64,000 bases of DNA from Pelomyxa schiedti. Its lineage: Eukaryota > Protista > Evosea. The position numbers were made by a program, and so were the translations under genes. Location of the stretch: the NCBI GenBank assembly GCA_020536535.1, contig JAHLWZ010000693.1, positions 1 to 64,000 of the forward strand. The letters are read 5' to 3'. The notes below the pieces were generated by a model that was not told the origin of the DNA, ran no database searches, and saw only the letters and a list, made by a program, of their open reading frames with translations. Below, piece by piece: positions 1 to 64,000 of this stretch (within the stretch, counting starts at the first letter, position 1; the number at the start of each line of letters is the position of its first letter).

Positions 1-229
1 AGAGAAAGGAGATAAGGAGAGCCAGCGGTGCAGCGCCCGGAGGCGGCAGAGGCGACGCGGGAGCAGAGGAAGGCGAGAGGGAAAGGGGCGCAGCGGGAGG
101 CTAATTTTGGGCAAAGAAAGAATTAAGAAAGCTCTTTTACCTTGACCAATGAATCAATGTCTTTCAAATGAAGGATATCTCAGAAGTTTCTAATTAATTA
201 ATTAACTGTTTTTTTGCTCATAATTAGTT

Positions 230-1491
230 CAAAATGGTTTCTTTGTTTGTGGATCTTCAGTGTTGCTGGTACTTGCAGCTGATTTTGATGGCTCAACCAT
301 GTTTACCTGGTGTTTAAGCTTATCCTCCATGGTTTTGTGGTGGGTGTTCCACTGCTTCTTCTAGAATGGTCACAAATTGTTCCACAATTTGTGTGGTGTG
401 AAGTTGACACCAGCAGAAATAACAATGAAATTTATCAAGGAAACCTCCTTCAGTGATGCTTTGCCTTGTATACCAGTTTTTGAACATGTGGTGTTCAAAA
501 AGTACCTCAAACTCCACTTTCTGTGACAACCACAACAACTTCAGTGTTAAAACCACCAAAAAATGGTAGGTAATACAGTTTTTTTTTTGTTTTAACTGTT
601 TATAGCATATCTGGGGATTTCTCATTTCTCTTCTGAATTGCTGGTGACATTACAAGCTGCACTGCATCTCACTGACTGGGCTGCAAAAACTGGAAACATG
701 GAAACAACAAAAACAGTGGTGGCTTCTATCAAAGAAAAGCAAGCACAAGCTGTTCCACAGCAACAGCCACGCAAACACAGACCTTCAGCTTCACAAGTGG
801 CACCGCACCCATTCCCAAGGAGACTGCCACAGCACATCAGCCAAAATGACCCCGAAAGCGTTTAAAACCTTGGCTTGTCCGGACCACATGTTAGTAACAG
901 ATTTCGCAGAATGGTACAATCTACAGCGTTGTGTCAGAAAATCGAAATTGTCGCATCGTTGGACCCTGATTGGATAAACCACAGGCCAGGGTAACTGCGG
1001 CCGTGGTCGCCCTGCCGACGACACCGAGGCGCCCGACGTTGCCCCCGAGGACCCTCCGGCCACGGCCGCCCAGCAGCCCGTTGTGCCCCCGCCCGCGCAG
1101 CAGCAGCCTGTAGTGCCACAGCCGCCGGCGGCTCCCGACCAGGCGCCCCAGCCAGCGCCACAGGGAGCCGGCAGCGCGACCGCGGCCTCGTACCCCTCGC
1201 GCAGCGGGAGTTTGGGCAGGCGACTTTCTGGGGCGACCTACGGGCCGCCCCGTGCCTCTGGTTTTTGCACCACTGCTTGTTGTTGTTGTTGTCGTCGCAG
1301 CAGCATTGGCACCAATTTGTAGGCCAATCTCTCATACAGTGGGATAGAGAGCTTAATGCGCAGATCTTTGATAATACTGAGTTTACTTGTCCAAATTGTG
1401 TAGTCCCACTTCCCCCTTTTTCGTGAACTAAGATACAAACCCAACTATCCTGCCAGCAAATAAGAGTGAAGTTGAGAGTCTTCTCCAGCAA
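230..1491 (-). CDS. Possible multi-exon hypothetical gene (model unresolved)
   Basis: Several minus-strand ORF pieces (320-625, 791-1063, 1238-1444) lie around a GC-rich island at ~1000-1260; no recognisable domain. Confidence 0.25.
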
Positions 1492-2600
1492 ACCGAATCT
1501 ATTGTGTGGGTTAATGATGCACGACTTCCAACCTTCTCCTTCAATGCCATCTCCAGAGCGATACCAGTACTATGAAGAGGTTTGTATGGACACTCACTTC
1601 CACACCTCTCACTTTAACCAGTTACCTGTTATGCTTTGGGTCTTGAGGTTGACAACGTGGCGGCAGAATGCGCGGAGCTCCTTTCAGAGAAAAAGGCCAG
1701 CACTGCCCAAGGTTTGCTTATTTATTTGCCTGGTCACCCCACTCACCTCTAAACCTATACACTCGCCTTTACCAAATGCAGACCTTGTGGCGATTCTCCT
1801 GGAAAATAAAAGACCGGATCTGGCTGATAAACTGAATGAGGTCTTCTCGTCATGCCTTCCGGACTTTCGGATCGTATGTTCGGACGAAATTCAGATACAG
1901 GAGAATGGACTGGCCAGGAAGCGGAACTGGGGCCCAATGAGAAACCTTCTCCCATCTTTAGGGCTGTCAGAACCAGCGGTTTTGCAAACATACAGGCAAA
2001 GACAAAAGCCAAAAGCACACACCTCGTCAGACACTCGACATGATAGTCTACAACCTTGGAGAGGGGAGGTCAGAAGTCCTCCATACTCACGCTCGGGTGG
2101 TTATTGAACGAAATGGCAACAGACTTGCAACTTTACCCTGGCCCATTACAGAGGCAATTGCAGACCGGTTCTTTGATGAAGTACTTCCACTCCTAGTGGA
2201 ATTTGAGGTTCGCTAGTTCTCTTCAACCTAGCTCAGATAATCATAACAATCAGATAAACCGCATACGCCAGAAGGAACTTGTTGTGGATGTGGGTGTACT
2301 CTCACAATTGGCAATGATACTTTTGTTGTTGCGGAACTACATAAAGTGCAGACCAAGGTTGCCGCTGAAGAGAGGATAAGGAAGCTGGCTGTATCACACA
2401 CATTCTGATATCTGCCGGCTGGACTGTAAAGTTTGCTTCTTTTTTGAGGAAAAAAAGAATTGCGTAATTACATAGAAACCTTTTCTGTTGGCTACTTGAA
2501 GGATGCCACTGAGGCCCTTGTCTCACTCCTTGTACAGTTGTTGAGGGGAATCACTGTTAATTATTGGACACTGAGGAGGGGGAATCCTTTGATTATCTGG
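1466..2600 (+). CDS. Possible multi-exon hypothetical protein
   Basis: 213-aa ORF plus downstream exon-like frames (IVYNLGEGRSEVLHTHARVVIERNG...LPLLVEFE) separated by GT..AG segments; no family recognised. Confidence 0.3.
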
Positions 2601-2742
2601 ATTTTGCTTATAAAAAAAGGGTGTGGAAGTGAGCTCCCCATTGGGTATAGCGCTCGTTGACAGGTCTGATCCCAGTCCTGAACGAAGTAGTAGCTTAGCT
2701 GATCAACTTCAGGTTCCTTCACTGAATCTCAATTCTCAGTGT

Positions 2743-3720
2743 ATGTGGGCGATTAGGGTGGTTGTCGTAGCGGTGGTTCTGTCAGCTATGCCGTCTCTTG
2801 TTACTTGTGGGTGGAGAGGATCCGCCTTCGTCACGTATAGTTCAAACTCCCATAAGTGCTTTCTGGAGGATCTCGCCTCCGCTACCGAGTTGCGAGCACG
2901 GTTGCTGCCTGCTTTTTTTTTTTTTTTTGTGTTTTTTTTTTTTTCTTAACCTTGGACTTGCAGCTACTCATTGCACCACTCGTCACATTTACAGTTTGAT
3001 GAAGGTCAGAGACTGGCCATTCGTCACCATGGGGACAATTCTTTCGAATCAAGGAATTTGACTGGAGACCAAGACCTCGGTGCTTATGTTGTAAGTTCGG
3101 TTCAGGATCCCCTAGGGAATCTTGTTCACGAAGTTCCTAACGGTACTAGCTATTCAAAAGAAGAATCCCACACATTATATTCATTTTCCCTTCAGGCGAC
3201 TCTGATGGGGAAGTTTTATACACCACTAAGATGGCTGGGCAGCACAAAATATGTTTCTCTGTAAAGAAAGTTGACAAGCAGATGTGGTTTTCTAGTAAGA
3301 CATACAATTCACAACAATCATATGTGTGTGATTGGATTTTTACTCTCAGCTCTGTATCCATTTGTCACTAACTCTATCTACCAGAAACTCTTTGTGGAGA
3401 TTCTCACAGGAGTAGATGCTAGAGACTACAAACCAAAGCTCGGAGACAACGCAGCCCAACTGGAAACTCACGTGCTTCGTGCAAATGACCTTGTTGCACA
3501 GGTGAGGGCGGAACAGACTCTAGCAAAGGAAAGGGGTGCAAAGTTTTATGCTGTCAGTGATACTACAAGAAGGAGACTATTGGTGTGGGTCGTTGTTCAG
3601 GCTCTTATTTTGCTTGGTTGCTGTGCTTGGTATGACCTCTTTTGATATGTTGTTGTACTCACAACACCTAGGCAAACCTGGTCACTGCACAACTTCTTGA
3701 AAGCAAAAAAAGCTTTCTAG
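2743..3720 (+). CDS. p24/emp24/gp25L (TMED) cargo receptor
   Basis: Signal peptide MWAIRVVVVAVVLSA, GOLD-domain start KCFLEDL, coiled coil LRANDLVAQVRAEQ, TM LLVWVVVQALILLG, and last exon QTWSLHNFLKAKKAF* with a KKxx retrieval motif; several short introns. Confidence 0.9.
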
Positions 3721-3827
3721 TGTACCAAAAATGTGCATTTGTGTAAGCTTAAGAGTTGGCCCATTGAACTAAATGGCTCGAAAAAGTATTTTGGTCGGTT
3801 TTCTTGGTTTTTTTTCTTTCTTCTGTC

Positions 3828-4934
3828 CTAGTGCCGCATTACAGCCATCTCCGCATCTGTAATAATAAGGAAGGGAGATAGTCTAAAAACAAAACAAACC
3901 TGAGGGAGTGGCAGGGAATCCTAAATCAAATGGAGAAAGGTGAACGTCAAGAACGTACTTGAACAGGTGTGGTGGAATGTGGTCACAGAGTATAACACCA
4001 TTTGCTGATTCGAAGAATTGAAGGCCCTCTGTCAAGAATAAATAAAAGAGATATCGTTTGGCAGAAAAGTTCACCAGAAAGTGCTCGTTCAAGGTTGATA
4101 AAGATGAATGTATCACAAGTTCCTCTCATTCCTTTTCAAGCATCAGTACGGAGGAGAAAATGTACCAGTGGGATTGTACCGCTAATTACATTGCCACCAC
4201 TCAGACCTTTGGCACAGTGCACATGGTTGCGGGACATCCTGAGAGATGGAATAAGGAGCAACGAAAAGTTTATGCCCAAGGGTCGGTTTTACTTTGACAA
4301 TCCCGTTGCCTTGATTTGAGGCCAAAACCTATTTGAAACAAAAAAAAAACATTAGGCCTCAAGAGAGCCAAATTGCCAACATCCATACTTCCTGTAAGTA
4401 CCATGCACCACAACTGGATAACTTGCTGCATTCGCTATTGGAGTCAGTGCCAATTCAGGAACCTTTCAACGAAATCAATTAGTAGGCATGATAGTCAGTA
4501 CAGGGACCTACGTCAATGGAGTGACCTTGGTTTGCACGTATATAGAGCTTGCCGTTCCTGGTCTCCAACGCAAACCGCTGTTTGTTGTTATTCTCCACAA
4601 TACGCCTAACATCATCAACTGTGGCAATAAGTCAGAGTTCTGAAGAAACAACAAACAAAAAAAAACAAAAAAACACCCCTGGGATATTATAAGAGGAAAA
4701 CAACAACAACAACAACAACAACAACAGCAACAGCAACAACAACAGCAACAACAACAACAACAAACCTGTCACACCCCTGAATCGATTATGGGTCAAAACG
4801 TCATCCACGAGGGCAAATCCGTCAGCGCCGATTGGCACGTGAGCCTGCACCGCCCCGTGCCTCAACATCCACGACAAGCTCTTGGACAATTTCACCTCGG
4901 GTGATTCCTCCCTGCCTCCTCGCCGCGACGACAT
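3828..4934 (-). CDS. TPT1: RNA 2'-phosphotransferase Tpt1/KptA
   Basis: Spliced motifs LSKSLSWMLRHGA, NNKQRF, IRANQGHS, VVHGT, MSRNHVH, SGMR, FFESANGVIL. Confidence 0.93.
4698..4763 (+). repeat. (CAA/CAG)n trinucleotide microsatellite in TPT1 intron 1
   Basis: About 21 CAA units with a few CAG interruptions; explains the spurious poly-Leu in ORF 4632-5042. Confidence 0.9.
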
Positions 4935-5344
4935 GACTGACCGCAAAAGCCCACACAAGCAACGAATGGTAACGAATGGCGTATGATTATTATGATTATG
5001 ATTATTAACCCGAAATTTTCTTAACACGGAGTTCAACTTCATCTTTCAGGCACAGGAACACGCAGCTGAAACCACCAGGCACCACGTTGGATGAAGTTTC
5101 AATGCTCTGAACAACGAGAATCGGAGAGTATGGTTCACTCCAGAACAAAGAGGTGGTCCTTCCATTTATTGCATCTTGTTCCGAACATAACAGTGTGGTA
5201 TTGCCAAGAGATTGGCGTCGAATTTCGCCAATCAAGTAAACAACGCGAAAGGCGAGAAGAAACAAGAAAAAAAAATCAGGAGATCTCGTTGGGTGTGGTG
5301 TGAGCCGAAGTCAGTCAGAGTGACGGCAAAAGACGCCCCCGGAA

Positions 5345-8300
5345 ATGAACGTAGCAGATATCCACACTGTGGTCAAGTTCAGCATGACGCCATCTGTTTT
5401 AGTGCTTGTCAATGAAAGTGTGGAGATGGCTTGTTTGCATTCCACGGGCGTCAGTCTACATGAACTTCTGTTACAGAGAGCAGTGTCACGTGTGCAGACT
5501 TCCTCCCACTTTTTTTTTTTTTTTTTTTTTTGCACAGTTGGTGAATTTAATAACATTCTATGGCAGTGGACACCTCTTCCAGTGATTGCAAGGTAAATCA
5601 CCTGCGATTCGTTACCGAAGAGCAGGTTCGCGGACTCCCTACTTGTGTGAGGGAGTCGATACTGTTGCGTGCGATTTCACCTGCTGTTTTTGATAGTTAT
5701 TCGAACTTCTCATTGTGCCATCCTTCACAAGTAGTTGATTTCCTAAAGAGTACTTTTTCCCCCACTTATCTCTCTGCCTCATGTCCACACAATTCTCACA
5801 TTCAATTAAGTGTACCCTTCTCCCACTCCTTGGTTCGCTCACTTTCAGTGGTTATACACACAACTAGTTGGATGTTGTCCTTATGGGACACTTGACCATC
5901 CCTCTGCATGTAATTGCTTTCTTTGTGTCCATCGTATTGTAGAATATCGTTAACTTTGAGCCAGGCATTGTTGTGGCATCAGCCGATAGTGATTCGCTTC
6001 CAGTGATTGAGCTTGGAAGACTATGGCCACCTGGAGGTCATTCTCTTTTCAGAGAAAAACCTTTCATGGATAATGCAATACCTATATTCTATCTCTTAGT
6101 TCAGTTCCAAGGTGATTTCAGTTGTAAAAACCAAACTCAAGGAATGATAGATACCCCTGTAAAGAAAGTAGAAGCTATGTTAAAAGACGTGCACAGTACA
6201 TTCGGATCCAGGAATTGTGGGCTACTAAAGCTCAAATCTTTCTATGATTGCCCAACACCTGCTCCTCCACAGATCCCTTTTTCTACTGTATCTGGGCTCT
6301 CTCCCCCAACTCCAGTAAGCGGTCCTCCTTTGCAGCTTTGGAACTAATCTCTCCCAGTTGTCGGAAGATGAAAAACAACAAATTGACAGAGTAATTAATT
6401 CTGTTGCTGGTCTTGTCTCTGCATATATTTCTCGCACAATCGAGTCCCTAGTGTCACAAGTAAATCACTTGATAATTTTTATTATTAGAATTTTATTTTG
6501 TTGCTTACAGTCAATAGATGCAGTCATCACGCAAATCAGTTGGGTAAGGGACTTTCATTCCTTTCCTTATTTTTATTCTTTCATACAGTGGCAAGATAAA
6601 AAATATACTTCGACGTGAAACCTCAAGTTCTGGGTATAATGGTTAATAAATGGAAAACAGTACCATCTTACTCCATGCAGAGTTGGCTATATAGCTCCCC
6701 AAACACCCCTGCCTTCCAATTGTCGAACCTTTGAAGAAGCCACATTACGGCATGCAGATTGTTGCATTCTAACTGGGGATATAGAAAGTGCAGCCAAATC
6801 TTACGCCCTAATCGAGCAGCGAAATGATAAATTTTCCCCGTATCATGCATATGCCAGGGTATTCTTTTCTTTTTCTTGGATCCTTGTGTTTAAAATTAAA
6901 ATAAAAGGAAATGATGGCATTGATATCCCTGTTCACAGATGGCAGAGATTGTGATTCTGGATTCGAACAAGCCTTTAAGGAATACTGTAGTAGGTTGTTT
7001 TCATTTCTTTTTTCCCCCTCGCTTTAGAGATAATTAATTAATTTCTCTTCAGCAATGAATATCACCTTGCAACTCGTGTAATAATGATGCACGCATGGTG
7101 CCATAAGTTAAGAGGAAATTTCAAATCGGCTTCTGAGAGATACTACTCTATCACTGACCAAGTAGCTGCCCTCCAACCATACATTTTGCTGAAGTTGTTT
7201 TAACAGCCACCAAGCCCAAAGAGAGATGACCTAGGCCAGTTGGTAAAAGCGTTTTTATTGGAGCAAGGTGCTTTCTGTCATCTCCATGGTTCACCACCAA
7301 TGCTTCGAAAATTTGGCTTCCGCTTGACTTCAGCAGGGGCAATATTTGGATCGATGGGACAAGTGCCCTTCTGCTACATTTTCGCTACAACTTACCTTTA
7401 CTCAAAAGGGTAGTCATGCATTGCGTTGTTATCTCCTAACAAGAGGTTCGTGCTCTATTGACACACCACCGCAGTTGCTTGCTACCATGGATCAACAACG
7501 CTGTTGGTGGGTCGCAAGTGGCCAAAGTCTTCAAACACTTGTGGAATACACCTACTTGCATGGACGACTTGACGAAGCGTTTAGATTTGCCGAAATACTG
7601 CTAAAGGAATGCACAAGACAACCATTCCAGATTCAAAGCAGCATTTTAAGACAATACATATTCATATGCAAGGTTCATTATTTAATGATCTTTCTCTCTG
7701 AGAACCTTGTTGCCACAGAAAAAAGGGTTCCGTTCTGCAGTTCCTATTTCTCTTCCATGCATTCAACCCGGAAGCCTTCAAGTCGCTCTGAATGACGACT
7801 ACCCATCTTGCTCAGATTGCGTTCTTCCAGTTCAGAAGTGAGTATTTTTTCCCACCCTATTTCCAATATCCTTGCAGAGGTTCTAAGACTGCTGTTTCGT
7901 TGGAATCCTTTCACATTGAAGCAGATCTCCATAACCCTTTACTTTTGTCTCTTCAACTTCAACAAATTCATGTCTTTGCTGAAGGTGACTTTGCATAACA
8001 TTACCAAAATTAACTGGTGAACAACAAGATTCACACAATGAAGTGGTCAGTAATTCAGTTGACCTTGTACTGCCCCCTGGTGAAAATCATCGAGTTGAGT
8101 TTGACATAACACCAATTCTTGATGGAGAATTTACACTCAAGGGGCTCCGTTTTCTACTTTCTGGGGTTGTGTGGGGTCAACTAGAGATGACCCGGATATT
8201 GTGCACTTCCAATTCTCGTAGACTCGTTTCTTCTCCAAGAGAAATGGAGCGACCACCGGAGGGCCTCGTATTTGCTCCACTGCCGCCATCTGGTCTTCCC

Positions 8301-10447
8301 CTTGACTTCACACCAGTATCTGTTGATGTGTCACTACCATCTGCCCTTCTTGTTTTGAATACTAGTTCTATGCCAAATGTCCTTCTAGAGGGCGAGTGCT
8401 GTTTATATTCCTTTTGTGTTATGAATGGCAGTAGAGTGGCAGCCAACAGTCTTTCCCTTGCTTTTTCTCATACTGCATTCTTTGTACCAGTCACTGAAGC
8501 AGATTACCAACTTCACCAGCAACAGTGCACAGCCAAAACAGTGCGAGCAGAGGAGTCTCCAAAACCACAAGTTCCCAAGCCAGTCATTGTGAGACCAAGA
8601 AAGGCATCAAATCCAACTCAATCAGCAGTGGCAGATGCAGAGAAAGCTTCTGCCTCAGCAACAACACCCCACGAGCCAGACATTCCAACCACAGTTTCAT
8701 TTGCATCAGCAGGTGTAACTGACTCTGGATCCGGCACCACCTGGTTTCCAGTGTCCGGCACCTCACAACCTCATAGTAGAATGTTGATACCTTTTTGGAT
8801 CAGGTAACCTTCCTTTCAATGGAAATTTTCATTCCTCTTACATATCAAGACCAAAACAAACTGCTGGCCTTCAACATTTCGTATGTTCCTTTTTTACCTA
8901 ATGCCTTTGTGACAGTTCTTAGACTATGCACATTGTACTTCGCTACTTCTCTGATAGCAATCCTACAAAACCAAGATTCACGCACAAACATGTGCAAGTT
9001 ATCATAGTTCCTACACTGAAGTTAACTCCTTTCTTGCACTCCTCTCCGTCGGACTGTTATTCTAACACTTTGCACCTCCAGGTTTTTAGATTCAACTTTT
9101 GGGTAATTAATTTCTATTTAGGTAGAAAACTTGCATCAATCTGTATCAATAACACTGCGACAAATATCATGCCTTAGTTCCTACACACTGTTACCAAATC
9201 CTCTTGTTGCATCAGCAGACCCCTTACCCCCACAGGTGGCTTTAGGGATTCATACATTTTCTAAATTTTTTTCCCTAGTCCTCGCGCAGTTTGTTCTACA
9301 AAATGAATTCTCCCTGGAGAGATGGCGCACAAGATAAGAGTGTCACTTCCCATACCTACTCTGATATTACCGAACACAAACATATTGACACCACTCAATC
9401 ACCCTATTCCGATTATGTTAATGCTGAGAGGAAACCCTATGGTGAAATCTTCATCCCTTCTGAAATTTTACATTACAGTAACAACACTTAGTTCCTCGAT
9501 TTGGACAGGCCGATTTTGTTGTTCATTGGGAGGCAAACACTCAACAAACTCACGTTGGCTACCACGTAGCCCCAGCAGTACAACTGGAAAAATTTGCTAC
9601 AGATGTCTCTGCTGAGAAACGGATCGGTGAATTATCAATCCACTTTCCTGCAGTACCTCCTGTTACTCATGACTTTGCTCGCCACAGGTTTTTTCCCCCT
9701 CCGCTTGTTGAACAAAGATATATATATATAACCTTAAAACAACAACAAAACCAGATTCTGCGAAGTGGCAGTTGAACTACACGTCAAAAGTTGTTCTTCC
9801 ATGCCCATTGCCGTTACAGTGGAAGCAACACGGTACTATCGTAACAGACACAACTTTACTCTAAAAACGAACACACGCACAGGCCGCCGAATAGGAGCTA
9901 CTTGTGGTCCGGATTTACAAACGAGACCAAGAAGCTGAAATTTCACCAGCACATGGTCGTCAAAGCAATCGCCTGCGTGTCTCATGCCGGCGACTTTGAT
10001 CTCAGCAGCTTCAAGATTTCGTACCTCGGGACCTCTTCTGCCTACTTCATGAGCCCGCCAACGGCCCCGGCACCGGCACCGGCCCCCGAGGAAGTCCACC
10101 AACAATCCAAACCAAAACCACAGGCACCACAACCACAACCGCAACCGCAATCACAACCGCAATCAACATTCCCTCAGTCACCAACACCATCTTCACCAAC
10201 ACAACTGGGCGGCGGGGCAGCATCATCACCACAAGCGCACTCGTCGCCATCGCCATCATCCAGCACCACAGCATCCTCACAACCAATCAGCAGCAATAGC
10301 CCATCACTGTCGGCAGTATCTTCAACAAACAGCCCCAGTGTCAAACCTAGGAAACCACAGCACCCCACAGCACCCCCACCAACTCCACCTGGTCAATTCG
10401 ACCTCCACAACCTCGTGCACAACGTGGTGTCTGTCTATACCATCTAG
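5345..10447 (+). CDS. TRAPPC8: TRAPP III subunit TRAPPC8/Trs85
   Basis: Multi-exon. Motifs LEQGAFCHLHGSPPMLRKF, HALRCY, QPFQIQSSILRQYIFICK, ADLHNPLLLSLQLQQI, LPPGENHRVEFDITP, VTHDF occur in TRAPPC8 order; P/Q/S-rich C-terminal tail. Confidence 0.8.
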
Positions 10448-10638
10448 TACAAGTAGAAACAAAACCAAAACAAACGTGGACATTTAGTGTATTGCTACCC
10501 TCCAATCCACCCATTTTTCTTTTTCTACCCTACACGTGCCGAGCCTCCAAAAAGTTGATGGGCCCGGGCCGGGCCAATCACAACGCCCCCACTTGGTCTT
10601 TTTCAACGAAGAACATTTAAAAAAAGAAAATACCGAGC

Positions 10639-12356
10639 ATGGAAGAAGGTGGTGCCGGTACTGCGGTCCGAAGGGTGTCGCACGAGAGATCTAGCAGAGA
10701 CAGGCAGATCCCGCAGAGGGAAGAAGTTATGGATAACGACAGGGAGAGGGATTCAGCTGTGGCGTCTGTATCTGTCGTCGCAGAGCGAGCGGATCGAGAG
10801 CGCGACCAGCGAGAGAGAGACCAGCGGGAGCGAGACGCTGAGAGGGAGCGCGAGCGTGAAAGAGAGCGCGAGCGCGACAGGGAAAGGCAACGCGAAAGCG
10901 ACAGGGAAAGAGACCGCGAGCGGGAAAGGGAGAGGGAGAGGGAAAGAGACAAGGAAAGAGAGCGCGACAGAGAACTTATGAGGAGAGACAGGAGCCGCGA
11001 GAGGAGCAGGGAGAGGGAAAGAAGTAGGGAGAGGAGCAGAAGCAGGGAAAGGAGCAGAGAGAGGAGCAGAGATAGGGATAAGTACAGGTACAGAGATAGG
11101 AGCAGGAGCAGGAGTAGGAGCAGGGATCGTGACAGGTATGACTTCAACCACATGATGAACTTGGAGATGTCACTTGATGATCTTGGGAGGAGAGGAGCAC
11201 GCCCTAGTACGAACTATATTTCAGTATTTCGTAAGAACTGACCTCAATTTTAGGGACCTGTTTCAATTGTGGACAATTTGGGCATATTGCCGCCATGTGT
11301 AGGGCTCCTCCACCACCTTTCCCCTTTGGTCGTGGGCCTCGTGGACCATTCCCTTATGGCTCTCCGTTTTCTGCTGGTTGCTTCCAGTGTGGTCAAATGG
11401 GCCATATTGCGAGAGAATGCATGCTACGAAATTCACTTCCTCCTCATCGAATGTTTGGGGGTATGCCTCCCCCTCCAATGCCGCTTGGTCCCATAATGCC
11501 TGGTGCTGGGGGGAAATGTTTTGCCTGCGGGAGATCAGGGCACCTTGCTCGCGAGTGCCCCACCAATGATGCTGTAGGACTGAGCGCTGAAGACTCCTTG
11601 AATCGTTGTTTCGTTTGCAACAAGACTGGACACTATGCGAGGAATTGCCCAGAAAACGTTTCACAGAGTAGTGGTTGCTTCGTCTGCTCTGAGGTTACCT
11701 TACTTCACCAATCTTCTATTTTTCATTCCTTTAAGGTTGGACATATGGCAAGGGACTGTCCCAAGAGAGGCTCACACAGCCATTCAAAGCGGAGCAGTAG
11801 TCAAACTTCCACCAATCCTGATGGGTCTATGAGTATCAGTGCAGAACCCAATGTACTTGAGCCGGGGGCAATTCCCAGTACTGGGGAAAGGGACATTGCG
11901 GAGCCTGGTGCAATAGAAAGGTCAAGGTCACCTCCCAGGAAGTCACCTCCCCATTCACCCCCAAGGTCACGTCCGCATTCTCGTTCACATTCCCGTTCGA
12001 GATCCCCTACCCAACATTACCATTCCCCACCGCGAGCCCATTCCCCGCGCTCTCATTCCCCACATTTCAAGCAATCTCCTTCTCGACGATCTCATTCTCC
12101 TGTCCACGATCCTCAAAGGCGACGCTCACATTCTCCACAACGATCTCCTTCTCCTTCGCGGGGTTTCAATTCTGGGGTATGTTTCTCCTGTGGCCACCCA
12201 GGACACGTTGCGCGTGAGTGCCCTACGTACCGAGAGAACTCTGGTGTTCATTCTTGCTTTTCATGTGGGAAGTTAGGACATATGGCTAGAATGTGCCCAA
12301 ATTCCAGGTTTTTGCTGTCCTTCATTCAGTATTTTTTCTAATTGAGAAACAGGTAG
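10639..12356 (+). CDS. RE/RD/RS-rich protein with seven CCHC zinc knuckles
   Basis: Exon 1 has RE/RD/RS dipeptide repeats. Then CFNCGQFGH, CFQCGQMGH, CFACGRSGH, CFVCNKTGH, CFVCSE|VGH, CFSCGHPGH and CFSCGKLGH knuckles, with an RS/SP block between knuckles 5 and 6. Confidence 0.88.
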
Positions 12357-13147
12357 CGAAGTTGTCTTGGCAGCTGTAATTGAAATTGAAATCTAATTGG
12401 ATTATCCTTTTTTCCTATTTCACTATCAAGACTTGTCTGCTCCAGCTTTTTTTTTTTAGTTGGTACAATTCCGCTATGCTATCTAAGTTTACAACTCACA
12501 CAATTTAGGTCTTTGACTTTTGACTTGACAATGTGTGGTGTTGGTCTGGTGTTGGTTGGTGTTGGTGCGAGGTCGAGTGGAATTTGCTGAATGCAAGTTG
12601 GCAGGTATGTTGCAGCACATGAGTTGGTGGATTTGGCTTTGGTGAGTTTATGTTTGAAGTAGGTGGTGTGGTGTTGCTGTTGTTTGGTGTTAGGTTGTTG
12701 GGCAACAAACAACACCCCCACTTCACGTTGTGGTGTTGGCAGCGAGGACAAGTGCTCTGGGAATTGGAAATTGGGAGGGAAGGGATGGGCAGTTTTGCCC
12801 CCAAAGTTTCAAATGGGTTTGGTGTGTGCCAAAAAAGGGGATCAAAGGGGGGTTTGGCAAAACGAGGGAGTTCAGTTCCATGTTCCATTCCCATTTGGTG
12901 AGAAGTAGAGCCATCAAATGCCAGCAGATGTGAAGGAAAATTCACTGCGATATCACCAAAGTACTCGGTGGAACTCCAACCATCAAAGTTTGACACGTGT
13001 CAGCAGTTTTGCTAAGAATCAAGTGCCCCTTGCAAAGTCAGAAAAAGCTGAACTTTATTTCAGCGAAACTATTTAAGAACTTTTTTTCAACAAACAAAAA
13101 AACCAAGCACTAGTGCTGGTTGGCCGGAAACCGGATTAGCGACAAAG

Positions 13148-15104
13148 ATGAAGGGTTTTATAGCAGTATTATTACTGTTGGTGGTTGTTGCCTGGGGCCA
13201 GGAGGCGGACTACGACGACTCAGATGTCCTCAAACTGAACGCCGCTAACTTCGACGCTACCATTCAGAAAGACTTCGTCCTTGTCAAGTTCTTCGCACCA
13301 TGTATCGATAACGTTTCTTTTCTTTTGTTTTGTTTCTTTTGGACGCTTTGTTACACCAAATTTGACCCGTTTTTTAGGGTGTGGACATTGCAAGCACCTC
13401 GCCCCAGAGTTCGCCAAGGCAGCCACAATAATGAAGAACGACGATCCCGCTCCAATTTTGGCCGAGGTAATAGTGTACCTTTAATAAAGAAAATAACACC
13501 AATTGACTACAAGGTTGATTGCACTGTTGAGAGTGAACTCGCCTCTCGCTTCCAAGTACAAGGCTACCCAACTCTAAAGATCTTCCGTAACGGTCAGGAA
13601 ACCCCTTACAACGGTCCACGTGAAGGTTAGAGGTGCTCTTCTCCAAATTTTCCTGACATCTTAAAGCGGATGGCATTGTACGCTTTGTGAGATCACAGGC
13701 TGGGCCAGCTGCCAAGCTTCTAGCTACTGCGGAAGCGTTTGATGCTCTTGTCGCAAAGAAGGTTTCAAATACCCTAAAGCATTAATGTTCTTACAACAAG
13801 TCAGGATGATGTCACCGTAATGGGATTCTTTTCAACTGAGGAAAGCAAGCTGAACTTCATGAAAGTAGCAAATACCATGAGAGAGGACTTCCGATTTGCT
13901 CTTGTCACTGATGCCGAGTGCGTTGGGGACACCCCTTTCCTTTCCTTTACTTACCCAAAAAAGGTTAATCAATCAGAAGAACGCTGGCAAGGAAGGCATT
14001 GTTTTGATAAGACCCTTTGAGGGTGAGGAGCCAAGAGTTGAGTTTACTGGTGACGTCACTGATGCTACCGCTGTTAAGCAGTGGGTCCAAACGGCCTCTC
14101 TTCCCGTTGTTGGAATTTTGAAGGCAACAACCGAGAAGCGCTATAACCTATCCCCTCTTCCCAAGTTCGTTGTTTTCACCAAAGTCGACGAGGTTCGTGA
14201 TGTTTCAACAATCAAGTACTACACCAATCGTCTCCGCCGCGTTGCTGCCCAAGCTACTGCGGCCGGACACCCCATGCTGTTCTGTTTAGCAGACAAGAGC
14301 AACAGCCTCTTCACTCAGCTGACATTTGAGGCTGAGAGTACTACCCCCCGCATGGCAATTGTTACCGAACCCTTCAAATTCAAGGCTGACAAGGACTTCA
14401 CTGTCGAAAATGCTAATGCCTTTGTTGAGAGTTATTTCGCAGGAACCGCGGAGAAGTAAGCCTATTCCGTCAAATGACAACCTTCTGAATATTGTTTTAG
14501 GTTCATGAAGTCTCAACCAATTCCCGAGACCAATGACGGACCTGTGAAAGTTGTTGTCGCCAGGTCATTTGACGAAGAAGTCGTCAACAATGATCAAGAT
14601 GTCTTCATTAAGGTTTGGAGGAAGCATTATTTTTATCCTTGACTCTGTGTAGTTCTATGCTCCATGGTGTGGACACTGCAAGCACCTTGCACCAATCTAT
14701 GAGCAACTTGCTGAGAGTAAACCCCACCTTCATAAGTGCGAATTTGTCTAACACCACCAACAGAAATGAAGGCGCACAAGACCCTTAAAATTGTCGAGTA
14801 TGATGCCTCCGACAATGAAGTTCCACCCCACTACTCTGTCCAAGGCTTCCCCACTCTATACTTAGCCAAGGCAAATGACAAGGGCCACCCAATCGCTTAT
14901 GACGGCGAGAGGGAAGTTGACGCTATGGAGAAGTGGCTCCGCGAGCATGTTGCCAACCCTCTTGATACTGAACAACCCCAGGCTGAGGAAAAGAAAGAGA
15001 AGAAGGAGAAGGACAAGAAGGACAAGAAAGAGAAGAAGAAGGAAAAGAAAGAGAAGAAGGAGAAGGACAAAAAGGAGAAGAAGGAAAAGCAAGCTGAGCT
15101 CTAA
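13148..15104 (+). CDS. PDI: Protein disulfide isomerase (a-b-b'-a')
   Basis: Signal peptide; two APWCGHCK sites (the first split by an intron); VQGYPTL and VQGFPTL; K/E-rich tail ending QAEL. Confidence 0.95.
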
Positions 15105-15168
15105 AAACACCCATCACCACCCTACAAGCCAACAGCATTGAAAGAAATTTTTCTTGCGTAGTCTCCTT

Positions 15169-18100
15169 TTATGGTTTTTGTTGGGGTAGATTTTTAAATA
15201 CAGAGATCATAACGTGGTGAAGCTGTGGAGCATCCATTATTGTGAAGTGATTTCCAGGTGCTCGTGAGCAGGTTACCTCGCCGCCTAGCATGGAGAGCCA
15301 CAGCCCCATTGTGGGAATTCCGGTGCGTTGCCTTTGATTGTGTTAGTTGAAAGTGATTGTTGTAATGAAAGTGCCAGTTTGGGTTGATTTATGTTTGTTA
15401 AGAAAGGCAGAGGAAGGCTTACTCCGGAATGGCACCAGGTGTGGTTATCTGGAGTGGATCAGCTTCAGAAGCTAGAACCACAATTGTATGACCGCGGAAA
15501 AATGTGGAATGGTCAAAGGATGCTGTTAGCTTGTTTTCCACTATGGCACAGTTGACCTGGATTTGAACGTGTGACCTCCCTGGTGATGAAGAGAGAATGA
15601 CGGGCTGCATACTTCTTTGGATACATAAGTCATATCAACAGAGTCTAGTCCACACAACCTAAAGAAGTGTTTCCAACAGTTTGGGTTTTGGCAGGCATCG
15701 GTAGGTTCAGGTTCTTCTAAAGCAGTCTTTGTGATACTGTCATTAAGAAGGTGCACCAATTCGTGGTACGGCTTCCTACACATCACCTATGGAAAATAAG
15801 GAATTTACAAATGTGACCACATACAAATGCATAGAAAATCAAGAACATTTCTGTAACGTCTCTATCACTAGAGAAAATGGGCATGCCGGGATTAGGGGGT
15901 TTTATGGGATCAAGGAGTATAAGTTCAACCCGATACCCCTTTTCATACAGTTCTGAGGCCGCCATTATAGCAACTAAGCAGGAATACGATAGACCTAGAA
16001 TATAAACAGGACTGGGTGGCTCATGTTGAGAAATTGAAAGGATGATAGTGCAGTAAATCGAGACAAGCTCAGGTAAGGAGTGAATCTCATTCCCAAGTAG
16101 CATGTCTTCCATGCAAGGGTGATGTAATGCGATGAGAGGTTGGTTATCTGGAATGTGTGGAAGCATTTCGCGATACCATTTCCCATGTGTAGCCCAAGGT
16201 GCTATTACAAACAAAGGAGGGATGTTGGAGGCTGTACTGCCTTGCCGAATGACTACCACACTCTTGGAGTGAATTGGTGAGAGTAGGGGGGAAGAAGGTT
16301 TGATAGAGGCGTCAAAGGTCTTGATGGGCATACTAACGTCGCCAGAGGAAACGCCAGACGCTACAGCATCAATCAATTCTGATACTGAGAGTTCTAGTAT
16401 AGTTGATGGAGTTATTTGGATATTTTTGTTGCACGTTGATAGAATGTTATGTAGCTGAATACTCACAAGTGAGTCGAATAAGCCAATCTTCGCGAGTGGT
16501 GCGTTAGTATCAATTGCAGACAATTCCACGCCGATTGTACTTTTCAATGCTGCCTGGACAATCTGACCCGCGTGCAGATATCGTACATTGCTGTCTAGGG
16601 TGGGGAGAGGCTTATAAACTGTAGACGCAACAACTTTGAAGGAGGTTTTTGTTACATCTCCCGAAGTAGGACTTGGGTTAACAACTGTAACTACCCCTGG
16701 TAAGGAGTGTGCGTTCTGCAAAAGATGTGATAGAGCACGTAAACAACTGTGTACTGGAAAAATGGCAGATAAAGAGTTAGTCAAAGTATTCCGTGAAAGC
16801 CCCATTCCATGCCACTGAGGCCACTGCACAACCATAACATGATGACGAAAGTCGCTCAGGCACACTCCAGTTACAAAAGCTTCCATAGCGGCGTTCGCTG
16901 CAGCATAGCAAGCCTGACCAGGGGCCCCATACAAAGCAGACAGGGAAGAGAAGATGCTGATCACGCAAGGATTCGTCGCTGACACGGTACTCCGCAGAGC
17001 ACCAAGAAGAGACACTGCACCACCAAGCTTGGGTCTCAGGGTGTGCTCAATAAGTTGCTGTGAAATGAACTCGAATTTTGCATTCCCTGCAACAGCTGCA
17101 CAGTGAAAAAGAGTATTCAAAGAGGAACTTGCACTAAAGACTTGTTGAAGAGCCTCCACAGTCGATTTGCTTTCACTGATGTCAACTTGTAATTGATTGG
17201 GGGAGGAGAGTTTCGTCCTACTGAAGCCCCAAACTGTGTTGGCTGAATTGGATTTGCACCACGAGGTAATTAGTTGTGGAATTGCACCGGAACTGCCAGT
17301 AATCAAAACATCTTTATTTTTAAGATCATGAGGTGAACGGCAAGTTATTGACAGCGGTTCGATTTGTGGAATATAACGCTGATGCTGTCGGAAGGAAATT
17401 ATGGAATAACTCCCTCCACCAAGAGAAGAGAGTCTCTTCATCGATTTAAGTGCTTCGTGGGCCATAGTGTTTACTACATCATTGTCAATGGATGACGGGC
17501 ATGCTAAATCTACTACTGATACAACTAGGTTAGGATCTTCTAGGCATAAAGACTTCACAATGGCAACAAGAGCAGCATACAGGGGGGATGGAGGGTAATT
17601 TCCAGTCACAGGAATATAAAAGGCGCCAAAGGTGACCAATTGTACACAGGATTTTAGACCAACCCTGGTAGTGCGTTGGCAAAAGGTTTGAAGAACGGAA
17701 ACGGTCTCGTAAAGTTTACTAGAGAGGACTGTGCAATCAGAGCTTTGGGCATCAGTTTCTTCAAAATTGGCAATTACTACGAGCAGAGGAACCGATGAGC
17801 GGAGGTTTTTTAGTGTGTGGCTTGTGCTCGAGGTTATATAAGATGCAGAGCTACTCAAACAGCTTGTCCATCCCCCAAGCGATTTCAAATGTATCGAGTA
17901 GGTATTTGCCCATTGTAGTCCAGGATTTTGGTGCCTCATTGTAAGGACAACAGCAGTAATTCCACGACTGGTGTGCGAGAGCGGAATCTCCCTTTTCTTC
18001 GACTGCTTCCAGCAACACTGATATAAAAAACTTCTAACATCTTGAGGTGAAGCTGTAGTCAGGTCACTCATAATTACTTCTGGGCTGACTAAATGCATTT

Positions 18101-21100
18101 TAAGGCCTTTAACAACTAAATCCATTGTTCCCTCAGAAAATGGAAGTAGTGATGCGCGCATGTCACTCTTCGGTTCACATCTCTTAGCAAATATCTTGCC
18201 TACTAAGGTGTTACTGTCTGACCCATATGGAGATTTGAGTTTCACAATAACATCAAGTGTAAGAGGTCCGTCCAGTAGCGAGCTTACCTCAAAATATGAT
18301 ATGTGAAATGGAACCCACCACTTCTTTGCACTGCTAGTAGGTAAGAGGAGAAGAGCGCCAAATGCACACCCCTGTAAGCAGGCATCCAATGTCCTAGTCA
18401 CCTGTTCCACTTGAATGTGATTTGTGTCCTCTTCCATTTTAACGCGCGTCATAATGAGGATGTTCCACTTCGTTTTTCGTAGGATTAGAACTTGCTGTAC
18501 CAGTTGAAAAGCCTTTCCATATTGGAATCCTTGCTTCTCCAAAAGAGAATAAAAGGGATGGGCATCCTCAGGAGTAGTGCTACTAAGCTCAGAATCTTTA
18601 ATTTTTGGAATTTTTACAGGAACCTTGCTTGATATGTCTCCACTACAATACAATGGTGTTAACTCAGCCGTAGATGCACTGCCATGGATTGAGAAAGTAC
18701 ACTTTTTCCCATTTTCCGTAAAATTGACATCAATTGGAGTGCCTGATTCTACAAGCAGTGCTTTGTGTACATGAAAAGATGAAATGCATCGGACAGGTGT
18801 TTCTGATAGAATAGAGGCAATAAAATAGGTGGCTGGGGCAATATTGATCCCAAAGAGTTTATGTTCTGAAATCAGAGGAAGGGAGGCGGGATGAAGCTGA
18901 AATTTGGAAGTTCCAACAGATACTGGGGAAGTGAGATCTTCTCTGTCATATTGATAGGTTGGGAGGGAGAGGATGTTGTGTTTTGTTGGAGGGAACACTA
19001 TATCCATGAGTGTTTTCCAATTTACAGCAACCCCATTTTCCCATAACTTGCCAGCCACTCCAATAACATGCGCGAAGACAGTTGGGAATGTTGGGGTCTT
19101 GACATCAAAAAGGTCTAATTGCTTTGTTCCATTCTGAAAAAGAATGGAGCTGGAAAAAGGAGTCTTGGTACCAGAATTCATTAACTGCTCCCAAGAAGAT
19201 AAAAGTAAGTCTGAAGAAAATTCCTTCCCCTCGAATGTAATATTACGGGGGATCAGTGCACTTTGATTTGGAGGTAGAGATGCAGTACTGTTCGACAATA
19301 AAAAAGCTATCACTATGCTTTGTGGAGAGCACGCATCTCTCTTTATTTCGATTGGGGTTTCATTTAACATTAAAGATTCTTTCAGAAGCCAAAAAATGGT
19401 GCAGACAGTGGCTATGTGCTGTCCAACGTGAGAGGGAAGTAAAGATAATAATTTTCCTATTATTGAATTCTGTGTTGGACTCAGGTTTGCAATTAGCGAG
19501 ACTGGAAATGTTCGTGCACAAGTACATTCGTGAAAATACATTGCTAGAGTTGAGTCGTCTGCAACTGTAGGTTGTACATCTGCTAGGCGATGGAGCGTGT
19601 CAGTCAAATCACCCAGCGAGTTGCAAAGGAATGAATAACGATTCCTGTAATGTGGTCGATGCATGGCAAGAGTATATGCAATATCGTCGAGTGATAAAAA
19701 TTGTGCTTGCGCAGACAACTTCTGTGAGTGATCCCATAGAACTCTACTATAGAGATGCAAAGAAGTTTCCGTCTGCGCAGAGAGCAGAAATAGGCTAGTG
19801 TGGCTGCTAGATGCAACAGACAGATTTGTTAAATTGTTGTGGGGTATCATAGCTGGTTTGTGATGACACTCCACGGCAAGTAGTGCATGTGCATTTGTGC
19901 CACCCAAACCAAAGCTGCTTACACCACACACACGTACTTCATTTTGGTTCCACCTGTTACTTCGAGGGGTAGTATGAAAGCAAGTCTTAGTGAGATTCAG
20001 ATTGGCATCTTCACCCCCACTATTCGGAAGTGAAATGTCTGAAGGAAATAACCCAGAGTCAAGGCAAAGTGCACACCGAATCAATCCAGCAATTCCTGAG
20101 GCTGTGTTTAGATGCCCAACTGCTTTTTTTACTGACGTAAGGAGGCACTGATTTGGTGTAGTTACAGAGTGAAAGACCTTAGACAGAGCCTGAACTTCCA
20201 CTAAAGCAAAAGTACTTTAGAAAAATGCAAGAAAGTATTCAACAACCTTGATCTCCTATGATTGTGCCTGTTGCATGAGCTTCTAGGAGGGAAATCATAC
20301 CCATTGAAAAAGTGGCCCCAAGAAACCGTGTCACCTCATTGGTATTGCAAGAATTGATACAGTCTTCAATTACACGCTGTTGCCCATGGATACTGGGAGT
20401 GGTGAACCCCGCTTTCTCTTTACCATCATTATTGATGTGAATGTTCAGTATTGTAGCATAGACATGATCACCATCGTTTATAGCACTGGTCAGTCTTTTG
20501 ACACACACAGCACCCCCACCATTAGATAGCACTGTTCCTGTTCTATTTTTGTCAAAAGGTCTGCAGAAACCATCAGTCGAGAAGATAAGACCACCATCAT
20601 TGCAGGTTTGTGGCATTCTTACTGAAACGCCTCCAACAACAGCAAGGTCACATTCGCGGGATCTATCACTACTGGTTAAAAAAAAAAATAAAGTTGTGAA
20701 GGTGCACACAGTAAGGAATGTTTGGCCTGATGTAAAGCAACGAGTGAACTGCTGCAAGCTGTGTTAACCATTATTGACGGTCCTTGAAAGCCAAATACAT
20801 AGGAGGATTTCAGAGGAACGAAATCCGGCACACTCCCCAGAAGGGCAACCATCTTCTCAGGAGTATTGGCAGCTGAGGGAGGTACAACGGAGGGAGGAGC
20901 AACACCACAAAATACCCCCACATTTGTCACGTGTGTAGTAGAGGGAAATGGGGCATAACCGGCATGTTCCAAGGCAGAGTAGCATATCTCTAACCACAAG
21001 AGTTGTTGTGGGTCACTTTTTTCTGCCTCCAAACGTGACATGCGGAAAAAAGAGTAGTCAAACCATCCAAGACCCTGAAGGATACCAGAAGACGCGGTCA

Positions 21101-24100
21101 CTGAAGGAGCATCCTTCGAAGGAACTCTCGTAAGACACTCCTCACCCCCACAAATAACGCTACTCCAAAAAGAATCCAGGGAGTTTGCTTGTCCTGGCCC
21201 ACGAAATTCCATCCCTATAATGGCTAGCAAAGAATCATAGGAGACGATATCGTTGCGTTCTGGATGAGGATAATGAATCACACTTCCAGGGTCATTTGAG
21301 GAGATTGCATTCGACATAAAGCATGCAAGTGAAGTTGGGGTGGGGTAGGTGTACAGGTCAATGATCTGTAAATTAGGCCACTTCTGGAACAACAGTTGGT
21401 AGAGCTTAACTAGTGTGAGACTTGAACAACCCAAGTCAAAGAATGGGAGCGCTCTTTTCTCATACAGGTGATGTAGCTTGGTCCCCAAAACTAGTTGCAA
21501 ACTCTCCAAAATTTCTGTGCATAGTGCTGTTGCCATGCCCAAGTCTTCTGAACTGGGTATCTTACTTGGGGGTGCTTTTTCAAGTTCTTTCATGTGTTGC
21601 GACAGTAGCAGAGATCTGTCAAGCTTTCCACTCGGTGTGACTGGAAGATTTTCTTGTATAATTATCTTACTTGGGATCATTGAGGCAGGAATGTGTTGTG
21701 AGAGGTGCTCAACCATACTGCCTGGAGAGAGTTTTCCTGTTTCTCCGGCTTCAATAAATGCAACCAGACTATCCTCACATGTGACTGGGTCCTTATACAA
21801 ACTAACAACACAGGCAGTGACATAGTTATTGTGAAGTATGGCAGTCTCGATTTCGGAGGTCTCCATACGAACACCCCTGATCTTCACCTGAAGGCAGAGT
21901 CAGAAGTGTAGGGTGGCAATTGAAAGACCTGCAAATCTCTTCTCGTCAAGAACTCTAAATTTCCATCGGAAAGTACGCGGCAAATATCTCCAGTTTTGAA
22001 CCAAGTACTTGTGTTTGACTCGTAGAAGCCACCAGGGCCTTGGTATCCAAAATACCCTAAAGCAACTCCAGGACCGCCAATGTGTAACTCACCCTCCAAG
22101 TACGGTGCTCCTCTTTCAGTATCTGGTGGTATGTTGAATTCCATGTTGCGTATTGGCTTTCCAATGGGAACACGTTCATTGTACCAAGGAACAGAAGAAT
22201 TGGGATGATTTTGCTTAACAGCAGCCGCGAGTTGAAGGAGATCTTTGGGGAATACAAACATTGTACAGAACACAGTTGTTTCTGATACCAAGAAAGGGTG
22301 AGCAACAACTTTAAAACCCAAGTCATACCTGTGGGACCATAAGCATTTACAAGGGTGAGTGCTGGAAGAGCAGTTTGAAGGTCACAAAGGTGCTTGAAAA
22401 TGATCGGCTCAACACCTTTGAGAATTCACTATGGTTCAAAGAGAATTGCTTTACCAGTTAATATCCTCTTCATTGATGGTACAACAATCTCTCCTGTTCT
22501 TAGCATATCGACAAGTGAAGGAATAAATGCAGGTGGCACAAAAGCAGACGTAACACCATTATTCTTTAAGAAAGAGAAGTACTCTCTCTTACTTCTACGG
22601 ACTGCATCGGGACAGATAACAAGTGAGGCACATGCTGTTAGAGGAGCAAGAATTTCAAGAACTGAGACATCAAAATGCGATGGAGTCCACATTGATTGTG
22701 TGAACTGTGGAGGGAGAGGAGGTTTGATGTCCTCCATAAAGCATGACAATAAATTTAGAGTACTCCTGTGGGATACACAAACACCCTTTGGCGTACCTGT
22801 TGTTCCTGATGTAAAAATAATATAGGCAGTTATTTGGGGAATGCATTTGGCCACAGGAGAGCATGAGTTGGAGTAGAAAGAGGGCTCATTGCTGGATCGT
22901 ACTTTGTAGTTCCCCGCAATGTGGGAGCTAAAAACGACAATGCTACATTCCACAGTTTCTTTAGAAGGGGATGATTTCTTGCAATTGGGAAGAATTTCGA
23001 AAGCTATCACCAAGTTGCTTCCGCATATGGCTTGGGCTAGTGGGTGCAATGGTTTGCTGCAAAGGATAACACATGGTGACAACTTGTTGACAATTTTCTG
23101 CAACCTTGAAATTGGGCTTTGTGTGTCCAGTGGAATATAAATACGTTCACAGATCCAAGTAATAGCGGCAGCCAAGGCATACTCAATGGAGGGTTGGGAC
23201 AATACAATTACCCGAGATGATGTGTAAGGAAGAAGAGCACTAAATGCACGAGAGGTTCTCATGATGGTCTGGTAGGTACAGAAAAATTCATTGTAACAAA
23301 TAGCGGGATAAGAAGGTGTCTTGCAACAGGACATGGAAAGAAGTTGCCCAATAGTTGAAGAACTGGGTTCACTCAATGTTGATAACTGTGTTGGGTGTAC
23401 TTGTTCAGAGACTATGTGGGGCATTTCAAGTTGGAGGGGAGCATCTGGTTTTAGACACGCTACTGGATTGTTAAGTGGTTGTCTCATTTGTAGAGTGGCA
23501 AACTGTGAAAAACGATTCAACATATTGGAAGCCACTGATGTGCTTATATCCGGGCAATGTTGAAGTTTTGCAAAGTAACCACCACCATTTGGAATAATAA
23601 GTAGACTGAGAGGGAAGGCCACTGATTCATCAGGTATTTCCAGACTCTCACAGGCACCTATGCCAAATAAATGTTTCTCACTCAAGTGCCCACCACACTG
23701 GCAGAAGTGGGGACTCAAGTCTTGGCATGGGTCTGGGAGTGATTGGATTCCAAAATAAACATGTGGGCGAATGAGAGCTTTATTTTTGGATGGAAATAAC
23801 GATTGCGACACCTTGGAAAAAGGGATTCCTCTGAATTTTTTACTATCCATCACTTGTTGTCTTATTTGTAAAATGTACTCAGCAAAATTTGGTAGCCTAT
23901 TGGTAAAATCCAGTATTGAGCGGATAAGAATGGTGTTTGCGTAACAAAAAATAACAGATCTATCCTGCGCACTTCTTAAAGTAGCAGCAGTTCCAATGAC
24001 AATGTCATCCTGACAAGAAATTGAATGTACAAACAGTGTCCATAAAGAAAGTAAAATCGTAAATTGTGAAGCCCTGTTACAAATCAGAGGAAGGTAACAA

Positions 24101-26221
24101 ATAGAGTCCGGACACACTGAAACATGTCCATTGCCTTCATAACTAACTCTTTGAATGTGGTACCCAAGGCACAAGAAACTGAGCTTCCACGAAAGGATGA
24201 ACTGGCAGCAGAACCACGCACAAACGGCAAATTTAATGTCATAATACTGCCATTAAGAAGTGACTTCCAATGACCGAGTGGTTCTACTGCTGGGAGACAA
24301 CGAGTTGAGAGATGAAGATTCCATATGACATATGGTATAGTTGTTTGAGTACCCAGAGTGAAACCCGAGGACTTGCCCTCATATGCCTCCTTAATTCTAT
24401 GGAAAAGGGCGGCAGCACTAAATAAGTCTGTACATAGATGGTGCACTGCAATACCAATTGCTGTATTCAAAACAGAAGTCCTACATGATAGGAAAAACAC
24501 GCAAGCTCTCAGATATTGCCCGTTAGAGGGGCCCAACATTGGTTGATGCAAAAATTGCCCAACCTTTTCTCATGTGAGGAAAATATTGGGCAATTTCTGC
24601 TTTTAACCTTAGTTGCGATGCGTGTCTTCATTTCAGTTGGAGACAGCGCCTCTGTAATGGTTTCATTGATAAATGCACATTCAAAAGACGTTGACATTTG
24701 CTTATGCATCTCTCGCACAGAGACTGGACAGCAATACAGTGAGCCGTCCCCTTTATTTACATAGTACTTTGTTCTGAGGATTTCGTTCTCTTCCACTGCA
24801 TCCTGACAGGCACAGTAAAACCTTTTGGTGTCCAAACACCCGCCATCAAAGCACCCAGTAAACATGTTATGAAGCAATGAGTGATGTTGTGGTGGAATAT
24901 ATTGCTGAAGTGACCAAAATTCTTCTTGAATGGAAGAAGCAATATAAGGACAGTGGCTCCTATGCACACAAGAATACATATAAACAAGGGACACAAGTAA
25001 ACGACTGTAGAGAGCCAGCACGGTATATCCTCCTGGTTCAGGAAGAAACCAGTAGTGACTGGCTAGAAGTTGATGAAAATCCCGGGTTTGTTTTTGACTG
25101 AGATGTTGATTGATGGATAAGTTTTCTGCCAAACCACAAGTCAGGCATGAAAATTGGTGCCAAGTTGGGATATGTTGCAGAAGAGAGTTCAAAGCTAAGG
25201 GTTCTGGAATAGTAAGAAAAGGTGGCATATTCACCACTTGTGGTAATTTCCGTGCTACGAACGCTCGCACCCAGTTTTCTACCTTATCTTGGAAAATGGA
25301 TGAGACTTCCACACTTGTCGCTGCCTCCACCATTTCCGGACACTGCAAATTGCATTGATACGAGGGAGCAACCCATAGGCCAAGCCAGTCCACTGAAATT
25401 CCGTGATTTGACAGCACACACAGTGCGGAAAGGAACAAAAGGGGTGTGCTGCAGTCACACGTGCACAGTCTGTCTCTTGGTCTACATATGAAGTCAATAT
25501 CCTCCCATGAATGAGCAAGAATCACAGCAGAATTCCCATAATCTCCCTTTGCGCCGGGATCAGTGTATCCCTCGTTCTCTTGCTGTAGAGGAGAAACGGC
25601 AGGGGTCACAAATCCTAGAATATCGCACTGGACTCCAATACTACCCATAAGTGACTGTAAGCGGGTGGCGTGGTCCAAATCCGGGTTTGAATCTGTCTGT
25701 TGCGGCAGTAGTTGATCGCCGGTGGGGTGCAAGTACGAGTCGCCAAACCTTTCAGCGAACGCATTTGATCTGCCGGACCACCCCGCTTCAGTGTCCCCGC
25801 CACTTCCAAGTACCAAACAAAAAACGACGCCGGCAGATCGTCCTCCATCTCGATCCTCCGTGGAATCTCGTTCAGCTTGTCTTCCTGGTTGCCGGACTCC
25901 TTCGCGCTGAGGGAATCCCTCAAGGGCCCTGAGCACATCGCCGATGGATCTCACCACGACGGCGCGGCCGCGATCGTCGTACGAGCTCAAACTCGCACCC
26001 TCTTCGGCGCTTCCTGAAGTGTCTGGTCCGCTTACGCTTTTGTTGTCGGTGTTGGTGGCGCTGTCGGACGGACGCACGCAAGCTCGCTGGGAGAGGAGCT
26101 GGGAGGTCACGCATATGGAGTCGAGGAGATCTTCCCCTGGTTTCCACAACGACGACCACGCGGCAACGTCGGTCGTACAGCCGCTGGGCACCACGAGTAC
26201 ATTGCCCTTGTCGTTCTCCAT
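15169..26221 (-). CDS. Hybrid NRPS-PKS megasynthase: (PKS remnant)-C-A-T-KS-(AT remnant)-DH-KR-ACP-TE
   Basis: C: HHLCTDL, EILRTKY. A: YIIFTSGTTGTPKG, FDVS, NAYGPTE, GELHIGG, FKTGD, KIRGVRME, PVTPSGKLDR. T: FFDLGCSSL. KS: DPQQ, NTACSSS, EAHATGT, KKAVGH. DH: HKLFGINIAP, LDACLQ. KR: ITGSSGAI, YAAAN. ACP: GLFDSL. TE: GLSYS, PGNHF. The ORFs are joined by short GT-AG introns. Confidence 0.93.
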
Positions 26222-26537
26222 AAGCTTTCCGTCAAAACGAAAGAAAAAAGCACTCCTTCTGTGCTTAAAACACGTGTTTTAAGCACATTTTTTCCTATCC
26301 TTCTGCGAACATGGATGTCCCTGTTGCACGACTAGATGGAGTGAGTCCGGCAGAGACAACAGGGCAATCCTCGATCTGTGAGTGCACGCCCACGGAGGAT
26401 TGGAAAGGGCTGGCCTCAGGAATGGTCCTCAGCACGATCTCCTTCGGACTTCGGTAAAAATGGCATTCCCTGCTCGAATTTTGCTAAGTCGTGATGGCCA
26501 AAACCAAAAAAAAAACTAAGTCACAAAGGCAAGTATC

Positions 26538-29500
26538 ATGAGCGGTGGTGACGCCAAGGAGGTGCCCAGTAGTGCCACTAGTGTAGCAAAATCTAGTCGC
26601 CCGTCAGCTACTCCGGTGCGTTAAAAAAAAAAAACGCGTGTCGCGATGTTGCTTGGCGAAATAGAATTTGCATTGCCTAAATTCCCGCTTTTTTTTTTTC
26701 TCGCATTTTTGTGTCTTTTCGTCATCGCTGGGCGTTGCGTATTCCTTAATTACTTTCATATGTCCCTATTGGATACGGCATTTTAGGCCGCTAAAAAAGA
26801 TGCAGCTCCTTCCTCACCACCTTTGGCTCCTGCTGCTTCCGCCACACGACAAATGCCCAAAATAGTCTCCAAGACAAAAACTGCGGCACCAAATGCAACT
26901 CCCACAGTCGCACGTACTCGCTCCACCACCAGCTCTGCTCCTGCTGTCGTTCCTGCCCCTGTTCCTTCTCCAGCGTCTTCCATTCCTCCTTCTGAGACTT
27001 CTGCTGAAGAACAAATAGCTCCGGTGGAAGAGGCCCCTTCGACTTCAACAACCACAGCTGCTACTACAACCACTACATCAGCCACGAGTACCAGCAAAAC
27101 CGCCAAGTCATCAGTGTCTGGCACAACACCTACACCTGCAAAGGCGCCAGCTTCCAAAGGTACCGTCAGTTTGGCCCCTGCTAAGCCAAAAGCTGTGCAG
27201 ACACCTGCGAAGCCTGCCAGTGCGGCAGCGTCAGCAGCAGCGACTCCCCGTCCTGCGGAATCAGAGTCCAGTACTTCCCCCATGCCTCTGAACACTTTTT
27301 TCATGTTTTGTCAGGTTCATCGGGCTCAGGTTCTGATTCTGGCTCCGAGTCAGACTCGGGATCAAGTTCAGGTTCTGGTTCAGGTTCAGATACTGATACT
27401 GATTCGGAGTCGGGATCGGGATCCGGATCTGGGTCTGAGTCGGGCTCCGGGTCCGGATCCGGGTCTGGTTCTGGCTCTGGGTCAGAGTCGGGTTCTTCAT
27501 CGTCCTCTGAGGCCGAACCAGAGGGTGAATCAAGTTCTTCAGGTTTGCAGCAATTTCAGAAGAGTCTTTTTCACAACTCCTGCAGGTCCAAAACGGAAAA
27601 AATCGTCCACTACACGAAAAACGTCTCCCTCCAACGTAAGTTACTTCATTGGTCTTACCTAAAAGTAATAAATGGGTACAGAAATCTGTATCTTCACCAA
27701 AAGCGCCCTCAAAAAAACCCGATTCTAAGTCTACCACCACTGTAGTGAAGGTACGTCATTGTTCTCAGTTCCATCATTAAATGGGATAAACTAGGATGAC
27801 CCGGAGGAATCACCTGTTCCTAGAAAGAGAGTAAGGGAGGATACACCAGAACCTTCTAAGTCAAAGAAAAAAGAGGTACAGTATCATCCATGTGCCGAAG
27901 TGGCTCTGATAAATCCGTTTACAAAAACGAAAAAAGCCTCCAAGTAAAAAACCTAGAGCAAGGAAAGGCACTGTAGACAGTGGGGATGATGATTCTGACG
28001 ATGAGGCATCAGTAAGCATAACGTTTTGGTTCTCAATAACACTGTAAAGGAAGATGAAAAGCCAAAGCGTAAAGGTGGATGCAAATGGAAAACTCTGTCT
28101 CATAACGGCCCACTCTTCCCAGCGGCCTATGTCCCCCACGGCAAGAAACTCTATTATAACAGTTCCCGCTCTTACTTGTTTGGTACAAGCTCACACCAAT
28201 GTAAAAAAAAAGGAAAACCAGTGGATCTTACACCGGAAGCTGAGGAAATCGCGACATTTTACGCCAAGTATTTGGAGACTGACCACGTGAAGAAGGAACG
28301 TTTCCGGGAAAACTTCTTCAATGACTTCAAACTAAGACTTAAGGTGCCACTTATGTGAAGGAGGGTGGTAGTTAACATCCATATCCTGTCCAGCAATTAA
28401 AAGATCCTGCCAGCTCAACAATCAAAGATTTTTCTAAGTGTGACTTTACCAAAATTCACGCATACCTGAAGGAACAATCTCAAGCAAAAAAATTGCGCAC
28501 CAAGGAGGAGAGAAATGTAGTTCTCACCCCAATATTTGTACTTATGTTAGCTGTAGAGGGAGAAGAAGGAGAAAGAAGAACTTAGGAAGCAATATGGCAT
28601 TGCACTCGTGGATGGCAAAGAAGAAAGGATCGGCAATTTTACTGTTGAACCACCAGGATTATTCTTGGGGCGTGGGGAGCACCCTCTTACCGGGCACATA
28701 AAGGTATCACAATTGACCTCCTCTACCTCTCACAAGTTCTTCTTTTCCTTTGTGTAGGAGCGGGTGATGCCTGAGGATGTTACCATCAACATCGGCAAAG
28801 GTTGAAATTTTCCAAGTGCTGTTGAATCCCAATTAACTGGCCATAAGGAGAAAAAGTGCCCCAGTGTCCGGTAAAAGGGCACAACTGGGGGAAAGTTGTG
28901 CATAGCCCTGACGTCACGTGGTTGGCTATGTGGCGTGAGAAGGTTCAAGGAGGCTTCAAGTATATTTGGTTGCACTCTAGTTCAAGCCTTAAAGGGGCCT
29001 CTGACATGGAGAAATACGAGAAAGCCAGAAAATTAACGGCAAGGATCTCTTGTGTTATTGAGGTATTTATGAGACACTGCAGCAAAAAATCGAGGCCATT
29101 CGTGCGGCATACACAAGAGACTTTAAGTCTACCAACCCTCTAGAAAAGCAAAGAGCAACTGCGCTATACTTCATTGATACATTAGTATACTTCCTTCCTT
29201 TACTTTTGTTTGTTACCCATACCATGCGCCCAACAGGCCCTTCGTGTTGGCAACGAGAAGGGGGAAGAGGAAGCAGACACCGTCGGCTGTTGCTCTCTTC
29301 GTGTTGAACATATTCAGCTGTCTAATCACCCTAAACCTTTTTCCGTTTCATTTGATTTTCTTGGTAAAGATTCGATGCGTTATCAGAATACAGTCCAGGT
29401 ACTAAAAAATTCTATGATCACAAATTTGCTGGTCAATTTACACATATCTACAGGTTTGCGAGCCCGTCTACAAGAATTTGAAGGAATTCGTATCAGGGAA

Positions 29501-30735
29501 GAGCAAAACAGACAACTTGTTTTCTGATCTCAACACGACTCTTCTGAACAAGTACCTCAAATCCTTTATGAGAGAGTTATCTGCTAAAGTACCATCTGCG
29601 TTTCATTTCTCTTGTAATGCTAATGGAACCGCAAGGTGTTCCGTACATACAATGCGTCTTATACTCTAGAAAAGGAACTCAGTCAACATCCACCAGATTC
29701 TGATGCTTCACCCGAAGTAAAATTACAATTTTACAACAAGTGCAACAAACAAGTAGCTATCCTGTGCAACCATCAGCGCACCGTGAAGGAGACAGCTTTT
29801 TCTGCCAGTATGGGCAAATTTAAATCAGAGGTTTGAACCCACCCCACTCTCAGAAGTCTAATGCACATATTAGCTGCTGGCTCTTCAACGTGAAAGGGAT
29901 AAGATAATAAAGCATCTCGGGAGAAAGAAGATTAAGAAGGCAAAAGGGGAGGAGGACGAGGAGGTACAAAGTGATGATCCTGACATAGCTGAATATGAGG
30001 TACTTCTATCTCTAAACAGTCACAAAATTCAATTGAAGTGAATTGCAGAAAGCAAAAGCAGAGCGTGCAAAGTTGAAAAAAGAGCGAGAAGAGATAGAAG
30101 CCGCAGCTGCAGCTAAAAAAGGAGAAATTCCTGAGGAACCCTCCCCAAAGAAGGGCAAGAGCAAAGACAAGGGGGAGGTGATCATTCCTGAAAGTGAAGA
30201 ACGATGTGAGGTACAAAAACACTCTCCTAACACGAGGCTCTCACAAAACTCAGAAACGTCTTGCAGCAATTGCACAAAAAATTGCAAAAATTAAAGTCCA
30301 AATGTCCGACAAGGTATGTCCAATCCTTTTTTTTTCCCTCTTCCCTTATCTCTCAGTTTGTTGCCGTCCACTGACCTTTCTTACCAGGGAGACACAAAGA
30401 ACTACGCACTTGGTACATCAAAAATAAACTACCTCGATCCCCGGATTACTGTGGCTTGGTGCAAGAAAGTTGACCTCCCCATTGAGAAGGTTTTCGCCAA
30501 GGCCCTGAGGGAGAAATTCAACTGGGCCATGGATGTTGATGAAGACTTTGGCTTTTGTGACACTAAACCAGCCCGTAAAAGAGCACCCCCCAAGTCATCA
30601 GCCAAAAAGTCCGATTCTAAAAAAACCACTACCAGCAAATCCACCACCAAATCCACAAAGTCCAAATCCTCAACTACCACCAAATCTACGTCATCCAGCA
30701 AGACAAAGGGAACCTCCCCCCGCAAGGGACACTGA
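26538..30735 (+). CDS. TOP1: DNA topoisomerase I (type IB)
   Basis: [66 protein letters not shown] and catalytic [12 protein letters not shown]. Confidence 0.97.
27315..27540 (+). repeat. Ser-Gly/Asp coding low-complexity repeat in the Top1 N-terminus
   Basis: Degenerate TCNGGN hexamers encoding [14 protein letters not shown]... Confidence 0.8.
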
Positions 30736-30895
30736 GCCCTACACCCAAGTAGTAAGTATGCAGAAATATACCCACATTCACGCAACGCACCCTCATTCCA
30801 GCCATTTCACCACCTTCTCATTACTGTGCCAAAGAGCACCTTTTGAATAGAAAGATAGTTCTTTCTCCAAAACAAATGGTTTTTTGTTTTTTCCC

Positions 30896-33800
30896 CTAGG
30901 ACTTGGATGTTTTGAGAACTCCTTTGGTGACGGGCTGTGGGAAATCCAGTTTCCATTTCGTAAGTCCCCAGACTTGGGTTGCATACTGCTCGATACTGTT
31001 GTCACTGCTGAACCTTCCCATTCCCGCAATGGTGAAAAGGCACTTCTTGTTCCAAAGTTCACGGTTGAGGAACTCGGTGTCCACGAGGTTCTGCATGGCA
31101 ACATACTGTGGGAAGTCATGGCCCAGAAGGTAGTAGTCATTCCCGCCCCACAATGGATCCATCAAGGGCTTGTAGAGAGGGTACGGCCCGAATTCGCCGT
31201 TCTCAAGGCTATTTATTTGTCAGTTCGGAATGCCAATTAAATTACTCGGGGAATTCCTACCTGCGAAGTACTCCATAAAGGCGGTAATCTATGGCAGATG
31301 GGGGTCGGCTCCTTATGCCTTGCACTTGCTTTGGGAAGGTATCAATTTTTACAAAACAAAAAAGAGGTAACTCACATCGGTCCTAGCGCCAAAAATGTAC
31401 ATATTCTCAAATCCGATGCTTTCTCCAATTTCTACGTTGGCACCTGTACCAGTGTCAGATTGGAGACAAACGTGATGAATTTAGATCACCATCCATGGTC
31501 CCAAGGATGAGTCCTCCATTCATTGCAAACCTATAGAGCGTGAGGTGAAGTACAAGATTATGATTTTTTAAAGTACTTCATATTGCTTGTTCCTGAAGCC
31601 TCTGTTCCAGCAGTACTAATATGCTCGCTGATGTCCGCGGCCGGAATGATTTTTTCTGCCAGAGACACACTATAGTTGGATATGAACACAACCTTGAGCA
31701 AATTTCCAACATCTGGGTCATTGTTTATAACCTGAGAAAGAATGAGAGCTTTCCAATTGAGGTTTGGTTGGTTTACCTCTGCAACATTGTTGATGAGCAT
31801 AATAACTACTTTGGCTCTCTCATATCCGGCCGCTGCTTTTCCGGCAAAAATTTGTACACGAGGGACAACATTCTCCCTCTCCTTGGGTGTCATCATTTTT
31901 ATTGTGTGATAGCGGTGGATAATGCCCAGAATATTGAGTAGTTGCCTCTTATACTCGTGTATTCTCTTGACCTTTTTGTTGAAAAAAAATTAACACAGAA
32001 GTTTCGATAAAAATAGCCTGCCTGAATGTCAAACAGGGCTGTGGGAGTAAGAGTCACTGTGCCATTTGTTCTTTTCAAAACTAAGTTCGCCAGAACCGTC
32101 TTTGCATGGATCTTGCAATCTTCAAGAGCCTAACCAAGGGATGAACCCTAAAACACATATCTACTGATTAACAACCTGCAGCACTTTAGGGTTTACATTC
32201 TCTGGCTCTTTCAACTTTGCCAGGAGCTCTAAGTTTGTTGCCCAGTCTTTAGTCCCAAGGCAAGAGCTAATGAGCTATACAAAGTGAGGAACAGAATACT
32301 GACCAGTGACCTCCCAACCTCACTTAAAGGCCTGTTACAGCACAAAATCCACCGCCTTGGAGTGACACCATTGGTGATATTAATTATCTTGCCAGGCCAA
32401 AGTCTGTTCCATTCTCCAAAGAGTGAAGATTTGAGAATATCGGTGTGGATACGTGCTACTCCATTAACAATATGACTACTGACAAGGGCCAGATTTGCCA
32501 TACGAACCTGAACCTTTTAGTGTAATGAAGGATTGGTCAGGTACTGCTAACCGTCTTTGGAGAGCCTTCTTCAATGATGGAAAGATGCGAGATAATATCA
32601 TTTGCTGGGTTAAATGTTGCAGTTACCTTGTATTTGTCAGTAAACTCTCCATTAAAAGGGGAAAAACCTGCTGCAAGAATCGGTGATTGATCTCAAAGAT
32701 GATTTGCATGTGCCTGGGGAGAAGCCATTCTATCATTGGCACAGGCCACCTCTCCAGTGCTTCAGGAAGAACAGTGTGGTTGGTGAAAGAAAATGTCTTC
32801 GTAACGATATCCCAAGCCTGCAAAACTTTCATTATCGAAGTGGCGAGTTTGAAAGAGATACCGTGTCCCAGTTCAAACGGTAAATATCCAAAAATTGCCT
32901 CATGAGTTCCGGAATGGATCTAATCACGGAATTGGTCCTAACAGGAGGAAAAAGGTATTACATTGTTGGGTGTGTATCATTGAGCTGGATAGCCGTTTTT
33001 TCTGCAAATTGCTCAAGTGTAGCCTTGCTCCTTCGGTGTCTTCGCATTATATCCTGTATGGAAGCACAGCACAAGAAGAACTGTTGCTTTAGCCTCAACT
33101 CACGGCCTGCAGAAATAGTCAATGAAAAAGATAGTTAGATCGGCAATTACCATGCAAAGTATCTGTTTTGGGATAAAGAACACAGGAAAGTTCTTCATCA
33201 ATTTGCTTCTCTTTTAGTTGCTCCCAAGGATCCACGTGCCTCAGTGCTAGCTCTTCCAACTTATAGTGAGTCACTGGCTTGGAGCTCCATAACCGCAGTG
33301 TGAGCGTATTTTTAGTCCCATACCCAGGAATAGGAATATCATAAGCAATTGCGCCAACTTGGTTTGCAGGCACCCACTCGAATTTAATATCGCCTTTTTC
33401 ATCTACAAAACAAGCGTTTTTATAAGTTAAAAAGAAAAAGGGCGGCTAGCAAACCTGTTGTTATAGCGACATGACCTCCAAAGCCGATTTCATACTGGAT
33501 ATCGGTTCGACAGACTTCCCAGGGGTTCCCTTGTTCAAGCCAGAAGTCAGGAGTTTCGACTTGCTGTTTGTGGATGATATTTTGCTCAAATTGGCCATAT
33601 TTATAGCGGATTCCATATCTATCGTTGCTTGTTAAGTTTCCATACTTCTATGAAAAAGCTTACCCCCAGGAAGGATAGTTGAGTGTTGCTAGGGAATCTA
33701 CAATGCAGTTAACAGAATGGAAGAAGAAACAAAGTGAGAGCAAACCCAAAAAGCAAGCTGCCAACCTCCCTAGACCCCCTGAGCCGAGGCCAGGGTCATG

Positions 33801-34483
33801 TTCTTCATCTTCCACACCCTCAAGTTCCATGCCGAAGCGCTGATAGTGTAAGAAAAAGACCAAGACTCAAATAGTTTTTGTGAAAAGAAGCGGATTTTAC
33901 ATGGATAGCCTCGTTAAATGGCCCATGAAGCGCTCTGTTTATCAAAGCATTTTGCATAGCCCTCCCCATCAAAAACTCAATTGAAATATAGTAAGCCCTC
34001 TTTACTTCATTGTCCCTGAACAGCCTCTGTGTATCATTCCTTCAAAGGGGAAAAAAAAAAAGTAGAACATGTTAGGCACAAGGGGAAACAGGGAAAAAAA
34101 ACGCTGGGAGAAAGTCTAAAAATAGTCAAAATTCGTTACCAAGTCTCGATGAGGCGGTCCCTGAGAGCGAAAGAACAGGCCCTGAACATAGAGTTGTTTG
34201 ACAGGTTGATCCGGCTGCCGGCCAACGTGTACTCGTAGTGGTTAGCAATGTGCTGCATTATAGAATCCACGTCCTCAGGCACGTAGGCGGCCGTGAGCCC
34301 GAACAGAGGGTTGCTGTCAATGTCCGCCCCCAGCGACGACGGCGACACCACGGAAGTGGCGGTACGGCTCAGCCTGAGAAGCCCGCTGGCACGCAGGCCA
34401 GTGGATTCTGACCCAAGTGTGCCCTGCGGGGCAGTGGTAGATGTAGTAGTGGAGCTACTGCTGGTTGCGGTTGTTGTTGCCAT
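30896..34483 (-). CDS. PYG: Glycogen/alpha-glucan phosphorylase (GT35)
   Basis: [62 protein letters not shown] site [18 protein letters not shown]. Confidence 0.97.
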
Positions 34484-34845
34484 GGCAGTGTTCGTTGGTA
34501 GCAACAGTTCTGAGACGAAATTTTTTATTTTGGTTAAAACGGCGGTTTTTTTCTTTTGGTTTGTTTTTTTTGCTGTCCGCCGAGTGGTGAAAGGCCGCAA
34601 GAAGAAGCCCCGAAAGTTGGGAAAAATATGGAAATGGCAGCTGACCCTGTGGATCACCTCCCACCCCAGGGGGATCCGTGAGTAGAGACAACTGCAGTGG
34701 TCTGGCATTTAAGTCTTGTACATCAGAGATACTCGAACTTCTCTTTCGGGGTATCACCGCCATCAAACCGCAAAAAAAAAAAAAAAACAAACAAAACAAC
34801 AAACACCAAACACAAACAAATCAACAAGCACCAAACACAACGAAG

Positions 34846-35244
34846 ATGGACCCCGTAACGGGCTTCATGGCCAAGAAGATGGTGTCGGGGCAGATCGACT
34901 CTATCACCAGCCAGCTCGGCTTTGGCGGCGACGACAAGAAGGACGCGGAGAAGGACGCCAAGGACCGCGAGGCCGAGCGCAAGAAGGACGCGGAGGAGGA
35001 GCGCAAGCGCGAGGCCAAGAGGTCCACGGAGCGCGAGGAGCGCCACGCCCGCACCAAGGAGCGCAACGACGAGATCCGCAAGAAGTACGGCCTCGCGACC
35101 ACCTCGACCCCCGGCGCCCCTGCCTCCAGTTCCTCGTCCTCGTCCTCGTCCTCCTCGTCTTCTTCATCTGCCGCGAAGCCGGCGTCGTCCGCTCCTGCTA
35201 GTAGCAGCTCCTCTGGATCGTCTGATGGGTGCTTGTTGTGCTGA
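34846..35244 (+). CDS. Complexin/synaphin-like small protein with C-terminal CaaX (CLLC)
   Basis: 132 aa, intronless. N-terminal FMAKKMVSGQIDSITSQLGFGGDDK, charged helix ending EIRKKYGL, Ser-rich linker, CLLC stop. Confidence 0.65.
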   Translation: MDPVTGFMAKKMVSGQIDSITSQLGFGGDDKKDAEKDAKDREAERKKDAEEERKREAKRSTEREERHARTKERNDEIRKKYGLATTSTPGAPASSSSSSSSSSSSSSSAAKPASSAPASSSSSGSSDGCLLC

Positions 35245-35636
35245 GATTGCTTAATGAATCTCTGCTGGGATGAACCAACCCTCTAGATTACTCTACACCT
35301 TTGGAAAACCAATGACCTCACCACCCACTACTGTAAACACAATAAAGATTCTCTTTCACTTAACTTCCTTTACCTCCAAGAACTTTGTTCCCGGTCAATT
35401 CCATTAAAGGCGAACAAATCCATGGTGGTAGTATCTATCCGGCGTACCAAGATGAAGGTCATTGGTTGGAAACTTCACAGAGGGTGAAGACAAGTGTTTT
35501 CCGCACACCCAATCCAACTTGGGAAAATTTATTCAGTAACAGTTTTTGTGATCCAGTCTCGGACAATACGCGCATTTTTTCCTGTTCCAAACAACACGAT
35601 GGTGTCACCTTGGGCCCAACAACAGGGAAAAATTAA

Positions 35637-36907
35637 ATGCTACAACATTGGGAATTCAGCGTGTCAGTGGTGTTGTTGGTTGTCACGTCCGTCCTGGTAG
35701 TAATCACCCTGCCTCTCTCCACCATACACGGTGCGCCAACGCCATCCCATAATCAAGACCCCGGCTCGCACGTCACCGTTTCGCCGTCCAATGTTCAACT
35801 CCCCGACTCTGCCAATGTGGATCCTGGCCGAGCAGAAACGATCCCACAATGCAATCCTCTCGTGCCTAGCGACAATGGGACGTCAGTGGAGCAGGACAAT
35901 CAGCGGCAGGCTTCCCCAGAATTCTACCGGTTCGATATCGGAGAGGCGCAAGCGCATTCGTTCCATGGGTCCGTCGGCAACTTGCCGGGAGTCGAGCACG
36001 TGTATGTCATGAATCTGGAGAGAAGGCTAGATCGCCGCCTGAGAATGGCCCACATGCTGTCTTTTCTGGGAATACCGTTTCAAGTGTTCTCCGCAACCGA
36101 CGGCGTTTACCTGCAGAGGCTCGTTGATGAGCAGAGAACCATCGAGTGTGTGCCAGTGTTTAACTGATGGTTTTGTTTGCCCCTTATGCAGTGATATCTA
36201 CTATCTATCTACTACCGAATTCGAGTCTGACCACACAGGGGAACCCAGGTTTGAAAGTGGAATCAACGTCAACCTCACTGAGCAGATGAGCCAACACCCG
36301 CCAGAGTCTATGGGCGGAATGGCTTGCCTTATAACAGCCCTCCGAATAATGCGAGATATCATGCACCACAACTGGACAGCCCTTGTTTTGGAAGACGACG
36401 TTGACATAGAGCTGGAAATCAGGAGTTCCATGGCTGAAATCATGATACACGCTCCCCCCACTTGGAGTACCCTTCCTAGCAGGAAACACCATTAGCTAAG
36501 CTTTTTCCAGAAGCACTACGATTGGGGCACTGTTACGAGGAACAAGGCGAATCTATCTGGGGTCCCATTTATAAGTCAACTTCGTTTCTTTGCCCTCATG
36601 CAACTATCTACAAGCCTGAGACAGCAGCTTTTATTTTGAAGAACCTGGATATTTCGTCTTGGGGCTGGGCAAATTGGGACCAGCTCCTTACCACTTTGCT
36701 TAAAGAGTGTGTTTGCCACCACTCCTAGTGATAGTAACATACTTCAGTAACCGGAACTCTGAAGTATTCGAGTCTTACAGTATCTTTCCCGCTTTGGTTG
36801 TGCAAACTGACCGCACCACTGGTGACATCCCCTCGTCAGCTTCCAAATGGCAAAACACACTACAATCCTCATCCACTTCTAAACTGGCAGGTTTTGTACT
36901 ACACTGA
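35637..36907 (+). CDS. Glycosyltransferase family 25, type II membrane protein
   Basis: N-terminal TM; VYVMNLERRLDRR, FSATDG, GGMACL, ALVLEDDVD. Confidence 0.85.
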
Positions 36908-36935
36908 AAAAAAAAAAGATGAAGGAATTCATTTC

Positions 36936-38117
36936 TTATGCATTGGCCACAGAAAAGAAAACTATGTTTGTACCACACGCGGCAGCGATTTTGAGTTGAG
37001 TTGCTCCCGCCTTGTGTGTCTCAGCCAGAAGGTACTGCATGTCAGACCATTCCAGGGCAGGTAAATCATTTGGGTTTCCTAAGCTGATAGCAGGTTGGTT
37101 TGAAGAAAAAATAAAAAGGTTGGAGATACTTGATTACAGATATGCATAGGTGAGGGGCCATTGTCCGGTATTTGTTGGTTCCCGGGTAATAGACTTTGAA
37201 ATCGATGTGATAGAGAGGTTCTCTAAGTTGTGTTGAGAAGAGAAATAAAGGAAAGTGTACTAACCTAGAAATGGAATCCGGAACTGTGTCCATAGGATGA
37301 GAAAGTTTGGTTATGATTGTTGCGCAGTCGGATGGTGTAGGAAGCAGATTGACACGGGGCCACCAACCACGGTAGCTCGGAGGAGGAGAGCTAGACACAG
37401 CTCCCAGTGGTTTGTTGGGAAGTGGTATTGGAGTGCACTGTGTTGTTACGGCGGGTATTGAGGGTATTTTCATTTCAGGTGTAGGGTTGCTTGTGTTAGG
37501 TGTAGTGTGGTAAGGTACAGGGATAACAATATAGCCCATGTGGCGTAAGTGTGCATAAACCATATACCGTTCAATTGAAATGCCAGATTCCAGGAGAAGG
37601 TTGAAGGCCTTTTTCCCACAACATGCATGAATAAGGTTATGGTTTGCAAAAAAAAAGGAATATCCCAACGCGTTCAGTTAGAGTAAAATAATAGAGTGAG
37701 AATTAAATCTTATACCTGACCTGTTGGATAGAAGCCCAGCTGTCAGTAGTACCGAGCCGGAGCACGGCGGCATTCTGATCAACAAGAAATACAACTTCTT
37801 CAGGCTCAAGTACTGTGCGAGTCTGCGTAAGTGCGGCCGGCGACGAAGATGGAGAAGGCGAGGCAGACGCCGACGTGCCGCCAACAGATGGGAGTGAGAT
37901 GCGACGAGTGGCACCCATTGTGTTCAACAACTTGCCGCGTGCCTCGATAACAATGCCGCAGCCGCCGTGTGGGTCCCACTGCACAACACAAGCACGTTTC
38001 CTGCCGTGCGATGTAGCGAGGATTAGGTGCACGAAGAGCGAGATCTCGTGTCGATGGTGGGTGGTACCCTCACATGTTTATCCTTCTTGTGTCTGCGGCA
38101 CACGACTTGGCCGACAT
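36936..38117 (-). CDS. TSEN54: tRNA-splicing endonuclease subunit Sen54
   Basis: ARGKLLNTMG, LEPEEVVFLVD, SIQQ|AFNLL and YMVYAHLRHMGYIV are typical of the Sen54 N-terminal domain. Confidence 0.82.
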
Positions 38118-38288
38118 CGTCTGGTCCGTTCCGAACGGAAAAATAAAAAAAAAAATAACGAATGAAATATCCAAGCAGAGACACGCAGGGAACTCCTGCC
38201 ACAAGTGATGTTTTGACAACTTGTTGAAGAACCGGATCTCGGCCCCATCAGTATTATCATTTTTTCGTTCCAAACTCCCTACTGTTGG

Positions 38289-39925
38289 ATGGCGTCCGTG
38301 GTCGTACGCCTTGTGCTGGTTCTCATACTGTCTGTTTGGTGTTATGGCCTGGATGTGGTTAATGATTGTGGGGCAGTGGGTGACGGTGTAACTGTCGATA
38401 CGGTTGCGGTTCAGAAATGCCTTGACGCTGTATGTGCCTCACACAATCTTAACTTTGAGATCTGACTGTACTTTCTCCCCAGGGGTCGCTGAATGGCGAT
38501 GTTGTGGTATTTGGGGCCTCCAGGGTATTTCTCATTGGCAGAGTTGAGATTGGCAGCAATACTATTATCGAGTTGGAGGAGGATGCCCTCGTTTTGGGTT
38601 CTATAGAACCTGCTGATTATTCTCTTACCGACCCTAACTTGTGGGTGTTACTGCACAGTGTGGGACAAAATAACATCACGATTAAAGGTGGCTGTAGAGT
38701 GTAGTTTCCAATGTTCGCCTTGACCCTGATACCCTGAAGGAAAGGGCACAATTGACGGACAGGCTGTACCGTACTTTGTGAGTTACTGGAACCCTGTTGA
38801 GTTGAAGCTCGAGGCCAAAACGTGGGAGGGAACTGCTGGGTGCTCTGGAGAATGCAGGCCTCGCCTCGTACAACTAGAATGGTGCACGAATGTGGCTATA
38901 TCTGGTGTAAGGTTACAGAACAGTCCCGACTGGACATTACATCTTCTTGGATCGACCAATGTAACAATTTATAATATGACTATTCTTGGAGACCAAAGGT
39001 ACACTCCAAGGTGAGATAGGATTTCTTTAGCTATTATTAGGTTCCCCAACAACGATGGGATTGATGTGGACTCTTCTTCCAATGTTATTATAGAAAACAT
39101 TGTGGTAGACACAGGGGATGACAGTGTCTGTATCAAATCTACCTCAGGGTATGGGCCTGCCCGAAACGTGTTTGTGCGTAATTGCATTCTGCGCTCCCGG
39201 TCGGCTGCTATAAAATTTGGATCAGCAACATATGAAGATAGTATGTATCCCTGTTTTTGGAGTGATTCTGAGTTGGCCTCAGTGTACAACATGTTGTTTG
39301 AGAATATCTTCATTTGGGATACCAACCGAGGAATTGGAATTCAACAGCGGGATGCAGGAAATATTTATAACATTACTTTTAGGAACATCACTATCAATGG
39401 AACTCGTTATTGGCCTCTTACATGGTGGGGCAGTGCTGAGGTTTTTCTGTTTGCTTTATTTGGCTTTCTTCTTGACCGTTTTAACAGCCAATCTACATTA
39501 CTTCCACGGCAAGGTCCAAGGAGGACCCAGATTCCGGGTACACAAGTAATGTGCTATTTGAGAACATTCAAGCGCTTGCCGAGAACGGAGTGCTAATATC
39601 TGGACGTCTCCACCGAGGCGGTTCAGCTATCTACAATGTGACATTCAGAAATGTAGGTATTCACATTGGCAGGTATTCCAATATGAGTGACCCCAGGCAT
39701 GACTACCGCCCCTCTTACTTCCCCAACATCATTCCTTGGGATGTGGATGGCTTTTTCTGCCAAAACGCAGAAGGAGTTCTCTTCCACAATGTAACAGTCG
39801 AGTACTTGGACCCAGCACAACCTTTTTATGGCCAGTGCCTCAATTCCCTCAATAGCACTGACATCACCAAAGACCAGTTTGTGTGCCTTGGTGAAGTCCA
39901 GGCGAATCCAAAAAAAAACAAGTAA
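38289..39925 (+). CDS. Secreted GH28-like pectin-lyase-fold glycoside hydrolase
   Basis: Signal peptide; GAVGDGVTVDT, NSPDWTLH, PNNDGIDVDSS, TGDDSVCIKS, AIKFGS. Confidence 0.88.
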
Positions 39926-39979
39926 CCAAAGAACAAGTAACTTTCGTTCAAGCAAACTTTTTTTTTTTGTTTCCAAGAC

Positions 39980-40963
39980 TTACATCTGCTCCAATGCCCA
40001 GTGGAGTACATCATCACCCACGGGGTCGCGTTGAGTGGCCAGTGGGTTGTGCTCGCCCCTCCTGCCGTCTAGGTAGCCGGTGCCGCACCTGCACTTGATG
40101 GCGTAGTACTGGCCCTTTTCCATTGGTATGAAGTCCCACTGGAGCTGGCCTGCGGCATTGTAGTCCTGGTGGTAGGCGATGAGCAGGTCTGACCTGTGGC
40201 CGTCGAGGTACCCCCTTGACGAGATGTTCTCCAGAGTGAAGCCGCCGCCGTTCACGGGCCTGAGGACCCAGTTGAGGCAGGGGTTGCCGTGTGGGTTGCT
40301 TGGATTAAGCCCTGGGTCTCTAACTCTGGGCTTCTTGCCGTCGAGGAACCTCCCACTGCTGCGGCTCTGAAGCGAGTACACGGTGTCTGGCTTGATCGGG
40401 GACTTGATCTCCCAGTGCAGCGAGGTGTCGGCCATCGGGGGCTTGAACGAGATCATCGGCTCCTTGACGCCAGAGGTCCTTCCGTCGAGGAAGCCGCCGT
40501 GGCTCCTGCAGTGGATGGCGTACACGTCGTTGCTGACCTTGACCAGGGCCCAGTGCACGTGGATGTCGTCGGCGGCGACGGCGTCGTCGGCCCAGTGCAG
40601 CTCGTTGGACCCGGGCTCCCTCCCGTGCAGCCTCTTGTTGTTGTTCTTGTTCCTGATGGCGAAGAAGCCCTGGTGGCCCTCGACCGGCTCGAACGCCCAG
40701 AGAAGCGGGGGGAAGCAGATGGGCGCTCGGCCGCCGTAGACGAGCAACGGGTCGGCGGCGGCGTCGTCCTGGCTGCACCCAAGCTGGCCTCCTCCGCCGA
40801 TGCTCCTCACCGACCAGACGCCGGGCAGGGGGTCCATCACGCGGTGCAGGTCGGCCATGAGGTCGACCACGGCGCTGACGACTGGGATGGGCCTGCTGAT
40901 CTCCTCGGGCGTGGGTGTGGGCCTGGGCTCCTCGCCTGTTGGTGGCGGTGGGTTCGCTGACAT
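39980..40963 (-). CDS. Double beta-trefoil (ricin-B/fascin-like) repeat protein
   Basis: Intronless 327-aa ORF with six ~45-aa repeats of Y/F-x-I/L-x(5-7)-LDG...L-x-W; no signal peptide. Confidence 0.7.
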   Translation of the reverse strand: MSANPPPPTGEEPRPTPTPEEISRPIPVVSAVVDLMADLHRVMDPLPGVWSVRSIGGGGQLGCSQDDAAADPLLVYGGRAPICFPPLLWAFEPVEGHQGFFAIRNKNNNKRLHGREPGSNELHWADDAVAADDIHVHWALVKVSNDVYAIHCRSHGGFLDGRTSGVKEPMISFKPPMADTSLHWEIKSPIKPDTVYSLQSRSSGRFLDGKKPRVRDPGLNPSNPHGNPCLNWVLRPVNGGGFTLENISSRGYLDGHRSDLLIAYHQDYNAAGQLQWDFIPMEKGQYYAIKCRCGTGYLDGRRGEHNPLATQRDPVGDDVLHWALEQM

Positions 40964-41274
40964 TTTGTGGTTGGTGGGTTTTTTGTTTGTTTGTTTTTTT
41001 TTTTTTTGCTGTTTGAAGGGAACCTTTCAACGGACTTTTAAGTTACCAACCTCAAATGAATTCCCGTAAGGAACCTGCTGTTCTAGAACTGGTTTGCTTA
41101 CACGAAGTTTCAAGATTTCAGAGAGGAACCTTTCATCAGAAAAATCCAACTCTCACAAGGGGAAACAGAGTTGGATTTTTACCAGTATTACCTGTGGACT
41201 GTGATCAACACCAAATGGAGTAGAAAGGACTGAACGTTAAGGCAAAGTTGTATTTTAATTAAGGCTTGCTTTGA

Positions 41275-42363
41275 TCAATAAATAAATGGGAAGAGGATTT
41301 TGCGGTGTTTGGGGTAGTCAGGGAAAAGCTTGAGGTATTTGGCGTGCCTCTCTCTTGCCCACTGGGTCATTTGGTAAGTGGCACAGCAAATGAAGCAAAG
41401 GACGCTGATGGGGAAGTTCATAAGTACAGCAAATCCGATCCATGTCAGAATCTCCATTGTGTAGTTCGGCATTGTCACGTACTCAAACAAAAAGCCCCTT
41501 GGCATCTTCCACTCAGCTGTTCCCGGTGTGCGCAGAGCTTTGAGCATCATGTGGCATATGAAGTTGCATATCTGGGTGGAGTTCATTAGGGAGAGGGAGA
41601 TGTGTGAGGGTAGCTACCAGCCCAGTTAAAAAGATAGTGAAACCCAGGCAGAAGTGCCATGCAGGTAACTTGTGAGCTACGGGGTAGTTGACTTGCCAGC
41701 CGATCCAACAGGCAAAACCCCAGTAGTAAGCCGTGTTTTTAAACAAATTGAAAACGGGCATGGTCAAGTACCCTAATTGTTTTCAGTAATTGGGGAAAAA
41801 AAAAAAAGCCGGAACTGTACCAAATTCGTGAACAAGAACGGTCTCTACTTCACGCTTGGCATAATGGAGCATCCACAAGAAAAAGGCCCCTTGCTGTGTT
41901 ATAGTAAGTGGGTACAGCTTCTCTCCAGGATACGCCCAAGGGATAAGCCTCAGTGCAAACAACGGGTAAATAAATAGCGGCCCGAAGTACTCAATGAGGT
42001 ACACCATACGGAACGGAAGTTGAGTACCCAAGTCTTTAATGAAAAGCTGTCCATTCAAAAGTGATGCTGGTTAGAAGAACGTACATAGAAAATATACTCG
42101 GTTTTTTTTTTTTTTTTGGATTAGAGGGACTACGGAAACCCAACCTGATCGCCGGACTTTATCCCATAATGCTTGAGGGTCTTTTCTCTTTCCAAAACTA
42201 CGACGCGCTGGCCCTTCTCGTCAGTGATCCTCTGCCTAGCGATGCCGAGCCTTTTCGTGGCCTCCACAACGCGCATCAAGTTCTCCACCGTCCCATCTTC
42301 CGGAACATCGACAGTGCAGTACGCCACCCCACCCCGCTTGACCAGCTCAACGCGCATCGTCAT
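41275..42363 (-). CDS. TECR: Very-long-chain trans-2,3-enoyl-CoA reductase
   Basis: Ubiquitin-like N-terminus; FIKDLGTQL, YLIEYFGPL, HYAKREVETVLVH, TMPVFNLFKN, YVTMPNYTMEI, QMTQWA. Confidence 0.95.
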
Positions 42364-42536
42364 CTCTTGTGCCCAGAGTTTTTTTTTTTGTTTGTGTGTT
42401 TTTCTGAGCATTGACTTTCTTTCGCTTCAGATCCGAAGGAGCGGAGCCGAGTGTGGGTCGACAAGGTGTTGGACACCACGCTTCTCTCTCATTCACTACT
42501 AGAGAAGGAGATGACTCTTTGGTGTGTGATATTTTA

Positions 42537-43317
42537 TTACTCGGTTATAGTCTTGATAACATTGGGTGGGTGGCGAGGGTGTTCTTCCAACTGATTGGTG
42601 GGGTAGCCAAATATCAGCGCCACCTGCAAGGAAAACCCTTCTTCCACACCAAGGAACTCAAGTACCTCGGGGAAATCATTTAGTGCCTGCGCCATCCCAA
42701 TGTCTTGGAGAAGTGAGTTGTTGTGGTAAAACAATAAAGGAAGAAGGGGGGACTCACAGCAGCTTCCAAGTCCGGCTGTGTGTGCATAGAGCATCATGTT
42801 CTGGGCAGCCAAACAGGAATCAACAAGCCCCCAATCATTGACCCCTGGAATAGTGAGGAACAACCAAAAAGAGGGGGAGACAAACTTGAGCTTGGTGCGA
42901 TAAGGAAAATGACAAGAGGTGCTTTGTAGAATGGATCAAAATTTGCAAATGGACTTCCAAAGGCTTCAACTATGACAGAAGAAATCCTGTCAATTTCAGT
43001 TCGTGAGGACAGCACAGTGAAAGAAACCTCAAGTGTTAGATTATGTAATGTTAAAGGCTAAAGTCCCCCCAAAAAACCTCCATCCAACCGTAACATGAAA
43101 CGAACACGCGAGGTTGATTACATACATGCTGAGAGTCACGTGCTGTTGGAGCCCACTGGCCAGCCCATAACAAACCTTCTACAATTTCACTTGGCACAGG
43201 CTCGCTGGTGTAACTCCTGTGACTTCGCCTTGCCTTGAGCACATTTTGCATGAATAGCTCCGCCTCAGCCGGTACGCCGCTGTGCTGCGCTTGTGGTTGT
43301 GCCTCAGGTGCATCCAC
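42537..43317 (-). CDS. Nitroreductase family flavoprotein
   Basis: RRSHRSY, WAPTARDSQ, FYKAPLVIF, DSCLAAQNMMLYAHTAGLGSC, IFGYP; 3-4 introns; first in-frame ATG at 43251. Confidence 0.9.
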
Positions 43318-43628
43318 ATCTTCGCATCGCAGTGATTAGAAACTCGAGGTGTGTCAGCGCAAGGGCAAAATAATTACGCACCAACAACAGCGTCGCGATT
43401 GTCGCCGCACTCGTCACCCACACACGACAAAACCTCGTCATCTCCCGCCGCAACCAAGATCAAGATCTGGCACACAACTACCGCAAACACCAAAACGACC
43501 CTGTGCATCGCCATTCCGCAGCACCCTCCGAAGGTTTGTTTGTTTCGTTTGAGTGATCGTTTGTTTTCGGGAACGACGAAATCAGATTTTTCTAGGAAGA
43601 AGAAGGAGGTGACGAAAAAAGATGAAAT

Positions 43629-45868
43629 TCAGTGCCTGGCTATTCGAGGGGGCGATAGAGACTGGGAGACCAATTGGGCCCATTGAGATGTGCCTGAGGT
43701 CCAATAGCCTGTCCCTGCTTCGTCGTCTGCTTTGGGCCATCCGCTCACAATCCTTGTCCCACAATCTTTCCCTAGTGTGCAAACCTGTGGGTTTTAAGGG
43801 TTAGATAGATATTTTTGGTGTGGAAATATGGGTACGGGAGAGGAATGCACCAACGGAATAAGAAAATAGGGAGGTAGAGTGGGTAAAAACCAAAAGGTTA
43901 TTGATCCAAACAGAGTGGTCCGGGGACAGTGGGCCACCAGATAGTTCAAAATTGAATAGTTCCGAAACATATCTCTGCACAACTTGTGATATCTCAAATG
44001 GATGTGTCCACATCCCTCCCTTTCTGTGGTTAGTGTTCAATAATTGCAGAAGTAATCATACGACAAACACTGGATGCCCGGGCGTAAGCCACACGCCATA
44101 CACTTCACACATTGGAATAATACCATTGACCCGTTTTACCTCAATCCTTGTGACTCTCTTTATCCCGGACTCAGTCTTGACAATATCTCCAGCACAAACA
44201 GCTTTAGCTTTCCTGTGTTTTTTAAGTACATGACACAATGACGTTTGGAAACCCTACTTGTATGAACCATCACCCATTGACACAATCCCATCTCCAGTGA
44301 AGCATTTCCGGAACTACACTTTTTTTTTGAATGTTGGAAAATTTGCATTTGCAAGATTACAGCACACCTTTGATTCTTCATATCCTTGCAGTGCCCCAAA
44401 GAGAGTTTCAGATAACCGAATTGCCATGAATCTCTCTTGAGGAGTATGTGCATATCCACCGCTTTTGAAAAAGGCGTAACACTGTAGGTTTCCTACATTC
44501 CCAGCCTCTGATAAAAGTTTGCAATTTTATACAAAAGAGGCATATATACCAACTGCACTCACAAAATCCTCCAGATGAATCAGTGGGCCATTTTCATGAA
44601 GAAGAGCATATGCAGAAAGAACTTTCGTATCATAAATTTGATTATGCTCAAATTTAAGAGTTACATACGTGCATTACGGGCTATGCCAGCCTGGCTAAGA
44701 AGGGCATCAAAATTTCCAAATGCATTTAGATGAAACTGCTCAGTGGTTTGAAGGAGCCATCTCTGAAAGCATGAGTGAAATTGGTTCTCAAACGCTGTTG
44801 GAGGTGGTTCTCTTTCCAAGTCATCCAAGTGGCAACTTGGTGCAAACGTGATAATCTTCCTGATTACATCAGGGCATAGGAGAGCAACAGGACTTTTATT
44901 TCCTGCTCGAGGGTGGGTTCCACAAAGAAATGCAGTAAATCGTGCAGCAACAGTGTGGCATGACCCTTGAAAAGGTGGCAATCATCAGGGACTTGGAAAA
45001 GTAGTAATGTTATACTTGAAATTAACTTCCAAGGACGGGTGCTTGTCATTAAATCGCGTATATCTTTTTTATACCAATCGTACCAAGCACGCTTGCAAGC
45101 AGTTGTCATAAACACCAGTTGTTGGCCTGATGCAATCCTCTCCCTTGCCCAGATAACGCATCTTCTCTGCCTATGCCACTGTATTCTGTTCTCCACACAC
45201 TGAATCTGTGGTTCCTACAAAAGAATCCAGGTTATCCACCAAAAAATTGAATGAGATAGTTACACAACAGTTAGCCGAGGTAATCCAGTTGTATTGGGCC
45301 TCCTGAACTCAGGCTCCAGAACGAAGCACCATTCATCAAGTGAATCATGTTTAAAAGCAGGCCTCTTCATTGAGAATCCCTGCATCACCTCACCCATAAT
45401 CGCGGATGGCTTCTCGCCGTTGGCCACGGCAGGCAGGATTTCCTCGGGGACGTCCTCCTTCAACCCCCACCAGGACCGCGTGGGAGACTCCCAGAAGTTC
45501 TCGTAGGGGCCCATCAATGACTTATGGGACTCTCCGCCCAGCTTCAGTTTTTGGGACAGATACCACGACATGCTGTCCGTGTTTGGCGCCGCCGAGAACG
45601 GCTCCACGTCATTGTCGAGGATTCGTGCAATTGCAGATCTCTTCTGGGCCATCCATTCGTCGAACAGGCGACAGCGAGCCTCGTCGTAGACGCTCACAGG
45701 ACGCTCCGTCGCAGCCAGGCTAGTTGTTAGCCACTCGACGCGACGCGGTGCAGATCTAGATCCGCCCCCCTCGACAACGTCTCTTTTTGGCGGATCATCG
45801 TCGTAATCGTCGTGGTACTCACCGTTACCGGGCGGGGTCGCTTTTCGCTTGGAGCCCGTTTGACCCAT
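43629..45868 (-). CDS. Hypothetical protein with C-terminal Hint (Vint-type) domain
   Basis: Start MGQTGS; central FLCGTHPRAGNKSPV motif; C-terminal KCFTGDGIVSMGDG, GDIVKT, WLTPGHPV, WTHP, LFNFEL, INNLL|VCTLGK. Confidence 0.72.
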
Positions 45869-45925
45869 CAAAACAGAAAAGGTTTTCCGCAAAAGCGATC
45901 AAAACCGCCGAAAAGCGAAAAAGGA

Positions 45926-48721
45926 ATGGGTCAAGGGGCAGGGACCAACAACAAAGCAAACCACGTCACTGATAAACCACATAACCAGCAGCTACGTTGG
46001 CCACCTGTAGCACGTGCAGAAATCCTTCCCGCCCTCACACGTCCTTTTTGCCCCTGCGTATCCAGCGACGTAGATTCCCTGTGGGCGTCGTCTTCCCCCT
46101 ACGCGACCTGTCACACGTCACTACGCCTCCTCAATTTGAGCTCCCCCACATCGTCATCTGTTGAATCTACAAAGCCAACAGGTACAAGTTGTGCGGCACC
46201 TAATTCAAGTGGCCCACTTGGGCCAGCAAAGATTGAGATCGGGACTGAGTGCACTGAAGGAAATACCGAGGAGGTCGAGGCCTGCAGTGATTCCGAGGAA
46301 CCTGTCGAGGTGAAAGTGGCGCGGTGGGTTTCTTGTGGAGTATGTGGTTTGGGCTCAAGGCCAGACACGATTGTGGGAATTTGGTCTGATTCTGGTGGTG
46401 GTGGGGCATATTACTGGGCAATTGCTGTGAGGAACTTTGCTTATAGGCTTGGTGCAAAACGGCCCACAGCCGAGATACCACCTGGAATTTTCTCAAAGCA
46501 ATTGCGCAAGAGAAAAGCCAAAGTAAGTACCTAGTCACTTTCCTCCGTTCATTTTTTTGCATTCACCCTTTTGGGAAACAGGGAATGTGCACTCCTTTTT
46601 TTTTAATTTATTTTTTCTTTTTTTGTTAAATTTTCTTTCGTTTGTACCAGAAGGAGGGCAGACTATCTTGCTTCTGGGAAAGGGTATATGTGGCCAGTTT
46701 GTTTGATGAAGCTCTCCTGTGGGGGGTTACCAGGGAACATTTGCAAGGTGAAATTTATTATAATCTACGGGTGTCCACTGAAACTTGTAGACAATGCCAT
46801 CGAGGATTTCCTATTTGGAGACTCCACAGGTCATGATGCCACGATATTATGTACTTTTGTAGTCGAGATTTACATGACTATCACTGCCAGTCTTCTTGGA
46901 AGTAATAGTGTGGGAACAAACAAAATCAGCAATAAACCTTGCCAATCTCCCAAAAAGAGAACTTTGAAGAGCATATGATTATGTGGGCAAAAAGCTTTTC
47001 CGATGAGGAAACGGCAAGTCCAAGGTACTCTTTCTGTTTTAGATTGCCTTTTCGTATTGAACTTAGTACTTTTAGCCTATATTTGACTGCAATTATTCAT
47101 TCTGTAGAGGGCGGGGCTCTTTTTACCCTGACTTGGGACGAGCTAAAAAAGGTACAATGGGCAGTTTACAAGCGTTGACAACAAAAAAGATGGAACCTGT
47201 GTCACTGGTCGAACTCACTCTGAAAACTGTAAAAAAGGCTTTACACATACCCCCTTTATTCTCAGCACAGCAATTTGTGGCAAATTTGGTAAGGACAGAC
47301 TTCTTATTCTACTTCGCGAGTAATTAGAATTTAAAACCAACCCAGTGTCAGGTACCCTCAAAAACACTGGCACTTTACTTAAGGTACGGCGCCATGATCA
47401 ACCAAATGCACTCACCAGATTAAGTATGATACGAGACTGTCTTTTAAGTGGCAATCGGAGAATTGAACTCCAACTGCACAATGTATGTTCTTTCTTTCTC
47501 ATCACAAGGAAGCCAAAACTGCTTGCTGACCTTTTCATTCCTTACAAACTGAAAATTAATAAGGCATCTATCCGAAGAGAAGAGCAGAGAGAACACAACA
47601 AACAAATTTTTACTCTCTCCACCGCCATTCACCCCAGAGTGGGGTCAAGGAGCCCCGCAAGAAGCCTTGTTCCAAGTGCACTTTCCATCATCAAATCCTA
47701 CCTTCCAGCTGATGAAAAAAATAGTGTGGACATTTCCCTTTCCATTTCGTTTTTTAAAAAAAACCGAACAGAAATTGTCATTGTTGGATTTGAAACATTT
47801 ATTTTGGATATTCAAAAAGCCAAGGCAGCCCCACCTGAACGGGAAGGGGATGATTCATCGCTATTCTCCGTTATTCCCCACTGTCCAGATTGTCGATTCG
47901 GGCATAGCACAGCCTATTACAAGCCAAATGAGCGCGTTTATGCCTTGGCTGGAACGGGTGGAGGAATCATGACAAATCCAAATGTTTCGTGGCTTGACCT
48001 TGGAACCGGAGTATGGCATACAGATAGACCTATGAACACACCGCGATCCCATGCAGCATGCTGTGTTGTGAATGGCAGAATTTATATGATTGGAGGCTGT
48101 GGTGGAAATAGAGGAGAACTGAAGCCTGATACTTGGTTATGTGAGAGCTTGGACCCCAGGGAGGGCACTTGGAGTTATGTAACTCCTCCGGCACACGCCG
48201 TTGGATACGGAAGTACTGCAGCGTGCATTGGAGGAAGTTTCCTGTTGTTTGGGGGAAGCGGAGGTGCATCCAAAAGATTTTCGGAGGGTGTTGTTGCTGA
48301 ATATGATCCTCGAGGTGATGCCTGGTTGTATGATTGGTCTGATAAATTGCCAATCCCAGTTCAAGCCATGTGCGGAAACAGTTGCTTTGTGAGAGGAACC
48401 ACAGCTTTCCTAGTTGGGGCTTCGTATCCCCCCCTGTCCACCACAGAAGAACGTTGGAATTCCAGAGTTTTGTGCTACAACTTCGTGAGTCACGAATGGA
48501 GCCCAGGGGCACAGGTTCCAGCTGGATACTTGCCAGCCAGCGGCACTTATGGGGGTGGCCTGTTCTGGCACATGCTGCTTGATGGGGATGCTGGTACAAC
48601 AAAGACCATTTCTCTGGTCAATTCCTCCTGTGTGATGTATGATTGTGAGACAGATAGCTGGTTGAGCCGCAAGCTAATAGCCCCAAAAACACTTTACGGT
48701 TGCAGCATGGTGGCCGTGTAA
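45926..48721 (+). CDS. Kelch-repeat protein (5' exons uncertain)
   Basis: Kelch repeats VYALAG, MNTPRSHAACCVVNGRIYMIGG, LDPREGTW, FLLFGG, YDPRGDAW, preceded by IHPRVGSRSP. Confidence 0.75.
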
Positions 48722-48818
48722 CAATATCTTATCGATTTCCGCACTGTTTCCTTGAAAATGGGAATGGAAGGAAAAATCCTTTCAATAATGCATTCACTTG
48801 CCACTTGCTCTTCTTTGC

Positions 48819-49895
48819 TCAGTCCTTCATTGTTTTATTCCCGTTGCTTTTTGTGGCCTGTAATGTGTTAAACACCGCTCTGGCCCGTGCAAGAAGCAGC
48901 ACCAGCACCGGGTCAGTGTCATCGAACTCGCTGCATTCCGCGAACTGGTTATCATCTGACTCACTGGTAGGGCTGGTAAGTCCTGGTCCCAGCCCAAGAC
49001 TCTGTTGTTGTTGAACCTCTTGATGCTGCTGTAGCACCTGCCGGTTAGCCGAAGCTTGGTCTGATTGATTTGTTGTAGTGAATCGAGCCATAGAGTCATT
49101 TCCCGGTGTGCCGGAACTTTGCTGCATTGGGCGTCGTTGCTCCTCCACCCGTAGGCCAGAGTAATCGCGAAGGGTGCTGTCAGGGTCATTATCCACACGA
49201 GGACAAGGCACAGACGAAGCCACAGCATCACCCGAGTGACTGGAACCGCGCTGCCGCTCGTGCTTGGTGTCAGCCTCCAATGTAGCACCGCCGCCGCCGC
49301 CGCCAGCAGCACCACCGAAAGCAGCGGGCTCATTTGTAGATGCCACACCGATGCGTATTTGCTTGAGAGACGGCCACACGGCGCCACTGCCGCCGCCGCC
49401 GGAGCCCTCCTCTTCCTCGTCGTCGCTTCCATCCAGGCCCGCGTCGTCGTAGTCGTCGAAGTTGAGCGAGAGGGAGATGGCGCTGTCCGACGTGCCGCAC
49501 GACGACAGCGTCGCGGAGCAAGGGTCGGCGGGGAGCAGGGGCGCTCCCAGCGGGGCGCCGCTGCCCCGCACCTCGGCGGCAGCCCCCGGCGGCTGGCGGG
49601 TGGGAGGCGGCGGGGCAGCGGGCTTGGCAGTGGTCTGCGAGGGGGTTCCCTTCGCCTTGGAGGTGGTGGTGGTGGTGGTGGAGGAGGGCGCGGGAGTGGG
49701 TGGGATCGTAAGGGACGAGGCTCGCGGGATCACTTGTGTGGTGGCGGCGGCGGCTCTCGTGGCACCTTGTGTCGATGTTGCTGTGGCGCGTTTGGTTGCC
49801 GGCGTTGTTCTTGGTGAGTTTTGGGTGGTGTCGTTTCGGTCGCTGGGCCGGGAATTGCTCGGTCGTGGCTTCATTAATTCGGAAATAAACACCAC
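48819..49895 (-). CDS. Hypothetical low-complexity T/A/P/G-rich protein
   Basis: 358-aa ORF with the GC-rich 5' part typical of genes in this window; no domain recognised. Confidence 0.5.
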   Translation of the reverse strand: MVFISELMKPRPSNSRPSDRNDTTQNSPRTTPATKRATATSTQGATRAAAATTQVIPRASSLTIPPTPAPSSTTTTTTSKAKGTPSQTTAKPAAPPPPTRQPPGAAAEVRGSGAPLGAPLLPADPCSATLSSCGTSDSAISLSLNFDDYDDAGLDGSDDEEEEGSGGGGSGAVWPSLKQIRIGVASTNEPAAFGGAAGGGGGGATLEADTKHERQRGSSHSGDAVASSVPCPRVDNDPDSTLRDYSGLRVEEQRRPMQQSSGTPGNDSMARFTTTNQSDQASANRQVLQQHQEVQQQQSLGLGPGLTSPTSESDDNQFAECSEFDDTDPVLVLLLARARAVFNTLQATKSNGNKTMKD

Positions 49896-50530
49896 TGATG
49901 ATTCAGCGTTAAGAGATAAATGATGCCAGGTGTTTTTTTACTTCAACAGAGATCTCGGGAGCACTCGATGCCAAACCCTTATCTGTTGTTCGAACAGTTC
50001 TCACAATGCACCTATGAGTCTTCCCTGGGTGTACCTCTTTGTACTTTGAGAAAGATTTTTTTTCCCTTTCATGCTACTGGCCCAGTTGCAAAAATTTCGA
50101 AATGGAAAACTTTAAATGGGCCAAATTAGAGCCAAAAAACATATTGTAAAACAACTCGAGCAACATCACCAGCAACAACACCAAAAGGCAGGTCAAGCCC
50201 AGGTTAATTCCCTCAACTGTTTTATGTGGGTGTTGCGTGGATGCGTCTCGCGTTTTCGGGTTTCGTTTTCGTGGGTTTTTCTTCTCGAGTTGGTGTGTTG
50301 TGCTGGTTTCCTTACCTGTAATACAAACGTGTAGATTATCCTCGATAAGACTAGCACGCTTCCGCACTTCGCGTTTCTCCCTGGTACAATTTCAGTCTTC
50401 AAGAAATACTGCATAACGCCGGCTTCATCTCTCAGGTTTGCGGTATTGGTCTTACCTCTGTATGACCTAATTTACTACATTCAATTATTGGGAGAATAGT
50501 AAGCATAATTTCAGTGCACACCACGGTGAG

Positions 50531-51259
50531 ATACTTCGCTGGCTGAGATACAATATTACTACTAGTCGCTGGGATTTGGAGCTCTTATATTTCCGCCGTT
50601 GATTCGACTCTGTCTCTGCTCTCTAATATCAACCTCTCTTGGCGGAAACTGGAGTTGTTGTGCTTGTGATGGTGTGTGCTGTTTTGGCGTGTTCTCTCGT
50701 GCCGCTTAACTGATGGCTGGGAGGAAAACGCCACAGTGCACACTCACAAGGTCACACAATTCTGGTGGAAGTTGGGAGAGTCTAGATGTTGGAGTCTGCC
50801 AGGAATGTTGTTGTTTCCCGTGCCGCTTCACTGATGGCTGGGATAACAACAGCTTCTTGTGCAATGCAGGGAAGCAAGGCTGCTGTTTCTGGAGTCACTG
50901 CTGTGGTTGTTGTTGTATGCGTTCCCGTGCCGCTTAACTGATGGCTGGGAACGTTCTCGTGCCGCTTAACTGATGGCTGAGAGCAACTTCAACTGCAACC
51001 AGTGCACTCAATCTCGAGTCACTTCATCTGCTGGCTGTGGCATACTTCGCTGGCTGAGATACAATATTACTACTAGTCGCTGGGATTTGGAGCTCTTATA
51101 TTTCCGCCGTTGATTCGACTCTGTCTCTGCTCTCTAATATCAACCTCTCTTGGCGGAAACTGGAGTTGTTGTGCTTGTGATGGTGTGTGCTGTTTTGGCG
51201 TGTTCTCTCGTGCCGCTTAACTGATGGCTGGGAGGAAAACGCCACAGTGCACACTCACA
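50531..51259. repeat. 218-bp direct repeat (50531-50748 and 51042-51259) with five copies of a 25-bp motif
   Basis: The two copies read as identical by eye. CGTGCCGCTTAACTGATGGCTGGGA occurs at 50698, 50819 (1 mismatch), 50926, 50958 (1 mismatch) and 51209. Confidence 0.92.
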
Positions 51260-52313
51260 CGGTAGGTTACCGTGATTGAGATGTTGTTTCGGTTGCTTCC
51301 CATATGTATTCAGAACTCCGAGCGCCATTTGTTTGGTGGCCGCGAGACGAAATCCTCTTACACACGCCACACACGGTGTACCACGTTGTAACTGTTCGAC
51401 GTTTCAAAAGGTGATTTTTTCTTTCGACTTTTCTACAGGAAATTGGGAACTCTATTTTTTAGGACGGCGGTTAGTGCTTGTTCCGGGGTATGATCACTAA
51501 CTACGCTGCACCACGGCCTGTTGACTTTGTATGTGGAAGATCTGACGTGGGATCTCGCGACACACTACTTCGGCACACCCAAATCGGTGGCGGATTGGCG
51601 ACAAGGAGACGCAGAACAGAGCAATCACTACGCCTTCGTCCGATGCACGGCGTAGAAAATGTTGTTGTGGGCTCACCAGTTGTCGTTCTCGGTACCTTTT
51701 GCAACTACATCTACGCTTGTTTTGCATGGCATACCTGACAAACTCTCCTTTAGTATACGGTGACTTGCAAATTGTAAGTATGCTATATTAATTGTAACAG
51801 CAAGTCTCTTCCTCGCCGCACATAAACGCTTTTGAGTCGTGTTTTACAACTCTCCGTTCTAAGGTTTCCCTTACAGAATTGGACATGTTACTATGCCACC
51901 AAGCAAATTGCAAAGGAAAGGTAACCTCTCTCATTGTCATTGACCCGGCAATAAACCTCAACGGCTCAAGAGATTAAGAACCACATAACAAACACAATGG
52001 TGTTTTAACTCCTCTGGAGATGATACTTGCCACTCTCACAGTTCATTCGTATATCAAGCCACCAACAACTCCCTTAGTGATGGTAGGGAGAGAGGTTCCC
52101 TCCCAGTAGTTATATAACCCAGATCCTTTTGGCAGTCCTCCTTGTCACAATTCACAGTAGAACGGAAGGATAAGAGCGAGCCACTGGGTAGACCTGCCTG
52201 TCCCTGTGACAGTAATACCCACTTGAAAATAAAAAAAGAGATCCACCCAATTGTTATTTCTTTTCGAAGAGATGAAAACAAAGAGTTTTACATATACTGG
52301 GAGGGGTTTTTGG

Positions 52314-53738
52314 CTAGAGTGAAAGGAGATCTTGGTTGTTGTTGACGGACTCTGTGATGAGGTTTTTCAGGGCTTGTTCCAGTGTTCGTTTGATGAGACT
52401 CTTGAACATTGCTATGACAAGGTTGTAGATTACGCTATTGGGGATTAGCAGAGTGCGATTGGGAGGTGGGGCGGTACCTTACAGCAGTCCCAGATATCTT
52501 AATGTCTGGAAACAGGAAAAAAAAAATTAGAAGAGACCAAAATCTCCGCAACCAGTACCGAGCTTTGCTAATTGTACAGTACACTCGGAAACAATCACAC
52601 TGGGGCTACCATCTGGATTCATCCCCAGATCAATTACACACCTAATCTAAGTAAAGAATGAGCTTAAGCACAGGAGGGAAAAGGGATGCAGTCACTCACT
52701 GTGCCGTTGGCAACACGGCATTCAGCATTACCTTTATCCTGAGTGGACGTTAATGGTCTCATAAAGACGGAATGGATACCTTTATTTTGGGGAAGGAATC
52801 CTTCTTATAAAACCAACTGAATTTTCGAAGCTTGGCAGAAACATCAGATCTAGGACATCACTTGGTGTTTAAACGATTTTGGTTATCTCACGTACGCGGA
52901 GACAATTATCCGTTTTCCCTCCATCACAACGTTAACTTTTTCTTCAGGTATCTGGGCATCTTCCATCTGTAAGCCATGTATGCCAAATTCTACATGTCCC
53001 ACCTTGGGAAGATCTGACCAGACGTTAAAACCAGTGTTACTGGAGCGTGACATACCAGCGGCTTCATCTATATCAGGAACTTGTACTTGTTTAACTTGGT
53101 CCAGCATTATTGGCAACATGCCCTTCTTTACAAGTTTTACAAGTTGGTCAAGTTGAGAGGAATCGAGTTTAGTGAGATCAAACTCAGGCAATTCGACAGC
53201 AGGGGCCGCTTAAACAGAATCCTCAGGAAAGAGAAATGATGGAACTAAAGCCCTACCTCGAGGTGGAGGTGTGTAGGCATATCTTTGTGCCATAGCTTCT
53301 GCCAGATGAGAGTCTTCATCCTCCCATGCGGATTGCAGCCTCCTAGGCAGATTTTAGTGTTATGTTCCGTAGTTAGCGCCGACGCGAAAACGTGCACCTT
53401 GCCACATCCTCGTCCGATTCAGGCGTAGCCTCTCTGAATTGCATTTGCATAGCAACATCCAGCATAGAGTCAAGCTGCAGCAGAACCTCGGCGGCTGCGA
53501 AAATCCCGTTTGAGCACGTTTGAGCACAGACAAATTGGGAAAACAGCAATTTCCCCAACCCAGTGCACTGGTGGCGCGAGGATTAACAACAACCTTTGTC
53601 CAAGTTGCCATCACATTCGTTCCACAACGTGGTCAGAACAGAAGCAGGCATTTGTTGGTCCGGCCCAAGCATCGACGACAGTAAGTCCACCGCCTCATCC
53701 GGTGTCGAAGATCCGGTGCTGCTCGTTGTTGTTGACAT
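52314..53738 (-). CDS. CUE-like domain + BPI/TULIP-like (HAM1 C-terminal-like) protein
   Basis: N-terminal AVDLLSSMLG...VLTTLWNECDGNLD (CUE-like); DEDSHLAEAM (UIM-like); C-terminal VQVPDIDE, VEFGIHGLQM, FSWFYKKDSFPKIK, YNLVIAMFKSLIKRTLEQAL. Confidence 0.6.
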
Positions 53739-53920
53739 GCACGCTGCGTATCCAATCGGTTTGTTTTGTTTTTTGAACTGAAAACGAGCAACAAGTTCAA
53801 ACACACAGCCGTTTTTTTTTCCTTTTTTTTTTTTTGAACTGTGTGTGACATGCAACGTGGCACGAGGCAATTTAATTGTTGGTGCCCGTCGCCGTCGAGG
53901 CCGGGTTGCACAAGCAACAC

Positions 53921-56017
53921 CTAAGATGGTATGATGAGGAAGGTATTAAATGCGGGGTGCTGGAATACATTGGTCCAAATCTGGCACTGCAAGAGTTGCA
54001 GATGTAGTGACCACAGGGATGGAGCACCACCAGCCCGGGGTTGTGGCATGCAGTGCACTGAGGATAAAAGGTGAGTGGACAAGGGCAAATAACAATTGCA
54101 AAAGGGGGGGGGGGGGGGGGGGAAGTGGGACAACCTGTGCCATAGGGTACACATCGGTACCGGGAAAACCGTGGGTTCCTTGGTACTGTGGTTGGTAAGG
54201 CTATTTTTTTGTGTTAAAGCACCGAATCAAAGTAGAGAAGGCCAACCTTCCCGAAGTTGACTTTGAAAGTTTTACCACCAATTGTTTTCCCTTGAAGTCC
54301 TTGGACTGCATCAGCCGCCTCTTTTTCAGTTAAGTAATTGATGAAGCAGCATCTAGAAAACAAAATTAGAATGCAGAAATTTGCTTGCGGGGTATACTTT
54401 TTGGTAGCAATGAACTTCAAAGATTCGATTTGCCCAAATTGACTAGCCAAAGGAGTGATTTCCTCCTCAGACGTAACCGCCAAGTCACCAATCCAAACCG
54501 CGCGGCTTGGGGGGTTAGATACAGAAGAGGTACGTGCTCCTGAGGGATCCATCATGAGCCCAGTTGGATTTGCGGTACTCTGTGCAAACTATGTTAGGTC
54601 AATTTACTTTCATTAAGGGTATTCATTCAACCATTCTCGGTTTTCGGAAATGAACGGATAATTTCCGCTCATGGAAATCCATATCGTTGCGCTTTAACCT
54701 CGCTTTGTCAGCTTGTTCAACTGTGTCCAGTGTTACAAAGGCACAACACCTAAAGTGGGTTATTGTGAAACGTGTGGAAAAGGCACACTTTTCCGCCTTG
54801 ACGATAACAGAGACATTGTCACAAAATTCAAGGAACAATTCCTTGATATCATTTGGGGTCACATTTTCAGCAATATTTCCCACCCACAGTTCGTTAGATG
54901 GTGTTTCTTGCTCGGGCTGAACAAACGAGTCAGAACTTCTTGGCATATGAATAAACACACTATTTTCTGGAGGAAAGATCCCAAGCATAGTGGTTTGGGG
55001 CCTGAATGCCTGGTGTTCTTTGTACCGTGACCACCTTGTTGATCATCTCCATGCTGTTTATGTGTAGGTGGGTGTTGCAGCATCTGGACTTCCGGGCGCT
55101 TGCTTCTTCCTTTCCCGTGCTTGTTTTTACTTTCAGCCAGAGATGGAAAGTTCGCGTCACCTGTTGGGAGAGGAGGTTCCTCCTGAGGAAACCTGTTGGT
55201 TGATCACTTCTCAAGGGACATTAAGTTATGAGCTTCTTACCCAGTAGGTTGTGCAACTGGTAACTTTTCTGTTTGGTCAGAGGTGATCTCTGAAGTTCTT
55301 CGATAAACTTGAGGAACAGTAAATTTCTGAATTTGAGGGCCTGGGTGGGACTGTTGGTGAGACCGATGAATTACTTGTTGTGGCATTTGGCCTTGTTGGT
55401 TGTTAAACTGTTGTGTGTCTTGTTGTTCTTGTGGAAATTTCCTGTACGGCCTATTTTGATAGGTAGGTGCCTGGATGAAGTCAATTACTTTAATGTAGAC
55501 AGAGTTCGGAACTTACATTGTAACCATATTGCAAATATGGTGGTACAACTGGATAGGGGTAAATGTAAGGTGACGAGGCCCACTCAGCTGGTGTCGTCGG
55601 GTAGACGGCTCGTGCCGCACCAGTGTTCTGAGGGGTCGAAACCAAGCCACTAGAAGTGGTGGTTGTTGTCTCTTGTGTGTGGGAGTTGGTTGTGGGAGTG
55701 GTAGTTTCAACCTTTGGCGGTGTGGAAAGTGGAGCAGAGGGTGTTATGAGGGAAGATAGTGACGAAGAAGGGGTTCCCATCGGATTTGGAATAGGGTAGA
55801 AAACTCCCTTCGAGTAAAATCCGGGTGGTGGGACAATAGGTGGAAATTGAGGAAAAGCTGTCATATAAGGTGCTTCTTGGTATCGTTGTTGTGGGTGAAA
55901 ATTGCCCCCTGTACGAGGCTGTGCATGGCATAAGGCACTGAAAAATGAACGGGGGAAAAAGAGAAAAAAAAGAACCGGTACCTGTGCTTCTTCTTGCTGC
56001 GGATATTCTCCGTACAT
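53921..56017 (-). CDS. RNA-binding protein with two RRMs
   Basis: RNP2/RNP1 pairs LWVGNI/CAFVTL and VWIGDL/CCFINY; Pro/Tyr-rich N-terminus. Confidence 0.85.
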
Positions 56018-56280
56018 TTTTGACGTGATGTGGGTGAAGGGAGGGGGAGAAACAAAACAAGAAAGATCTGGGCCCTTTGTTGCTACCGCCAACACGACGG
56101 CGGCACTACGACGATGAAAATAATTTGTTGTTATGATCTTCGCGGCCCGAAAAAAATTATTTCCCTTTGACACCCTCGGTCCGGGCAGGCAATTGCGTTA
56201 AGAAATAGAACCAGAACAACAAAAAAAAAAGTACGGGTCCAAAGAAAAGTGGCGTGCAGGGCATGATCATTTCATGAGGT

Positions 56281-57419
56281 TCAGGTATTTTTGAGGCACT
56301 CCTTAATGAATGACAGCAGAGTTCTACGTGGACCAAGTTTGGTGATACCGAGTTCATTTTTGAGGTCATCATCGGAAAGTTCAAGCAGTGCAACCCCTGT
56401 GATTTCATTTTCCTCAAATGCTTTGCTGTGGGCTCCCAGTCCGATTTGTTCCAAGAGAACTGTTACTTCCTTCACAGTGAAAAGTTTCACCTGATGAACA
56501 GTAAAGTTTGCAAACGGGGAGGCAGTTGAAGGTGCAGTTGTAACAGAGAGAGCTGCCAGTGGACCTGATGCTGATGTTGGGGGTGCTGTTGGTGATGTGC
56601 TTTGACGCCCAGCCCATAATTCAGTCTCGGCAATGCCGGAAATTGTTACTTCAGACTGCTCTAGTGCATGTGCCCTTTTAATGAGTCTTGTACCTTCTGT
56701 TGTGTTGCCACCACGACCCAGTGCAATCCCTTTCATACATAGCAGAGTAGCATCTTCACTTGAACGCGAGGTAATTACTGTGTTATAGCATTCCACTGCT
56801 TCTGCAAAGCGATTGCAAAACAGTAGTGCCCCAGCTTTGAATTCCACAGATAGCATATCGTTTGGGTTCAATTCCAGAGCTCTGTTGTACCACTCAATCG
56901 ATTCCGAGTATCTAGACATGTCACACAGAGCATGTGCTTTGTTTGAAAATGTAATAGCGCTATTTGGCATTACTGCAAGAGAATGATTGAAGCAATCTAG
57001 GGCCTCTGCAGGCCGTCCCTCTTTACGTAGAGCATTCCCTTTGTTGTTGAGCACAGCAGGATCACCTGGAGCCATTATCAGCACCTGGTCACACAGCCCA
57101 ACACATTCAGTAAATTTATTTGCCAGACTCAATGCCACTATCTTATTCCTTAAGGTGCCAATATCGCCGGGTCTCAATTCCAAAGCTCTGTATTTTTTTT
57201 GGTGAAGGAGGAGAGAAAAAAGAAGACGGACCTGTCGTACCACGCCAGGGCGTCGTCGTGCCTGCCGAGGTCAGTCAGTAAAAGGGCCTTGCAGTGACAC
57301 ATGGAAGCATCATTGGGGCTCCTCGTCAGTGTCTGGTCGACAATCCCAATCGCCTCGGTGTAATGTCGACGCCTCCTGAGCTCTTTGACCCTCCCTTTTA
57401 TTGGACCCGGGCCGGCCAT
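56281..57419 (-). CDS. TPR-repeat protein with C-terminal SAM domain
   Basis: TPRs (NNKGNAL...EALDCFNHSL, SNKAHAL...WYNRALELNP); SAM EVTVLLEQIGL...FEENEITGVALLEL...LGITKLGPR. Confidence 0.9.
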
Positions 57420-57457
57420 CTAGATCCAAATTGGTGAACAGAGAAGTAGCGTGCGGG

Positions 57458-59944
57458 ATGGTGGGTGACGACGAAGACGCGGCGGTGCCGGGCACAGAGG
57501 TTTCGAGATCAACAACTGCAACGACAACCACATCGACTACTGCTGCATCGACGCCGACACGAACGTTGGTCCCCCTAGTGTCGCCGAGGCGCGCCTCTAG
57601 GCGTCGAGGACTTGGCACTGCAGCGCCGACATCGCCCACCGCCGCGGGAGGCAGGCGGCGCAGAAAGCGGTGGCGAAATCCCGGGTGGTGCAGCAGCGAT
57701 CGCGGGACACCGGCGTCCCCAGGGGGCCTTGAGGTCTCACCCAATCGCGAGCATGATGTCATGAACGGGGGCGACGAGTCACTTCTTACGGTAACCCCAA
57801 GGAGCAAAAATGCCCAGGGCAGTTCACCTACAAAAAGTCCAAGTGCAGCACCACTCCTGGGCTGTGGCTCTCCAGCCTGCACCACCCAAATTGCATCCGG
57901 GACTCCACCCAAGCGTGCTCGTACAACCCCAAGAACATCTCCAGTGAAAATGGAAGCAGAGCAGAAACCACCTCCTAGCTCTATGGACTTGGTTAGCTAC
58001 CTTCTGGAGGAGATCGCAAGCCTGAAAAATGAAAATCGTGAGCTTAACCAAAAGATGTTGACTATCACATCAAATCACCAGAAGGAGATTTTTGCATTGA
58101 TGCTAAAACAACGCGTATGCAAAATCACTCTATGCCATCGTAAGAGACTCTTAGAGCGAGAGTGACACAAATCGGCGAAAACTCAGTCTTGCAGACCATC
58201 ACCTGGATAGACTCACAGAAAAAGTTACTGACAGGCATTTGGGCGCCAAAGTACTTCAAAATAAAGTAGATGTCTCAGGGTTTATCCCAGAAGTGGAGAG
58301 AAAAAAAAAGACTGAATTCATGAAATGGATGGACAATGTACTCTGGAGACGGATATATCGCAGTATTCAACTTTTTGCTGCCTGTACTCACTTTAACAAC
58401 CGCAAGATGCAAATAAAGAGAAAAGAGTTGTCCAGCCCACCTTTGGGCTATTGTTGCGATGTCAGCCCCAGGACACCTCGTGGACTTTGATAGACACACA
58501 CCGGCTAGTCCTTGCCAGTGAACCTTCGTCAATTTAACCATAAATTAGTTCTGGAATCGCCTCAGGTAGTATAATTCCCGATCTCGCAGCTTGCAAACAA
58601 GATGGGACCATATGCCAGTTTCAAGATATCGGATTCATTTTGGAATTGAAAAGTCATCCCATGAATAAAAAGTCTGCACTTGGGCAAGTAGCCAGATATT
58701 GCCAAACAATTTTGAAACGATCCTTCCTGTGGAGAACAGAGGTACACATTAGGGAGGAGGTCAATGGTTCTAACCCCTTTGTGAAGTTCATTGGCATTGT
58801 CACTGACTTCGTAACCACGTTGGGAGTGAAAACTAAATACCCTCCAATGAGTAGTAGAATCGAAGTTGAGGTTTGTTGGTTTCTACCCCCAGAACTGTGC
58901 TGACCAATACAGTTTACTGAATTCAAAAGCTTTCCTTGTGCTCTCTGCTCGTTGCTTTATTCCACAACTGAGACTACAGGCTGGGTGGCCAAAGTAATGG
59001 TCCCTAAGTCCATCCAAAACCCAAAAAAGTTTCTTGGCTATGGTGCAACTGGATTTGTATTTCGAGGTTCCCCTTAAACAACAAAAATTAAGTCTCAACT
59101 TCCGGCATCTAGATAAAGAAAAAACTTGGAAATTTGCATCAAAACCTGAAGCAAAGGCAGAGATACAACATGAATATAAAATTCTCGAGAGAATGAATGT
59201 ACCTCTTGTGACACTCTTTATGGATTACCCATTCGTAATTAAGGCTAAAAACGTACCCAACATTCCCAGTGTCATTGAACGTGAAGAATATGGATTTGCC
59301 ATGTCTGAACAGGGTTATCCTGTGGAAAACACAGATTCATTGTGTTCTCTGTTTGAAGATTACACCAAAGCTTTGGTTGAGGCATCAAGGTGTGACATAG
59401 TTCACAGAGACATTCGACCTCAGAATGTACTTGCTGTACAACTAGCTCATCCACATAATACCTCAGGCTAATATATATTATTACTTAAAAAAAACAGCTT
59501 CTGGTCTGTAATGGTGGTGGACTAGTCATTGACTGGGGCTTTGCCTGCACCACAAAGAAAATGATACACTATGAGGGTACCGTACGGTTCGCTTCCAAGC
59601 GTGTGTGGACTCTCCTTACCCATGCGCAATCAAGAGGAGAGCAAAACCCCAAGGTAAAGTGCACATTGGCTGACGACTTGGAATCACTTGTGAAATCTAT
59701 GGCCGCATTGTCCAGCAAGTCCCTGTTGGAGTGTATCATGCAGGACCGTACAGACACATACCTTGAGTCACACAAGTGTTGGGACTATCTGTTTTCTCAC
59801 TACCCACAGTGGAACCGGCTGCTTGGAGCTGCACAGCGAATGGATATCAAAGCCATGGTGACTGCTTTCTCTCTTCTTTTCCTGGACAGTCCAGATTGGA
59901 AGGATATTGCCTCAAAGGGCACCTCACAACTACATGACACTTAG
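57458..59944 (+). CDS. Crinkler/FunK1-like protein: disordered N-terminus, REase-like domain, protein kinase
   Basis: IPDL...FILELK...ALGQVARYC...GIVTDF; kinase FLGYGATG, VHRDIRPQN, VIDWGFA, YEGTVRFAS, DDLESLV. Confidence 0.78.
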
Positions 59945-60009
59945 AACAACAAAAAAAAAAACAGTTTTTCCTTTGTCTTTTCCTTTTAAGCGATAAACAG
60001 CGAACCGAG

Positions 60010-62073
60010 ATGCCCACCATCGTGATCGTCGACAACTCGGCACAACTTGCTGCGCCGGTCGACACGCCCCTGCACAGCAACAACAACGCCGGTTATGCTG
60101 CGGCGACGTCGACGTCGTCGTACAAGCGCAGAGACGCGATACAGAGGGGGGCCCTGCACTTACTGGGGCTGCTGCAGTCCCTCGTGCCCGCCGAGCACAC
60201 GTGCCTCTTGTCCTGCGGGGGTGAGTCGGATTATGGGACAGCGGCGCCGCCTGCAAGTACTGCAGCTACGACTGCGACCTCCGCTTCGTCGGAGTCGTCG
60301 TCCCATAATCCGTTGCTTGTGGAGATGGGCACAGAATTTGGGATTATGAAAAATGCACTGTTTATGCTGCCAGAGCCCGATCTGGTCGATTCGTCAATGT
60401 CAAGCGATGGCCGGTCCTCGTCCGTAGTTTCGCTGGCTGATTCCCTGAGAATGTAAGCGCAGCTGTTTGAGCACCAGCTCAAATTTTGTTTTTTGTCATT
60501 TTGCCATTGTCACTTGTGCCGAAAACTGCAACTGCGAATTTATTATTGTGGGGATTCTAGTTGTTCATTTTTTCAGTAAAATGCTGCACTGTGTTGGGGA
60601 TGAGAAATGATAACCAGACAAAAAGAGCTGTGGAGCATGTGACGAGGAAATGTACTAGGGCTGAACGAACTGCATGCCAGTGTATTGTGGTATGTGGAAG
60701 CTCCCTTGGAATCACAGAGAAGGATCCTTTGCCAATTTTACAGGCGGCACCTTTCCCGATTCGAGTCCATGTTGTAGTTTTAGGCTTCCAGTGTGTCAAC
60801 TGCCTACTTTGCCCACGAAATCCTCTCATTTCATTTAAGAGACGAATTACCGTTTGACAAATTAGAACACTTAGTCACCGTAACTGGTGGCGAGATGCAC
60901 ATTGCATACCTACCTCACCAGGCAAATTTATTCATGGTACTCAATATAGAAAATGAATTTCACTTACTGAATATACTACAGCACTTATTCACCCGTCTTG
61001 TTGATACACATCACGCACCTTACTCTGGCACACTTGTTCTAGGTCATCTCGAAGCACCCATAAGCTTGCATCCCAATCCTTTGTCATCGTTGTTTAATCT
61101 TATCATTACAAATAATTCTCTGCCTCCAACAGTGTGTTCATTAAATTCTTTTCTTCTCATTTAACCTTCATCAGTTTCCTACCATTTTGAGTATAATAGG
61201 ATTCATCCTCAACAAAACACTTCCTTCCCCTGCCAATATCAGTCAACATGTAATCATACCTCAGAATGAGTCTTCACTTTGTCCAATGTTAAATCACTGC
61301 TTGTACCTTGAGCACGTTTGTTTGTAACCACTTCTTTCCATATTTAATAATGCACAAAGTGAATTCGCGAATTAAAAACCCCATAGCGACCTATCTAACA
61401 CAAATAAAGCTGCTGTAGTATTACTTGCTGCTAATTGGAGAGGATTGATTTCCAGTATGAAAAACCCAAATGGAAAAGATGAAGATTCCAGCATCCTTGT
61501 TCTCTCCCTTCTTCCACCGGGTACACCACTTGTCTTGACACCATAGAATACCAACCTTTTGTTTTAGGTGCAACACACCCAACCGTTGGCCCGCTGTCAT
61601 GCCTGATCAGTGTTGGGTCTATTCAAGGAGCCACTCTACTTAGCACCCCGCCAAACCCCCACAAGCCTGCACATCAACCATCCTATGCTCTGATTTCTTC
61701 CATGCTGCAGCCTCCACCCAGTGCCACACAAATCTCCTCCAAAAACTCCAAAGTGAACCCATCCGCGTTGTTGCCTCCAGTATACTCAGTGGAGCCAGAG
61801 GCCCTGGCGGCCCTTGAATGGAGACTGAGCCGCTGCTGCGCTGTTACTCCTGATCAATTACCAGCCGAATGTGAGAAGGTAAAACAACTCGCACAGGCCA
61901 TGGCCTGCCCTGGTGTCATACAATTTGCATCCAAGGTAAGCCCCCTCATCTTTTCATCCACTAACAATACAATACAGGTACTGATGGACAACTTCAGCCA
62001 CGCACCAGAACTCGCAAGACCTCTCATAAATGAGTGCCTCCGTAACCTTGACGGCACAGACCTCAGTTCCTAG
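60010..62073 (+). CDS. INTS14: Integrator complex subunit 14 (VWA9)
   Basis: MPTIVIVDNS...YKRRD...GALHLL, CQCIVVCGSSLG, FPIRVHVV and LFTRLVDTHHAPYSGTLVLGHL parallel animal INTS14. Confidence 0.82.
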
Positions 62074-62157
62074 ACAAATACTACGCACCCAAGCATAGAC
62101 CTTCCCAAATACCTAGTAATGTTTGTTTGATTTGAAGTTCTATTTTCTTTCAGTGGA

Positions 62158-63926
62158 TTAAAAGGCTCTCCAGACAGCTGGAGCAGCGGCGTTGGACCTT
62201 GTTAGTGTCTCTGGCTCGAGAGCTGCATCAGTCAGAGTCTTGTTCATCATCAGAACCTTGCCACCAACTATGGTGGTATCCACGTCTGAAGAACTCATTC
62301 CAAATTGCATGTGCCATGGCATGTTGCCCATTGTCATTGGTGTGGGTGGGTGATAATCGACAAGGATGATGTCAGCAAAGGCCCCTAACGAAGAAACGTT
62401 TGATTGGGATTCAGGGGCGAAACAAAAGCAAACCTGGCTTCAGCACTCCAACAGGTTTTGAGAAAAACTTGGAAGCAATCTTGGAGTTGTTCTCCATCAG
62501 CAACTGGAAGGTTTCTTGTCCTGCAACGCGTGGATCCCGAGTGTTGAACTTGTGAATGAGATAATTGGTCTTGTACTCCTGAAGCATGTCGTAAGTCATA
62601 CCGTCGGTTCCCAGGCCGACAAGAATCCCTGTTTTGTGTCAGAATCCCCCGCATCCATCGACAGAGAGAATACCTTTCCCCATCATCTTGAGAATGTTGG
62701 GTATTCCAACAGCATTATTCATGTTTGATTCAGGGTTTGTTACTAGCGTGGTACTTGTAGCCTTGAGTATATCCATCTCATCTTCATCCAAGAAGACTCC
62801 ATGTCCAACAATGGTATTTGCCCCAAGAATTCCTGCATCCCGCAGTCTGCAGAAAAAGACATTTAGTTTAATGGAGTAACTTGTCAGCCAAATTATTGAA
62901 TACCTGTGCACTACCCTTTTACCGTGGGTAGCAACGCACTGGTCCTCGTCATGCTGGCCCTCAGCAACGTGTACGTGAAACCCCACTGTTGAAGCGTGTG
63001 TGCTCTTAAGAGCTTCAACGCAAGAGGCTAGTGTCTTGTCAGAAACGGTAAACGACGCATGTATTCCAAATGAGGCAGCTGCAAAAAGGTGTGATAAGGG
63101 AAATTAATTCAGTCACTGAATCTAGTTACCTAGAAGCGGGTGAGGGTTTGTAAGACAACGGGTGATGAATCTGGCATTCTCTGCAATCCCCTTGGCTGCC
63201 CCTTCGTCACCATTCCTGTCAGTAACTTCATAGCAAAGACTTGAACGAACACCTTAGAAAAGTTACTGCTGATAACCTGTAACAAAGATGTACCAGATCT
63301 CAGAGCTGCATTAGCAATGAAGTCCAAGGAGTTTTCAATACAATTGGGGCTTGCGTGATGGTCCATGATGCAGGTGGTCCCTGTTTTCCCCCTCAGTAAA
63401 CTGGTGTATCCAAGAAAGAAGGCAAAATCACTTACCTGCCTTTATAGCCGCAATATAAAACACCATTGCACTCAGGTATGTGGACTCGGCGTCAAGTGCT
63501 TTATCAAGCCTCCACCACAATCTTTGTAGAACCTAGGTAGAATTACTTAGTTAATGGGTCAATATCATAATCTAAAGTTGTTGAAATACCTCCAAGAACG
63601 TTGAAGGAGCTTCATCCTTGAGAGCCATTCCCCTGGCATACATTCCATAGAAGTGGCCATGAGCGCATATAAACCCAGGCATGATGAGTTTACCCTTCGC
63701 GTCAATATTTCTGCATGCAGGGTGCCTTGCAACGAGGGCGTCACTGTCACCTGCCAAGCTGGCATTAGTTGTTTTTTTTTTCTCCCCTCTTCTCATTTCA
63801 TTTTGGGTGAATAGGAACCTATTTCGGAGATGGTGTCGCCAACCACGAAAACAGCGCCATGCTGTACAAGTTGGTGTGCCCCATTCTCGAAAGTCCACAC
63901 GAGTCCATTGCTAATGAGAAGTTCAC
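62158..63926 (-). CDS. ssnA: SsnA-like amidohydrolase (5' end may lie outside the window)
   Basis: MPGFICAHGHFYGMYARG, LWWRLDKALD, GTTCIMDHHASPN, CYEVTDRNG, GIHASFT, HVHVAEG, TNPESNMNNAVG, LGTDG; about 10 introns. Confidence 0.88.
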
Positions 63927-64000
63927 CTGTTGTTGTTTGCGAAGAAATATCTTAGATCCCCCCTACTTTCCCCCCATTTTTATGTTCCAATATTATCAGG

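What the first reader, a model, noticed from the sequence alone, without database searches (positions are those of the whole stretch)
15169..26221. Intron-containing hybrid NRPS-PKS megasynthase in a protist genome
Seen: one ~11-kb gene with C-A-T-KS-DH-KR-ACP-TE order. Catalytic residues look retained: C HHxxxD, carrier serines, KS Cys/His/His, DH His and Asp, KR YxxxN, TE Ser and His. It sits between PDI and TOP1 and has spliceosomal introns, so it is not bacterial contamination. Known: fungal hybrids are mostly PKS-then-NRPS, whereas the NRPS-then-PKS(DH,KR)-TE order is that of the terminal module of bacterial syrbactin synthetases (SylD/GlbC). Inference: it makes an N-acylated amino acid extended by one ketide, reduced and dehydrated to an alpha,beta-unsaturated gamma-amino acid (a potential Michael acceptor). 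This would be an undescribed secondary-metabolite system in a probable anaerobic amoeba.
Basis: partly seen in the sequence, partly recalled or inferred. Interest (0 to 1): 0.9.

Follow-up and report, generated by a model that had tools for sequence, protein, structure and literature searches.

The report
Amoeba peptide-polyketide enzyme lacking acyltransferase
The oxygen-avoiding amoeba Pelomyxa schiedti has one intact, spliced and partly transcript-confirmed gene for a bacterial-type assembly-line enzyme that probably turns a hydrophobic amino acid into a reactive, unsaturated gamma-amino acid, but it has lost the part that loads its two-carbon unit and must borrow one from another protein.

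Summary
Real. An 11-exon gene (minus strand, 26221-15169) of Pelomyxa schiedti encodes 3519 aa without internal stops: dead AT-like remnant, C-A-T-KS, AT remnant, DH-KR-ACP-TE. RNA contigs confirm 4 of 10 GT-AG introns, including the one at which NCBI splits the gene (only the C-terminal 1738 aa were found, KAH3759334.1). Flanks are PDI and TOP1; an intron-containing Sfp-type PPTase exists. Catalytic residues are retained although domains are only 22-43% identical to their best relatives. Correction: the PKS module has no acyltransferase, and no free-standing FabD was found. It is not a syrbactin synthetase: a GlbC homologue has an intact AT, two NRPS modules and partner genes. It works more like barnesin BrnE/BrnF (AT-less KS-DH-KR-ACP-TE) fused in one chain. 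Likely product: an acylated vinylogous Phe/Leu/Ile/Val (about 50%); acyl donor and trans-AT are unknown. No close relative was found in or outside the genome. The scan noted other megasynthases in this genome and had noted the missing AT and N-terminal remnant on this window; I saw no note of this architecture on other DNA. New variant of a known kind.

The parts
15169..26221 (-). Whole gene, 11 exons, 3519 aa: [dead AT-like remnant]-C-A-T-KS-[AT remnant]-DH-KR-ACP-TE
   Evidence: RNA
25352..26221 (-). N-terminal KS-less remnant of a PKS module (aa 1-290): KS-AT linker, start of AT with GHS replaced by GFV, post-AT linker, in order
   Evidence: collinear block score 17.3 vs shuffles -24.3+-7.1, 0 of 500, natural windows at most -9.8; local HMM 4 of 300; other HMM/hhalign tests not significant; Atlas lead 0.76 to KS-AT proteins
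24947..25351 (-). Unassigned helical stretch (aa 290-425); a decayed carrier by eye only
   Evidence: carrier tests not significant; no homologue among 1.84 billion proteins
23496..24946 (-). Condensation domain, HHLCTD at 24443-24426; split by introns 24564-24607 and 24074-24117
21600..23346 (-). Adenylation domain, core motifs A3-A10 present, code DVLFLGAVFK; introns 22416-22454, 22282-22328, 21888-21928
21297..21539 (-). Peptidyl carrier (T), Ser1529 in LGCSSL; same exon as the KS N-half
19878..21230 (-). Ketosynthase, Cys1751/His1895/His1934, hybrid (post-NRPS) type; introns 20663-20709 (RNA-confirmed) and 20201-20246
18924..19877 (-). KS-AT linker, truncated AT remnant without GHSxG, post-AT linker
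   Evidence: about 170 aa between linkers versus about 320 in cis-AT modules; KS end to LPTY 316 vs 431-516; no PF00698 or FabD hit on this contig
18054..18896 (-). Dehydratase, His2351 and Asp2510
16809..17846 (-). Ketoreductase; Lys/Ser/Tyr/Asn kept, NADPH motif reads TGSSGAIP (last Gly is Pro); neither LDD nor Trp fingerprint
16347..16562 (-). Acyl carrier, Ser3148 in GLFDSL
15172..16217 (-). Thioesterase, Ser3309/Asp3335/His3494; three RNA-confirmed introns (15787-15824, 15557-15612, 15332-15422)

Best explanation
An old, bacterial-type, now spliced P. schiedti gene for a working AT-less NRPS-PKS module pair. An Sfp-type PPTase primes both carriers (gene shown, action inferred). The A domain activates a hydrophobic L-amino acid (Phe, Leu, Ile or Val; inferred) and loads T. 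The C domain adds an acyl or polyketide chain from a donor outside this protein (inferred; donor unknown). An acyltransferase acting in trans, most plausibly an AT domain of another Pelomyxa megasynthase, loads malonyl on the ACP (absence of own AT shown; partner inferred). KS extends by two carbons, KR and DH give the 2,3-unsaturated gamma-amino acyl chain, TE releases it. Product: an N-acyl vinylogous amino acid of the barnesin type, a possible protease-directed Michael acceptor used against prey bacteria, competitors or symbionts (role is speculation). The KS-less N-terminal remnant suggests the gene is the back part of a once longer PKS-NRPS-PKS line and may serve as a docking piece.
For: Intact 3519-aa frame across 10 introns; transcribed and spliced in KS and TE regions, RNA also over KR/ACP; T and KS N-half lie in one exon; all catalytic residues kept at only 22-43% identity to the best relatives, which argues for purifying selection; KS has hybrid-type motifs and falls among bacterial post-NRPS KSs; A code DVLFLGAVFK, best hit (35%) the C-A-T-TE A domains of detoxin-like clusters, which share the unusual TGVE motif and for which Phe is proposed in miramides (PMC9503745); AT-less KS-DH-KR-ACP-TE makes vinylogous Arg in barnesin with a borrowed AT (PMC13096860); detoxin-type PipC also borrows an AT (PMC12828459); PPTase and several intact ATs in the genome.
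Against: No free-standing FabD-like AT found; all FabD-model hits lie in or beside megasynthase loci. Eukaryotic ACC central domain not found (control uninformative); carboxyl-transferase hits exist but were not assigned. KR NADPH motif has Pro for the last Gly. C domain is extremely diverged (branch 2.3) and has no shown donor. No RNA evidence for the 5' NRPS half. No metabolite data.
Confidence: 0.5

Rival explanations
1. The enzyme works but stops short of the vinylogous product: KR or DH is weak, so it releases a statine-like beta-hydroxy-gamma-amino acid, or a beta-keto product that cyclises (tetramate/pyrrolinone).
For: KR NADPH motif TGSSGAIP and no A/B fingerprint; DH-skipped products are known even for the glidobactin synthetase (PMC8248439); detoxin-type modules, which share the A-domain type and AT loss, have no DH.
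Against: DH His and Asp kept and aligned over about 200 aa; KR Lys/Ser/Tyr/Asn kept.
Confidence: 0.2
2. It is one subunit of a multi-gene line: another Pelomyxa megasynthase docks on the N-terminal remnant and hands over a polyketide or peptide chain, so the product is larger than a simple acyl amino acid.
For: C domain resembles internal C domains; N-terminal remnant of a PKS module; many KS, AT and C loci in the genome.
Against: No functional carrier shown before C; no partner gene nearby; paralogues are not close kin. Compatible with the best explanation in its downstream chemistry.
Confidence: 0.15
3. The PKS half does not elongate: without an AT the KS only passes on or cyclises the aminoacyl chain, as TAS1's KS does.
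For: No AT in cis, none free-standing; TAS1 precedent (PMC4640141).
Against: KS keeps Cys-His-His, including the His needed for decarboxylation; ACP Ser, KR, DH and TE are all retained, which TAS1 lacks.
Confidence: 0.06
4. A transcribed but no longer functional relic.
For: Very long branches in C, A and KS trees; decayed N-terminal module; two dead ATs; low RNA depth.
Against: 10.5 kb with no stop or frameshift; every catalytic residue kept while the rest diverged.
Confidence: 0.08
5. Bacterial contamination or assembly chimera.
For: Single-cell amplified DNA; host has endosymbionts; RNA and DNA runs come from one study.
Against: Four spliced GT-AG introns in RNA; PDI and TOP1 flanks 64 and 316 nt away; two runs hold 100% and 96% of the sampled words.
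Confidence: 0.01

Closest known systems
Barnesin synthetase BrnE/BrnF (Sulfurospirillum barnesii; PMC13096860)
   Same: NRPS followed by an AT-less KS-DH-KR-ACP-TE module; vinylogous amino acid; anaerobic producer
   Different: Two proteins, two NRPS modules with a starter C, Arg/Tyr, FabD as trans-AT. Window: one fused chain, one NRPS module, hydrophobic code, no FabD found, introns, N-terminal remnant. Sequence kinship not tested (BrnF not retrievable).
Syrbactin synthetase GlbC/Plu1880 (SylD); homologue L098 from Photorhabdus
   Same...C-A-T-KS...DH-KR-T-TE order; collinear alignment at 26% over 1613 aa
   Different: GlbC homologue has an intact AT, two NRPS modules, and 2OG-dioxygenase, MFS and C-A-T partner genes; the window has none of these, and no lysine module for a macrolactam.
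Detoxin/rimosamide-like hybrids (DetG/RmoI/PipC with DetF/RmoH/MirG)
   Same: AT-less hybrid module with AT docking remnant and borrowed AT (PMC12828459); best A-domain hit and shared TGVE motif
   Different: No DH, A-T-C-A-T start, separate C-A-T-TE partner and tailoring genes.
Fungal TAS1 (C-A-PCP-KS; PMC4640141) and bdelloid rotifer NRPS/PKS hybrids (PMC11258130)
   Same: Eukaryotic NRPS-first hybrids; bacterial-type megasynthases in eukaryote genomes
   Different: TAS1's KS only cyclises and has no DH, KR, ACP or TE. Rotifer genes were not compared by sequence.
KAH3759334.1, 'hybrid NRPS/type I PKS [Pelomyxa schiedti]'
   Same: Is the C-terminal 1738 aa of this gene
   Different: Starts inside the KS after an intron that RNA bridges; the full-length protein was not found in the database.

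Membership tests
Syrbactin synthetase (GlbC/Plu1880/SylD) | Terminal order C-A-T-KS-DH-KR-T-TE | tested here: met
Syrbactin synthetase (GlbC/Plu1880/SylD) | Intact cis acyltransferase | tested here: not met
   GlbC homologue AT 175 bits; window remnant only
Syrbactin synthetase (GlbC/Plu1880/SylD) | Two NRPS modules, the first for (hydroxy)lysine, allowing macrolactam closure | tested here: not met
   one module, code DVLFLGAVFK vs DLGDVGSIDK and DVGWITGIVK in L098
Syrbactin synthetase (GlbC/Plu1880/SylD) | Clustered starter NRPS and lysine-modifying enzyme | tested here: not met
   neighbours are PDI and TOP1
Syrbactin synthetase (GlbC/Plu1880/SylD) | KS groups with the GlbC KS | tested here: inconclusive
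   not grouped in ML trees; forced grouping not rejected, p-AU 0.06
Syrbactin synthetase (GlbC/Plu1880/SylD) | Product inhibits the proteasome | not testable with these tools
   needs the metabolite
Barnesin-type BrnE/BrnF | AT-less KS-DH-KR-ACP-TE after an NRPS module | tested here: met
Barnesin-type BrnE/BrnF | Starter C domain and two NRPS modules | tested here: not met
   one module; best C hits are internal C domains, GlbF-type starter C scores 12 bits vs 49; a detoxin-type first C also scores 46, so subtype is not firm
Barnesin-type BrnE/BrnF | Free-standing FabD as trans-AT | tested here: inconclusive
   none found, but an intron-rich diverged gene could be missed
Barnesin-type BrnE/BrnF | Sequence kinship to BrnF | not tested
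   BrnF sequence not obtainable with the remaining tools
Detoxin/rimosamide-like (DRL) | AT-less hybrid module with AT remnant | tested here: met
Detoxin/rimosamide-like (DRL) | A-T-C-A(Pro)-T-KS-KR-T-TE without DH, plus C-A-T-TE partner and GSCFA/dioxygenase genes | tested here: not met
   window has DH, one A domain, no such neighbours
TAS1-type fungal NRPS-PKS | C-A-PCP-KS only, KS terminal | tested here: not met
   DH-KR-ACP-TE follow
Canonical trans-AT PKS | KS in the trans-AT KS clade | tested here: inconclusive
   ML tree puts it among hybrid KSs; forced grouping with two trans-AT KSs not rejected, p-AU 0.105

The most novel reading that the evidence does not exclude
A eukaryotic trans-AT NRPS-PKS: a one-chain vinylogous amino acid synthetase in an amoeba with no FabD, whose ACP is loaded by the AT of a different megasynthase and whose KS-less N-terminal remnant docks a partner, so that unlinked Pelomyxa megasynthase genes form a shared network making a protease-directed warhead.
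Probability: 0.25. Interest if true: 0.82.

Novelty: new variant of a known kind. Interest (0 to 1): 0.58.

Why it matters
No paper in the library links Pelomyxa to polyketides, and vinylogous amino acid products are rare and known from bacteria and sponges (PMC13096860). A spliced, AT-less, one-chain version in an anaerobic amoeba would extend this chemistry to Archamoebae and raises a testable question: which acyltransferase feeds it when no FabD is apparent. The corrected full-length model (NCBI has half) makes expression possible. The enzyme logic itself is known, so this is a new variant, not a new class.

Tried and rejected
N-terminal 420 aa: no homologue in 1.84 billion representatives (only a repetitive spurious ORF), no in-genome paralogue, single-sequence AlphaFold failed (pLDDT 33; not searched further), plain HMM and hhalign tests not above shuffles. 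A carrier before C was not supported. I found no evidence that the N-terminus is the starter acyltransferase seen in other Pelomyxa NRPSs: no hit to any paralogue, and the only signal is to PKS KS-AT linker/AT blocks. Pattern scans for relatives found none in genomes or metagenomes. Exact look-ups of exons failed. AU tests rejected none of four groupings of the KS, so no donor lineage is named; its sister differed between FastTree and IQ-TREE. The C-domain join with GlbC C2 is flagged as long-branch attraction. The X2 contig break at 19351 has the shape of a one-base bubble and is not read as a misjoin (inference). The joined, spliced protein was not sent to any search tool: searches were exon by exon by reference or with P0002; the joined model was used only inside scripts for the frame check, motif mapping, local profiles and trees.
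Full report
Source. The assembly has 52,367,397 bases in 5337 contigs, matching the Pelomyxa schiedti genome of PMC8887013 (52.4 Mb, 5337 scaffolds, 98.4% GT-AG introns). The window is the start of a 136,980-nt contig. A database protein identical to the 3' half is KAH3759334.1 of P. schiedti.

Gene model. Open frames on the minus strand hop at short intervals. Every hop has an in-frame GT-AG intron of 38-91 nt that restores a conserved motif. Eleven exons from ATG 26221 to TAA 15169 give 10560 nt, 3519 aa, no internal stop. RNA contigs skip 15332-15422, 15557-15612, 15787-15824 (two runs) and 20663-20709, all GT-AG on the minus strand; further RNA contigs cover 16387-17110. Run X2 shows no joints and reads as DNA. 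Only 5991 letters could be laid, so the five 5' introns are inferred. All runs come from one study. NCBI's 1738-aa protein begins inside the KS just after intron 20663-20709, which RNA bridges; the A subdomain, T and KS N-half share the exon upstream, so the NRPS-PKS fusion does not depend on an unconfirmed junction. PDI ends 64 nt from the stop and TOP1 starts about 316 nt from the ATG, leaving no room for an upstream KS.

Domains. Pfam exon by exon: C, A, KS, KS-AT linker, DH, KR, carrier, TE. Weak domains were checked with local profiles: T 21.7, ACP 21.1, DH 48.9 bits, all far above shuffles; TE aligns with an NRPS TE. Kept residues: C HHLCTD; A motifs A3-A10 with the catalytic Lys; T Ser1529; KS Cys1751, His1895, His1934; DH His2351, Asp2510; KR Lys/Ser/Tyr/Asn; ACP Ser3148; TE Ser3309, Asp3335, His3494. 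One blemish: the KR dinucleotide motif ends in Pro instead of Gly.

The missing AT. A cis-AT profile matches the KS-AT linker and the post-AT linker, but about 170 residues lie between them instead of about 320, with no GHSxG; KS end to LPTY is 316 residues versus 431-516 in AT-bearing relatives. Neither the AT nor the FabD model hits this contig; all FabD-model hits lie in or beside megasynthase loci. Several of these ATs have intact HSxGE sites. Bacterial modules with similarly shortened, dead ATs exist among the KS relatives. The module therefore needs an AT in trans.

The N-terminal 425 aa. No homologue was found and folding failed. Four landmark blocks of the KS-AT linker, AT start, pre-GHS helix and post-AT linker occur in order in aa 82-284; the five-block collinear score is 17.3 against -24.3+-7.1 for shuffles (0 of 500) and at most -9.8 for other windows of the protein. 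I chose the blocks after seeing the motifs, and ordinary HMM tests are marginal (4 of 300; not significant), so I put this at about 75%. The catalytic position reads GFV, so it is dead. A carrier between it and C is not supported. Reading: the gene is the back part of a longer PKS-NRPS-PKS line that lost its first KS.

Relatives. Nothing close: KS 31-45% to bacterial KSs, KR and TE 20-30%, C 22%, A 35%. The genome has more than a dozen KS loci and over 20 C-domain hits, but none is close. The KS has the motifs of post-NRPS hybrid KSs (the motif reading is from my own knowledge) and falls among them on a long branch, apart from all Pelomyxa paralogues, in both trees. The bacterial set was chosen by similarity to the query, and AU tests reject no alternative, so bacterial ancestry is likely but donor and independence from the paralogues are not shown. 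The A domain is nearest to the C-A-T-TE enzymes of detoxin-like clusters and shares their TGVE motif, so that oddity is not a lesion; its code DVLFLGAVFK shares 5 of 9 variable positions with Val/Leu/Ile-type codes and with a Gly-type code (substrate labels from memory). Phe is proposed for the miramide homologue (PMC9503745).

Comparison. Locus L098 (Photorhabdus) has the gene set and domain order described for the glidobactin cluster (PMC8248439; the identification is my inference): its 4127-aa synthetase has two NRPS modules and an intact AT. The window gene fails three defining tests and is not a syrbactin synthetase. Barnesin's BrnF is AT-less KS-DH-KR-ACP-TE, uses FabD and makes a vinylogous amino acid in an anaerobe (PMC13096860); detoxin-type PipC also borrows FabD (PMC12828459). 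These are what the window enzyme works like; membership was not met or not testable. NRPS-first hybrids are already known in fungi (TAS1, PMC4640141) and horizontally acquired hybrids in rotifers (PMC11258130).

Mechanism and verdict. Shown: intact spliced gene, partial transcription, domain order, retained active sites, no own AT, a PPTase with introns at contig C561. Inferred: hydrophobic amino acid, external acyl donor, borrowed AT, one malonyl extension, reduction, dehydration, TE release of an acylated vinylogous amino acid (0.5). Rivals: hydroxy or keto product (0.2), subunit of a larger line (0.15), non-elongating KS (0.06), relic (0.08), artefact (0.01). New variant of a known kind; interest 0.58.

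Method note. The joined protein was not sent to any search tool; searches used exon references or P0002. Earlier scan notes on the missing AT and the N-terminal remnant were read after my own tests of the AT and before the block test.

Noticed in passing
window 26260-26287: Perfect 28-nt palindrome, the only one of 18 nt or more in the window, 39 nt upstream of the megasynthase ATG in the 316-nt divergent spacer shared with TOP1; no second copy found in the genome.
   Followed up: partly
L016 and L017 (G000:C561 21307 and 24953): Intron-containing Sfp/AASDHPPT-type PPTase; a second near-identical partial copy follows an N gap at the contig end, probably an assembly duplicate.
   Followed up: partly
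L009, L010, L014, L002 (C351, C176, C151:13564, C753:22185): A Pelomyxa-specific clade of KS-AT genes with intact KS Cys and AT sites reading (C/A)HSLGE, two of them next to PKS-NRPS genes on the opposite strand; candidate trans-acting AT donors.
   Followed up: partly
G000:C615, C857, C808: Carboxyl-transferase (PF01039) hits; no ACC central domain found. The source of malonyl-CoA for the many PKSs is unresolved.
   Followed up: no
G000 whole genome: More than a dozen KS loci, over 20 C-domain hits and 12 TE-like hits: a large undescribed NRPS/PKS repertoire in an anaerobic amoeba.
   Followed up: partly
window 15474 and 19351: A>G difference in one RNA contig at 15474 and a one-base contig break at 19351 in a DNA run; alleles or errors.
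   Followed up: no
window 11295-12341: Gene with several CCHC zinc knuckles next to PDI.
   Followed up: no
window 25322-26221: The N-terminal 300 codons have GC3 0.56 against 0.38 for the rest of the gene.
   Followed up: no
L083, L088: Detoxin/rimosamide-like clusters in Kitasatospora sp. NPDC097643 and Streptomyces sp. NPDC101225; L098 is a glidobactin-like cluster in Photorhabdus caribbeanensis.
   Followed up: partly

Follow-up and report, generated by a model that had tools for sequence, protein, structure and literature searches.

Complexin is a textbook pre-synaptic protein, and its K69/Y70 pair is needed for SNARE binding in animals. Mammalian complexin-1 (PDB 1KIL, 5W5C) acts together with synaptotagmin and has no CaaX box, carrying an amphipathic C-terminus instead. 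Mammalian complexin-3/4 and the prenylated invertebrate isoforms have a CaaX lipid anchor for membrane targeting (PMC5445133, PMC13454271) and keep an amphipathic region before the CaaX box, a C-terminal region described as deeply conserved in animal complexins (PMC5445133). When complexin meets the SNARE complex, R48 bonds with D65/D68 of VAMP2, and R59 bonds with D57 of VAMP2 and S225 of syntaxin-1A (PMC13454271). The origin of complexin has been placed in unicellular holozoans, that is, in choanoflagellates (PMC13454271, PMC9750855, PMC7934909), and a 2026 study argued that its primordial role was the synaptotagmin-independent acceleration of regulated exocytosis, but found choanoflagellates to be experimentally intractable (PMC13454271). 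Our search of the literature for complexin together with Amoebozoa, Amorphea, Archamoebae, Entamoeba, Mastigamoeba or Physarum found no report outside Holozoa, and does not fully exclude an earlier one.

The gene described here lies in a 64,000-nucleotide stretch of a Pelomyxa schiedti contig, which was analysed as a whole and is referred to below as the window. A first-pass annotation, made from the letters of the window alone, had proposed a complexin-like SNARE regulator in a probable amoebozoan. The family and the host of that proposal were supported: P. schiedti is an archamoeba and not a holozoan (PMC8887013), and the protein scores above the curated Pfam cut-off, with the element order of the family and a CaaX end. 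We put the probability at about 0.8 that the amoebozoan has a genuine complexin (Synaphin-family) gene, present in one copy and expressed, whose product would dock on SNAREs and be anchored by a farnesyl group. Judged by sequence, the protein is supported as a true member of the complexin family, in a lineage where none was expected, and it shows one of the defining features of the family in part.

Gene structure and transcription

The coding sequence (34846..35244, +) is complete and intronless according to the open reading frame, Pfam and RNA contigs, and runs for 132 codons from an ATG at 34846 to a TGA stop at 35242-35244. This ATG was taken as the start codon because all homologues have their MD start at the same aligned position. 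Directly upstream is an A/C-rich leader (34763..34845, +) made up of a poly-A run and then a CA-rich tract, which is probably the 5' UTR; RNA-seq contigs could be placed from 34807, with extra unplaced letters farther 5' in the repeat. The 3' UTR (35245..35359, +) contains AATAAA at 35341-35346, and the poly(A) site is located 13 nt downstream of this signal, at about 35359, where one RNA contig (X3) stops matching the genome and continues with a non-genomic C and a run of A.

Contigs from two single-cell RNA-seq runs spanned 34807-35359 unspliced. Both runs also contained transcripts of the glycogen phosphorylase gene next to it, spliced at three GT..AG introns (44, 52 and 100 nt), so the sequenced material was RNA. 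A third run, from another study, contained the spliced neighbour and parts of the complexin gene. The gene is also single-copy, being the sole Synaphin locus (44.5 bits) in a six-frame search of the genome, which comprised 52,367,397 bases in 5337 contigs, the window belonging to contig C693. The exact 132-aa sequence was absent from a collection of 15 billion proteins, in which a word-based search gave no self-match, illustrating how small, fast-evolving regulators escape standard searches. The gene may be absent from the public annotation or modelled differently there.

Protein architecture and family membership

All of the elements quoted in the first-pass annotation are present in the 132-aa protein: the N-terminal motif, an E/K/R helix ending in IRKKYGL, a linker and a terminal CLLC, with residues 7-31 (FMAKKMVSG...LGFGGDDK) identical to those quoted. 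The N-terminal complexin motif (residues 1-31; 34846..34938, +) consists of MD, FMAKK, a helix and LGFGGDDK, as identified by Pfam Synaphin and by its alignment to the N-terminal part of rat Cpx1 and of complexins from sponges and cnidarians. A long E/K/R-rich helix predicted by AlphaFold (residues 31-80; 34936..35085, +) would represent the accessory and central helices. Based on an ungapped register, the central-helix equivalent covers residues 59-83 (35020..35094, +) and ends in IRKKYGL (77-83). A Ser/Ala/Pro-rich linker (residues 84-128; 35095..35229, +) is predicted to be disordered, with no secondary structure and pLDDT <50, and leads to the C-terminal CaaX box CLLC (35230..35241, +), a predicted farnesylation site. 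The AlphaFold model, which took a 13-sequence alignment as input, has a low-confidence helix at residues 3-23 and a helix at 31-80 (pLDDT ~89-91 over residues 61-80), and residues 84-132 are disordered. The family order of N-terminal motif, accessory and central helix, and unstructured C-terminal domain is therefore present, as predicted from this model and the alignment, and is collinear with that of 12 relatives.

Reading of the ORF revealed no signal peptide or transmembrane segment. There is also no amphipathic C-terminal helix, as residues 84-128 have neither a helix predicted by AlphaFold nor a Pfam match, and in this respect the Pelomyxa protein differs from complexin-3/4 and the prenylated invertebrate isoforms, which it resembles in its CaaX anchor. 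The membrane-binding C-terminus typical of the family would be provided by the CLLC end, for which prenylation is predicted. Cysteine at position -4 occurs in 13/13 of the aligned complexin-like proteins, all of which end in a CaaX box and also have the MD start and the KYG motif in common. CaaX boxes in which X is cysteine favour farnesyltransferase, and the genome encodes three prenyltransferase beta-subunit loci as well as ICMT and Rce1-like genes.

The top Pfam match was Synaphin (PF05835): residues 7-88 align with profile positions 3-81 and score 45.6 bits (E 1.1e-11), the curated cut-off being 27. Every other Pfam family among the 17 rows at E <= 10 fell below its own cut-off. The nearest ESM Atlas clusters were all complexin (top score 0.87, 183 shared features). 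We also built an independent HMM from sponge, cnidarian and related complexins only, leaving out the Pelomyxa protein and its nearest clade, against which residues 1-88 scored 53.2 bits, compared with a maximum of 14.9 in 2000 full shuffles. Most of this score comes from short stretches at either end, namely the N-terminal motif and the helix terminus IRKKYGL: shuffling residues 31-75 alone left a mean of 42 bits, and shuffling both ends alone left 14 bits. The residue order of the middle thus adds only ~11 bits, and 12/2000 middle shuffles scored as high as the real sequence. The suggestion of the first-pass annotation that the protein be compared with the Synaphin profile, with low-complexity sequence controlled for, accordingly had a positive outcome, the mean of 42 bits after shuffling of the middle being the low-complexity control.

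Comparison with described complexins

The CaaX complexins of sponges and cnidarians, represented by the Corticium candelabrum complexin-2-like cluster (XP_062509862.1) and the Montipora foliosa complexin-like protein, are 30-35% identical to the Pelomyxa protein. They are similar in length (100-120 aa) and show the elements of the Pelomyxa protein in the same order, from the MD start through the F.AK and LGFG-acidic motifs and a charged helix bearing RHA and IR.KYGL to a short unstructured tail and the CaaX box. However, they keep R59 and R63 in register (AERE..R..IR.KYG), whereas Pelomyxa has T and N at these positions and arginines one residue earlier. The Pelomyxa protein further differs in having four extra N-terminal residues, a much longer poly-Ser linker and an amoebozoan source.

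More of these peculiarities recur in a clade of environmental proteins, here called the P0001 clade after its best-matching member (P0001, P0006, P0007, P0009 and P0010; Logan run SRR28521186 and JGI metagenomes 3300048856, 3300050354 and 3300050364). As in the Pelomyxa protein, the N-terminal part of its members carries an insertion of four residues, R59 is replaced by T and M62 by a basic residue, the KYGL-P/A-T motif is present, and the C-terminal tail is Ser-rich and has a CaaX box. They differ in that Y52 is replaced by H rather than by the R of Pelomyxa, and in a complexin-CDC20 synteny that is absent from Pelomyxa.

With mammalian complexin-1, the Pelomyxa protein shares the N-terminal motif, the acidic stretch and the equivalents of R48, I66, R67, K69, Y70 and G71, but Y52, R59, M62 and R63 of complexin-1 are all missing.

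Contact residues and SNARE partners

An ungapped register anchored on KYG (alignment A3, against rat Cpx1 and the sponge and cnidarian sequences) allowed contact residues to be compared one by one. R48, I66, R67, K69 and Y70 of rat Cpx1 are kept as Pelomyxa R59, I77, R78, K80 and Y81. Those not kept in register are Y52 (R63 in Pelomyxa), R59 (T70), R63 (N74) and the hydrophobic M62, which is also replaced by R. The first-pass annotation had cautioned that the R59/R63 equivalents are T and N with shifted arginines, and this proved accurate: the arginines sit one residue earlier, at 69 and 73. As two of the canonical contact arginines, R59 and R63, are absent, the protein is a putative SNARE binder and fusion clamp.

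Candidate partners were found in the same genome. A plasma-membrane-type syntaxin (G000:C122; locus L026:1381-2478, -) has its best match among solved structures in 1KIL, the complexin/SNARE crystal, where it matches rat syntaxin-1A; the part of its first SNARE exon that faces complexin is near-identical to syntaxin-1A, but with A at S225. For a longin-less R-SNARE (G000:C123:21967-22224, +; locus L012:1480-1776), the best matches are Snc1 of yeast and VAMP2; E and D at 64/65 are retained in it, and D57 is replaced by Q and D68 by G. A search with the Pfam SNAP-25 linker gave no significant Qbc candidate in the genome.

Set against the known contacts, both residues of the R48-D65 pair are retained, and all three residues involved in the R59 contact differ: T in complexin, Q at VAMP2 D57 and A at syntaxin S225. 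At the level of sequence this fits co-variation of complexin and SNAREs at the R59 contact, as read from one of 21 R-SNARE matches, that one having asparagine at the zero layer.

Several further features of these loci were observed. The SNARE motif of the C122 syntaxin is broken by an intron that directly follows the zero-layer glutamine, and at the other Q-SNARE loci found, the membrane-anchor exon carries only the C-terminal half of the SNARE motif. The C123 R-SNARE has a long Thr/Ala/Ser-rich N-terminus and, in alignments with both VAMP2 and Snc1, asparagine at the position of the zero-layer arginine, which is unusual for an R-SNARE.

These substitutions raise the question of whether the protein, although a complexin homologue, no longer binds SNARE complexes, its prenylated charged helix having drifted to another membrane-associated role. 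In favour of such drift are the four central-helix changes (R59 to T, R63 to N, Y52 to R and M62 to R), the small contribution of helix residue order to the profile score, and the missing amphipathic C-terminal region. Nevertheless, the R48 equivalent and the IR.KYG end, including K69/Y70, are conserved across Pelomyxa, the P0001 clade, sponges and cnidarians; AlphaFold confidence peaks exactly over the segment that ends in IR.KYG; the SNARE residues that R59 would contact have changed as well; and R48 and Y52 are missing from a sponge complexin too. We therefore consider a loss of SNARE binding doubtful.

In the preferred reading, in which the protein still docks on SNAREs, the CaaX cysteine would be farnesylated and the protein thereby tethered to the membrane. 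Its central helix would lie antiparallel in the groove between a plasma-membrane syntaxin and a synaptobrevin-type R-SNARE of the assembling exocytic SNARE complex, and the docked helix would tune stimulus-dependent exocytosis, an action that may take place without synaptotagmin.

Relatives and evolutionary origin

A word-seeded homologue search with the single protein gave no matches. An exhaustive phmmer search with residues 1-88 against 1.84 billion representatives returned only two matches at E <= 1e-3, both of them Synaphin-positive CaaX proteins: P0001, the best match (38% identity), which comes from a Logan assembly, and P0002, which falls in a cluster with the complexin-2-like protein of the sponge Corticium candelabrum. 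As this search missed even known choanoflagellate complexins, its lack of amoebozoan matches carries little weight. A profile search (A1) gave 14 matches, 12 of them beyond the phmmer pair, including sponge-like and cnidarian sequences (Montipora complexin-like), P0016 and four further P0001-clade sequences (JGI metagenomes and ENA), with no named amoebozoan or other named non-animal among the 14. P0016 is encoded on a holozoan-looking contig, where it adjoins ECT2 and PDZ-Sec7 genes. Scanning metagenome loci with an amoeba-type profile produced 600 pattern matches, 0 of which were confirmed.

A maximum-likelihood tree built from 13 sequences placed Pelomyxa with the P0001 clade, at weak support (64/59) and on long branches. 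The Pelomyxa branch measured 1.27 changes per column, and was not nested within sponges or cnidarians.

The genomic context of the P0001 clade has a style of its own. On three separate contigs (L001:384-2375, L005:1938-3747 and L006:63-2359) the CaaX complexin is directly upstream of CDC20, and the contigs of the clade have a GC content of 55-60%, few introns and ~200-300 bp between genes. L001 also has an A/C-rich 5' leader resembling that of the Pelomyxa gene. The CDC20 proteins of the clade are all 50-60% identical to their named matches (plants, algae, animals and oomycetes), and 42% identical to Pelomyxa CDC20. A comparison with the genome of Mastigamoeba balamuthi as a candidate for the source of the clade showed a fitting GC content (60.7%), but no clear fit in intron density (3.4 per gene) or gene spacing.

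An expressed complexin in an amoebozoan implies either that the gene is older than the split between Amoebozoa and Obazoa or that a fusion regulator was transferred between eukaryotes. We tentatively suggest, at slightly less than even odds, that complexin-type control of SNARE-dependent exocytosis predates Holozoa and was present in the ancestor of Amoebozoa and Obazoa (Amorphea), surviving in Pelomyxa and an uncultured lineage as an amoeba-type subfamily with the 4-residue N-terminal insertion, T/N at R59/R63, a CaaX box and co-varied SNARE contacts. Such an older origin requires that the Pelomyxa gene was inherited vertically, as it may have been.

Alternatively, a real complexin may have been gained by horizontal transfer from another eukaryote, either a holozoan or a member of the P0001 clade, in which case the gene would be silent on the early origin of complexin. 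Such transfer would be compatible with the weak tree and with an environmental clade as the closest relatives. It would account for the patchy distribution, given that the exhaustive search gave one environmental protein plus sponge complexins and the profile search no named amoebozoan, and it agrees with the N-terminal insertion and the T at the R59 position that Pelomyxa shares with a clade whose genome style is very different and whose CDC20 is so far from Pelomyxa's. However, the long Pelomyxa branch and its position outside sponges and cnidarians imply that any transfer was not recent, and in codon usage the gene resembles one class of genes in its surroundings, GC3 being 0.86 in the complexin coding sequence and 0.87 in a ricin-type lectin ORF of the same window (39980-40963). 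The missing amoebozoan matches also weigh little, given the insensitivity of searches that overlook even choanoflagellate complexins. On balance we regard transfer as unlikely. Whether the gene was inherited vertically or transferred, it represents a natural variant without R59 and R63, apparently matched by changes in the SNAREs of the same organism, and can be used to test which contacts are essential.

Host assignment and chance similarity

The published P. schiedti assembly (52.4 Mb, 5337 scaffolds) was obtained from micromanipulated sediment cells and decontaminated only by binning and BLAST (PMC8887013), and the GC content of the complexin coding sequence (65%) is well above the window mean (46%), both of which could point to a contaminant contig from prey or another eukaryote. 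Contamination is nonetheless highly improbable and was rejected on tetranucleotide composition: the contig around the gene is at least 64 kb long, its profile in the window correlates at 0.97 with that of 25 loci on other contigs (0.05-0.61 for foreign contigs) and at 0.85-0.96 in each 8-kb sub-window, DNA depth is even and equal on both flanks (~25-29x), transcripts occur in single-cell RNA runs from two studies, and an equally high GC3 is found in other genes of the window.

That a charged, low-complexity ORF resembles complexin by chance, or that the protein is a lookalike of the PTTG1IP tail such as the first-pass annotation had considered, is scarcely credible and is effectively refuted by the Pfam score, the shuffles and piecewise Pfam searches: the sequence is short, with a high content of E/K/R and Ser, and complexin-1, its best match in a sequence search of solved structures, reached only E 0.29, but 0/2000 shuffles attained one third of the real score, the E/K/R-rich middle alone matched no Pfam family, residues 1-32 alone matched Synaphin as the sole family (15.8 bits, profile positions 3-27), no PTTG1IP-type family appeared in the Pfam list at E <= 10 for what is a stand-alone 132-aa protein, and the ORF is transcribed and polyadenylated.

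Neighbouring genes in the window

Divergent from the complexin gene is a multi-exon glycogen phosphorylase gene (30965-34400, -), matched exon by exon by PF00343, whose introns at 33106-33149, 33403-33454 and 34039-34138 are spliced in RNA contigs. Just downstream of complexin, at 35637-36495 (+), there is a weak match to glycosyltransferase family 25 (23 bits, slightly below cut-off), preceded by a hydrophobic N-terminus. The lectin ORF mentioned above (39980-40963, -) encodes 327 aa with ricin-type beta-trefoil lectin repeats. GC3 ranges from 0.35 to 0.64 in most ORFs of the window, compared with 0.86-0.87 for the complexin coding sequence and the lectin ORF, which suggests two codon-usage classes, possibly tied to expression level. 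Farther upstream, at 15783-26221 (-), very long ORFs with few introns encode a hybrid NRPS-PKS megasynthase.
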